Below, in pieces: positions 1-64,000 of a stretch of DNA of 64,000 nucleotides. The stretch comes from Bugula neritina. Lineage: Eukaryota > Animalia > Bryozoa. Each line of letters starts with the position of its first letter. The stretch's first letter is position 1. The notes beneath the pieces were generated by a model. The model was not told the origin of the DNA. It did not search any database and saw nothing but the letters and a program-made list of their open reading frames with translations. The translations under genes and the position numbers were made by a program. The stretch is taken from positions 10,942,633-11,006,632 of the forward strand of contig OZ037769.1 of assembly GCA_964035545.1 (NCBI GenBank), written 5' to 3'.

Positions 1-51
1 TAATTCTATTTTATCACAGCCGATTCTTACAGAGTATCCAGAATAACTTAC

Positions 52-528
52 TCGTTTGCAACTCTGAGTAGAGAAGATAACTCTCTTCTTTGATTTGCGT
101 CTTTTCCTTTCACGGCTGCATATGAGGGACTGAACTGTTTCCCTCCGCAGTCAGTGAGTTGGTTGTGTTGAACTGTAGGAACTAAGGCGTCAATTGTCTC
201 TATTACAATGTCTTCATGCTGGTCACTCATATGCTTGATTGTCTTATTAGCTTCCTCCATGGCTATCTCATACCTCACTATCTCATTCTGGAGATCCGTC
301 ACAGTTCTTCTCCACTCTCCAATTTCCTGTGAGTATCCAACAAAGTTTTATTATAAAGTCATGAAAAGTTTCTATTTACTTTGCTGTCTGTTATTGTATC
401 AACTTTTTTTGATCAACTTGTAAAAATGAAAATTGTGTAAAGTTTCAATGAATTGCATTTTGTGTTGATTGCCTCCTGTCACTATCTCAACCATTAAACA
501 TATTATATGCTACTGGCACAGCTACTGG

Positions 529-559
<31 letters not shown>

Positions 560-3500
560 ATTACTTACTCTTTGGTATTTCTTTTCAACTTGTGAAGTAT
601 TTCTCATAGCATTGTCAACATCTGCTTGCTTGCTAGACAATTTTTCTTTCCAACATTGCACTTCTTCCAAATGTGCTTCATTAGTGTCTTCGATTTTACT
701 GTCAAGTCTTACTAACTCATTCTCTAAAGTCCTGACTCTACACTGACTAGCTTCTAGTTCCTAATAGACGCAAGGCAAGTATTGACATATATGGACATGT
801 GTGGACATTTACAGGCATGTATGGACATGTATAGACATGTATGAACATGTATAGACATGTATGAACATGTATAGACATGTATAAACATGTATGGACATGT
901 ATGAACATGTATAGATATGTATGAACATGTATGGACATGTATGAACACGTATAGACATTTATAGACATGTATGAACATGTATGGACATGTGTAGACATGT
1001 ATGGATATGTATAGGTAGTCATGTATAAACATGTTTAGAAATGTATTGGCATGTGTAGGTAGACATGTATAGACATGTACAGACATATATAGACATGGCG
1101 TATAGACACATAGGGACATATACATGTAGATATGAACACCATAAACAAAAAAATATGAATACAATATGAGAAATAATGCCGTAAAACTGTTCAGTTGTGA
1201 CTAATAAAGAATTAAATTGCAGATAACTCTTGAATGCTGGCTCATCTGTGATTCTCATCCACTGCATCCACATATAAACTCATATAATTTTACTTCCGTG
1301 AAATAAATGCCATTAGCTCAAGTAGTAGTACATAATATAACAGCTAAGCCACGTGTATTTCAATTTACGGGCATTCAAATATTCTTAACTCTAAAACTTT
1401 AAGCACCGTATAATCTTTTTTTTCACTTTTTAACGTCATTTCATCAAGTCCTTACGAGTATGCTAGTTAAAAGGATAGTTTCCATATGAAGTGTAAGACT
1501 TTAGCGTTGGTAAGTTATTCTTACAAAGGGTTTGGTTATGCTTGCAGTTTATTTGAATGATCCAACATCCAATACAGGAATAAAACGAAACTCACAATTC
1601 TTAATTTCACATTTACTTCCTCAGCATACTCTTTGGAAATGTTTGTCTCCTCTGCAGACGTTTTTAGTTCTTCTTTGCATCTGTTAGCCTAAAGAATGTA
1701 AAGAAATTGGCAATAACATAGTAGATGTCAAGGCCAATTAGTATTGTCTAATATAACAATTTAAGTGAGGTTCTATAAGTAATTGTATTATGCAGCAAAT
1801 TAATAGAAGCGTTACTGAATCAACTCATGCTATGTTTTATTCAAATTAATGAATAATCTTTATTTAAACATAAGTTTTTGACAAATATGATTGCTCACTT
1901 ACAAGTTTGAGTTTTTCTTGGTAATGTCGGATTTCTCCTTTTAAAGAGCCAATTTCTTCTTGCAAACATTTTTCTGTAGAAGAAGCTTTGCATAAGCTGA
2001 TCTCACTCTCTTTTACCTTGTCCTGCACCTCAAGGCGGTTTTTCTTAAGCTGTAAATAGTAGATAGTGCATAGCACATAGTGAATAGTGCACAGTGTATA
2101 ATGTACAGGGCATAGTGCATAAAGTAGAAGGAATAGTGCATAGTGAATATTGCGGTAGAATATAGGGCATATAGTTGATCGATTGATTGATTTATTACAT
2201 ATCACAGACATGAAAACACGCTGTGAAATTCAGTGCGAATACTGGCTATAAGAAGTAGGCATGAACAAAAATGGAAGAAAAAAAGTCAGAACTTTATTGG
2301 ATTATTTAAAATAGAAGCTCATTTAAAATATCTACAAGATGTCACAAGAAACCATCTCTGCCCCATGCTCCTTTTATGTTGGTAGATAGTGCATAGTGCA
2401 TAGTAGACACTGCATAGAGTAGAGGGAACAGTACATAGAGTGTAGGGCATATAGCGGATAGTGTATAGATTAGAGTGGGTAATGCAGAATGAATAGTGCA
2501 TAAAGTATTGCATGTGTAGTGGACAGTCTATAGTGGTTAGTGTATAGTGCATATATAGTGCATAATAGAAAATGCATAGAGTAGAGTGGATATTGTATAT
2601 AGTGCACAGTGTATATTGGATATTGGACAGTAGCCCATTGAGTATATAGGGCAAAACGAGGCTAATAAGTAGTAGTTGATACTAAAAGTTAATTAACCAG
2701 TGATACTGTTTTACTGTGCAGAAAATATTATATTTTAAGTTTGCAATTTAATAGCAATGTAACAGACAACAGAGTTGAATAACGATCACTAATTGCGTCG
2801 ACTGTGCAGAACTCCGTTACCCGCCAAGAATAAAATGGCTACAGTGAGAAACGGTGAGAATTATATACTAAAGAGGAAGTTATCTGCCCTCTACCTTATT
2901 TAGTTCAACTCTGAGTTCGCTGATGTTGATGAGGAGATCCTCTTTCTCAAGGATTGTCTCCTCCAGCAGTTTCTCTACACTCTTCAGCTGACCAATAGCG
3001 ACTTTTCTATCTTCAAGTGCTTTCTGTAGCTGAAACTCCAAATTCTGGTTGTCCTCCACTTTAATTAACTTGAAAATGAAATAATTCAGACGTTAGATGT
3101 ATATTTTTGCAATTTTTATGATGTTTTTTTTAGTATTTTGGTTATTAAACTTAATGATTTTTTCAATACTATTATTTTTCAATATTATTTTTATACCTTC
3201 GGGTCTTTTAGAATGGAAAGTTCAACATTTGCAGCCGATAGCAGTTTTTTGGATCTTATTAACTCTTTCTGTAACTTTTCTATCTTGTTCTCGGCTCTTT
3301 CCACTTTCCCCAACACCCGTATCTTGTCTTCCTTCTCAGCGTCAGCCCGGCACTGATTCTTCTGATTCTCAAGGTACAACTTGTCGCAGTAACCTTCACA
3401 CACTGCAGCCTCTTTCTGAACTTTCAACAGCTCATTCTCCGTGTGCAGCAACTTCTCCTCAACGACATCTACTCGTTAGACACAAACAGAACACTATTAT

Positions 3501-6500
3501 CTTAGCATCAACTACAGCACAATGAGACATAGCTATTTTGTACATCAATCTTTTCAATCTACACCTAAAACTAAAGATTCATAGGATCAATTAAAGAGTT
3601 GTGGCTATCGAAACTTTCGCGTAGCACATTATGGTACAATTTCATAGCATTGAACCATAATATTTTATTTGTAATACATTAAATATAGTTATATATCACG
3701 TCACAAGTACAATCCTAGCACATGGCTAGTATAATTATGGTAGCACATTTGATAGAAAAGTAAGCAACACCATGTATTGAGTATATACTAGTATAATGAT
3801 GTGAGTATAGCATATCATATACTGGTATAATGATGTGTGTATAGCATATCATATACTGGTATAATGATGTGTATATAGCATATCATATACTGGTATAATG
3901 ATGTGTGTATAGCATATGATATACTAGTATAATGATGTGTGTATAGCATATGATATACTAGTATAATGATATGTGTATAGCATATGATATACTTGTATAG
4001 CATATATAGGATATATTTACCCAGTGGGTTGTCACATATTAGTGACGATGTCGAAGAGCGTGGAGACAATGATAAATCGGCATATCTGCTTTGTATATCT
4101 TGACATTGATTGGCTGAAACTAACACCTACAAACCAATAAAAAGTATCTTCTCAACTATTTAATAGGTACTACACATTTCTCGAGTCGATATAAAGTACT
4201 ATACACATTATTTTGGTCAGAAATAGAAAAAATGTTTGAAAAAAGTTTATTCTCTTAGACCTTTTCATCATTTTAGTTTGCAAGTAAAATAATTATAAGA
4301 AAATAAGACATTAAAGACATCAGTACCTTTTGCTAGTATCATTTCTCTGTAACAGAAAGGTAATTATAAAAAACACGTACGTTATTGATGCCGCATGGTC
4401 CTTGGATTGCTGACAGCTGCTCTGATAACATTGCCAGGGGATTAAATAGTCTGCAAGGCTCTCCACATCTCTTCTCTACCTGCAGTAATAACTAGAAAGT
4501 CAACAGTTGACATGTTCATGCTGACTAAGAATTGAAACTATTGTTTTAAACTGGTGTTACACAAATCACCACTCAGTGATAACAAGCCATCAAATATTCT
4601 GCATAACATACAATCTGCTACCAGTCCTGGGTTACTGACATTTCCTCGAGTCAGTTTAGCATATATGTAGTTATAAATCCGTCGCAGTACAGCAAATGCT
4701 ACGGTTTATATAACAGGTATTAGCTTGAAACTCACAGTTTCTACATTAAAGGGGAGCCCTGGGGGTCTTCCTTTTGTTTCAATATTTCTACAGTGGTTCT
4801 CCGCAAACATTGAGACTTTCTCCAGCTGACTGAATTCTGGCTCAAACTGTCTCTCTTGAGGAGTTGCCTAGCAACAGATTAACAGTCCCACTGTACTATA
4901 CCTAACTTCTACTATATACACCTCCTAGACTAAATACTATATACATCTCCTAGACTAAATACTACATACATCTCTTAGACTAAATACTACATACATCTCT
5001 TAGACTAAATACTACATACTTCTCTTAGACTAAATACTACATACTTCTCTTAGACTAATTTCTATTTTATCTCCCAGAGACTTACACTAAATTATATCGT
5101 CTCCTAGACTAAATTTTCATTATTTAAAACTTTCTCCACCTCCATATTATTTCAGGGCAGTGCTTTTAAGACGATCTCTCTTTGACAAATATTTTTACAA
5201 GAAAAAAACAAAAGCTGTGCAGTATAAAATTAGTAAACCCAAATAGCTTTCATTTTTAACTTTATTTTTCGTAAAACTACCATACTACACACTGACTGAG
5301 GTAACCATACTACACGCTGACTAAGGTAACTATACTACACACTAACTGAGGTAACCATGCTATACCACTCAGTGATAACAAGCCATCAAATATTCTTCAT
5401 AATAACATACAATCTGCTACCAGCCCTGGGTTATGGCATTGAGTATTAGAGATAAAGCAAAACAGTACAGCAAATGTAACAGATGCTGGCTTGAAACTCA
5501 CAGTTTCTACATTAAAGGGGAGCCCTGGAGGTCTTCCTCCTGTTTCAATATTTCTACAGTGGTTCTCCGCAAACATTGAAACCTTCTCCAGCTGACTGAT
5601 CTCTGGCTCAAACTGTCTCTCTTGAAGAGTTGCCTAGCAACAGATTAACAGTCCCACTGCAGCATACCTAACTTCTAATATATACATCTCCTAAATACTA
5701 CATACATCTCTTAGACTAAATACTACATACATCTCCTATACTAAATACTACATACATCTTCTATACTAAATACTACATACATCTTCTATACTAAATACTA
5801 CATACATCTTCTAGACTGAATACTACATACTTATTTTAGACTTAATTCTAGTCTATCTCGTAGACTCTGTTCAAATCTATCTCTTAGGGATTTATACTAA
5901 ATTCTATCTCATATCTGAGGTTAAATTTTCATCAAATGATAAAATGTTCAAAACTTTCTCCACCTCCATATTATTTCAGGGCAGTGCTTTTAAGGCAATC
6001 TCTCTTTGACAAATATTTATCAAAATTTCAAAATTCTTATCTAAGGAATACAACATTTGAGATGTTGATCATAGCAAATGTACAAATCAAATGGTATAAG
6101 TATATAAACTCACAGTTTCAGTCTTGCATGGCCCAGGGTAGTTAGCATGAATGATCTTTTCCACATCAGCCATGTACTTACGTATCCATTTCTCGTTTTG
6201 TGCCTGAAATATATCATAAGGTAACTTTACGAACACAACATACTGATTGCTTAGTATAGCGTGGTGATGAATTGACCGACATGAGGAAGATGCATAGTAT
6301 AGCTACTAGAATGCTATTTTGTATATAAAATTTTATATTATAGGGGTCATTTTACTTAATTTGGTACACACTGGAAATCTCCAATTTTTAGCTATTTTTC
6401 ACAATTTAGCTGCTAATGAACATGTCTTTTTACTCAAAACTAGTAAAATATCAATAAATACGCCTAATTAATCAAGGTTCTTCTTAATTTTGCTTGATTT

Positions 6501-9500
6501 CCCATGTATTTTCTATTTATTTAGCTAATTTGGATTGCGGACCGTTACTAAAAAACCGTTAACACCAACCATTGGCTGGTCTCCCAGTAAAGATGCGTAC
6601 TCCATTTTTTAAAATAGAAACTTCATTTTAGTGAGATCAAATTTATAAAACATTTTGCAGAATATTCTTCCAAGATCACTTAGCACAGTTGGTAGCTACT
6701 TGACATGAGTAGCATTTGTATTAGTGTGAATCTATACTGGTTATTTTCTACATATTGAAACCTGTTCTGTAGAGTTCCCTTCTGTCTGGTGAAGTTTAGA
6801 AGAGTTTATCTGACTCATTGTTAGTTGGTGTACATCTGGTGTATCTCTCCCTAGTCCTCTCTTTCCTGGTGGATCTCCATTAGACACACTCTCTTCTGAG
6901 GAACTTTGTACGGGTTGCCATAGTGCTGGCTGACTTTCATCATATTTCTTCTGATTTGTTGGCGCCATATTGTCACCTTCACTATGTTTGGTTGTTGCTT
7001 CTACCTGGATAAAGTAAGATCAGACTACAAGAGATTTATAATACTAGTGTCAGTATGAAGAATGCTGTACCAGGAATGTTGTAGAAAGAATAGGGTACTT
7101 CTATTCTTCTTATATCATGATTTATACAACCTTTCTCTATTGTACTGAAGTTGCAAACTTATTTTCCTATATGTTGATAGGGAGCAGCTGTGGTCTAGGG
7201 GTTAGATCAATTGCCTAGTAAACATGAAGTTGTGGGTTCGGGCCCAGACAAAGGCCATTGGTGATGTTAGGAAGAGCATTCAGTCATAATTGCTCCTGTG
7301 CCTCATCTTAATAAGTCCTTAGCCCGATTTAACAAAAACCCTTTCCATCGGGGATTTCTCACAAGGATGTTGACTATAAACTTCTTTGAGTCATTTTCCT
7401 ATATATTAATGCAGTTTTCTCTTTATGTAATGCTTACTGTTATTATCTAATGTTGATTACCAAATTTTAGAATGAATAAATTATGTAAGCTTTTAGAAAC
7501 AATCTCAAATCATATTTAATGAAAACTAGAGCTGTTGAACCAAAGGGAATACCTCGCTTTTTATTCTTTTTATATTATTTGATTTTTTAAAAGATTTTTA
7601 TTATACGTTGTGCATAATATTCCTGCTCTTGTTTGTTAGAGAAGTTGATGCATACACTTATGCTTACTTTACAACATTCTGAATGACTAGTTAATTATAA
7701 AGCAAATAAAAGATATACAAAATAATATATAATGAATTGGGGTTGTTTAATTAAGACTTGCAACTGGTATGAGCTCTATTATAATATTTAAAGCAGGTAT
7801 AGAGTTAGTTTGACACATCACACATGCATGTTTCTTACAGCATGAAGATTTTAATTTTGCTAGTTTCTAAATTTTGCAGGCTAAAAAATAAAATTTACGT
7901 ATTTATTTCCCCAGCTCAAAAGGTTTTTGTTATTTGCTAGGAAGACTCACTGGAGATGATCCTGACGGTTCCTCTGATTGCTCAGGTGTAGTTGTGACAT
8001 AAGTTTCTGCTAAAATATTGTTGGGGGTGGGTAACTCCCCGCTCTGCAATACACATTCAACTAGGTTTTGAATTTACACAAAACATTTGGCAAAACGTCT
8101 GCTTTTCCACCAACTAACTTGCACATTATTCAATATTAGCCCATAAGTTATGTAATCTAGAAACTTTAAACTTGCTTCAACTGTTGATCGAAAAATCAAA
8201 GTTAGGTAATGTTTTAATATTTATAAGCACCTCTTCACAACCCTGGAAACAGTTTTAAATTTATATGATAAACTTGATCTTGACGAAAATAGATTTATGG
8301 TGGGACACAAATCTATTTCTGTTAAGACATACATGCAAATCTATCTCTGGTGATACAAAATATGTAACTACAGACTTAATCAAGATTTGCCTGTCTAATT
8401 ACTTATAGTGATTTGCATTTTGCACAGAAGTGTAATTTAACTTCACACAAAACTGCTAAGTTTAGTCTATTTTTTGCATAAGTTAATAAACTGTTTCAAT
8501 ATGTTTTAAATTTAGTAAAGTTGCATAATGTATATGTAGTGTTGAGGTAACCCAGTAGCCCCTGTATTGTAATGGTTAGCATGCTATAGCTTGCAAGGAT
8601 ATACTCGGTGACCTGTTTACTATTGTTATATCAGTTAACATGGAGGCTACAATTTGTAGTTAAACACCAGTAGTGTACCTTATATGTTCTGATACAAATC
8701 TTACCTGCATCATGACTTCAGGGTTAGCTTTGTCTGTGTTTTTCTCAACTGAAGGTTTATCTTGATCTGATGGTAAGATATGTTGAGCTGACAGAACTAG
8801 TGGCTGTGTGTTGGAACTGGAAGATATCACTTTCTCAGACATGGTCAGCTTTACAGCTTTCTTAACATGATTATGTCGTGTACAGCCAGGTTTGCCTCCG
8901 GGAAGAAATTGGCAACTTCCGTCGTCTGAAAAGGATTTTTCTGTAAGCGTTGAACTCAACCTTATTTCAGGAATTCCTGGGCTTAACAAGCTGTTGAGTT
9001 GAGGGGCTTCGTTTAGGTTTTTAGTTTCTTCTTTCGGCTCTGTTGTTTCTTTCGCTTCTTCTGCATTATTTTTAGCTGCGCTATCTTTAGAATTCAACTT
9101 TTCAGTAGTTTCAACCACAGCTAGTGGCGGGAGTGCTGCTATATTAGCTTTTTGTTCAGAGTTGTCGGCTTTCTCAACATCACCATAACTCTTGAAGCCT
9201 CTGTTAAACAACATGGTTTGTTTAAATAGCAGACACTCTTCTGATCAGTTATATTCTCCACATATAATCAAACAAAACAGAGAAAGTTAATTTTAAGTAA
9301 TGTGGATATGATATAATAATATATATCACAAATGATCAAAAGCAACTTGTTCAAACTTTCACTCAATTTGATGATATATTTTATTTTAAAGGCCTGCATT
9401 GTTGTCTCACATCCTGAGTATTTTCTAAACTGGACTTATAGACTTTCAGAAAGCGGCCAAATCAATTTGGAAAACAAATAAAATGTGTTTTATGTAGTTC

Positions 9501-12339
9501 ATGCATGGTTATATAAATATATAATACATTGTCATACAGGTAAAATGTGAATAATGAAGAGCTGTTGAAATGTGTAGGTCTATATACTTGCAAATCTTAA
9601 AACTTAGCAACTGTTTTATTCTATACATAATCCTCGAAGATATGTGAGTGTTACTGAATGAAATTTAAACAACGCTTGCTGTATAACTTTGTGTGAACAA
9701 CATATCCGAGTAGACAACAGATATTTCTTAATTTCTTACTTGAGTGGGTGTGGCCTCTTGACTGAACTGGAAACTGTCTCTGATTGGACAACTCTGTGAA
9801 ATGGAGCCTCCCTGCCAGTCTAAAATATATTCTTAGCTGTTTCAAAACCCAATATGCATCAGAGCATTGTGGTTACTCTACATATATACTACAGTTACTC
9901 TGTATGTACTACAGTTACTCTGTATATACTACAGTTACTCTGTATACACTACAGTTACTCTGTATATACTACAGTTACTCTGTATGTACTACAGTTACTC
10001 TGTATATACTACAGTTACTCTGTATATACTACAGTTACTCTGTATACACTACAGTTACTCTGTATATACTACAGTTACTCTGTATGTACTACAGTTACTC
10101 TGTATGTACTACAGTTACTCTGTATACACTACAGTTACTCTGTATATGCTACAGTTACTCTGTATGTACTACAGTTACTCTGTATGTACTACAGTTACTC
10201 TGTATATACTACAGTTACTCTGTATACACTACTGTATATACTACAGTTACTCTGTATGTACTACAGTTACTCTGTATATACTACAGTTACTCTGTATATA
10301 CTACAGTTACTCTGTATATACTACAGTTACTATGTATACACTACAGTTACTCTGTATATACTACAGTTACTCTGTATATATTTCAGTTACTCTGTATATA
10401 CTACAGTTACTCTGTATATACTACAGTTACTCTGTATACACTACTGTATACACTACAGTTACTCTGTATATACTACAGTTACTCTGTATATACTACAGTT
10501 ACTCTGTATATATTTCAGTTACTCTGTATATACTACAGTTACTCTGTATACACTACTGTATACACTACAGTTACTCTGTATATACTACAGTTACTCTGTA
10601 TACACTACTGTATACACTACAGTTACTCTGTATATACTACAGTTACTCTGTATACACTACAGTTACTCTGTATACACTACAGTTACTCTGTATATACTAC
10701 AGTTACTCTGTATACACTACAGTTACTCTGTATATACTACTGTATATACTACAGTTACTCTGTATATATTTCAGTTACTCTGTATACACTACAGTCACTC
10801 TATTTACTCACAAAACTCATACGACCACTAATCTCATCCCCCACTTCTTCTAATGGCTGTTCATTATTTTCAGCTTCTGAATTTCCAAAAAAGTTGAACA
10901 AGTTTCCAGAAAGCACTTTTTCTAGTATACTCTTGCTAGTTTTCTTTTCTTCTGGTTTAACAGCTACTGGTGCTTCTTCTAAGAACAGACAGACATATCT
11001 TATCTTATAACATGCATGTGATTTAGTGACCCCTTCGAACTTCCTACCTCCCTCTCATAAAGACTTGGCTGCGGCATGTCAATGTACGTCAGAAATTTAT
11101 TGGCCATAATAGGCTATTTCTGAAATAACATTTTAAATCTTTGCTAAATGCACATGTGCTATTTTATTTGCGGGCTTTAAATCAGACCTACGTCCTTAAT
11201 TTGCAACCAGTTTTATTACATTTTCTTATTATGTATCTTGATTTAAAGGGAAAGTTAATTTGCCAGTGTAAAAGAACACAACTCAGTTGTTGAAGGAAAA
11301 GACACTTAGTATAAAACTATCAAAATTGTTTTATATGCAAAAATTTAAACTAATCAACTGTTTGATGAAAAAATAATTTGTTTTTAATGTCAAAAATGTA
11401 ATGAAATTGACAACTATATTTTTTCAGTTACTGCTTAAAACAGAGCCTCACCTTTTTCATTTGGCTGACTCTCGTCAACAGATCGGCGGGCAGCACGCTC
11501 CAGTTTGTAGATCAAATCTTTATAAACCTGCAGGAGATCCTTGAGACTACTCTTAGACTCTGTGACTTTAATAACATCCTGTAGAATTTGCTTAGCACTC
11601 TGTATGGTCTCTTCTGAGCATGCCTTAGACAACTCCCTTATTTCTGCACTCACCTTAGCAGAAACACAGTACATTGAAAAGCATTTTGGTTGGTCCAATT
11701 ACAGTTCACCTCTTATTATATATAGCTGTTAAATGTGAAAGTATATTTTGTTAAACTAGGGTGTTGTTGATTTGGCGTTTGAAATTAAAACATGCAATTG
11801 CTGTATTTTATAGTTAGACAACTCCAAAATTCCGCTAAAGGTTATCTTATTTAAAAAAAACTACAATGCTGAACCTCTTCCTGATTAGTTAGCTGTCAGT
11901 ACCACTATTACTGCAAGTGTTATAGTGCCTCTATAATACTGATGGTCAAGGTGCTCCCACACAATATTCTACTTCTTGGCTAGTGGTAGGTACTTTTAAC
12001 TAGTTTAAAATGTCAAAAATATAGCTATTGGTATTGTTCACCTACTACAAAAAGCAACGTAACTTTAAGAGCGGGCAACTTCAAAATTCATCTTTAATTT
12101 TTACGGTTTTCATTGGTTTCACAATTTTCATATAGAACCAACAAGAAATGCAGATCTTTAGCCTGTGTACTCGTAACAGATACCTGATCTTGTAGGTCTG
12201 TCAGTTCAGCTGCCTCAACAGCGTATGCACAATACTTGAGAATGTAGGCATTTATTGCCTCCTTTTTCGGTTGCAATGCCAAAAAACTTTCTACTTCAGA
12301 TTTTGGCTCAGATAATATTGATGTGGTAGAACCAGCCAT
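52..12339 (-). CDS. Large multi-exon protein (>1049 aa, 3' end outside the window): helical N-terminal module, low-complexity middle, long C-terminal coiled coil; family not recognised
   Basis: Phase-consistent GT-AG exons: 12184-12339, 11452-11653, 10812-10978, 9740-9819, 8705-9200, 7951-8043, 6762-7004, 6114-6203, 5502-5633, 4736-4867, 4381-4479, 4021-4126, 3197-3468, 2895-3068, 1903-2049, 1596-1688, 569-760, 52-326. An in-frame TAA lies directly before ATG 12339. Downstream exons give E/K/L-rich heptad-like sequence (e.g. ELEASQCRVRTLENELVRLDSKIEDTNEAHLEEV). Confidence 0.8.
528..559. repeat. (CTG)n trinucleotide microsatellite, intronic
   Basis: About 10 CTG copies next to the donor at 568. 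Confidence 0.9.
781..1130. repeat. 10-bp minisatellite (GACATGTATA-like), intronic
   Basis: Direct tandem copies; explains the spurious ORFs 747..1022 and 754..1164. Confidence 0.9.
3785..3990. repeat. 34-bp minisatellite, intronic
   Basis: Unit TATACTGGTATAATGATGTGTGTATAGCATATCA, about 6 copies. Confidence 0.9.
4568..6019. repeat. Tandem segmental duplication carrying a 132-bp coding exon
   Basis: About 4568-5196 matches about 5364-6019, including exons 4736-4867 and 5502-5633 and a 25-bp minisatellite in each copy. Confidence 0.9.
7179..7392 (+). mobile_element. tRNA-derived SINE
   Basis: A-box-like TGGTCTAGGGG and B-box-like GGTTCGGGCCC; body ATTGGTGATGTTAGRAAGAGCAT shared with the copies at 24.0 and 38.3 kb; 18-bp flanking direct repeat ATTTTCCTATATRTTRAT at 7161-7178 and 7393-7410. 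Confidence 0.85.
9873..10800. repeat. 20-bp minisatellite (TGTATATACTACAGTTACTC), fills nearly a whole intron
   Basis: About 45 near-identical units, some shortened; explains the three long + strand ORFs here. Confidence 0.95.
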
Positions 12340-12829
12340 TTATTGCAGCCTGTGCCGAGCTGAGCCGCTACATTGGAGCCTGTTTAGTAAACTTGATGAT
12401 TGATATAAAAATGTAAAAGAATTTCAATTGTAACCATTGTCTTGCATTATTGAAATTTCCCCATAAATATGCTTTTAATATTCAACACATTAACAGTTTT
12501 TCCAAATATAAATATTATTACTATAACATGCATACATCAGACAACATACAAATAATTATATATATAGACTATGGGTCTTAAAAAGTGCACTGCAGTATAA
12601 ATCTAATGCGTGCATGTATGGTATTTTATGAGGTAAAGCATGTTGTGCAAGGTGGTTTATAAATGTTCTCTCATTACGTTATAAACCTATCACTCACTCT
12701 GAATTCATGCAATTGTTATTTTGTTATAATATAAACATAAGGCTAAGCAGAACTATATTTAATAACTTTTATTTTCATTTCTATATTGCAGATGAAATAT
12801 GCTAAAATATATTTTCAATTTCTTCAGCC

Positions 12830-14151
<1,322 letters not shown>

Positions 14152-15826
14152 TTCCAAGTGTGACTCAGATGAAAGTGATCAACTGCTGATTGACAAAATT
14201 TAGTTGAATTCAATAAATAGTTTATGCAAGCATTAAGGTGTTGGCATATTTCAATGACACATTTAAGTTGTGTAATTATTATGTAAATTTTACTGCAATA
14301 GCAGCACTTAGGACTTTAATTGTGATTGTATAGTATTCTTATGTATCTAAAAGTTGTCAATTCAACTAGTAAAAATAAAAATAATATTAGGAGCCATGCA
14401 GGTAGTTGAGTAGTATAAAGTTTTAGAATTCTTTGCATGGTCCATGCATTCTACAAATTTTACATAACTTGAATGGAATTATTAATTTTTAGATATAAGA
14501 ATTTAGAAGTTTCATAACTTATTATTATCCTGGGGTGGCTAACTTAGGTTATTTGCTTTTACATTGTCTTTATTTACTCTGCCCATTGTTAATTTTTCAA
14601 TTGCAAGGCAGAATTGGGAGTTACTTGCTCAGTTTATAGAGCACTTTTATTGCAGTAAATTTATGTTTTAAGGCATTATTGTCCAGGAGTACAATATTCC
14701 ATCTATATTAGTTATAGTTTTACCAAGAACTGTAAGATAGATTTTGAAATTCAGCCAAGATATATCTGTTAGCGCAATAGGAAGGGCTGTTCTTAACAGG
14801 GTGTATACACTCTAAACTGCATATAAAATAAAGTATTTCCACAGGTGCACTAATGTGGAAAATATTACCATCACTTGCTGCAGCAAACTCTGAATAAAAC
14901 CAGTAATATTATTTTATATGTTCAACATTATATTTTTAGAATGCTTAAAAAATTCTTGTTTCCATCTTTAAAAGTGCTAATATTTTAGGGAAGAACAATA
15001 CACTTGAAAACGATGGAAGAGATGCCACCTCTTACTAAATCAAAATTTTCAAGTTTTCCACTTTGGAGTTGTCTTACTCTCTCTGAGTGATAACTGCAAC
15101 AATAATAACAATAACTATTGGCATTAATTACCTGCAGTGTTCTATGGTTTATGTACATGTATAATTGCCCAAATTCTCATGTATCTAGTATTTACAAGGT
15201 AAAAAATTAGCATAATATAAAATATGCAATGAAGCACCAGATAAATTTGAGTAAAACCAGTCCACAGTGGGTAAAAGAAAAATAAAATGGAAGAACTTAA
15301 AAAGATAGCTCATTTAAAAGCAATTAGCTCAACATGTAGCAACAGTAACTTAACTAAATTTAATATCATAGAAAAGAGTAAAATTAAAGTAGTAACAAAA
15401 AACTAACATGTTCATTGTAATCTAGCAAGACAAAACCACTGTGTGTACGCACTTGTCTATGGAAAATTTTTGAAACTTAATACACCAATGACTATAAATA
15501 GCTGAGTAAATGTTGAAATTGGTGAAGCAATAAACTTGGTAAATAATGAAGAGAGTGATGCGTCATGTGAAAGACATTTCTCTACTCTGCAGTTATCTTT
15601 TATCACTCTTGACTTAGAGTGATAGTGCTAATAGGTAACATAGAATATAGACATCTGTTATGTAAGCAATGCACTAGTCACTACTGTCAGTCAGTATACT
15701 GCAGCTTATCTATAACAGCAGGAGATCTGATAGAGTAGAACTAACCACTCCTCACTGCACAAACCAGCACCGCCACTGCAACACACCCATTGCTGTTTGT
15801 CCAACAGTCGCCATGCCTGGTTATGC

Positions 15827-16822
15827 TTAGCTTGCACCTCCTGGAGGTAGCAAATAGCTTGTAGAATCGTCATTATCATCTTCCTTAGAACTCAGACTAG
15901 GGCTATGGCTCCTATCTTTCCTGGCATCACTATTAGTATTGCTGTGATCAGTCAGCGAGCTACTGCTGCCAATAATAAGGTTATCCGCTGATACACTCAT
16001 ACCACGTGATTTCCTCGGGGTATCAGGTGAATCATGCAGCATCTTGCGAGTGAAAGCTGAGGTTCCCTCCCCTTGCTCGCCACATGAATGCAGTCTGCGA
16101 CGTTTATCTCTGACAGGTCTAGGGGGAGTCTTGGAGTCACTGGCTAGAGGCGACTTGCCACGACTTCTGCCTCTGTAGTTCCTCAAGTCGATGTTGTGAA
16201 TAGTGTTTGAGTGTTTGTCATAAAGAGCTAGAGTAAAATTATGGCCAGTGGAGCTTTGTACACTTCGGGCAGCACTAGCCAGACCCTTCGGTAGTCTGAC
16301 AATCACTTGCTGACCTGAGGCATCCGGTCTTTTAGTCTCGTTTACTCGGTTAACTTGGAATACTCTCTTTCCGGAGAAAATTTTCTGGGTGGAATTGGAG
16401 TCATCACTACAGCCAGGGGGGTCGCACTCTACACCACTGCTAGACCCCCTGTGGGCACTGTTCCAGGGCGTATTCTCATCCTTATCTCCCAATATGGCCG
16501 TCACACTGTTGACGGTCAGATCTGCGGCATCTACTCCGAAAGGGTCGTAATATTCCTTCTTGCCTTTGCCTTTAGCGCTGCTCTTAGCCTCCTCTATTTC
16601 CACACCATGTCTCCTAGCTTTATGAAGTACACATGTCTTTCTGTATATGATGTAGACAATGGCACATACAAGTAGAACTCCGCCCACCACAACCACAGAG
16701 GAGATTATCTTCAACTGTTTATACTTGTCCACATGTGCCAGCTGAGTTGTGGTGAGAAAACCCACTTCATCTGTGGAGTTCAATGCATTGAGAGTAGAGT
16801 TTGCATCATCCATGTTCACCAC
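15827..16822 (-). CDS. 331-aa single-pass membrane protein, probably type III (no signal peptide), with a disordered S/R/D-rich tail; uncharacterised
   Basis: Uninterrupted ORF that is GC-richer than its flanks. Short N-terminus with two NST sequons, hydrophobic IISSVVVVGGVLLVCAIVYII followed by basic YRK. Splice acceptor upstream at about 16923. Confidence 0.8.
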   Translation of the reverse strand: MVNMDDANSTLNALNSTDEVGFLTTTQLAHVDKYKQLKIISSVVVVGGVLLVCAIVYIIYRKTCVLHKARRHGVEIEEAKSSAKGKGKKEYYDPFGVDAADLTVNSVTAILGDKDENTPWNSAHRGSSSGVECDPPGCSDDSNSTQKIFSGKRVFQVNRVNETKRPDASGQQVIVRLPKGLASAARSVQSSTGHNFTLALYDKHSNTIHNIDLRNYRGRSRGKSPLASDSKTPPRPVRDKRRRLHSCGEQGEGTSAFTRKMLHDSPDTPRKSRGMSVSADNLIIGSSSSLTDHSNTNSDARKDRSHSPSLSSKEDDNDDSTSYLLPPGGAS

Positions 16823-17304
16823 GAAATCTCCCAGGGTTTGTTTTCTTCATGAGTGGGTGATAAGGTATAGGGTGAGGTATAAAGTGGCCACTTGCCTCAA
16901 CCTCCTTCTGTATACACACAACCTAGAATATAACAGATACATTACTCCTAGATAGGGACACACAGAGGTATGAATATCAAAGTTGAGGTTACTAAGCTAT
17001 TGCTTAGAAGAAATTGTGAGTTATAAACCACCAATTAATTTTTTCTTTCACGGAGATGCCTGATACGAATTGATAAATGGGAAAGTAACTCTTTCTAAAC
17101 ATGATATGTTGGTTACCACACAATAACAGTAAACACAATAACAAGTAGGCCTACAACTAAACTATTTCAGTAAACAAAACAACAGTGTACGACTAAACCA
17201 CGCTAGTTCACCTTATTCCGGGAAGTTTTACCCGTTACAACAATGTAACTATTCATTCATTTGCTAACAAATAAATTCAATTGAGTTACTTTGGGCAATC
17301 ACAG

Positions 17305-17645
17305 TAGTATATAGTAATATAGAGACTAGTATAATGTATAGTATAATATAGTAATATAGGGACTAGTATAATGTATAGTATAATATAGTAATATAGAGAC
17401 TAGTATAATGTATAGTATAATATAGTAATATAGGGACTAGTATAATGTACAGTATAATATAGTAATATAGAGACTAGTATAATGTATAGTATAATATAGT
17501 AATATAGAGACTAGTATAATGTATAGTATAATATAGTAATATAGAGACCAGTATAATGTATAGTATAATATAGTAATATAGAGACTAGTATAATGTATAG
17601 TATAATATAGTAATATAGAGACTAGTATAATGTATAGTATATATA
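17305..17645. repeat. 37-bp minisatellite
   Basis: Unit AGTAATATAGAGACTAGTATAATGTATAGTATAATAT, about 9 copies. Confidence 0.95.
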
Positions 17646-20600
17646 CTACTGTCTACTGCATAGCTTATAGATAAGGCAATTCAATAGAGCATGAAAATTT
17701 ACAAGCTATTTCGACATTGAGGAAAACAAAATTTATGGAAAATACATTTCCCAAAATAAAATGTTATTGGAATGTTGATGACTTCTCAACCATGCTACCA
17801 GTTCTATGATGCAATACCTATTAATTGATGGGTGATGACACACACACCCATCTACTGACACTATTGCAGAGTAAATCACAGTGTCAGGGCGTGATATTAC
17901 CCAGTCAACTTGTCATTCCTATTTCTCCCACTTGAGATAGAGAAGCTGGAAATGGCCGTTTGGCTTTCGTCTTTGGTGCTGGCAAAAATCAACCCGCACA
18001 AATGGCCATTTCCCAGGGAGTTGAACTAATGGCACCATGGAATGGATACAGCCAAAAAATTAATAGCAGTTTAATAGAAATCAAATTGGATTGATAAGCA
18101 TTTCAAAATAACTAATTGTCAGAGACATGGGTATCATGGATGACAATTTGATAGCTAAACATATTGATATGGCTCTTGCAAGTAAATTGCTTTGATGATC
18201 ATTTGAAAGTACTCAGAACTATGCAAACAAGTACAGCTTCTAACCTATTTCCTCCAGTGTCGAAGTTACATTTGACGTTATTTCAACCAAAATTATTGTA
18301 TACACATATTGTAACATAACTTGATATAGCACTTGTGATTCTTATAGATTCACCTTTAAAACTGCCATGCAGTCTAAATAGAGACCTGGATTTATTGGCA
18401 ATAATAAATCATAATTTTGTGAATTCAGTGTAGTTTAATGGATATTGCACAGTTGGCAGTTGAACAGAAATTTACTCAACCCTATTGCAAATGCTAAAAA
18501 GTAAAGCTAAAGCTGATAGAAAGGAAAATAATATTCATGAAAGTCTATCTAGATTTGAAAGAGGTGGTAAATAAAGTAATGGCAGCAAACTGCCCGTTAT
18601 ACTAAGCTGTGGGACAGACACACTTGGTACCACCATTCAATAGCGGGATAATTTTAGCCAGGCTGAATTTAAATGGCAAAGCTTTAATCATGGAAACCCA
18701 TAGCATGCTGAACTAATTTATGATAATGAGGTTAATATATGTCAGGATGATGGTCAGTTGATTTATTATGTACAAGCCATAGAGTGGAGGATAGCATATA
18801 ACTTGTTAACCAAAAGCTGCTCAAATACACCTAAACTCTTGGGAGAAGTTTATTGTGGTAACAAATATTTCTAACCAGTGGCTGATAAAAATACAGACTC
18901 TTGATAGAAAAGATCTGCAGCCAGGAATATATTTTACTTTAATCTTACTGCAGAATGGGTTTTACAAAAATAAGTTGTGTAATCTATCAATACTGTCAAT
19001 ATAATACCTATATTCTAGCTGTTATATATAAATTATACCAGAGACAATGCCATTATCATACTGGCTCTTGGGTCCCTGTAAGTCTACTCATTTAAAACAA
19101 AACCTTGTAGTAGAAGTGCCTTAATACAGAGAACACCAGAAAACACCTATTTCAATACATGTCAAGTATAACCATATAGTAATACTGGGATTAATTAATA
19201 TGGGTAGTTATAAAGAAAGGAGATTACAAGGCCTGAAGTTAGTACAGCTGCAAGACCTACTAGTTTCCCACATGGCCTTACTCCTTAAAAAGGGTCCCTA
19301 CTGAAGCATTCTCTTAAATTCACTGCAAAGTGTGGCAAACAAGATTACAGGCTAGGCTGATCAACAGCTGTTACATAAGCAACAATTGAATTAGTAATCT
19401 AAATTCTGCTGCATAATCTATTGAAGAAATTAATTGAGCAAATTAGTGTGATAAAATCAGCTCTAATTGAATAAATTTTAAAAAGAAATCAAGAATGCTA
19501 GCAAATAACATTTGCTTAATCCTGATGAGATATGTCTATCAAGGAGAAAATTGTTTTAAAGTATGGTGATAATTTTATGACAATTATTCTGAACGTGAAT
19601 GTAACATAATTCAGTAGCCTTTTTAATCAGTTTCCTTTATGGAAGACTGTAAAGCTTATCTTCCTAGTGAATGGAAAGCATAGAAATCTAGACTACTACA
19701 GCTGACTGCCTTCACATAACCGAACTTTGCTCACATATCCAATGCTAATCTTATCAGTTCATCAACAGAAAAAGATCAAACACGTGATTTATAGCTCAAT
19801 TACGTCTTAGTTTCTCCTGGCAAACAGCCAGTAGAGCAGCAGGCTTGATATTGATACAAGTTTGTGTTCCAATAAAATCCTTTTAGCTGTAGACCACTTG
19901 GCATTATGGTGATCATTAGCAACAAGCCATTCTCATTCCACTGCCATATGGACAGCTAATGGCAGAGACTAGCACCAACAACCTTCATAAGTCTCAACTA
20001 TATGAGCTGCTCTTTATATTATATTCAATAGTGCAATGAGTAGTGGATTTGACCACCAAAATTTTGAAAAGTTTATAACCTTATAATAATTACGGCTGAT
20101 GTAATGTTGGCGTAGGTACTAAAAGCAGTCACTACAGGTAACAGGATGCAAGAAGTTCCCTATGACAACATTACCTACTTCCACTGTACCTACTTGATTA
20201 ATAAGATGTATAGCAACTATTCAAGCAAATTCTTAGATAGACTGCAGAACATCTCAGCCACCGGTTTCCAATAAACGGAGACCAAAGTGCCAAACCTTTA
20301 ACCTTTTCCTAACATAGGTGCAAGTTCTAGAAGCTTGATAGCTCTAGCTGGCTTAGGAACTGCTCAAAATTTGTATCTGGAGTTCTTTTAAAACACATTG
20401 TTGAAATTATTATATGATAAATTTCTATAAAAAATATTACAGAATAGAACTTGTTTGACTAAATTAGCTATTGAGATGTAATATTCAGCCATATTTAAAT
20501 ATGTTTATATCATGTAGGAGATTAGATTCTGAACTCTGATAAATAAATAAACTCAAATAATTTAATTCTCAGTTTCATTGAATACACTGGTATATTTTGT

Positions 20601-23600
20601 AGTGAAGGGTCAGTTTTTAAACCAAAAAAGCTGAGTTGTAAATAGGTAAGTTAAGGTACCAGTAATATCAAGGTACTGCTTAGATTTGTTCTAGAGTTTC
20701 AGGTAGTATATATTCAATTAGTTATTAATAAATATATTATATGTTTTCCTTACACAAGCCATTAAAAATGATACTAATGCAGAGAATAGTACAGTGCTTC
20801 CTCCATATCTCACTAAGCTACACAACACCAAATTCGTGACATAGTAGAGTACCAGATTCAACTCATTGATCCAATAAATTCTATTTTGTCCCTATACAAA
20901 CATATGTATATAAACCCCAAAAGGGAGCTCAGGCGGTTTTGGTGACCTATAGAATTCCATAAGAAAGGGATCTGTGAGCTATAGAGGGAGCACTGTATAT
21001 AATTAAAACATGGAGATGTATGTTATTACTGAAATTATTTAAGGTAAAAAAGAGTGAACATGAAGCTACTGATATATTATCGACCAAAAAATGATTGGTA
21101 CTCAAAGATTTTGAATGAAGTAAACCATCTCAAGTATAAGGGTATATAACTATACTAACCCAGCGGCCAGTATCAGATATAATAAACTGGGCCCAGTATA
21201 ACATTAACTGGGGGATTGCACTGATGACAGACTACTAAGAAAACATGAAGGTATGCTCTATTTACAAGGTTAAAGTCTACAGATAGTCACAGTGAACCAC
21301 TATATTTTATAACTGGATTATTCTAGCTGTAACTAGTTACAAATACTAACAAAGTGATGGAGACTAAAATTAGTTTTTTGCACCAACTAGTCTCCCAAAT
21401 CTTATAATTGATTGAGAAACAATGAGGGTAATATCCTAGTCCACCAGCGAAAAATATCACTGACCTAATCTATTGTCTACCAGCTTCAAAGAACAATGGT
21501 TGGTCTCTACAGTCCCCAGTACTGTTGTCAGTCACTACAAGCAGTAGTCCAACCATAGTGAACTATCCAAAGGAATCTGGAATCATTACTTCCACGAATT
21601 AGTTTCTAAGTCATTAAATCTGAACTAATTTTCCAAATAGGATATGCACTCACAAAAAACTATTTGAAGTCATTTAATCACATAAAAATTAAATAGGACA
21701 ACTTAGTTACTAGAAGTACTTTCTTTAATTGCAAAATAATTTTCAAAACAAATTAACTGAAGACATTACATACAGCTGCCCAGGTTTTAATAAAATATCG
21801 TTTACCTAATGATTTATATCCCGTTGTTAGCTGATATAGTTTAAAATTAATTCGTGTTAGTTGATAGAAACCTAAGCTTGTTGTTGGGTCAAGTGTCAGT
21901 ATTGAACAGATATAGTCTATATACTAAAGTCTACAGATTTTAATCAGAATATTAACTGTTGCTTTTACAACTACAAATTCTTATATTTCTTACAAGTACA
22001 CATTTTTTCAATTTCAACTTTAACATGGGGTTATGAGATATTCTTGCCAACAAATGAAACAGACCTGTCAAGTATATCACCGTAAATTATGCCATCACTA
22101 TAGGATTATTCACTAAAACTTCAAGCTGACAGTTGCAACCTATTGTAAAAATCTTCAGTAAGCATTTTATTCAACTTGATAATAGATTGGTAGTAGAGTA
22201 AAGAAAATTCCATTAGTTGCAGTAATTTGTTGTGAGAAATGGTTTGCTAGAAATAGACTCAGTAATTTTAGAAAGAAGAATTAGTTCAAAATCTAAACAT
22301 CAAAACAGTGCCATTCTTCATGCTTATTTGCATTAGAAATTACCACACACATAGAATTTACATTTTTAATTTATCATTCTTTATAGTTTATATGGTTTCT
22401 GTACACTCCTGCCAGTATATATGGTCAATTGATTAATGATAATTAGCTAGCAAAAAAATTGAAGGAGAAACTACTTTTTATAATCAAATTAAATTATGTT
22501 TACTGGTTAAATTATTTCTGAGCCTAATTTCCTTTTTTTTGAGCAGAATAACAAATAAATTATAGCTTTAGTTAAATGCTAAAACTGGTTTATTTTGACT
22601 TTGTTTATCATTAAATATTCATTAGAGACCACAACATTTATTTTCCACAGATTCCACAGGCAGTGAGTGATTCACCATTTCAAGATCTTCTGCCGCCTAG
22701 AACTTATCTTGTATTATTAGGAGACTTACTGATTCTAACCAACATAATAAACACAACAGAAGATTACTGTCCTTATAGTAGCAGGGCCTAGTTATTGCAA
22801 CAATTATATACATATATAATAACATTAATTTTTTAATCCAGTTAGCTCAAGCTCTACCTAACAGAAAGTGGCAAGCCTTGGGCAGGCATATAGATCTAGG
22901 TAGCATCACCTGACATTAGTCACATTATCTAATTCATGTCATTACTCAATATAATGTTATCTTGAGAAATTCCACGTACTGTAATTGTGAAAAGTGTACC
23001 AAATATTGAATAATATAAAAACCAACAACCTCTTTGGCACTTTTGACTAGCAACAAACTAATTCATCAAATGCGAGCTACAATTTGTCAACTGTTAAGCT
23101 AGAAGATCAATCATTAGTGTAATGGCCATTGCACACTAATAAGAGTCTATTCCAGCTACTGGACTGACTTGCTGAGATCATTAATAATTGGTCTAGACAA
23201 AACAATTGATTTACCTGGCTTGCTATATGTTATGGAAATTTTGACAAGTAAAATCTAAATTTATCTAATTTCATCACCTCATACTTACATACACAATCTT
23301 GACAGCAATTTTCTAATTAATTCCGCTATTCATAAATTGTATGCACTCAAACCCTCAACTTTCAACTCCTAATGGACTTATTGCTGACATCAATACTTGC
23401 TACAGTTATGGTTAATGCAGTAGCTATGGTTATTCCAATTTCAAGGCTTCACTCAGTCTCATCCATGTGAGAAGAAAGTTATAGTTTGGTTGAGTCACTT
23501 GTGATTGCCTCCACTAATTTTTCAGAGATTTAATTGTTGGAAATTATCATTTTTACTGAGTTATTAAGTTACAATATAAATCTGAAAGTAAAAGGCTGAA

Positions 23601-24017
23601 TTAGTACTACTACTTTGCCTTTTGGATTTATAACAACTTCTAGTACTAATACTTAAACTACCACTAATAGCAGCACAGCTATCGCTATGGCTCCTCCTGA
23701 TACTAACACCGTGTGCATAATACTAAATGCAAAATATACAGGCAAAGCTGCAGGTGTTAATCAGTGGCAAAACTTTAAATACAATTACTGGTATTAAAGT
23801 AAAAATAATGGGTGGTTATGTTTAACAAAAACTTAGCCTTTATAGTTTATACTAAAGTACAATATGAATCTGACCTAACACTAGTGTTCAGATGAGTTTG
23901 AATGATAAAAACCACCATAACATTGTGATTCAAAGACAATCGCTGCAATGATGAAAATCAGATTTAACATCAGTTGCAAAAACAGTATAATTATGACTAT
24001 CACTATGAACAGGACAA

Positions 24018-24169
24018 AGGGAGCAGCTTAGTGAGCATGAAGTCATGGTTTCGAACTCCGCAATGGCGATTGGTGATGTTAGGAAGAGCATCCAGGCCAT
24101 AATTGCTCACAAAAACCCTTTTCTTCAAGGGGTTTCTCCCAGGAATGGTGACTATAAACTTGCGTGAGT
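24018..24169 (+). mobile_element. Internally deleted copy of the tRNA-derived SINE
   Basis: Shares the GGGAGCAGC start, B-box-like GTTTCGAACTC, ATTGGTGATGTTAGGAAGAGCATCCAG core and GACTATAAACTT...TGAGT tail with 7179-7392. Confidence 0.8.
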
Positions 24170-27100
24170 TATAACTATAAGCAGGAAACTAACTAGTCGT
24201 TGTAATACTAAGACTTACCAAGATCATGTGGTTGACCATCACAATGATTCATTTAATGATAAATAATAACTACAATTGGATAGGATGACCAAATTTCAGT
24301 CAGATACAAGAACATGGCAGTGTGGTTGACTATAGAGTATGGATTATTGCCAACAACCAATTTAACCTGGTAGAAAATCATTTGGTAGAAGAGGAGGGTC
24401 AATCCGAAACTCCTTAAATTTTAACACAGACTGCTGTTTCCCAAAGGCATGTTTTATTGTTTACTGTGCAGTCATTTTAGTCAAATCAAAATTGTGATTG
24501 ATATTTATATCAAATAAGTAATAGTAGCAGTTTTTCATCATATTGATGTTCATAACGATATGATCATCACATTAAAACCATATTCAAAAGCTAATGATTT
24601 ATATTTAATTAATTACTATCTACTACTACTAGTAATTACATATTTAAATTTTGAAGTGATACTTATAGTTATTAGTTATACTTATACTGATAATCATAAT
24701 GCTAATGATATTCATACTGATCCTGATACTCGAACTCGTACTGCATACTGATACAGTGAACGTGATACACTTACAGTTATACGCAGAGTCACTCACTACT
24801 TTGAGTTTGACCACCTTCTACTAGTACTACTACTAGTGAGTACTACTACTACAAGTACTAGTAGTAGTAGTAGTACTAGCACTAGGCCTAGCAGTAAGTC
24901 AAAGTGTAACTTAGTTATACTTATAGTACTGTATCTTTGGTTTTACTGCTAGAGTCTAGTATTACTATTACCATTAGCAGCATTATTAATATTACTATTA
25001 GTACACATAATGATAATACTAGTAGTAATACTCTAGATTCTAGTGATAACAGAAATTATACTATAGTTATACTTATAATATAAGTATAACTATAAGACTA
25101 TAACTATAAGTATAAATTAATGTATTACTATTAGTATAACTAGAAGTATAAGTATTACTATAACTATTACTATAACTATTACTATTAGTATTAGTATTAC
25201 TATTAGTATTACTAATTTAGTATAATATCACTATAAGTATAACATTTATTGTTTATTTAAATATATTATTTTTTAATTTATTTTTAAAATTGATGAATTT
25301 TCAACTATTATTTCATCTTAAAGATTATTATTATCAAACTCAAAATAAAACTCAAAGTGAAAGTCAAACTGACTAACAACATTAATTTACAATCTTAATT
25401 TAGTGACTGTGATCAATATGAATATACAAGCATCATTTAACACGATCTACCTTAATTGATCCAACTGACGTTTTTACAGTAACGGCTTTAAAAAGTTTAG
25501 CTTATAAGTTATATGACAATAAAGGACAAGGTATAATTCGCACGTCCACCACAATGGTCTTGTAAATTACAAATAATAATTGAAGAGCGTGCGTCAGTTA
25601 CCGCTAATAAAACAGCACCCAATGACCTGTTGATCGCAAAGTGATTGGCTAAAGACCCAATTTCGCATAGCTGTCGAAACTTTATCTCCCAGAAAATTAT
25701 ATAAGGTTTACCGGTGCGATAACGACGCAAATCAGTCTCAAACTTGCAGACAACTTTGTAGTTTGTTCTAAAAATGCATAGCCGAAGTCAATTATTGTAC
25801 TGTTAGAGCTAAAACTTTAAAGATTTCAATTGAAAGTTTGATTAAATAAAAATTTCGTAAATCACAAAATCAATTTACTCTATGATGTAGTTATTATCAT
25901 TCTTTTGATGAGAAAAAGGGAAAGAACTTTCAGTAATTAGTCTTTTCTAACAGATGGGGTGGAGAGATACTATTGTAAGCCCATAGCTTTTTCATATTCC
26001 TATAATCAAATACTGCCTTTCCGTAAAATGATGGTAAACATAATATATTATAAAATACAATGTGAGCCTACAAAAAATATATATTGCAGGTCAAGACTCC
26101 TAAATCGGAGTTAAAAGAAATTATATCAGGTTAAAGACCTAAATGACAGGTTTCTTGACTAGCTTCAATAGAATGCTACCTCATCATAATAATATATGCT
26201 CTAAATTTGCACCTCCAAATATTTAACAGATTGTATAATTTCAAACTTACATGATCTTCCACCTGTTAGATTGTTATGCTATTTTAGAGTAATAGAGGAA
26301 AATTTGATATAAACTAGGTAGGTAATAACAGACCAGTATAAGAAGTATAATTTAGGTACTAAGAAGTCAATTGACTAAAATGTACTTGAAACTGTTTATT
26401 GAAGGCTAGTAATGATTAAATGTTTGTTTTTGTTTTAAACATTGTAGAAATCTGGGAATTATTTTGGAATTGCTATTACAAAAATAACCATTTGCATCAT
26501 CCAACATAATGATTACCTAATTTGGCATACATTTGTATATTTTATATTAGCTTTAAGTAGCATCATATTATATGCTCTGATACTTTACAAACTGGAAAAA
26601 ATCATCTCTTTATTATAGTTTATAGTTTAGGCTACCAGAGTAAGCGGACATATGCAGACTAGATATTGAGTGAGAGAGCAGCCTAACAAGCAGGGGGCAT
26701 AACTCTTCATCCTTGATTTTGATACAAACTAAAAGAACAAGTATTTTAGCATAATATTATACAATATCATATTATATTATATATTACAATATTATGGTAT
26801 ATAACATTGTAATATACAATACTGTATAATACAATGTCATAATATTATATTATACTATTTGAAAAAATATTGTACTTCACGCATCTGCTCAGATTAAGTA
26901 CTTCTATAAGCCTCTGTTATTTTTATTATTTTTAGTATTATGTAGCATAAACAAAATTGTATAATTAATAAAAAGATTTATAACTCTACACTTCCAAGCA
27001 ACTATGACTTAACCTTGCTCTTCAAAAACAAAATTAAAAGGTTAAATAGATTGAAAACACTAGCATACCAACTGTGCCTTGAACATGCTCTGGCTGTTGC

Positions 27101-27580
27101 AAAATGTCTACTTTTCCTTAACCTTTACAAAACCCTGGCAACCAGTTTTGCTGGTTAATATCATGTATTAGGCAAGCAAGTAAATAGTAACAAGAATGAT
27201 GTCTTCTATGTTTATATATAACTATAGGTTTGAGTTTTAACTGCTGCATGAATTCTGCTGTAAAGGTTTACTGTTTAAAAGAGTATTGCAGAAGGCTATG
27301 AGTGAGCTAGTAGGACAAACCAGGGTAACTTATAGGTATAACCTGCATACCACTCAGCCATATACTCTTTTTTATACATATAGATGGATCTGTACACATC
27401 AATGCACGCAGAGAGCTGCATGGAGGTTAAGAGTATAGCATAGTCTAACTTGCATGTTGTCGTAATCTAAACATGGGTTGAGATGAGAATTTCACCATAT
27501 GGTTTTGCTAATCTAGTTCACATTTACCATTACTTCCTTTCATAGTTTACCAGTTAAATTTCTGTCTCTTACTAAGCAAC

Positions 27581-29279
27581 ATGTTAAAACTTCTACTTCT
27601 AGTTTCCTCTTTGGTAGCTGGCTCTTATGCCATAGCCTGCGTTCCAGAGATGTGCAACAGCATTGACCAACCTGAACTCAACTGCAATGGTGACGTAATA
27701 AAGAACGGAGGTTTCTGTGGCTGTACTGATATTTGTGCTGGTGTAAGTATCAATATTTGGGTTCATTCATTTTACTGCTGAGCATTTTTATATAATAGCA
27801 GAAAAAATTGTGTACTTGAAAATATGTTAATGCCTTTCTAAAGCAGTATCTACTGTTACCGGGAATAACCAGAACAATGTTGCATTAAGGTGGAAGGTGA
27901 CCCATGTGTGTTGCCTGAAGACAACTCCATCCTCTTGCTTGGAATTCCCCGCGGAGTACCCTGCAGTCAAGGACATGAGTGTACTAAGGCCGCTTATGGT
28001 GATGTCAACCACTTGAAGCCTCTCCTGACCTCTGGCAGTGGTGTCTGTAAAAAAACCTTTGAAGTATCAACAACACGTAAGTTCTGCTTCAAGTTTTGGG
28101 TCTAGGATTGAAAACACAATTTGTAGAAGCAATTGAAAATTAGGAAGGGGCAAACACTTTTCATGTAAACATGTTGTGTATCAATTGGAAGTTTCTGTTT
28201 TACTGCCAACAAATCTATTTGGAATTTCTTTCCCATATCATTACCCAAATTATCATGCACTTTACTATTTATACCTAAATTATATGATTCATCATTACCT
28301 AAATTCTTTAGTTTGTCATTATTTAAATTATATAATATACTTTTACCTAAATTATGTTGTAATTTACCATTATCTTTAGATTACATTATACTATATCATA
28401 ACCCAAATACCCTTCAATATAAATTATAATTCACAATAAATATCTGCCATGGCTCATAATTAATTAAGAAGGCAACTTTTTCTCTGTAATATGGATAATA
28501 ACAATAGCATAAACCCAGCATATTATGTTGCAGCCAGGCCTCTCTCTCAGTGTGAACAGACTAGAAGAGTTCGAATGATCTCCTTTGCCATCTGGAGAGG
28601 ACAATGGACCCCAAAGTGCAATGCCGATGGTACTTACCAACCCAAGCAGTGTGACAACACAGGTAAATAGATCTTGTGTATATCCTGCATATGGTAAGGT
28701 CAAGGTAAACAGATGGTAAGGTCAAGGTAAATAGATGTTGTGTATAACATATATATGGTAAGGTTAAGGTCCGTGAATACCATATAGGTGCTTGCAATAC
28801 TATACAATATTCAATAGCTTTTCAGTATTTTGAATATTTGAAAATGCATAAATTAAAAATTAATACAACTGTATAACGTTAAGACTTCTAATTCAATCAA
28901 GGTTGAATTAGAGGGCAATATTTTCAAGAACTCATAAACTTTTAACAATAATAGTCTGTAAACCCCAAATAATTTCATTATAATGCTTTACAAAAAAAAT
29001 TGTTATAAAAGTTTTTTACAAAAATACATACATACATACCTAGTCACACTAGTCTAGTAAATAAAAATATAGAATATGACATATAAATATATATTGTATT
29101 AGTATTAATCTGTTGTATTTAATTTCCGTGATACAATATATAAAATACTATTGTTTAATTATTAGAATAAATGTTTCAACTTTTATTATCTCCCCACAGG
29201 TGCCTGCTTCTGTGTGACTGCAAATGAAGGCAAAGTGTTGGAGGAAACCAAGCGAAACTCCCAAAACGTTTCATGTTAA
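27581..29279 (+). CDS. Secreted IGFBP-like protein: signal peptide, IGFBP N-terminal Cys domain, thyroglobulin type-1 domain (185 aa)
   Basis: Exons 27581-27742, 27890-28076, 28534-28662, 29200-29279 with consistent phases. Signal MLKLLLLVSSLVAGSYA; GGFCGCTDICAGVEGDPC...CSQGHEC resembles the IGFBP GCGCCxxC motif; WTPKCNADGTYQPKQCDNTGACFCV is a typical thyroglobulin type-1 repeat. Confidence 0.85.
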
Positions 29280-29939
29280 GGGTGGGATACGAAAGCTCCC
29301 GCCTTGCACAAATATAATGCCATTATATTTTCAAGGGAGAAACTAATATGAAAATTCAACAAGTGAAAGAATTCTATCAATAAAACTTTGTTATAATTGC
29401 CATCAGGTACAGGGTAATGGTTGCTCGCCCATACTATTGGCCTGTCAAATGAGCCTGTGAAATATAAAGCTAGGTCATAAAATAATGTCCAAGTAGCACA
29501 TAGCAACATCATAATAGCATACAAGAGGATTGGAGTAAGTTTCAATTCAGTGGTTGGAGGCAGACTCTCACATGAGAAGACAAATCAGTAGAAGTACAAA
29601 TCAAGCATTTATTAATAAAATAAAAATTGAGTTAACATACAGAATTAAGAAAATAATATGCTAATATTATGAGTCCACAGCACAGCCTTATACTATACTG
29701 AAACAGGAAATGGTAGAAAAACTTTCACACAACCAAAAAAAGTGTGCATAACAAATATCCAGTGAGCAATAAAAAAGTAACAATCACCAACTATAATTAT
29801 CACAATTGTAATATAATTATATTCAATATAAAATGCAGAATATTAAGTAAAATAAGAATGTAATGATGAAGGGCTTGATTGATGAATTGGGATATTATCA
29901 GCATAGGAAGCACCAAAAGCATACACAAACTCTTTTAGC

Positions 29940-30168
29940 TTTAGCAACTAATGTTAAATTAAACATTTTACCAACAAGGAACTACTGCTAAGCTGAATGT
30001 TTTACCATTAAGGAACTACTGCTAAGCTGAATATTTTACCATTAAGGAACTACTGCTAAGCTGAACATTTTGCCAATAAGGAACTACTGCTAAGCTGAAC
30101 ATTTTGCCAATAAGGAACTACTGCTAAGCTGAACATTTTGCCAATAAGGAACTAATGTTAAGTTAAAC
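29940..30168. repeat. 34-bp minisatellite in the probable SNX17 3' UTR
   Basis: Unit AAGGAACTACTGCTAAGCTGAACATTTTGCCAAT, about 6 copies. Confidence 0.9.
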
Positions 30169-30535
30169 CTGGAAACTTGTATCATTTAAAAATTGAGCTT
30201 GAGCATAAATCTACCTGATACTTTATAACTAAGTCAGCACCCATCAAAACAGCTAAGATGCTGCTCAGGCAAATATATACCTTCTATTTCACAGCTACAT
30301 TGCAAATGGTAATGACTGATAGTCTACGTTTAATAAAAAAAACAGCAAAATAAATTTGTCTGTTCTTGTCTCTACTAAAATTGATACTAAAATTTTAGCA
30401 TAAGACACAATATTTGCACATATATGAGCAACTCCACATCATTTTACCGACTGCACTATCTCATAGGCGAGAGGCCCGAGGGAACTAGTATTATGCTAAT
30501 GTGAGTGTGATATTCGACAGGAAATGTGCTGGTAG

Positions 30536-33500
30536 CTACAAGTCTTCATCTCCGATACCTCCAAAAGATGAGTTGGAAGGGTTCGGCGCACTGTGACTAG
30601 AAGAACTGGAGGAGCGTTGGGATTTGGGTTTGCCCATAATATTCAGAGAAGTTATCTTATCCTGTAAAATACAGAACACAATGTCAATGGGGAACTAGTC
30701 TACAGGACAGTGAGGCACTGTTCAGCTCAATGACATGGTTAGGGAGAAATAGTATCACCTCCCAGCACAAAGTTATGTTAAGGTATTGCCTACAAGGTAT
30801 TTAATAAAAGTTTTGACTTGAGACAGTTGCAGAGTAACTTAACATTTATAAATTGGTGATTAGTTGAAGGAACATACTCAAGTAATCAAGTCATACTGTC
30901 TCAAGTCTATTTTAACTTGAGCTTGGAGTAAACATTTCAATTACATAGCAATAGGCCTCTGAAAATTATGTAAGAAATTAAACTTCCCGAAGAGTTTCTA
31001 GATCATAGATTCTGGTATACCAGCAATAAAAGTTAATAAATTAATAAACAAGAGTGTTAAACACTACCGGCCATTACTAGAAGTTAGAAACTAAACTTTT
31101 ACAGCTGCTTGTTTTAAACTTCTGAGTATTTATGTCCAGGAAATAATGTACACTACATTTAATCAAACATGGTGATCAGCAAGTCAGTTCATATTTCCCA
31201 ACTTATTACGTAAAATTGAAATTTAATCCCATGAGTCAATTCAGATAAAAAGCTGCCAACATTAAAAAACTGAATCGTAGACTGCATATTTACTTTATAT
31301 GGTTATAGAATCACAAAATGATGATATATAGGAATGAAGTGAGCTAATGTGTAGCTACACCCACCGACAGTCGCTTGACTGACTCCATAGCCTTATGTCC
31401 AACTGTCTCATCTTCCTCGATCTCTCCAGATATCGTCCCATCCCGCTTCATAAAGGAAACCGACTGATTTGACTTATCTCGATCCTGAGGTCGGCGAATT
31501 CTCCTGCCTGATTTCTTCATCATCAGCTCATCCACCATGCCCTTCGGAAAAGGTGAGATATACAGCACAGGTAAAGGTGTAATATACAGCACAGGTAAAG
31601 GTGTAATATACAGAATAGGAAAAGGTGTAATATACAGAATAGGAAAAGGTGTAATATACAGAATAGGAAAAGGTGTAATATACAGAATAGGAAAAGGTGT
31701 AATATACAGCACAGGTAAAGGTGTAATATACAGAATAGGAAAAGGTGTAATATACAGAATAGGAAAAGGTGTAATATACAGTACAGAAGAAAGCATTATA
31801 TACAGTACAAGAGCATATATTTTCTATAAACATATCATGCTACAATGTACCAGTAAGTACATGTTTACTGATACTACCAATACACACCTGTAAGTACATG
31901 CTTACTAATACTACCAATACATACCTGTAAGTACATGCTTACTAATACTACCAATACACACCTGTAAGCACATGCTTACTGGTATTCCCAATACATACCT
32001 GTAAGCACATGTTTACTGATACTACCAATACATACCTGTAAGCACATGTTTACTGATACTACCAATACATACCTGTAAGCACATGTTTACTGATACTACC
32101 AATACATACCTGTAAGTACATGTTTACTGATACTACCAATACATACCTGTAAGCACATGCTGATCAGAATTGCTTGCTCGGTTACTATGGTAACCCACTT
32201 GAGGGAGTCTTTAGCCATGAGATACTCAATGGCCAACTCCATGTGTTTACTGGTATCTGAGCTGCTGGAGGAAGATGAGGCACCATTGGCTGCCGCTACT
32301 TCGGCAGCAACATCCTCATTCAGCGAGGTGATTCTCCAACAACGCATTCGAGTTACTTGAAAGACACCCTCTTTTCCTTTATTCTATAAATTTAAAATAA
32401 AATAAATAATAGACTTCAGCCCTCCACCTTTATGCAGTAAAGTTGATGAATTTTATACATGAATAGCCATACAAGTAAAATTCACGCAATCTTATAAATT
32501 GTTTTCCCAAACATTTAAGAAATTAAAATTAATTACAACTCTCCACAACTTCACTTCAGACTACATAGACGACAGTGAGTAAATATGTTGTATTGATAAG
32601 ATACTTTGAGCAGGCCTATAAATGAGTACATCAGGTAGAGTAAAGAGACTGCATGAATAAATACGTTAGAAAATTGTGAATAGGAGGAATCGTCTACGAG
32701 CACACAATACTACTAACCCATCATGATTTATTCAAAGTCAGTTGAGTTTATATAGTAAATAAGTAGCACCATGCTGCTGATAAAGCTGCATGAGGCAGTT
32801 TGACCTGCCATGTGCTGCACATAGACCTGTTTCAGAAAAGGTCAAGGTTAGATAAATAGTCACCTCTCCGTTCATTATATGGAAAGTTATCTGTTTATTT
32901 CCTGCGTGTATGATGACGTCGGTGTTAGCGGCGGGATAATCCGTTGTGCAGGGTTTGAATTGCAAGTGGCCGTAGAACTTGAGTGTCCTGGCCAGTCGCA
33001 GAAACTGAAATGTTGCCAGCGTTATTACTTGAATTATTACTAAACTTGCCTTAGTGTAAACAATCTAACAACGCTAGTTATGAGTCAACCAAAATCAGGT
33101 AGACTATGCAAAACAAATGTAATCACAAATCAATAGTAGCCAGGCCTTTCCTGATAACACTATGCTGTACACAGAGGTGTTTGACCAATGTGCTGACTGC
33201 AACACCTTCAAATGTGTGAAAATCATCTATACACTAATTATGGAATTTACTGAATTAAAAATAGACTGACCTCTTTCTTTGAGTTCTTTTGTTGTAAAGC
33301 AGTGAGTCTGCGATGGTGCTCCTTGTCAACTACGACCCACCCTCTGTCTATGTCACTAGTGGCTTGTACATATAACAGATTCATAGCGACTCTATCCTCT
33401 ATCAGGTCGTCATCTAGGGAAGGATCCCAATACCTACAACAGCGGCAGCAAACATACTGGGTCAGCAGACATTCTGGTCAGCAAGTATACTGTGACAGCA

Positions 33501-36500
33501 AACATACTGGGTCAGCAAGTATACTGAGTCAGTAAATATACTGGGTCAGCAAGTATACTGTGACAGGAAGTATACTGTGACAGGAAGTATACTGGGACAG
33601 CAAATATACTGTCAGTAAAGATACTGGGTCAGCAGTTAGGGGTGAGCAGTGAGAGAACTCACTTTAAACAACTCTTACAAAACCCTCAGCCAAGTATACA
33701 AAACATCAAAAAGCTTGTTTCAAGTTAAGAAAGTAAGGAACTCACGACTTGCGTAGCACCAGTCGGTGAACGCCTTGAGCATTGGCAGCCTTGAGGGAGA
33801 GATAGGGAGACTCAAAATCCTGTAGCTTCCGTACAACTGTGAGCAAGTACAACACTGATTACAAGTAAACTCAAATAGATTAGACAGACTAGTTCAGTAT
33901 ATTAGAAGTTGTTGTGACAGAAACTGTTTCCTCAACTTCAGCTCTCTCTGTATACTTAGAAAAGGTGAGCAGAGTCTAGTTGGCCTAGTAATTATTTAGT
34001 GGGAGTATAAAAACACAAACCCAAGTAATTACCATTACTGTTTAACTAGTTTGCACAAATTTGATTAAATTATACATGGTAAGAGTACAGAGTAGTGAAG
34101 CTACGTATAAACTACAGCAACTGGTGCTCTCTTAGTTGTCGAGTCTTGAGTTTGCAGATGAAGAACAGATGACATTTTATTCTCTAATTTAAGAGGCTGA
34201 AAGCTCAATGAGAAAAAATATATATATATATCTTTTTCAAAAAAATAGGTATGGTTAAATAATACTTTGGTTTGCACGACGAAAAAGTTCAGAGAAAGAC
34301 TATTATAGCATTTAGGCTTATACTCGCTGTTTAAATGTTGGTCATACAAATACTTTGAACACTGTTTATAATATTCCAGAGCTGAACTCAAGTCATAGAC
34401 TGAGTTATTAGCAACTCCCTAACTCATCTATACTACAGCTTTCCTTTGCAGAGTAATATGGAAATATACTACTCACTGGAGTTGTCCCCTGTTGACTCTT
34501 TCCTCACTAGAAACAGCCCAAAGTAATACACATAGTCGTCATTTAGTGATATGGAACTGCAGACAGCTTCGTGTACAACATCTGTCTGATCTGTAAGGTA
34601 CAGTAATACTCTATTCTGATTGCAAGTATAGAGTGGAAAACCATTTAGCTAATGGGTTGAAGTATTTCGATTAGTACTTAACATAACTGAGTTTAAGAAC
34701 TGGTTTTTAAAGCTAGGAAAGTGTTTTGAGCAAGACACTAGTCACTAAACAGTAAAATCTTGAGTAATAATTCACTGCACGATTTTCAGTAACAAATGAT
34801 TCTACATTTACCTTATACTCAAGGTTCTAGTTATACGGTATGTTTAAACATTCTAGAGAATTCCATCTCTAGAATAGGAAGATGTGCAAACATATAACAC
34901 AGTAATTCCTATTCCCTTACCTGTAGATACAATGTTGACTGTAATCTTGTGCCCATTCATAAGGAAGACATCTAGGCTAACATTCTCTCCTGGTGCAGAC
35001 TGAGTCTCATGCTGAGCATTCAAGAAGAACCCAGTAAATATCTGACTGTTCTGTATCTTGTAGTCTTGGCTGACTGAAAATATATTGCTTGTATATATTA
35101 TATTATATATGTATTATATTGTATATATACTATACTGTGCATATATTATATTGAAAATATTGTTATGATATTCTCACCTATCTCCGCTTTGCCCTGTTAG
35201 CGGGAGCGGGATATATTGCTATGATATATTGTGTATATATTATATACGCAATACGTTATATTGCATATATTATTATATTGTATATATACTAAATAGATCA
35301 TATAGGGCATTGCATATTATACATTACATTATGTATATGGCGACGACAACAAAAGATTCTTAATAAAAGCATTTTAGAGAATTTAAGATACTTCAAAGTA
35401 CTATGATTAAAATGCCTACCGAGCGCTATCAGCAAATCTATCACTTCTGCATCATTAGACTTGCTGTATTATAGTTGAAGGTTTATTGACAATAACTAGA
35501 GCAGCTTAAATACATGATTCATCTATTGTAGCAAATAACTTATAGGAAGTAGTGTAAGTGTTAACTTACTAATTTGAATATACTTTTCCAAATGAATTCT
35601 TCTTTCTTCCAACTCCTGAGAACTCAAGGAAAAGAGTTTCTTAGGAGGGAAAGGGGGGAGCTTCTCTTGACCAAACTCTTTCGTCAACTGCATTATTAAT
35701 ACACCAGAATATCTTTAGTACTCACAGCAGTTGATATTTTAGGATGTATTATTTTTTTAAAGCTAGATTTTATAATCAACCTCATAGAATTAGAACATGT
35801 AGAATGAAGCTTTACAATATCAAGCTGAAAAATATTTTACAGACTATTACAGCTTACCTGTTCATGGAAATTATGCAACTGCTTGTAGCGAACGACACAG
35901 TGGAACACTCCATTCACATTAATGTTATATCCCTGTCAAAAGATATAAAATATCAGAGGGAGATAATTACACTTACTGACAATCTCAGTTCATCAAATTA
36001 TGTAGTTGAAACTAATCAACTGACACCCTATATAAACTAAGCTTAATTAGTTGAGTGATTACTTGTAAAATATATATAGATACGAGTAATAAATTTATAT
36101 AATATATAATACATGTAATATATAATTATATGTAATATACATATAACATAATCAATATATATAGCCCAAAATAAAAAAAGTACTAAATTAAAAATTATTT
36201 ACAAAAAAATGATGACCAACATTACAATATCAAATGCAATATTGAAGATGTTATTTTGGCTGGTACTGTATCAATAACATATATTCAATTGTTGCACACT
36301 TTTAATCTGATTTATTTCTATTAAACACAAGTAACTAACTAGGAGACTTTTAGGCATTACTTTTTTTAACAATTAATTACGGATGCTTTTTTGTTTTCAG
36401 GGACAAAGCCACATGGCTACAGAAAAATATAACTGAAAATATGGAGATTGACAAGTAGTTAATATCGTAGCAGTTATGTGGTTTATTGTTTAGCAATATT

Positions 36501-36975
36501 TCAAACAAATACAAATCTAACTAACTTGTTGAATATGAAAATTATTGCAAGTTGTTTATTACTAAACATGGTACTAAAACTATTGGTATTTAAATTAAAC
36601 CAAATAAGATACTACTGATCAAAATTTGCTGCATACAATCAAAATCATGCTTACATGTTATTAAGTAAGTTTAGTTCTTAGACATAATCATCAATGAAAG
36701 TTGCACAACACTAAAAATTGTAGTATGGATGCTTTTAAATATTTACAATAAATGTGATATGTTACTCATCACAATAAAATTATACTAATTAGACATAAAG
36801 GTTATTAAGTAAGTTTAACATTCAAGTTTAGTCTTAATCTCAATTTCTACTTTCGATATAAATAGTTTGATGAACCACTTATTATCATTAGCGACATTCA
36901 CAACTTCCATACCGTAAATTTTGATCCACTACCATCTTGTTGAAACTCTTGAGTGTCAGGAATTGAGAAATGCAT
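30536..36975 (-). CDS. SNX17: Sorting nexin-17 (PX and FERM-like domains)
   Basis: Eleven phase-consistent exons: 36913-36975, 35858-35932, 35570-35687, 34921-35073, 34477-34590, 33746-33836, 33271-33433, 32864-33004, 32147-32383, 31365-31541, 30536-30661. Diagnostic peptides: MHFSIPDT, GYNINVNGVFHCVVRY, FPPKKLFSL, VTRMRCWRITS, MVDELMMKKSG and C-terminal GIGDEDL*. Confidence 0.97.
31545..31805. repeat. 24-bp minisatellite abutting an SNX17 splice acceptor
   Basis: Unit AAAGGTGTAATATACAGAATAGGA, about 10 copies. Confidence 0.95.
31850..32160. repeat. 37-bp minisatellite that includes the SNX17 exon 9 donor
   Basis: Unit TGTAAGCACATGTTTACTGATACTACCAATACATACC, about 8 copies; on the minus strand most units read TTACAG|GTATGT. 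Confidence 0.95.
33440..33635. repeat. Degenerate 17-18-bp minisatellite at an SNX17 acceptor
   Basis: CAGCAAGTATACTGGGT-like units. Confidence 0.85.
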
Positions 36976-38307
36976 ATTTGATTTTGCAGTTCAACCTCTA
37001 TCTATCCTTAGACCTAAATGATAAATAAAATTTCTATAACATAAAAAATAAACATGAAAGTGGTATTAGAAATAGTTTCTTTCAAAATTAGATGTGTTTT
37101 TCAATTATCATCAATAGCATAAATGCTTTGGTTTCTACTATTTAGTGATAGTTTACTACTCACATAGTCTCCTATTTTAATCTAATAGTCTTTAATAACT
37201 CAGACTAATCTAATTATATTTGTAAATGTTACATTTATAATTTTATTAAAGTTTTCAACATGCCATTTAAATGATTAATGGCAAATAGTTGGTAATGAAA
37301 GGGGAATACTAATTTTACTATGGCTAATAACATTGCAAATTTAAGCACAAATGTTATTACCAAATTTTAAGTTCACTATTTGTGACTTGACTTTGGGACT
37401 TGTAATTCAAACAATAGCATTCGCAACTACCTCAATGACTGTATTTAGCTTATCATTAGTCTGTATTATTAAGTAAAAATCCGTAAGATATTGATTATCA
37501 CTCTTTACTGCATTATTACTGAGTGAGGGTATTTATTAATCAAACTGAAACTAACTCCACATGTAACTTATTTGTAGAATTATAAAGACTAGTTTAGAAA
37601 CTGTAACTGGTATGCACAGCAGATTTTGAAAAATGCTCGTCATGCTACTTAAGTTAATTTTAAAGCTCTGTCAAAGTCACGCTTACTGAAGCATTTCTCA
37701 CTTTTTGTTCTAGCTGACAAAGTAAAATAAATGACTTGACTTGCTTATGTAATTGACAGGAAATGACAGGAAAAAGTTGATAGACTTGATCACAGTCTTT
37801 ACAACTAAAGCAATCTAAAGTAACACAACATTGCTCAACTTATTTCTTAACTTTAAAAGCTAATATCCAATTAAAGTTGACAAGTTTCATTCATGTACGT
37901 ACTGTAAGTTTTTGTTTGTTCCTTGACAGCGTGTGCAAAAATTTCAATAATTAATTTGGTGCTAGAACTTCAAGCCTTTAATAACTAGCTGTTTTTTTAT
38001 TTATAGCAAGTGCTCAAAAAAAATTGTTACATCCTTATAAAAAACTCAAATAATATGATGCAACGTCATTTTAATATGCAATTACAATTTAAATGCTATT
38101 AGAAAAAATAATGGTTGTTACCACAGTTATAGAGTACAGATAGTTACTTTTAATTTTATTCTGTACTATTAGATATAGCTACAACCTTACTACTGACAGA
38201 GGTCCATTAGTTTGATGGAATATATATTTCAAATAAAAACTATAACTATAATTATTGGCAAGACTGCAAATAAAATGCTTTACTTTAATTATTATTTTTA
38301 GGTTCTG

Positions 38308-38516
38308 TAGTAGCCGTGATCTATGGGTTAGAACGTTTGCCTAGTAAGCAGGAAGTCATGGGTTCGAACCCGTCAAAGGCCATTGGTGATGTTAGAAAGA
38401 GCATCCAGTCATAATTACTCCTGTGCCTCATCTGAATAAGTCCTTAGCCTGATTTATCAAAAACCCCATCCATCAGGGGTTTTCACAGAGATAGTAACTA
38501 TAAACTTTCGTGAGTG
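38308..38516 (+). mobile_element. tRNA-derived SINE, third copy
   Basis: B-box GGGTTCGAACCC; collinear with 7179-7392 through to the ACTATAAACTT...TGAGT tail. Confidence 0.85.
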
Positions 38517-39699
38517 TTTTTTTAGCAGGTTAAGACAAATTTGTTAAAATTGTAATGATTCACTTTTAGAAGTCTTTTAATAATATTAGTCTAATTATTT
38601 TAGCAACTAACTATAGGTTTAGGGGTGATCTAGACATTTAATGGCTATAGCAATTACATACATTATAATTATTATACAATTACATGCTGATGGCTTTGAA
38701 AAGTTAAAGTAGTGTAACCCCTCCTCCTTTAGGTTAGTTTTATTCTTATCAGAATAGTTACAATAATAAATTGAAATTGACTATATAATTAGATAAATAA
38801 AAGTAATAGTTATAGTCAATAGAAAATTCAATTGAAAGTTACAAAACTAAACCAATGTCATTGGTCGGAATTTATTCTTTTACTTTTAGTTTTTGGTTTA
38901 TGTGTTCACATTGAACTTAAATTGCTAAAATTAAATGCAAATCATGACTTAGTATTACTATTAATACCAGTATTACTAGTGTCTACTAGTAGTATTAGTA
39001 AAAGTATTAGTCCTTGCTTGTTAGTTAATTATAAATATAATATATTATTATCATTAATATAAAATTAAATTATATCAACATGTGATGTTTAACATGATGT
39101 AAAAGTAAAACTAAAAGTAAATACATAGTCATACGAAAATTTGCTACAATAAGTTAATAAATGTAGTCAATAAATAAATATAATTTAGATCTATATATTT
39201 ATAATTAATAATAAAAATATCAATAACTGAACAACTATATGAATATGTATAAGAATAATTTAAACTTAATGTGAATATCAAATTCACTTTGACTTTCAGT
39301 TTATCACTACATAATTCTATTTTAAATTATTATAAATTTATTATTACATAAATATAATTCATTAAATTTAATTGTTATTGTAAATCATTAAATCATAAAT
39401 GCTTATAGCCTTATTGAATTCGATAGTCAAATTGAAAATTAACATCAATATCAATTTGAATATGACTCAAACTTGAAACTCAAACTAATCAAATTTAAAT
39501 TTAAATTCATCGTATAATTACAAATTCAAATTGAACTTGAAGTTCAGTTGACATGCATTTCATTTGAAACTTCAACTTGCAAGTGTATTCAAATTGACTC
39601 GAGTAAACCCGGGGATTGAACTATTTTTTTAATTAAACGGTAAATTGTTTTAGTTAACTATAGACTAGCCTTTTAATAACTTCAATCGACCTTTGAAAT

Positions 39700-39870
39700 T
39701 AAATATGAAAAGCAGTCATAGTCACTGTCAGTGTCAGTCACACCCCCAGCTGAAGAAGGCGATATAGGTTCAATTTTAAGAAAAACTGACGTCGGTGCGC
39801 TTCCGTTATTGTTTAGTAACCAATCCATGTAATTTATTCAGACTTGACGGGTGAAAGCGAAAATTCAATG
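39700..39870. promoter_or_regulatory. Probable SNX17 promoter, possibly bidirectional
   Basis: Local CpG-containing patch with TGACGTC (CRE-like), CTTCCG (ETS-like) and CCAAT. The SNX17 ATG exon has an upstream acceptor (about 37013), so a non-coding first exon is needed. Inference only. Confidence 0.4.
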
Positions 39871-39912
39871 TTTAACACAATAGTAATCTTAGCCATCAAA
39901 ATTTTTTAGTGA

Positions 39913-40075
39913 TTATTTATAAGCAGCTCCAAGTTGGGAGTGACTGAGTGCAGTAGTTCAAAATCTCGAGTTTAGCGTTGGAGAGTTGAAGTTCCAACCT
40001 AAACCCTCAACTTTAAACTTGAGAACTTTAAATTGCTGCACTCAGTCACCCCCCACTTGAAGCTACTCATAATAA
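39913..40075. mobile_element. Palindromic MITE-like element
   Basis: AGCTCCAAGTTGGGAGTGACTGAGTGCAG...TCTCGAGTTTA is mirrored by TAAACTTGAGAA...CTGCACTCAGTCACCCCCCACTTGAAGCT. Confidence 0.7.
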
Positions 40076-40816
40076 AGAAACTCAAATTTTGGTCTATCAT
40101 AAAAGTCCTACTTGGATGCGCTGTATTAATTTACAATAATATGAATGTTATCATCGCCAAATGCGATACTCCATCAGTCTACCGCCAAGTAATAAAACAT
40201 CAGCCTGCACGTTGTACAGATAAAGTATCGCTTTGATACGAACTTCAAACCAGACCCCCGAACCAATGCATTCGGTGCTGCCTCAAGCAGTTTTCTTGCA
40301 TCTGATGAAAATAACAGTTTACTTATATAGTTACATTTATCAATCTCCTGTGGTCTATAAGGTAGTTTACAGTGTTTTTACCAAGTTAATATTAGTTCAC
40401 TCACAGATTGATATTCATATATTTTAAGACGAAGAGTAAGTCTAATGCTATTTTAAATTGAAATAATCATATTGATATATGAAATAATTAATGTTGAAAC
40501 AGGAAGAATAAAATCAAAGTAGAGATATTCATGTTGAAACTTTCAGTGAAACTGAAAGTGAAATTCAAATAGCTATAGCCATACTCATAGTCATGGTAAT
40601 ACTCATACTCATAGTCATACTGATAGTGATAGTTATAGCCCTACTCTAGACATAGCAGTTAGGTGCAGAAATGGAGATTTTGACTAAAAATTCCTCACTG
40701 AATAGCATTTTTGTTGAAAGCTTTTGACTTGTGTTAGATGAGTCCTACCAACATATTTGGAATTGTAGAGAGCTATGGATACAACTGTTAGACAAGGGCT
40801 GACTAGTGTATCATAT

Positions 40817-42598
40817 TTGTTAGATTGTTGGAGATTTGTTGAAAGTGATAGACAGAGCCCTATCTGATTATTTTGTTAGATTGTTAGATTGTTGAAAATT
40901 CAATGCTTTTATATATAAAAAAGTGTTGGAGATTTGTTGAAAGTGTTAGACAGAGCCCTATCTGATTATTTTGTTAGATTGTTAGATTGTTGAAAATCCA
41001 ATGCTTTTATATATAAAAAAGTGTTGGAGATTTGTTGAAAGTGTTAGACAGAGCCCTATTTGATTATTTTGTTAGATTGTTAGATTGTTGAAAATTCAAT
41101 GCTTTTATATATCTACACTTTTGGAGATTTGTTGAAAGTGTTAGACAGAGCCCTATCTGATTATTTTGTTAGATTGTTAGATTGTTGAATATTCAATGCT
41201 TTTATATATAAAAAAGTGTTGGAGATTTGTTGAAAGTGTTAGACAGAGCCCTATCTGATTATTTTGTTAGATTGTTAGATTGTTGAAAATTCAATGCTTT
41301 TATATATAAAAAAGTGTTGGAGATTTGTTGAAAGTGTTAGACAGAGCCCTATCTGATTATTTTGTTAGATTGTTAGATTGTTGAAAATCCAATGCTTTTA
41401 TATATAAAAAAGTGTTGAAGATTTGTTGAAAGTGTTAGACAGAGCCCTATCTGATTATTTTGTTAGATTGTTAGATTGTTGAAAATCCAATGCTTTATAT
41501 ATAAAAAAAGTGTTGGAGATTTGTTGAAAGTGTTAGACAGAGCCCTATCTGATTATTTTGTTAGATTGTTAGATTGTTGAAAATCCAATGCTTTATATAT
41601 AAAAAAAGTGTTGGAGATTTGTTGAAAGTGTTAGACAGAGCCCTATCTGATTATTTTGTTAGATTGTTAGATTGTTGAAAATTCAATGCTTTTATATATA
41701 AAAAAGTGTTGAAGATTTGTTGAAAGTGTTAGACAGAGCCCTATCTGATTATTTTGTTAGATTGTTGAAAATTCAATGCTTTTATATATCTACACTTTTG
41801 GAGATTTGTTGAAAGTGTTAGACAGAGCCCTATCTGATTATTTTGTTAGATTGTTAGATTGTTGAAAATCCAATGCTTTTATATATAAAAAAGTGTTGGA
41901 GATTTGTTGAAAGTGTTAGACAGAGCCCTATCTGATTATTTTGTTAGATTGTTAGATTGTTGAAAATCCAATGCTTTTATATATAAAAAAGTGTTGGAGA
42001 TTTGTTGAAAGTGTTAGACAGAGCCCTATTTGATTATTTTGTTAGATTGTTGAAAATCCAATGCTTTTATATATAAAAAAGTGTTGAAGATTTGTTGAAA
42101 GTGTTAGACAGAGCCCTATCTGATTATTTTGTTAGATTGTTAGATTGTTGGAAATTCAATGCTTTTATATATCTACACTTTTGGAGATTTGTTGAAAGTG
42201 TTAGACAGAGCCCTATCTGATTATTTTGTTAGATTGTTAGATTGTTGAAAATCCAATGCTTTATATATAAAAAAAGTGTTGGAGATTTGTTGAAAGTGTT
42301 AGACAGAGCCCTATCTGATTATTTTGTTAGATTGTTAGATTGTTGAAAATTCAATGCTTTTATATATAAAAAAGTGTTGGAGATTTGTTGAAAGTGTTAG
42401 ACAGAACCCTATCTGATTATTCTGTTAGATTGTTAGATTGTTGAAAATTCAATGCTTTTATATATAAAAAAGTGTTGGAGATTTGTTGAAAGTGTTAGAC
42501 AGAGCCCTATCTGATTATTTTGTTAGATTGTTAGATTGTTGGAAATTCAATGCTTTTATATATCAACACTTTCAGATATTTGTTGAAAGTGTTAGACA
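40817..42598 (+). repeat. Left subterminal array, ~18 x 98 bp
   Basis: Unit GTGTTGGAGATTTGTTGAAAGTGTTAGACAGAGCCCTATCTGATTATTTTGTTAGATTGTTAGATTGTTGAAAATCCAATGCTTTTATATATAAAAAA; successive units start at 40923 and 41021. Confidence 0.97.
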
Positions 42599-42787
42599 AA
42601 GCTATTTTCAATTATGTTGACTTGCTTGTTGGAAATGTTAAGACAATGTTTTAAATATATTTTACATGTTGAGCTGTCAGAATTGTTAACATTTATGTTT
42701 TTTTCACAAGGAATTCAGATAATAATAAGTAAAATTATGGTAAAGTAAAAAAATTTAAACTATATAGAAATAAAAATAAGTGTTATT

Positions 42788-45268
42788 TCAAAGAAATTTT
42801 CCTTTTTGCTGTTGGTGGATTTCTGTATTCCGGTCCTCTATTATTGAGTATAGGAAAAACCGAAATTTTGCCGCAGTCATGTATTTAACGGTATGCTTAT
42901 ACTTCTTTAGCCAGGAGAATGTTTGCTCTGCACATTCTGTGTTTGCTGCACTTATTTCCGTGAAGATCGGCAAATCTGGATGGTATTTGCATGAGGCTTG
43001 GGAAATGTCACACTCTGCTTTTGTATGACCTCTGATGTGAAATCTGTCTACCAGATATTTCAATTTGCTGAGCTCAGCAGCACCAGCATTTCCGTTCTTA
43101 TGCAGTCGCTCCACAAATGGCTGAAATTCACATGCCCTGTCATAGCCCACATATTTCAACTTGTCTCCATGATCATCTATTAACTTCAACAACTGGACAA
43201 AGAGTTGGCTTGCCGATTCACAAGTGTACATCTCCCGATGATCTATGATTATCCCACAGGGCTTGACAATGGCCATAATCCCAGCTGTTTTTTGATGAAA
43301 TCTAGTTATATTCTTTGTTTTTTTGCAGCCAATATTTTCATCTTCTTCTTGCATCTTTACCACATCTTTACTCACATCAACAATCCTAGATGATACAGCT
43401 TGATCTGGCACATTAATTGTCACTATGATGTGTTTGTCAACAATGTCTGAATCTAAAAATTGATGATCTTTGCAATATACCGACGAGGATTTGTTTTTTC
43501 CTCCTAAAGTTGGTGTGTTTGGGCAGCAACCTATAGTGTTGGGCATTCCCTTCCCTAACTTAAAATGTTGTTTAGGAGCAGCACAAATTCTTCTGTTTAT
43601 TTTTTCATTGCCATCACACATAACAAATCCCTCTGAGCAACCTTTTATTTTACAATTGTGAGCAGCCCATTTACTGTTCTGTGCGAATATTATTTCAGCT
43701 GCTTCATCACACACGTCATCTATGGCAAGCCGGTTAGCTATATTATCTTTTGAGAAGCTGACATTGTTATTGAAGTATTTTAATAGCTGGGCTATAAAAT
43801 AAACATCTTCTAGTCTGGTTTTAAAAACTTCTCCTCTGTACTCATCTGAGCCATACAGCTTACTGTATCGCTCACAGAGCTCCCCAAAGCTGCGACCTAG
43901 TTGAATATCAACTAGCACTTCTTTAAGGTAATCCAATGTAAAGGCTGTTGACCGGCTTGTCATCATAATTTTATCGTCCTTTGATGTTGTGTAGAATGTT
44001 CTGCTGGTGTTGGTTTCTTCATAAGTTGGAAAATATGCAGTCTTACATTTGCTGCACGTAGTGTGATACACTTGTGCTGTTGACATACCATCTCGTGTAT
44101 ACACTACAACTTCCGATGGCCGATCTTTGTCTATCTTCATAATCTACATTAGTGAAAAGTTGATAACATACACTGGTACAAAGGTTTTTTACTACTCTAG
44201 CTATCAAGGTTGGAGTCAATTACATGGTAATGTAATTAATTACAATTACAAGATTATTTGTCCTAACAAGAGAGTACTAAATGTTATTTAATCTCATTTC
44301 TGGGGCAATTTTGACAACTGAAAACCTTCTTTGTTCTTAACAGTAAAAAATAGGTTGATAAATATGACATTAAATTCAAAAACATTAGCAATTCTTTATT
44401 AATTACAATTACAATCAAATTCTTATACATCAATTACAAATTACATTCAATTACTTTAGTAAATGTAATTAATTACAACCAATTACAACTACCCCAACTC
44501 TGCTAGCTATTCATAATATATAATACCAGATACGCATATACACTAATGAAATACTTTTAATGATTTAAATATTAACCGACCTGGTCACAACATAGCTTCT
44601 TTTTTGGTAAAAACACCATATGAGATTTTAAAGGAAGGTTGTACACCATCAAATTATCTTCCCCAATGATCCGGAACACTTCTTTGTAAAAACTGCTGCA
44701 CTCATAGTTACTCTCTTTATGCTTTCCAGCTCCAACCTAATTTTAAATTTAAAACATTTTATTTTGTAATACACATTGCCTCTTATCCAATTCATAAACA
44801 TTAAAAGGGTGTTTTCAAAAATTTCCATATGTGACTAGCTTTCTACAGGAAGCCATGCGATTACCTAGAGTTTCTGCCAATATCTCATTACTTTAAACTA
44901 AGCATTTAACCAAAGTTATCGTATTTACTGTTGTGCGATGATATTTTACTAACAACGGTGTATGATATTCAGTTAATTTACAACATTTCTTTTTTTTCAT
45001 TACATCTCTCAAAAAATATTTAGAAAAACTTCAAATACAAAATTATTAAATTTCTAGTGAATCAATTATATTGTCGTAAGCTAGTTTCTAAATCAACAGA
45101 AACACTCACAGTTATTTTTGTAAGCTCTCCATAGCTTTGAATCTTGGCCAAATGGTCTTTAATGTAACTGGTAATTTTCTTCCATCTGAAAGGAGTTCCC
45201 TCTGGGACAGCAAAGTATGCATAAGCAAACAATGGCATTATTCCAGCTATCAGGGTAAACTGAGGCAT
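42788..45268 (-). CDS. KDZ transposase with CxC5/CxC6-like cysteine clusters (~556 aa)
   Basis: Exons 45110-45268, 44581-44736, 42788-44143 with phase 0 joins; the true start may lie further upstream. CCDQ...VVVYTRDG...CSKCKTAYFPTY is CxC5-like; HNCKIKGC...RICAAP...CPNTP...YCKDH is CxC6-like. Catalytic-type motifs CDGNEK, VKPCGII, GYDRACEF, VDRFHIRGH and NTECAEQTFSWL. No stops or frameshifts. Confidence 0.88.
44205..44502. mobile_element. 298-bp non-autonomous hAT-like MITE in a transposase intron
   Basis: 8-bp TSD CTAGCTAT at 44197-44204 and 44503-44510; termini CAAGGTTGGAG ... CCCCAACTCTG; repeated GTAATTAATTAC/AATTAC subterminal motifs. Confidence 0.8.
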
Positions 45269-46329
45269 GTCAATGTTTGTAGTATCTATAAAATGATACT
45301 CATATAGTTAGAAATATGTTGAAGTGTCTTTTTGAAAGTAGTTATGTAACGTATGATTATACTGTAGAACTATTTATATATGTGGCAAAGAAAACTATTA
45401 CCACTACAAACTTTTTCATTAGATCACAAATTTTTTTTTAAACTTCAACTACAACTATATATTTGTCAGATGCATTTCAATTAATTATACTAGAAATACA
45501 ACAACTTGTCTTATAAAAAAATATAGATGTACATCCAGCAAATTATATATAACTTTAAAAGTATATTGAATGAATTGCACAATTGAAATATCAAGTAAAA
45601 ACTTTTAATGTACATGTCCTAATTCTAAGATTGAAAGCAAAATATAGCAATATTGCTGCGCAACAGTAAAATAATTGAGATAGGTAGCTTAAGTATTTTT
45701 AACTCATACTAAATTTGGGTGTGAAGTTCATTTAGAGTAAAAAAACATTATGCAAAAACTTGAAATAATATACATTTGTGTGAATACTAATTTTAAAAAT
45801 ATTGTTGTATATACATATATATACAGACAAATACTCACATGTACATTTAGAGCATTACGATCAGTGGAAAAATTGAGATAGCCTAAGTTCACTAATTCGG
45901 TTTAAGAAAACGACTTCTTATGGTAAGTTTCTAATTTTGCCCTTTACTTAACCTACCTCTACGTAATGTGATGTAATCAGGCAGAGATCTCCCTCTATAG
46001 AATGACACTCTTTGCTATGATTCTTGCTTTAGAGTGACACTCTAGCTTACACAGCCTGACTAGGAATAGGGAGGGTTTTAGCCGTGATCAGAGTTTATTT
46101 GAATCACCAATGTTGATCAAATACTGACTGTAAAAACTAAAATAATAATGATACAACATAAGGCATAATGATATTAACGCAAACAAAATGTATGTAGTAT
46201 AATAAGTATGTATGTAAAGGCACTAGCAATGTATATCATAAATTGTAGATAGCAGCATGAAATAACAATTCAACCTAGCATGTAACTACAGTCCATATTA
46301 TTGAAACTTTATAGTATAAAAATGTAATC

Positions 46330-46332
<3 letters not shown>

Positions 46333-46402
<70 letters not shown>
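46333..46402. repeat. (TA)n microsatellite
   Basis: Pure TA run. Confidence 0.95.
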
Positions 46403-46406
<4 letters not shown>

Positions 46407-46526
46407 AAATAGAAGTTTGTTACCTTTTCTCTCTCTCCTAATCTACTGTTATGTTGATGCTGTGGCTTTGCACAGTCTTTCAAATAATGCTACTCTTTGG
46501 TAGTCTTACATAAACTTAAAAAATGT

Positions 46527-46912
46527 TGTCTAAACTGACAGCATGACTAACAATATTGCAACTACTAAAAATGGTTTTGTCTTATATACTAATCCATTTG
46601 ATAAACATTATTGCGTTGTAAGAGGTATGGTTTCACATTTTAGCTATTTTGGGGTAGGATCTTACTGTTTCAAAGAAGTGGGCTGAAGTAAACAAACACC
46701 TGTGACATCACAGCTGATGCAAGCATAACTGCTGACTATGAATCATTCTACATGCGTAGCTACTGTTTTGGGGTAGTAATTAAAGAAGCATTAGGTTGAC
46801 TACTGGCAGCTAGTGGTTATATAGGCTAATTGAAGGTTGATGACATTGTGATTGTGCGTGATGGTACTACGAGTTATAATTCCTGTAAACATCCTATTTC
46901 GTAACATTACAC
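46527..46912 (-). repeat. Left arm of the central ~390-bp inverted repeat (LTR-like)
   Basis: Reverse complement of 48275-48665; the inner part is nearly identical and the outer part has scattered mismatches and small indels. Confidence 0.95.
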
Positions 46913-48274
46913 CCTCCTTGTAAGAGATAGAGATAATAAAGTGTTGGTATAGTTGTGCTGTAAATCTTGAGGAAATGCTAACTTATGCACTTTTAGATAG
47001 CATGTCAGATACCGCATTTGTAACCAACCAAGTTGTTAGTAAGCTATAAACAGCTACAAGCAAACCAGTTTCTCTTAAACTAACAACAATGACAGCTGAC
47101 AACTTGGAAATGAAGTGTAAGGTGTACAATAACTTGACTATTAGAGGACTGAACATGCATGAGCAGATACAAGTAGGATAGACTTACAGTACGGACAGCA
47201 TTCTAATTAACAAGCAGCACATACCCACACCAGAAATTGCCAATAGATGGCCACACCTTAAATGCATTGCAGGTAAAATACCACAAGGTTTAGATATAGA
47301 GATATGAATTTTTATAGGGTATGACAGCTCCAGAGCTTTAGTGCCACTTGAAACTAAAATAGGCCTTGCAATCAATGATCCCTTTGCTCTGAGAACACCT
47401 CTAGGATGGTGTATTGTAGGCAATAGTGGTAAGCATGAAACAAACTCATTTCCCACATGCAATAGGGCTATGGCTCATGAGCAGAACTTGAGTTCAGATA
47501 TCTTGAATGTCCTACAGCAAGATTATACTGACACAAAGTGCATTGCTACTCATAAAATGTCACAGGAAGATGCCAAGTTTTTAGATAACATGCGCAACAA
47601 TATTAAACAAAGAAAAGACAATTATTACAGCATGCCACTGTCATTTAAAAATGCTAAGCCACAATTACCAGACAATAGACAAATAGCTGTGCACAGACTT
47701 GATATCCTCAAAACTAAAATGCTTAAAGACCAGAAATATGAAACAGATTACGTGGCATTTATGGCAGACATAATAAACAATGGCGATGCAGAATTGGTAC
47801 CTACAAATTGTGAGGCAAGCAAACATCAGTGGTACATTCCCCACTTTGGCGTGTATCACCCCAAAAAGAAAAAGATTGGTAAAGCATAAAGGTAGCATAA
47901 CTCCCAGACTCACAATTATTGACTTGACAGATGCTAAACATCTTATACTGCAGTGGGTACAAAAAGGGTCATTTTCAGATGAATATTACAGGCTAAGTAA
48001 AGACAAATGTGTAAGTAAAGATAGAAACACATAAAACTGAGATGACTTAATTCGTAAGGTAAAAGTGCAACTAGCAACTACAGAGTTGAACAGTAAAGGT
48101 GTGAGACTAGCTCCACTCAAATATTTAGATAGGCCTATCCACAAATTAATTTACCTATTTACCCCATAACCTTTGCATGCATACCTATATTAGTATTTTA
48201 GCTTAGTATCTTAAATGCATAATAATATAATTGTTAATTCCCTCTAAGTGAATAGATAGAAATTAAAGGGTCGA
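46913..48274 (+). pseudogene. Internally deleted Bel/Pao LTR-retrotransposon pol relic
   Basis: Protease-downstream region HIPTPEIANRWPHL...FALRTPLGWCIVG; RT start WYIPHFGVYHPKKKKI; abrupt jumps to LTDAKHLILQWVQKGSFSDEY and then the integrase C-tail RKVKVQLATT...LDRPIHKLIYLF. Contains stops and lacks the RT core. Confidence 0.85.
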
Positions 48275-48665
48275 GTGTAATGTTATGAAATAGGATGTTT
48301 ACAGGAATTATAACTCGTAGTACCATCACGCACAATCACAATGTCATCAACCTTCAATTAGCCTATATAACCACTAGCTGCCAGTAGTCAACCTAATGCT
48401 TCTTTAATTACTACCCCAAAACAGTAGCTACGCATGTAGAATGATTCATAGTCAGCAGTTATGCTTGCATCAGCTGTGATGTCACACGGTGTTTGTTTAC
48501 TTCAGCCCACTTCTTTGAAATAGTGAGATCCTACCCCAAAATAGCTAAAATGTGAAATAATACTTCTTGCAACACAATATGATGTTTATCAAATGGATTA
48601 GTATATAAGACAAAACCATTTTTAGTAGTTGCAATATTGTTAGAGTCATGCTGTCAGTTTAGACA
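48275..48665 (+). repeat. Right arm of the central inverted repeat; probable Bel/Pao 3' LTR
   Basis: Follows the integrase tail and a purine-rich AAAGGGTCGAG; begins TGTAATG at 48276 and ends AGACA at 48665; contains TATATAA at about 48365 and 48602. Confidence 0.75.
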
Positions 48666-48744
48666 GTAAAGCAGTAAAGCTCGCCTGATACAGACTACAT
48701 CCAGACTACACCATCTTGGTATTTATACTTAGAATTATAATAGG

Positions 48745-51545
48745 ATGGACACTAACGCAGATACTGATATAACCAATCTCAACTGTGAAGCTATGTCAGT
48801 AGAAAGCACTGAAATTACTATTACAGATACTTCTGAACATGTAAGTATTTGAATTGTTATTAGTAGCTATGGATTTGCATTATTATATTTATACAACTAT
48901 TCTTCTATATCTTGGTAAGGAATAACATTTCTAGGAAATTATAAATGACCAATTGTATTTTTATTTAATAATTTATCATTTAAACCATATTTTACTTACT
49001 TCAGGTAAATCCTGATCCATTATGGGAAGTTCTCCCCAACACTCCGCTGGTAAAGCTATTAGATGATACTTCAAAAGAAGCCTCTGTCAACATCTCGATG
49101 CTGTTGCTACCGGTTCTCACAATTGTGTCTGGATTGATGGGGATTTCTACTGTCTCAACTCATAGGGATGAGATCAACTTTACTGAACCAAATATAATTT
49201 GGTCTGCAGTGGCTGCTCCTCCAGGTTAAACATCATAATCACATATCATGAATGTTGATGTTTATTAACTAATGACTATTAAAATGCCTAAATTATGAAG
49301 AGAACAGAATTTTATTCAAAACCATTTATCAGTCTTTTGCTTAGCATGATTAGAGCTTTTTTTACCCAAACCCCCACGCTTGTATGTTAGGATAAATTAT
49401 TAGTATTTTTTATTTACTGTTACCTAAAGGGTCTCGAAAAACAGTGGCATTGAAGTGTCTGTTGGCAGCCCTCAAGCGAGTGAAAGACACTGTGTGTAAT
49501 GAACAAGCTGAAACAAGTTTTAGTGGACTTTCAACGCAAGGTAGTTATGCAATGTTTCATAATATTTGCAGTTTAAACTTTTGCTGGAAAAAATAACTGC
49601 TCTTTCAGATAAGCATTGTTTTTTCACTTTACTGATAAAAATTTTTCTGTTGCTATTTACTATAGAACTTCTTTATATATAGATAATGAGCCATGTCTCT
49701 CTCGCCTTTTCTGCTCAAATGAAACAATCACTATGGCAAAATTGCATGAGCAATTATCCACCAATAACGGAACTTATCTTAATATACTGGATGAGATTGA
49801 AGGCTTGTTCGAATGTCTAGACAATAAGGGAAGACCAGATTCCCTAGATAGACGAGTTTGGCTAACACTATCTGGTGGTGGGAGCTGGGCCCGAAACAGC
49901 AAGCAAGGCCTACAAGAAATAGAAGAAACAAGATTAAATTACACAGGTACACAAAAGTTCAGTGTGTACATGTAAAATTTCTTTATTTCCTTTTCTTGTA
50001 GTTTGCAGTTTATTGGCTACTGTTCTATTATTTATTAAAAGAAGTGTTGTACAATGGTATATAATATATTTTACCTGTTGAAACTTTATACAAAATCTTT
50101 CATATAACTTCTAGGCTTTCTTCAACCTCGGCTGCTCAACCAGCGCATGAAGAGAGGCGATATAGACGGGTTTTTAGACCGCCATTTGATATGCTTCACC
50201 ACAAAGCGCCATGTAAAGTTTCAAGAGATAGGAAAGCGAGTGGAGAGTGGGAAAGATCTGTTCAATCTTTTTTTGAAGGTGTTTCAAAATCACCATTGTT
50301 CAGAGGTAAAATTTTAAGTAATGCATATATGCTGAATAGTATAAGTCTATATGTATTTGAATCTGCCAAGATAGCTAGTAACTGGTTTGGCATGTAGCTG
50401 GATTTTAAAACTGGATAAGTTATAAGTTGTATGCAAGTGAATCGTGTGTAAAAAAGTTCATTTTCATTAAAATTATGTATTTGGATCTTTATAAATTTTA
50501 ATTGGTTAAGAGACTTGAAATGTATTGTATGTATTGCATTATTTAGTATTTAATATTTGTGAGGCCACTTTTTCAGAAGAACTTCTATAAACTAAATTCA
50601 GAAGCGGGAACATTGTTCGAACATTATTTTGATGAGATGGAGGCAAAAACGTCTGACCTCCCAGCAGCTGATCCGTCTTTGGGACTGGTAAATAAATCTT
50701 CTGTAAGTAAAATTTCGGCAATTTACAAACTTTATAAGCTAGCTTTTACAAATTTCATTGCCTATGTACCAAAAAAACGCTACAGATATTTGCAAATATT
50801 ACTATGTTACGATAACTCAAAGTCACAAGCTTTAAAAATATGAAGTGTGAGAATCTCTTTTACCCAGAATTGTTTTCTAATGAAATTCAGTATCATAGAT
50901 GCAGCTCAATCCATACATGTTTGTAAACACCTTATTGTGTAAACTTATAGTTGCTTGATTGTAATTATGCAGGGTTATGTCCTACGATTGGCCATGGTGC
51001 TGGAAGCGGCAAGCAATGCACTTGAGGAAGGAGTGCCAGGGACTAGAATTGTACAAGCAAGCAGCATGACACAGGCAATTGCAGTTATGCGGCATCTTGA
51101 TGGTTGGAAATTAAATATCATTGGGATGCCTCAAAGAAAGGGTGAACAGGCTGAAGAGGTTAGTGTTTCGAAAAAAAATTGCAATAATGAACAAAGCAAT
51201 TACGATATATGTTGCGAAGCTGCTGTTAAAATATAAAACAATTGAAAATGTGGAGCAAATCATCTTTGGAACCTTCCAATGACTGTTCAAGAAATATATG
51301 TTATGAATTTGCAGAATAGCAGTTACTATGGGGCAATGACCGAAGAACAATTTTTGGAGCTCAATGCGACAAAGAGGTTGCATGCTCTAAAAGAGAAGGT
51401 GATAACAGCAAGGACGCTGCAGCAGAACAAAATAATCAAAACTGCGAGTGAATGCAAGGATTTTTTGATGGCGGCAGAAAAAATAGGACTTGGAACTATA
51501 ACACAAGGAGCAAGAAAAAACTCCATGTATTTTATAAAGAAATAG
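48745..51545 (+). CDS. DUF3987/YfjI-like P-loop AAA+ ATPase (putative MCM-related helicase), 474 aa, 8 exons
   Basis: Exons 48745-48840, 49005-49224, 49430-49540, 49683-49946, 50115-50305, 50577-50702, 50973-51158, 51315-51545 join in frame. EPNIIWSAVAAPPGSRKT is the Walker A (split by an intron); LNILDEIEGLF is the Walker B; also DRRVWLTLSGGGSWARNS, TGFLQP, DGFLDRHL (arginine-finger-like), GYVLRLAMVL and a possible C-terminal winged helix. Confidence 0.82.
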
Positions 51546-51738
51546 AGGATGAGTTGTTTTACATTGATGCTATTTAGAGTAATGTATTTTTTATATTTTA
51601 GCAATTAAATTATTAAATGCTCAAAATGTCAAAAAAATTAGTGTTATGACTATTTTTAATTGAATGGAAGCATGAAATGATCGGCTTCACAGCATAGAAG
51701 CATTCAACAAATACATTGCAGGAAAAAACAATGTACAA

Positions 51739-54700
51739 ACACTTTCAACAAATCTCTGAAAGTGTAGATATATAAAAGCATTGAATTTCCAACAATCTAA
51801 CAACCTAACAAAATAATTTGATAGGGCTCTGTCTAACACTTTCAACAAATCTTCAACACTTTTTTATATATAAAAGCATTGGATTTTCAACAATCTAACA
51901 ATCTAACAAAATAATCAGATAGGGCTCTGTCTAACACTTTCAACAAATCTCCAACACTTTTTTATATATAAAAGCATTGGATTTTCAACAATCTAACAAT
52001 CTAACAAAATAATCAGATAGGGCTCTGTCTAACACTTTCAACAAATCTTCAACACTTTTTTATATATAAAAGCATTGGATTTTCAACAATCTAACAAAAT
52101 AATCAGATAGGGCTCTGTCTAACACTTTCAACAAATCTCCAACACTTTTTTATATATAAAAGCATTGAATTTTCAACAATCTAACAATCTAACAAAATAA
52201 TCAGATAGGGCTCTGTCTAACACTTTCAACAAATCTTCAACACTTTTTTATATATAAAAGCATTGGATTTTCAACAATCTAACAATCTAACAAAATAATC
52301 AGATAGGGCTCTGTCTAACACTTTCAACAAATCTCCAACACTTTTTTATATATAAAAGCATTGGATTTTCAACAATCTAACAATCTAACAAAATAATCAG
52401 ATAGGGCTCTGTCTAACACTTTCAACAAATCTCCAACACTTTTTTATATATAAAAGCATTGAATTTTCAACAATCTAACAATCTAACAAAATAATCAGAT
52501 AGGGCTCTGTCTAACACTTTCAACAAATCTTCAACACTTTTTTATATATAAAAGCATTGAATTTTCAACAATCTAACAATCTAACAAAATATTCAGATAG
52601 GGCTCTGTCTAACACTTTCAACAAATCTTCAACACTTTTTTATATATAAAAGCATTGGATTTTCAACAATCTAACAATCTAACAAAATAATCAGATAGGG
52701 CTCTGTCTAACACTTTCAACAAATCTCCAAAAGTGTAGATATATAAAAGCATTGAATTTTCAACAATCTAACAATCTAACAAAATAATCAGATAGGGCTC
52801 TGTCTAACACTTTCAACAAATCTTCAACACTTTTTTATATATAAAAGCATTGGATTTTCAACAATCTAACAATCTAACAAAATAATCAGATAGGGCTCTG
52901 TCTAACACTTTCAACAAATCTCCAACACTTTTTTATATATAAAAGCATTGGATTTTCAACAATCTAACAATCTAACAAAATAATCAGATAGGGCTCTGTC
53001 TAACACTTTCAACAAATCTTCAACACTTTTTTATATATAAAAGCATTGAATTTTCAACAATCTAACAATCTAACAAAATAATCAGATAGGGCTCTGTCTA
53101 ACACTTTCAACAAATCTTCAACACTTTTTTATATATAAAAGCATTGGATTTTCAACAATCTAACAATCTAACAAAATAATCAGATAGGGCTCTGTCTAAC
53201 ACTTTCAACAAATCTTCAACACTTTTTTATATATAAAAGCATTGGATTTTCAACAATCTAACAATCTAACAAAATAATCAGATAGGGCTCTGTCTAACAC
53301 TTTCAACAAATCTCCAACACTTTTTTATATATAAAAGCATTGAATTTTCAACAATCTAACAATCTAACAAAATAATCAGATAGGGCTCTGTCTAACACTT
53401 TCAACAAATCTTCAACACTTTTTTATATATAAAAGCATTGGATTTTCAACAATCTAACAATCTAACAAAATAATCAGATAGGGCTCTGTCTAACACTTTC
53501 AACAAATCTCCAACACTTTTTTATATATAAAAGCATTGGATTTTCAACAATTTAACAATCTAACAAAATAATCAGATAGGGCTCTGTCTAACACTTTCAA
53601 CAAATCTTCAACACTTTTTTATATATAAAAGCATTGGATTTTCAACAATCTAACAATCTAACAAAATAATCAGATAGGGCTCTGTCTAACACTTTCAACA
53701 AATCTCCAACACTTTTTTATATATAAAAGCATTGGATTTTCAACAATCTAACAATCTAACAAAATAATCAGATAGGGCTCTGTCTAACACTTTCAACAAA
53801 TCTCCAACACTTTTTTATATATAAAAGCATTGAATTTTCAACAATCTAACAATCTAACAAAATAATCAGATAGGGCTCTGTCTAACACTTTCAACAAATC
53901 TCCAACACTTTTTTATATATAAAAGCATTGGATTTTCAACAATCTAACAATCTAACAAAATAATCAGATAGGGCTCTGTCTAACACTTTCAACAAATCTT
54001 CAACACTTTTTTATATATAAAAGCATTGAATTTTCAACAATCTAACAATCTAACAAAATATTCAGATAGGGCTCTGTCTAACACTTTCAACAAATCTTCA
54101 ACACTTTTTTATATATAAAAGCATTGGATTTTCAACAATCTAACAATCTAACAAAATAATCAGATAGGGCTCTGTCTAACACTTTCAACAAATCTCCAAA
54201 AGTGTAGATATATAAAAGCATTGAATTTTCAACAATCTAACAATCTAACTAAATAATCAGATAGGGCTCTGTCTAACAGTTTCAACAAATCTTCAACACT
54301 TTTTTATATATAAAAGCATTGGATTTTCAACAATCTAACAATCTAACAAAATAATCAGATAGGGCTCTGTCTAACACTTTCAACAAATCTCCAAAAGTGT
54401 AGATATATAAAAGCATTGAATTTTCAACAATCTAACAATCTAACAAATTAATCAGATAGGGCTCTGTCTAACACTTTCAACAAATCTTCAACACTTTTTT
54501 ATATATAAAAGCATTGAATTTTCAACAATCCAACAATCTAACAAAATAATCAGATAGGGCTCTGTCTAACACTTTCAACAAATCTCCAACACTTTTTTAT
54601 ATATAAAAGCATTGAATATTCAACAATCTAACAATCTAACAAAATAATCAGATAGGGCTCTGTCTAACACTTTCAACAAATCTTCAACACTTTTTTATAT

Positions 54701-57641
54701 ATAAAAGCATTGGATTTTCAACAATCTAACAATCTAACAAAATAATCAGATAGGGCTCTGTCTAACACTTTCAACAAATCTCCAACACTTTTTTATATAT
54801 AAAAGCATTGAATTTTCAACAATCTAACAATCTAACAAAATAATCAGATAGGGCTCTGTCTAACACTTTCAACAAATCTTCAACACTTTTTTATATATAA
54901 AAGCATTGGATTTTCAACAATCTAACAATCTAACAAAATAATCAGATAGGGCTCTGTCTAACACTTTCAACAAATCTCCAACACTTTTTTATATATAAAA
55001 GCATTGGATTTTCAACAATTTAACAATCTAACAAAATAATCAGATAGGGCTCTGTCTAACACTTTCAACAAATCTTCAACACTTTTTTATATATAAAAGC
55101 ATTGGATTTTCAACAATCTAACAATCTAACAAAATAATCAGATAGGGCTCTGTCTAACACTTTCAACAAATCTCCAACACTTTTTTATATATAAAAGCAT
55201 TGGATTTTCAACAATCTAACAATCTAACAAAATAATCAGATAGGGCTCTGTCTAACACTTTCAACAAATCTCCAACACTTTTTTATATATAAAAGCATTG
55301 AATTTTCAACAATCTAACAATCTAACAAAATAATCAGATAGGGCTCTGTCTAACACTTTCAACAAATCTCCAACACTTTTTTATATATAAAAGCATTGGA
55401 TTTTCAACAATCTAACAATCTAACAAAATAATCAGATAGGGCTCTGTCTAACACTTTCAACAAATCTTCAACACTTTTTTATATATAAAAGCATTGTATT
55501 TTCAACAATCTAACAATCTAACAAAATAATCAGATAGGGCTCTGTCTAACACTTTCAACAAATCTCCAACACTTTTTTATATATAAAAGCATTGGATTTT
55601 CAACAATCTAACAATCTAACAAAATAATTAGATAGGGCTCTGTCTAACACTTTCAACAAATCTCCAACACTTTTTTATATATAAAAGCATTGAATTTTCA
55701 ACAATCTAACAATCTAACAAAATAATCAGATAGGGCTCTGTCTAACACTTTCAACAAATCTCCAACACTTTTTTATATATAAAAGCATTGGATTTTCAAC
55801 AATCTAACAATCTAACAAAATAATCAGATAGGGCTCTGTCTAACACTTTCAACAAATCTTCAACACTTTTTTATATATAAAAGCATTGGATTTTCAACAA
55901 TCTAACAATCTAACAAAATAATCAGATAGGGCTCTGTCTAACACTTTCAACAAATCTCCAACACTTTTTTATATATAAAAGCATTGGATTTTCAACAATC
56001 TAACAATCTAACAAAATAATCAGATAGGGCTCTGTCTAACACTTTCAACAAATCTTCAACACTTTTTTATATATAAAAGCATTGGATTTTCAACAATCTA
56101 ACAATCTAACAAAATAATCAGATAGGGCTCTGTCTAACACTTTCAACAAATCTCCAAAAGTGTAGATATATAAAAGCATTGAATTTTCAACAATCTAACA
56201 ATCTAACAAAATAATCAGATAGGGCTCTGTCTAACACTTTCAACAAATCTTCAACACTTTTTTATATATAAAAGCATTGGATTTTCAACAATCTAACAAT
56301 CTAACAAAATAATCAGATAGGGCTCTGTCTAACACTTTCAACAAATCTCCAACACTTTTTTATATATAAAAGCATTGAATTTTCAACAATCTAACAATCT
56401 AACAAAATAATCAGATAGGGCTCTGTCTAACACTTTCAACAAATCTCCAACACTTTTTTATATATAAAAGCATTGAATATTCAACAATCTAACAATCTAA
56501 CAAAATAATCAGATAGGGCTCTGTCTAACACTTTCAACAAATCTTCAACACTTTTTTATATATAAAAGCATTGGATTTTCAACAATCTAACAATCTAACA
56601 AAATAATCAGATAGGGCTCTGTCTAACACTTTCAACAAATCTCCAACACTTTTTTATATATAAAAGCATTGGATTTTCAACAATCTAACAATCTAACAAA
56701 ATAATCAGATAGGGCTCTGTCTAACACTTTCAACAAATCTCCAACACTTTTTTATATATAAAAGCATTGAATTTTCAACAATCTAACAATCTAACAAAAT
56801 AATCAGATAGGGCTCTGTCTAACACTTTCAACAAATCTTCAACACTTTTTTATATATAAAAGCATTGGATTTTCAACAATCTAACAATCTAACAAAATAA
56901 TCAGATAGGGCTCTGTCTAACACTTTCAACAAATCTCCAACACTTTTTTATATATAAAAGCATTGGATTTTCAACAATCTAACAATCTAACAAAATAATC
57001 AGATAGGGCTCTGTCTAACACTTTCAACAAATCTTCAACACTTTTTTATATATAAAAGCATTGGATTTTCAACAATCTAACAATCTAACAAAATAATCAG
57101 ATAGGGCTCTGTCTAACACTTTCAACAAATCTCCAACACTTTTTTATATATAAAAGCATTGGATTTTCAACAATCTAACAATCTAACAAAATAATCAGAT
57201 AGGGCTCTGTCTAACACTTTCAACAAATCTTCAACACTTTTTTATATATAAAAGCATTGGATTTTCAACAATCTAACAATCTAACAAAATAATCAGATAG
57301 GGCTCTGTCTAACACTTTCAACAAATCTCCAACACTTTTTTATATATAAAAGCATTGGATTTTCAACAATCTAACAATCTAACAAAATAATCAGATAGGG
57401 CTCTGTCTAACACTTTCAACAAATCTTCAACACTTTTTTATATATAAAAGCATTGGATTTTCAACAATCTAACAATCTAACAAAATAATCAGATAGGGCT
57501 CTGTCTAACACTTTCAACAAATCTCCAACACTTTTTTATATATAAAAGCATTGGATTTTCAACAATCTAACAATCTAACAAAATAATCAGATAGGGCTCT
57601 GTCTAACACTTTCAACAAATCTCCAAAAGTGTAGATATATA
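51739..57641 (-). repeat. Right subterminal array, ~60 x 98 bp, inverted relative to the left array
   Basis: Units are reverse complements of the left-array unit and share the same variant types. Confidence 0.97.
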
Positions 57642-58038
57642 ACATAATGTGGAGAAAATGAAAATGTTGTATAGTAAATTTTTATATGTGATTTCCAATA
57701 TCTCCATTACTGCACCTACCTCAGACATAGTGACAGTGATGTGCAACTTAAAACAGAGACACCCATGGTCATGGTGCTGGTGTTGCAGCATTGTGACTGG
57801 CTTTAGAGCTGAGGCAAGTAGGGATTTCTCTACCCCTTACTCAGCAACAAGCTTAAGGCCAGTTTCATAATTTATCATTATGACTTATTGACTATCGTTT
57901 ATGACTACTTAGCAATTAAAATGTGAAAGGAAAGATACCATTTACGATATTCAAATTATTGTTATTAGTGTTACTATAGGTTCATGACTGTCACCATGAT
58001 TGTGACTAAAATAGTCGTACTCGCTGATGGTAATAGTA

Positions 58039-60369
58039 GGAGAGAATAGGGCTAGTTAAACCAAGGGGCTAGTTAAATCACATGTTTTAATTTTTTTTTG
58101 TTTACTTTGTTTGCTACACTTTCTTACCTCTTTTGATTAAAAGCTTTGTAGGTCAACTAAATGACATCTTGAAATAATTAAAAGCAAAGCAGAAGTTTTC
58201 AGGTAAGCTGAGGTTTTTTACATTTTTTGCCTAAAAACTGAGCAAACTAGAAGTTCAATTTTGCATAAAAAGTTTCATAACTTTGTGAGTTTCAATAGCC
58301 ATGTCAAGTAACCTCAAGCATGTATTTTCAGCATAATTTTAAAGCTGGGGAATAGCTTAAAGTTACAGAAACATCTCATTTGTAGCAGATATTGGTGGTT
58401 TTTTGTAACATGACAGTGTGGGGCTAGTTGAACCAGAATGGTGGTGGGGCAAGTTAAACGAGGCTCGACAAGCGAAAAACAAACCGGGGCGCAGACGTGG
58501 ACAGTTTAAGTACAGCAATGTAATTGGTAAAACAAGGCAGTAGCATAGGACATGCTGCTACTGCAGCAGGTGTAAATCGTGTCACATTGTCAAGAGCTCT
58601 GAAGCAGCCCCTCAAGAAAGTAGGCTATACCCAACCAGGCCTGGTATTTTACGATCACTCGGAGGAAGACCTCACTTCATATTTGTTGACATGTTCAAGA
58701 ATGAACTATGGGTTGACAACTTACGAGTTGAGAAAGCTTGCTTACCAATTTGCTATCAAAGTTCAAACACCACCCACATGAGCTGAGAGGGGTGAGGCAG
58801 GAACAGACTGGATGCTTGGGTTTTTAAAGCGTCACCAACACCTCTCCACAAGAAAGCCAGAAGCTACCTGCCTTGCGAACTTAACTAGCTTTAACAAGCA
58901 CACAGTTTCGCAGTTTTTCACTAACCTTCAACAAGTACTTGAAACGCACAAATTTTCAGCTGCTAGGATTTACAATATGGATGAAACCGCAATAACTACA
59001 GTCCATGTGCCACCAAGAATTATTGCAGTAAATGATGCAAAACAAGTTTCGCAAGTAACATCAGCAGAAGGAGGAATTTTGATAACAGCAATATGTTGTA
59101 TAAGCGCATCTGGAAACAGCATTCCGCCTACTTATATATGGCCAACGAAAACCGACAGAAACACAACAGCTTATATGAGAGGTACCCCTGCTGGATCATT
59201 GGGTTTGCACCACTACAGTGGTTGGATGACTGAAGAAAATTTTGCGAAGTGGATAAATCATTTCATTAAACACGTGAAGCCATCAGCAACAGACCCAGTG
59301 CTCCTCCTGCTCTCCTCCTCCTCCTCTCTCCTACATAGGAGCCACCTATATGTTAGTACTATCAACATAGCTAAAGAAGCAAGAGTTGTAATGCTGACAT
59401 TCCCACCACATACCACAAATAAGCTGCAGCCACTTAATGTGTCAGTTTATGGCCCTTTGAAGATATTTTACGGTAGTGAGTGCAAAAGCTGGCAATTCAG
59501 TAATCCGGAAAAGACTATCAGCCTCTATGATATAGGTGAGCTATTTGGCAAAGCCATAGTGAAAGCTTTAACTCCAGAGAACATCTTAGCTGGCTACTGC
59601 AAGACTGGTATATTCCCGTTTGACGCTAATATATTCTAAGAGTCACATTTTCTTCCCGCTTATGTCACTGATCCACCAGACACATGAACTGTACACGGTG
59701 GTAAAGAAAACCCCCAGTTTAATAATTGGGAACCTAGCACTAGTAGTATTAAGCTGCAGACAGTTTTTCTCTCTGACTTCAAACCATGATGAAGTTGATC
59801 TAAGCTTCTAGAAACATAGGGTGATGGCTTTTTTCTTCCAGACAATGGGGAAAGTGAGAGTGTAAACAGGACAAACATTATTCACTCAATCTTACCTCAC
59901 CCTCAAATAGTGGTGGAACATCACGAGCCAAGCTTAAATTGAGGTTTCAAATCAACCTGGATGAGGTTGAAAGATGGTAGCATACTGTTGACTAGTTTCA
60001 GCTTATGTTGTTTGTGTTCATGCAGAGTTATTTTCAAGTTTTCTCTATTTTTGTTACTGTTAATCTCTATTAAACCATTTTAAATTTACTAGATAGTTGA
60101 AACAGTTTGTTTTTTACTGAAACTGGTCTTGGTTCAATCTGTCTCCCAAGTCGGCTCAACTCGCCCTCTAGCTGGACTGGTTGTGCCAAAGATTTTATGT
60201 GAAAAACGGCTATATCTTAGTCAGTAAAATGTTTATGTATTTAGTTTTTTGTACAGAGATAGCAACATATGACTGATTTGAATGGTTCTCAATATTAGAT
60301 TGACAATAAATTTTGTAAAAAGTTATGCTAAAAAATGCAAATTTCAGTTCAACTAGCCCCACCCTCCCC
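58039..60369 (+). mobile_element. pogo/Tigger-like (Tc1/mariner superfamily) DNA transposon, inactive
   Basis: TA-flanked imperfect TIRs GGAGAGAATAGGGCTAGTTAAAC and GTTCAACTAGCCCCACCCTCCCC; internal GGGCTAGTT repeats; transposase relic inside. Confidence 0.85.
58524..59639 (+). pseudogene. pogo-family transposase pseudogene (HTH, CENP-B-type HTH, DDE_1)
   Basis: In-frame TGA at 58779-58781 between the two ORFs. Motifs WMLGFLKRH, IYNMDET, SGWMT, FPPHTTNKLQPLNV. The third Asp is replaced by Asn and the second Asp is lost. Confidence 0.88.
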
Positions 60370-61094
60370 TATTTATTACTATGGGTATCTCTACTCATTA
60401 TTGCATACTATTAAATTTAATGTCATTATAGTATTTATAGTGATGGTTTTGGTTACCGAAGTAGTTATTATTTAATAATAATAATAATTGTAGTGAGAAT
60501 TATTTACAATTTTATTTTCGCTTGCAATTTTACATTTTTATCTTTTTTATGATTGCTTTATAAGCAAACTTTATCAGTAATGTCCAATAACGACGAGAAT
60601 ATAGTTATTAAGAAGTGGTGAGTGAAAGTGTTGCATCAAATAATATAATATAATATAACTAATTATATACTAATAATATAACTAGTTTGACGGGCATACA
60701 GCAATTACAGGCTTTAGTTTTAGTTTAGCAGTTAACATTATGAGATGCATTATATTGAAATAAATAAGTTTAATGCCTTAGGGAGTACAGCCATTCTGTG
60801 GATAGCTTTTAATTTAAAGGTGACTCTCACCACTAAATCAAGAAAATTTATTATTTGTTCTGTGACATCCAAATTAACTAGTATCTGGTAGAAAATGTTA
60901 TCACAGTTGCCTATTAAGATAAACAATTTTATTTTTACTACCTGTAGTTGGATTTTTCAGTCAATTAGACAAGCATCAAGTCTAATTCTGTTTTCTAAAC
61001 TTTGCTAAGCATGTTCCACTGTGTTGCTTGCCTGTTTCAGATATTCTTTAGCCTCTATTCCATCCTACTAGCAAAATTTGTATAGCTTACCGTT

Positions 61095-63256
61095 ATGGGT
61101 ATGTAAAATTTTGTTTAGATATTTACTGATCAGTATTTATATTGCTGCTAGAATGTTTATAATGTTATTACCATAGCAACAATTGTGTTAAGCAGTATAC
61201 CATTATATTATATTTAGCATTCCTGTTTTAAAGAATTAATTGTATTAAACAGAGAAAGTAAAAGAAGTTTGGAAGCAGTGTGATGCAGTTTGCTTTGATG
61301 TGGATTCAACGGTTATCACAGGAGAAGGGCTTGATGAATTGGCCAGTTACATGAACAAAGGAGAAGAAATTGCTGCTCTGTATGTTTTATTCAGGCTTGA
61401 TGACTTTAATATGTTTCTAATGAATTATTATTTCATTTGCTAACAATTTGACTTGCTTTTATAACTAAAACTAACTTGAAGATGCACTTGGCGAAAATAG
61501 TGCCAAATCGTATTGTAGTTTTGTTATGCAAATTTTATACGACTATAAATAGCAAATTTTCCGTGCGCTTTGCCGCAGACCTCAAGATCTGAGAATATTC
61601 AAGGGTATAATTTCTGTTGACAAAATATGTTGCAATTTGGCAACCATATTCTTGTGCTTTTTTAAAGTTCTATTTTGGCCAAAAGAGACCAATTTATGTT
61701 TATTTTGTAGTGCACTGTTCAAATTAAAATATTTTACTAGTTTAAATTAAATTCATTTTTAGAATTATTTTACCATTTTCTCACACTCGTACTTCCATGA
61801 AAAACTTGCTAGCACCAGGTTTCACCCAGTTATGACGACTTACAATATTGGTTGGATTAAATGACACTAGTCTGAAATCTGGGAGTTGTCACACTTTTAT
61901 TCTCAAACAATTTTTATTATATCAGAACGAGGAAGGCAATGGGCGGTACTATGACGTTCAGAGAGGCATTAGAGATGAGACTGAATATTTTACAACCAAA
62001 TAAGTCAGATGTACAGGGTTTTATACAGAAAAATACTTTACAGTTTACAGAGGGCCTTAGGTAAGCCCCGCACTAGTTTCTTTCTGACTAATATCTCACT
62101 CTAAGATCATGGTGTATTCAGAGTATATGCAGAGAATATGCAGTTTAAGTTGCTATCTGTACATACTATTGAAATATTATGAGAACACATAATAAAGCTT
62201 TAAAATAACTTGTATGAAATAACTTGTATGAAACAACTTTATACAAAGTATATAATATATCATAGTACTATGTATAATACAGTATATAATATCTTATAGT
62301 ATATAGTACATTATATAATATCTTCTAGTATATATTATATTATATGTTACAATATATAATATCTTTCTGAAGTATATAATGTTTCATACTATATCCTTAT
62401 ATATCTTATCTATGCAAATCAAATTTTATCTTCCAAAATACATTTTGTGCTCTTTAGCTTCTGCAGGTACCATATTGATTACTACCAATATAATATACTG
62501 AATATTATTAATATAATATACTGAATACTATCAATATAATATACTGAATACTATCAATATAATATACTGAATACTATCAATATAATATACTGAATACTAT
62601 CAATATAATATACTGAATACTATCAATATAATATACTGAATACTATAATATAATATACTGAATACTATCAATATAATATACTGAATACTATCAATATAAT
62701 ATACTGAATACTATAATATAATATACTGAATGCTGTCAATATAATATACTGAATACTATAATATAATATACTGAATGCTGTCAATATATTATACTGAATA
62801 CTATCAATATAATATACTGAATACTATCAATATAATATACTGAATACTATAATATAATATACTGAATACTATAATATAATATACTGAATATTATTAATAT
62901 AATATACTGAATACTATAATATAATATACTGAATACTATCAATATAATATACTGAATATTATTAATATAATATACTGAATACTATCAATATAATATACTG
63001 AATACTATCAATATAATATACTGAATATTATTAATATAATATACTGAATACTGTCAATATAATATACTCAATACTATCAATATAATACATGATGCAATGT
63101 TACATGGCAGGGAGCTTGTTCTACTCCTTCAGTCTAAGAATATAGATGTGTATTTGGTGTCTGGGGGTTTCATCTCCATCATCCAGCCAATAGCCGACCA
63201 GCTGAATATACCAACCAGTAGTATATATGCTAATCACCTCAAGTTCAACGAGGATG
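61095..63256 (+). CDS. PSPH: Phosphoserine phosphatase (HAD family), 3' part outside the window
   Basis: Exons 61095-61098 (ATGG|gtatgt), 61253-61379, 61926-62060, 63111-63256. Peptides DAVCFDVDSTVITGEGLDELA, TRKAMGG, VYLVSGGF and IYANHLKF. Confidence 0.95.
62480..63085. repeat. 23-bp minisatellite in a PSPH intron
   Basis: Unit AATATAATATACTGAATACTATC; ends just before the acceptor at 63110. Confidence 0.95.
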
Positions 63257-63419
63257 GTGAGTTCTGGAAAGTTCCTTCCTGACATTGAGTGGCAGCATTC
63301 TAAGCCTTGTGTTGTATGCGTAAAACCTGAACCTGATTATGGCAAGCCACTTTCTGTTTGTATATAATAAGTATAAATCGATAAACTACAGATATACCTA
63401 TGAACGAAAGTAGGTTATA

Positions 63420-64000
63420 TACTATAATGCTATAATACTCGTACCATTACAGGGTACTATACTGTATAATACTCATATCATTGCAGGATATTATACTGTA
63501 TAATACTCGTACCATTACAGGGTGCTATACTGTATAATACTCGTACCATTACAGGGTACTATACTGTATAATACTCGTACCATTACAGGGTACTATACTG
63601 TATAATACTCGTACCATTACAGGGTACTATACTGTATAATATACTCATACCAATACAGGGTACTATACTGTATAATACTCATACCAATACAGGATACTAT
63701 ACTGTATAATACTCATACCAATACAAGGTACTATACTGTATAATATACTCTTACCATTACAGGATACTATACTGTATAATACTCATACCAATACAGGGTA
63801 CTATACTGTATAATACTCATACCAATACAGGATACTATACTGTATATACTCACACCAATACAGGGTACTATACTGTATAATACTCATACCAATACAGGGT
63901 ACTATACTGTATAATACTCATACCAATACAGGATACTATACTGTATAATACTCATTCCAATACAGGGTACTATACTGTATGATACTCACACCATTACAGG
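63420..64000. repeat. 34-bp minisatellite in a PSPH intron
   Basis: Unit ATACTGTATAATACTCGTACCATTACAGGGTACT; continues to the window edge. Confidence 0.95.

Follow-up and report, generated by a model that had tools for sequence, protein, structure and literature searches.

A young 17-kb KDZ transposon of Bugula neritina that links its transposase to a predicted MCM-like ATPase

A DDE transposase accompanied by an AAA+ partner is a classic bacterial design. To our knowledge, no eukaryotic DDE transposon is known to depend on a motor protein, and no such case was found in the searchable literature. Among KDZ transposons, the target-site duplication (TSD) is 8 bp in Zisupton and Dileera and 7 bp in Kyakuja (PMC12730594), and Zisupton in the strict sense has a transposase with a SWIM zinc finger and a CxC4 cluster (PMC11343200). 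Proteins with DUF3987 belong to the SF6 helicases; they are related to MCM and carry a winged helix at the C-terminus, and no eukaryotic virus had an SF6 helicase in a survey of 2016 (PMC4889955). One DUF3987 protein has been proven to be an ATP-dependent 5'-3' helicase (PMC11724360). No mention of a KDZ gene paired with an ATPase or helicase was found in the searchable literature, nor was such a partner mentioned in the KDZ literature searched.

Here, a 64,000-nucleotide stretch of contig OZ037769.1 from Bugula neritina (the window) was analyzed. Positions 40656-57722 hold a complete, very young 17-kb cut-and-paste KDZ transposon (Table 1). These bounds, proposed in an earlier note on this DNA together with an 8-bp TSD, proved to be exact, with AGACATAG at both flanks. 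The terminal inverted repeats are imperfect, and the differences between the left and right ends were constant in every copy compared within the genome. A genome search returned >40 matches to the left end, all of which started exactly at window base 40656, and the 8-bp flanks were identical at 7/7 paired elements. Therefore, the structure of the element is not due to chance. The 27-nt inverted ends and the 8-bp duplications, perfect at each of 7 independent insertions, also place it among the KDZ transposons.

Table 1. Positions of the features of the element within the window.
Feature	Position	Strand	Remarks
Left TSD, AGACATAG	40648..40655		Read directly; identical to 57723-57730
Left terminal inverted repeat	40656..40682	+	27 nt, 23/27 positions match the right end
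Left subterminal array	40826..42602	+	18.3 units of 98 bp, Tandem Repeats Finder
Transposase main exon	42788..44140	-	450-aa ORF, CxC5 zinc cluster and predicted KDZ DDE core; Pfam, homologues, AlphaFold
Probable transposase first exon	45100..45268	-	N-terminal helical region; profile match E 0.007; boundaries approximate
BEL/Pao LTR copy 1	46480..46912	-	Sense points left, toward the transposase gene
Central inverted repeat, arms	46547-46912 and 48275-48643
BEL/Pao pol fragment, internally deleted	46968..48270	+	Nested foreign element
BEL/Pao LTR copy 2	48275..48665	+	Sense points right, toward the helicase gene
Predicted DUF3987/SF6 MCM-like AAA+ ATPase gene	48745..51545	+	About 8 exons; partner-profile matches
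ATPase open segments carrying exons (1-4)	48745-48849, 48984-49224, 49430-49593, 49613-49972	+
ATPase open segments carrying exons (5-8)	50108-50314, 50547-50840, 50943-51233, 51246-51545	+
Right subterminal array	51738..57626	-	60.2 units, same 98-bp repeat inverted, Tandem Repeats Finder
Right terminal inverted repeat	57696..57722	-	Imperfect, 23/27 vs left end
Right TSD, AGACATAG	57723..57730		Read directly

The element had also been described as mirror-symmetric. The arrays and ends are indeed inverted, but the two arrays are very unequal, with lengths of 1.8 kb (left) and 5.9 kb (right). The 9-mer TGGAGATTT occurs once per 98-bp unit and is present also in the left terminal repeat. It was matched 50 times, compared to 0.9 matches expected, and its polarity is mirrored between the two sides. 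TGTTRRA motifs recur in each array, alongside an AT tract. The central inverted repeat of the earlier description is present as well, but it is a nested, rearranged remnant of a BEL/Pao LTR retrotransposon and not part of the transposon design. The orientation of the LTRs was derived from L084, and the ATG of the helicase gene lies 80 bp beyond the second LTR copy. At many other genomic loci the LTR sequence of about 430 bp is found as a pair of direct LTRs, the pol fragment has at least 13 independent copies elsewhere in the genome (95-97% identity), and a full-length BEL/Pao relative carries Peptidase_A17, DUF1759, DUF5641, and integrase domains.

The leftward gene, read previously as a KDZ transposase, was assigned by Pfam on the minus-strand 450-aa ORF. 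Both domains scored above their cut-offs: KDZ (PF18758) with 37.3 bits (cut-off 26.6, E 3.2e-9) and CxC5 (PF18718), a CxC-type cluster, with 39.7 bits (cut-off 26.9, E 6.3e-10). The KDZ domain was recovered also by a six-frame scan of the genome. A SWIM domain, as in strict-sense Zisupton, was not found by Pfam in the 450-aa ORF (E up to 0.1), although an exon further upstream might hold one. The probable first exon aligns to the KDZ family profile (positions 13-51), and the corresponding region is present in homologues of 600 aa. The exon layout between this exon and position 44140 is approximate and may include further exons. The AlphaFold model of the ORF (pLDDT 81.7) matched the folds of ISCth4 (Z 10.9 over 264 residues), Tn5 (9.2), IstA (8.8), TnsB (8.5), and MuA (8.3), and those of integrases. 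The predicted core of the transposase is thus a DDE/RNase-H fold behind a CxC5 zinc cluster. Asp176, Asp334, and Glu405 of the ORF are the candidate catalytic residues. They are invariant in 28 sequences and are located in the model on a strand, a strand end, and a helix, respectively, as expected; these three residues would carry out the catalysis. The window transposase retains all residues that are invariant in the family.

Seven segments of the rightward gene are collinear with a profile of full-length DUF3987-type proteins that partner a KDZ transposase (positions 25-445 of 492, best E 2.6e-16), and all segments of the gene are open also in copies C4 and C8. One splice junction, 49224|49430, was checked by eye; the Walker A motif (A-A-P-P-G-S-R-K-T) spans this junction, and the Walker B motif (L-D-E-I) lies in the exon 49613-49972. 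The lysine-threonine pair of Walker A and the aspartate-glutamate pair of Walker B are both conserved across the ATPase family. Walker A has no second glycine, which counts against a helicase role; this deviation is common to MCM proteins. When the plus-strand open segments between 48984 and 51542 were compared one by one to Pfam DUF3987 (PF13148), they reached 12.6-16.9 bits, which is below the cut-off of 27, and a six-frame genome scan found no match to this Pfam family. Members of the partner profile score 90-105 bits against the same family.

The evidence on the ATPase fold comes from a full-length homologue, P0119, which is 23-40% identical to the window protein and matches Pfam DUF3987 at 8e-30. 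Its model (pLDDT 87.9) matched MCM AAA+ domains with Z 14-16.8 over 248-274 residues, and a winged helix was predicted at its C-terminus (residues 367-463, fold matches with Z 6-7). The homologue thus shows the domain order of DUF3987/SF6 proteins, with the MCM-like AAA+ core first and the winged helix at the C-terminus. On this basis the second gene is predicted to encode a DUF3987/SF6 protein with such an architecture, and the earlier reading as a helicase-like AAA+ ATPase gains fold support. The non-helicases RavA and BchI belong to the MCM-clade AAA+ proteins too, which also counts against a helicase role. Fusion or adjacency to a primase, which is usual but not universal in DUF3987/SF6 proteins, was not observed; the element contains two genes and the nested BEL/Pao fragment, with no primase or polymerase, and the neighbor at paired loci elsewhere is KDZ.

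The AAA+ protein of the same two-gene transposon could alternatively be a non-helicase that acts like MuB, TnsC, TniB, or IstB. As an ATP-dependent, DNA-bound oligomer it would capture target DNA, activate the transposase, and perhaps confer target immunity. Bacteria repeatedly combine a DDE transposase with a neighboring AAA+ partner, and the transposase fold matches to IstA, TnsB, and MuA agree with this alternative. So do the DNA-binding winged helix of the homologue model, the lack of an accompanying primase or polymerase, and an obligate linkage as would befit a direct partner of the transposase. However, the ATPase fold falls into the MCM clade (Z 16.8), whereas TnsC was matched just with Z 6.2 over 133 residues, and one characterized member of the DUF3987 family unwinds DNA (PMC11724360). 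An initiator/loader AAA+ fold of the MuB/TnsC/IstB type was therefore not found. This makes membership in that group less likely, while the protein could still act as its members do. We regard this alternative as possible but not probable.

Seven insertions were found in the Bugula neritina genome, each with its own perfect 8-bp duplication. Both genes are carried by three intact full copies and by a fourth, disrupted copy, and both are open in three copies; the other full copies keep the two genes between the same ends, flanked by different duplications. The window copy differs from C4 by 5 mismatches in 9,135 bp and from C8 by 43. The transposon family is young and recently active, in agreement with the earlier proposal of a two-component mobile system, possibly recently active. 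An array-only element of 11.8 kb also has a perfect 8-bp duplication. Therefore, ends and arrays are sufficient in cis, and gene-less derivatives composed of these parts alone have also moved.

The pairing extends beyond this genome. At metagenome loci found via the ATPase alone, a KDZ gene was located head-to-head with the ATPase at 17/17 testable loci. The same pair occurs on five long ENA/NCBI contigs and in Clytia hemisphaerica, and in Clytia and in L055/L059 it is likewise flanked by inverted subterminal arrays of 85-139 bp. The divergence of the two proteins is tightly correlated (Mantel r 0.954, p 1e-4, 13 pairs). Transposase and ATPase have been inherited together, as a single unit, over very deep divergence. 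Pairs annotated as 'uncharacterized protein', such as those in Clytia, are transposon genes, which calls for caution among annotators.

An accidental pairing, in which a host or viral ATPase gene lies inside a KDZ element or was lately captured by it, would fit the seven introns of the ATPase gene, which are host-gene-like, and the nested BEL/Pao fragment, which implies that the element can pick up DNA. It is contradicted by three observations: the ATPase family profile matches this genome only within copies of the transposon, with no copy elsewhere as a host gene; the same pair, with correlated divergence, is present in Clytia and >20 unrelated contigs; and an old, decayed KDZ and ATPase pair is also present in the Bugula neritina genome. 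We consider such a pairing extremely improbable.

The helicase might also aid the element outside the transposition chemistry and stay linked through this benefit, for example by clearing chromatin or silencing marks, by resolving structures that arise from the long inverted arrays when host DNA is replicated, or in host-transposon conflict. KDZ and other transposons carry probable anti-silencing genes such as TET/JBP (PMC12730594), and the additional ORFs in Cryptococcus KDZ elements have no known role (PMC11343200). The long inverted arrays could stall forks, and the defense AAA+ protein BrxL matches the ATPase homologue with Z 12.3. Optional cargo is usually patchy, however, whereas here the ATPase was present at all 17 testable loci, and its rate of divergence equals that of the transposase. 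Moreover, relatives whose arrays are short (3 to 5 units) retain the helicase gene. These points make an accessory function of this kind rather unlikely.

The element is very probably an autonomous two-gene DNA transposon of the KDZ superfamily. That the helicase is a required co-factor, unwinding element DNA at a synthesis-coupled step, has in our estimate about an even chance. The transposase would bind the motifs of the ends and arrays, pair the ends, cut them, and join them to the target with an 8-bp stagger. The helicase would form a ring on DNA of the element itself, and its winged helix might load it at the iteron-like arrays with their AT tracts. Its unwinding would be coupled to DNA synthesis, either in gap repair that restores the donor or in copying of the excised element, and cut-and-paste would thereby be turned into a net gain of copies. 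A replicative role would need host enzymes, as the element encodes no primase or polymerase. The data demand no replicative step, because deletion derivatives are also expected from plain cut-and-paste with abortive gap repair. As a whole, the two-gene transposon with this helicase role is the best explanation, and we hold it to be as probable as all else together.

A more far-reaching and doubtful possibility is that the element is part cut-and-paste transposon, part self-replicating episome. After excision by the DDE transposase, the MCM-like helicase would load at the iteron-like 98-bp arrays and host primase and polymerase would be recruited, so that the excised copy would be replicated before reintegration. 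If true, this would be a eukaryotic counterpart of the post-excision replication of SCCmec and SaPI; no such mode of transposition has been described for eukaryotic DDE elements. Should the helicase drive copying of the excised element, cut-and-paste elements would have a new route of copy gain. An animal KDZ lineage keeps a predicted MCM-like SF6 helicase linked to its transposase, and DUF3987, a helicase family of phage and plasmid type, is now placed within eukaryotic genomes. The system is young, intact, and compact, with two genes, defined ends, and a gene-less mobilizable derivative, and is suited for testing what a helicase does for a transposon.

Compared to the described KDZ transposons (Zisupton of fish; KDZ1-3/KDZx1 of Cryptococcus), the element has the same KDZ domain behind an N-terminal CxC cluster, terminal inverted repeats, an 8-bp TSD as in Zisupton and Dileera (PMC12730594, PMC11343200), large size, and extra genes beside the transposase. 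In contrast, the accessory genes described in those elements are TET/JBP dioxygenases or ORFs without recognizable domains, whereas long inverted 98-bp arrays, spliced genes, an animal host, and a transposase in which no SWIM was found distinguish the element studied here. With the DUF3987/SF6 helicases of phages, plasmids, and integrative elements (AgaPH; phage N4 dns) it shares encoding on mobile DNA, Walker A and B motifs, and, judging from the homologue model, a winged helix C-terminal to the MCM-like core (PMC4889955). In prokaryotes these helicases act in replication, fused to an AEP or DnaG primase or encoded next to one (PMC4889955, PMC11724360), whereas here the neighbor is a DDE transposase, with no primase, in a eukaryotic host.

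The model of P0119 also matched the helicases of SCCmec (Cch, Z 10.0, 5dgk_B) and of SaPI replication (Z 7.7, 8tch_B; Z 7.6, 7ola_A). SCCmec and SaPI carry MCM-like helicases on recombinase-moved elements that are thought to replicate after excision, and SaPI origins are built from iterons, which the 98-bp arrays recall. Unlike the present element, they are bacterial, use serine or tyrosine recombinases instead of a DDE enzyme, and have no such duplications or inverted ends. The pairs MuA/MuB of Mu, TnsB/TnsC of Tn7, and IstA/IstB of IS21 likewise combine a DDE transposase, of a fold matched by our model, with an adjacent, co-inherited AAA+ ATPase; their ATPases differ in belonging to other AAA+ clades and in being prokaryotic target selectors rather than helicases. 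Helitrons are, like this element, eukaryotic transposons with a helicase of their own, which in their case is a Pif1-type SF1 helicase fused to an HUH nuclease, and their movement is of the rolling-circle type, with neither duplications nor inverted ends.

The element at 40656-57722 has defined ends. The 8-bp target-site duplication reported in the earlier note was read in the window as AGACATAG on both sides. The 23-bp terminal inverted repeat described there was found as inverted ends, but these are imperfect, with 23 of 27 positions identical. Similarly, the proposed mirror symmetry holds for the inverted 98-bp subterminal arrays, but not for their sizes, which are lopsided (see table). The insertion borders a 12-bp/18-bp tandem repeat (ATAGTCATACTC-like), whose minus strand would translate as a Met/Thr/Ser-rich repeat. 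Because this repeat is potentially coding, the insertion may have split a coding exon of the host.

Features of the element in window coordinates, followed by other insertions in the B. neritina genome (contig:position)
Feature	Position	Strand	Size	8-bp duplication	Remark
Bordering tandem repeat, left	40575-40654
Target-site duplication, left	40648-40655			AGACATAG
Element, window copy	40656-57722		17,067 bp	AGACATAG	two-gene full copy
Left 98-bp array	40826-42602		18.3 units
Transposase, open frame	42788-44140	-	450 aa		lies between arrays
Match to N-terminal region of longer transposases	45268-45100	-
Central inverted repeat, left arm	46547-46912
Central inverted repeat, right arm	48275-48643
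Helicase gene, string of open segments	48745-51545	+			lies between arrays
Right 98-bp array	51738-57626		60.2 units		inverted unit
Target-site duplication, right	57723-57730			AGACATAG
Bordering tandem repeat, right	57731-57870
C8 copy	C8:6195058-6210419		15,361 bp	AATATTTA	two-gene full copy
C4 copy	C4:11708273-11731106		22,834 bp	TAAAAGAT	two-gene full copy; tandem duplication of left 6.77 kb (loci L021, L040, L022)
C5:8.70 Mb copy	C5:8701702-8720833		19,131 bp	CATTTTTA	two-gene full copy; 2 nested insertions, transposase broken
C2 copy	G000:C2:21862096-21873874		11.8 kb	GTCTGATG	non-autonomous (loci L025, L043)
C4:16.75 Mb copy	C4:16.75 Mb			CTCAATCA
C3 copy	C3			GATTGAGC

The 216-Mb assembly, in which the window is G000:C5:10942633-11006632, was searched for further copies. 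The left end gave >40 matches, every one starting at window base 40656, and the right end gave 28, terminating at 57722 or one base further. When paired ends were fetched and their flanks read, a perfect private 8-bp duplication was found at each of seven independent insertions. Other copies thus keep both genes between the same ends with different duplications, as the earlier note had anticipated. Over a 9,135-bp core, the window copy differs from the C4 copy at 5 positions and from the C8 copy at 43. In all three of these copies the transposase frame is open, as is every helicase exon segment. This is a young transposon family.

In the C4 copy, the left end is present twice and the right end once. 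The tandemly repeated left 6,767 bp of this copy comprises the end, the array, the transposase gene, the left long terminal repeat (LTR) and part of the spacer of the nested BEL/Pao fragment (described below), and the duplication TAAAAGAT pairs the right end with the outer left end. The breakpoint lies at ~47,350 (window coordinates), ~35 bp or less from the place where the C5:8.70 Mb copy carries a 4.7-kb insertion.

Derivatives of the family have been mobilized in trans. The C2 copy consists solely of the ends and ~110 98-bp units within a perfect duplication, and represents a mobile satellite-like array. Two further non-autonomous relatives are a 5-kb deletion derivative that lacks the transposase and a rearranged element of 4.3 kb. 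An old decayed transposase-helicase pair, likewise in divergent orientation, is present at C4:13.37-13.39 Mb. Units of ~300 bp bearing both transposon ends were observed at loci L029-L037 (e.g., G000:C6:13463831-13464129). They were rejected as free MITEs because their flanks are conserved (CACAATAT on one side and its near-complement on the other), which places them inside a larger repeat; they seem to be an old miniature copy with its 8-bp duplication that was amplified within this repeat.

The central inverted repeat of the earlier note is present, but it is BEL/Pao-derived and not a design feature of the transposon; the latter interpretation was rejected since each arm, like the spacer, is a BEL/Pao repeat in its own right. 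The arms are copies of a ~430-bp sequence found genome-wide as direct pairs 4-7 kb apart, and the 1.3-kb spacer recurs alone at at least 13 other loci with 95-97% identity. A full-length BEL/Pao relative at locus L084 (G000:C2:14233400-14241500) has 430-bp LTRs; between them, a single 1893-aa gag-pol frame runs without interruption and contains Pao peptidase A17, DUF1759, DUF5641 and integrase domains. The L084 family is the source family of the nested fragment, and its deletion derivatives are also multi-copy. Judged by these sequence relationships, the element centre is a rearranged, internally deleted fragment of a BEL/Pao LTR retrotransposon. Its acquisition predates the spread of the present copies because all of them carry it. 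Oriented by L084, both LTR copies face outward. The left LTR points to the transposase gene and the right one to the helicase gene, with the helicase ATG lying 80 bp past the right LTR. In relatives, the intergenic gap between the two genes is only 0.25-1.6 kb. Given this orientation and the proximity of the genes in relatives, the LTRs may now provide the promoters for both genes.

The transposase frame matched the Pfam families CxC5 (6.3e-10) and KDZ (3.2e-9), each over its cut-off. Its homologues are 31-52% identical and have the same Pfam domains, and some are ~600 aa long. The N-terminal region of these longer proteins is matched by a minus-strand segment of the window (E 0.007; see table), which indicates that the transposase gene has at least one upstream exon. 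All residues invariant across 28 sequences are kept in the window frame. The AlphaFold model of this frame (pLDDT 81.7) has the fold of DDE enzymes, matching the ISCth4 transposase (Z 10.9, 264 residues aligned), retroviral integrases (Z about 9), Tn5 (Z 9.2), IstA (Z 8.8), TnsB (Z 8.5), MuA (Z 8.3) and Hermes (Z 7.8). In the model, the invariant D176, D334 and E405 are located on a strand, a strand end and a helix, the places expected of a DDE triad, and are therefore candidate catalytic residues.

The plus-strand segments of the window gave weak but correctly ordered matches to DUF3987 in Pfam, and a six-frame scan of the genome with this family gave no match. Because single exons were too weak for Pfam, a profile of full-length partners was used instead. 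The window exons were searched singly; the fold was examined in full-length homologues that have no introns. Among 1.84 billion representative proteins, the largest exon had 59 relatives, including two such homologues, P0119 and P0098, which match DUF3987 at 8e-30 and 2.3e-25, respectively. Seven window plus-strand segments matched, in order, positions 25-82, 77-111, 128-202, 201-264, 264-291, 305-379 and 397-445 of the partner profile (A1; 28 full-length proteins, 492 positions). One splice junction could be read directly, with the donor after 49224 and the acceptor before 49430. At this junction, the Walker A motif reads A-A-P-P-G-S-R-K-T, where the family has A-A-R-K-G-E-K-K-T; Walker B is L-D-E-I.

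When the partner profile was searched against Protein Data Bank sequences, only chance pentatricopeptide matches were returned, which made a fold search necessary. The model of P0119, a homologue and not the window's own protein (pLDDT 87.9), matched MCM AAA+ domains (Z 14-16.8, 248-274 residues aligned), BrxL (Z 12.3), RavA (Z 11.8), BchI (Z 11.2), ComM (Z 10.6), the SCCmec helicase Cch (Z 10.0) and SaPI replication helicases (Z 7.6-7.7). A winged helix occupies residues 367-463. The helicase-like AAA+ ATPase proposed earlier is thus upheld as an MCM-like core with a winged helix in this homologue. The same architecture is described for DUF3987 proteins, SF6 helicases that are distant relatives of MCM, carry a winged helix at the C-terminus and usually adjoin a primase (PMC4889955). 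For one family member, ATP-dependent 5'-3' helicase activity has been proven (PMC11724360). The main rival reading is that the protein acts on target DNA, in the manner of MuB, TnsC or IstB, though the P0119 model matched TnsC only at Z 6.2. Under the preferred reading, a helicase ring would assemble on the element DNA and unwind it at a step linked to DNA synthesis, and the transposase would bind the ends and array motifs and carry out cut-and-paste.

The ATPase is obligately linked to the transposase. All helicase-profile matches in the genome lie inside transposon copies, which shows that the helicase is not a host gene, a possibility raised in the earlier note. A head-to-head KDZ gene stands beside a helicase homologue in NCBI assembly GCA_029782575.1, in Clytia hemisphaerica and in four ENA assemblies, in one of which neighbouring immunoglobulin-domain genes indicate an animal host. 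For the window's own genome, the BEL/Pao elements together with the cnidarian relatives suggest a marine invertebrate. When JGI/ENA metagenome contigs were scanned with the helicase profile alone, 23 loci were found; of these, the 17 with ≥2 kb of upstream sequence all had a head-to-head KDZ gene, and the other 6 had too little flank to tell. In metagenome contigs with transposase homologues of ~50% identity, the helicase is a few kb off in tandem orientation. These closest relatives (L048-L052, ENA; ~50% protein identity) also have introns in the helicase gene. As the window and all other relatives are head-to-head, one gene was inverted in one lineage.

Pairwise divergences of transposase and helicase were correlated over 13 pairs (r 0.954; 0 of 9,999 permutations as high), indicating co-inheritance without shuffling, which is not independent proof of interaction. 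The interaction prediction for the two proteins (score 0.00) counts neither for nor against it. Across the genomes compared, their sequences identify KDZ transposase and helicase as a conserved unit. A role of the helicase outside transposition is a further rival to unwinding of the element. B. neritina also has a separate, unrelated group of short KDZ-domain matches (C2:21322318, C7:12131759, C8:3609300, C5:3329691, C8:989524), none with a helicase match nearby; the partner is therefore not carried by every KDZ element in this genome.

Most 98-bp units contain the left-end 9-mer TGGAGATTT once; it is on the plus strand in the left array and on the minus strand in the right array (50 matches observed, 0.9 expected). 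Inverted subterminal arrays of 85-139 bp likewise flank the gene pair in relatives with only about one-third of their protein residues shared. On the strength of this recurrence and of the mobilized array-only element, the arrays are likely cis-acting binding sites. A related KDZ-helicase element, from an ENA assembly, has ~600-800 bp of degenerate telomere-type (TTAGGG-like) repeats (L055:3989-4793) immediately beyond the transposase gene's 3' end.

The searchable literature on DUF3987 concerns bacteria or phages throughout, with no eukaryotic case, and SF6 helicases were in no eukaryotic virus as of the published survey (PMC4889955). A tblastn search of phage genomes with the partner gave a single weak match, to an unannotated record (25% identity, E 3e-7), which is uninformative on origin. 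The KDZ elements described in the searchable literature carry TET/JBP genes or additional open reading frames without domains, and no ATPase partner was found there; the present family carries an MCM-like ATPase.
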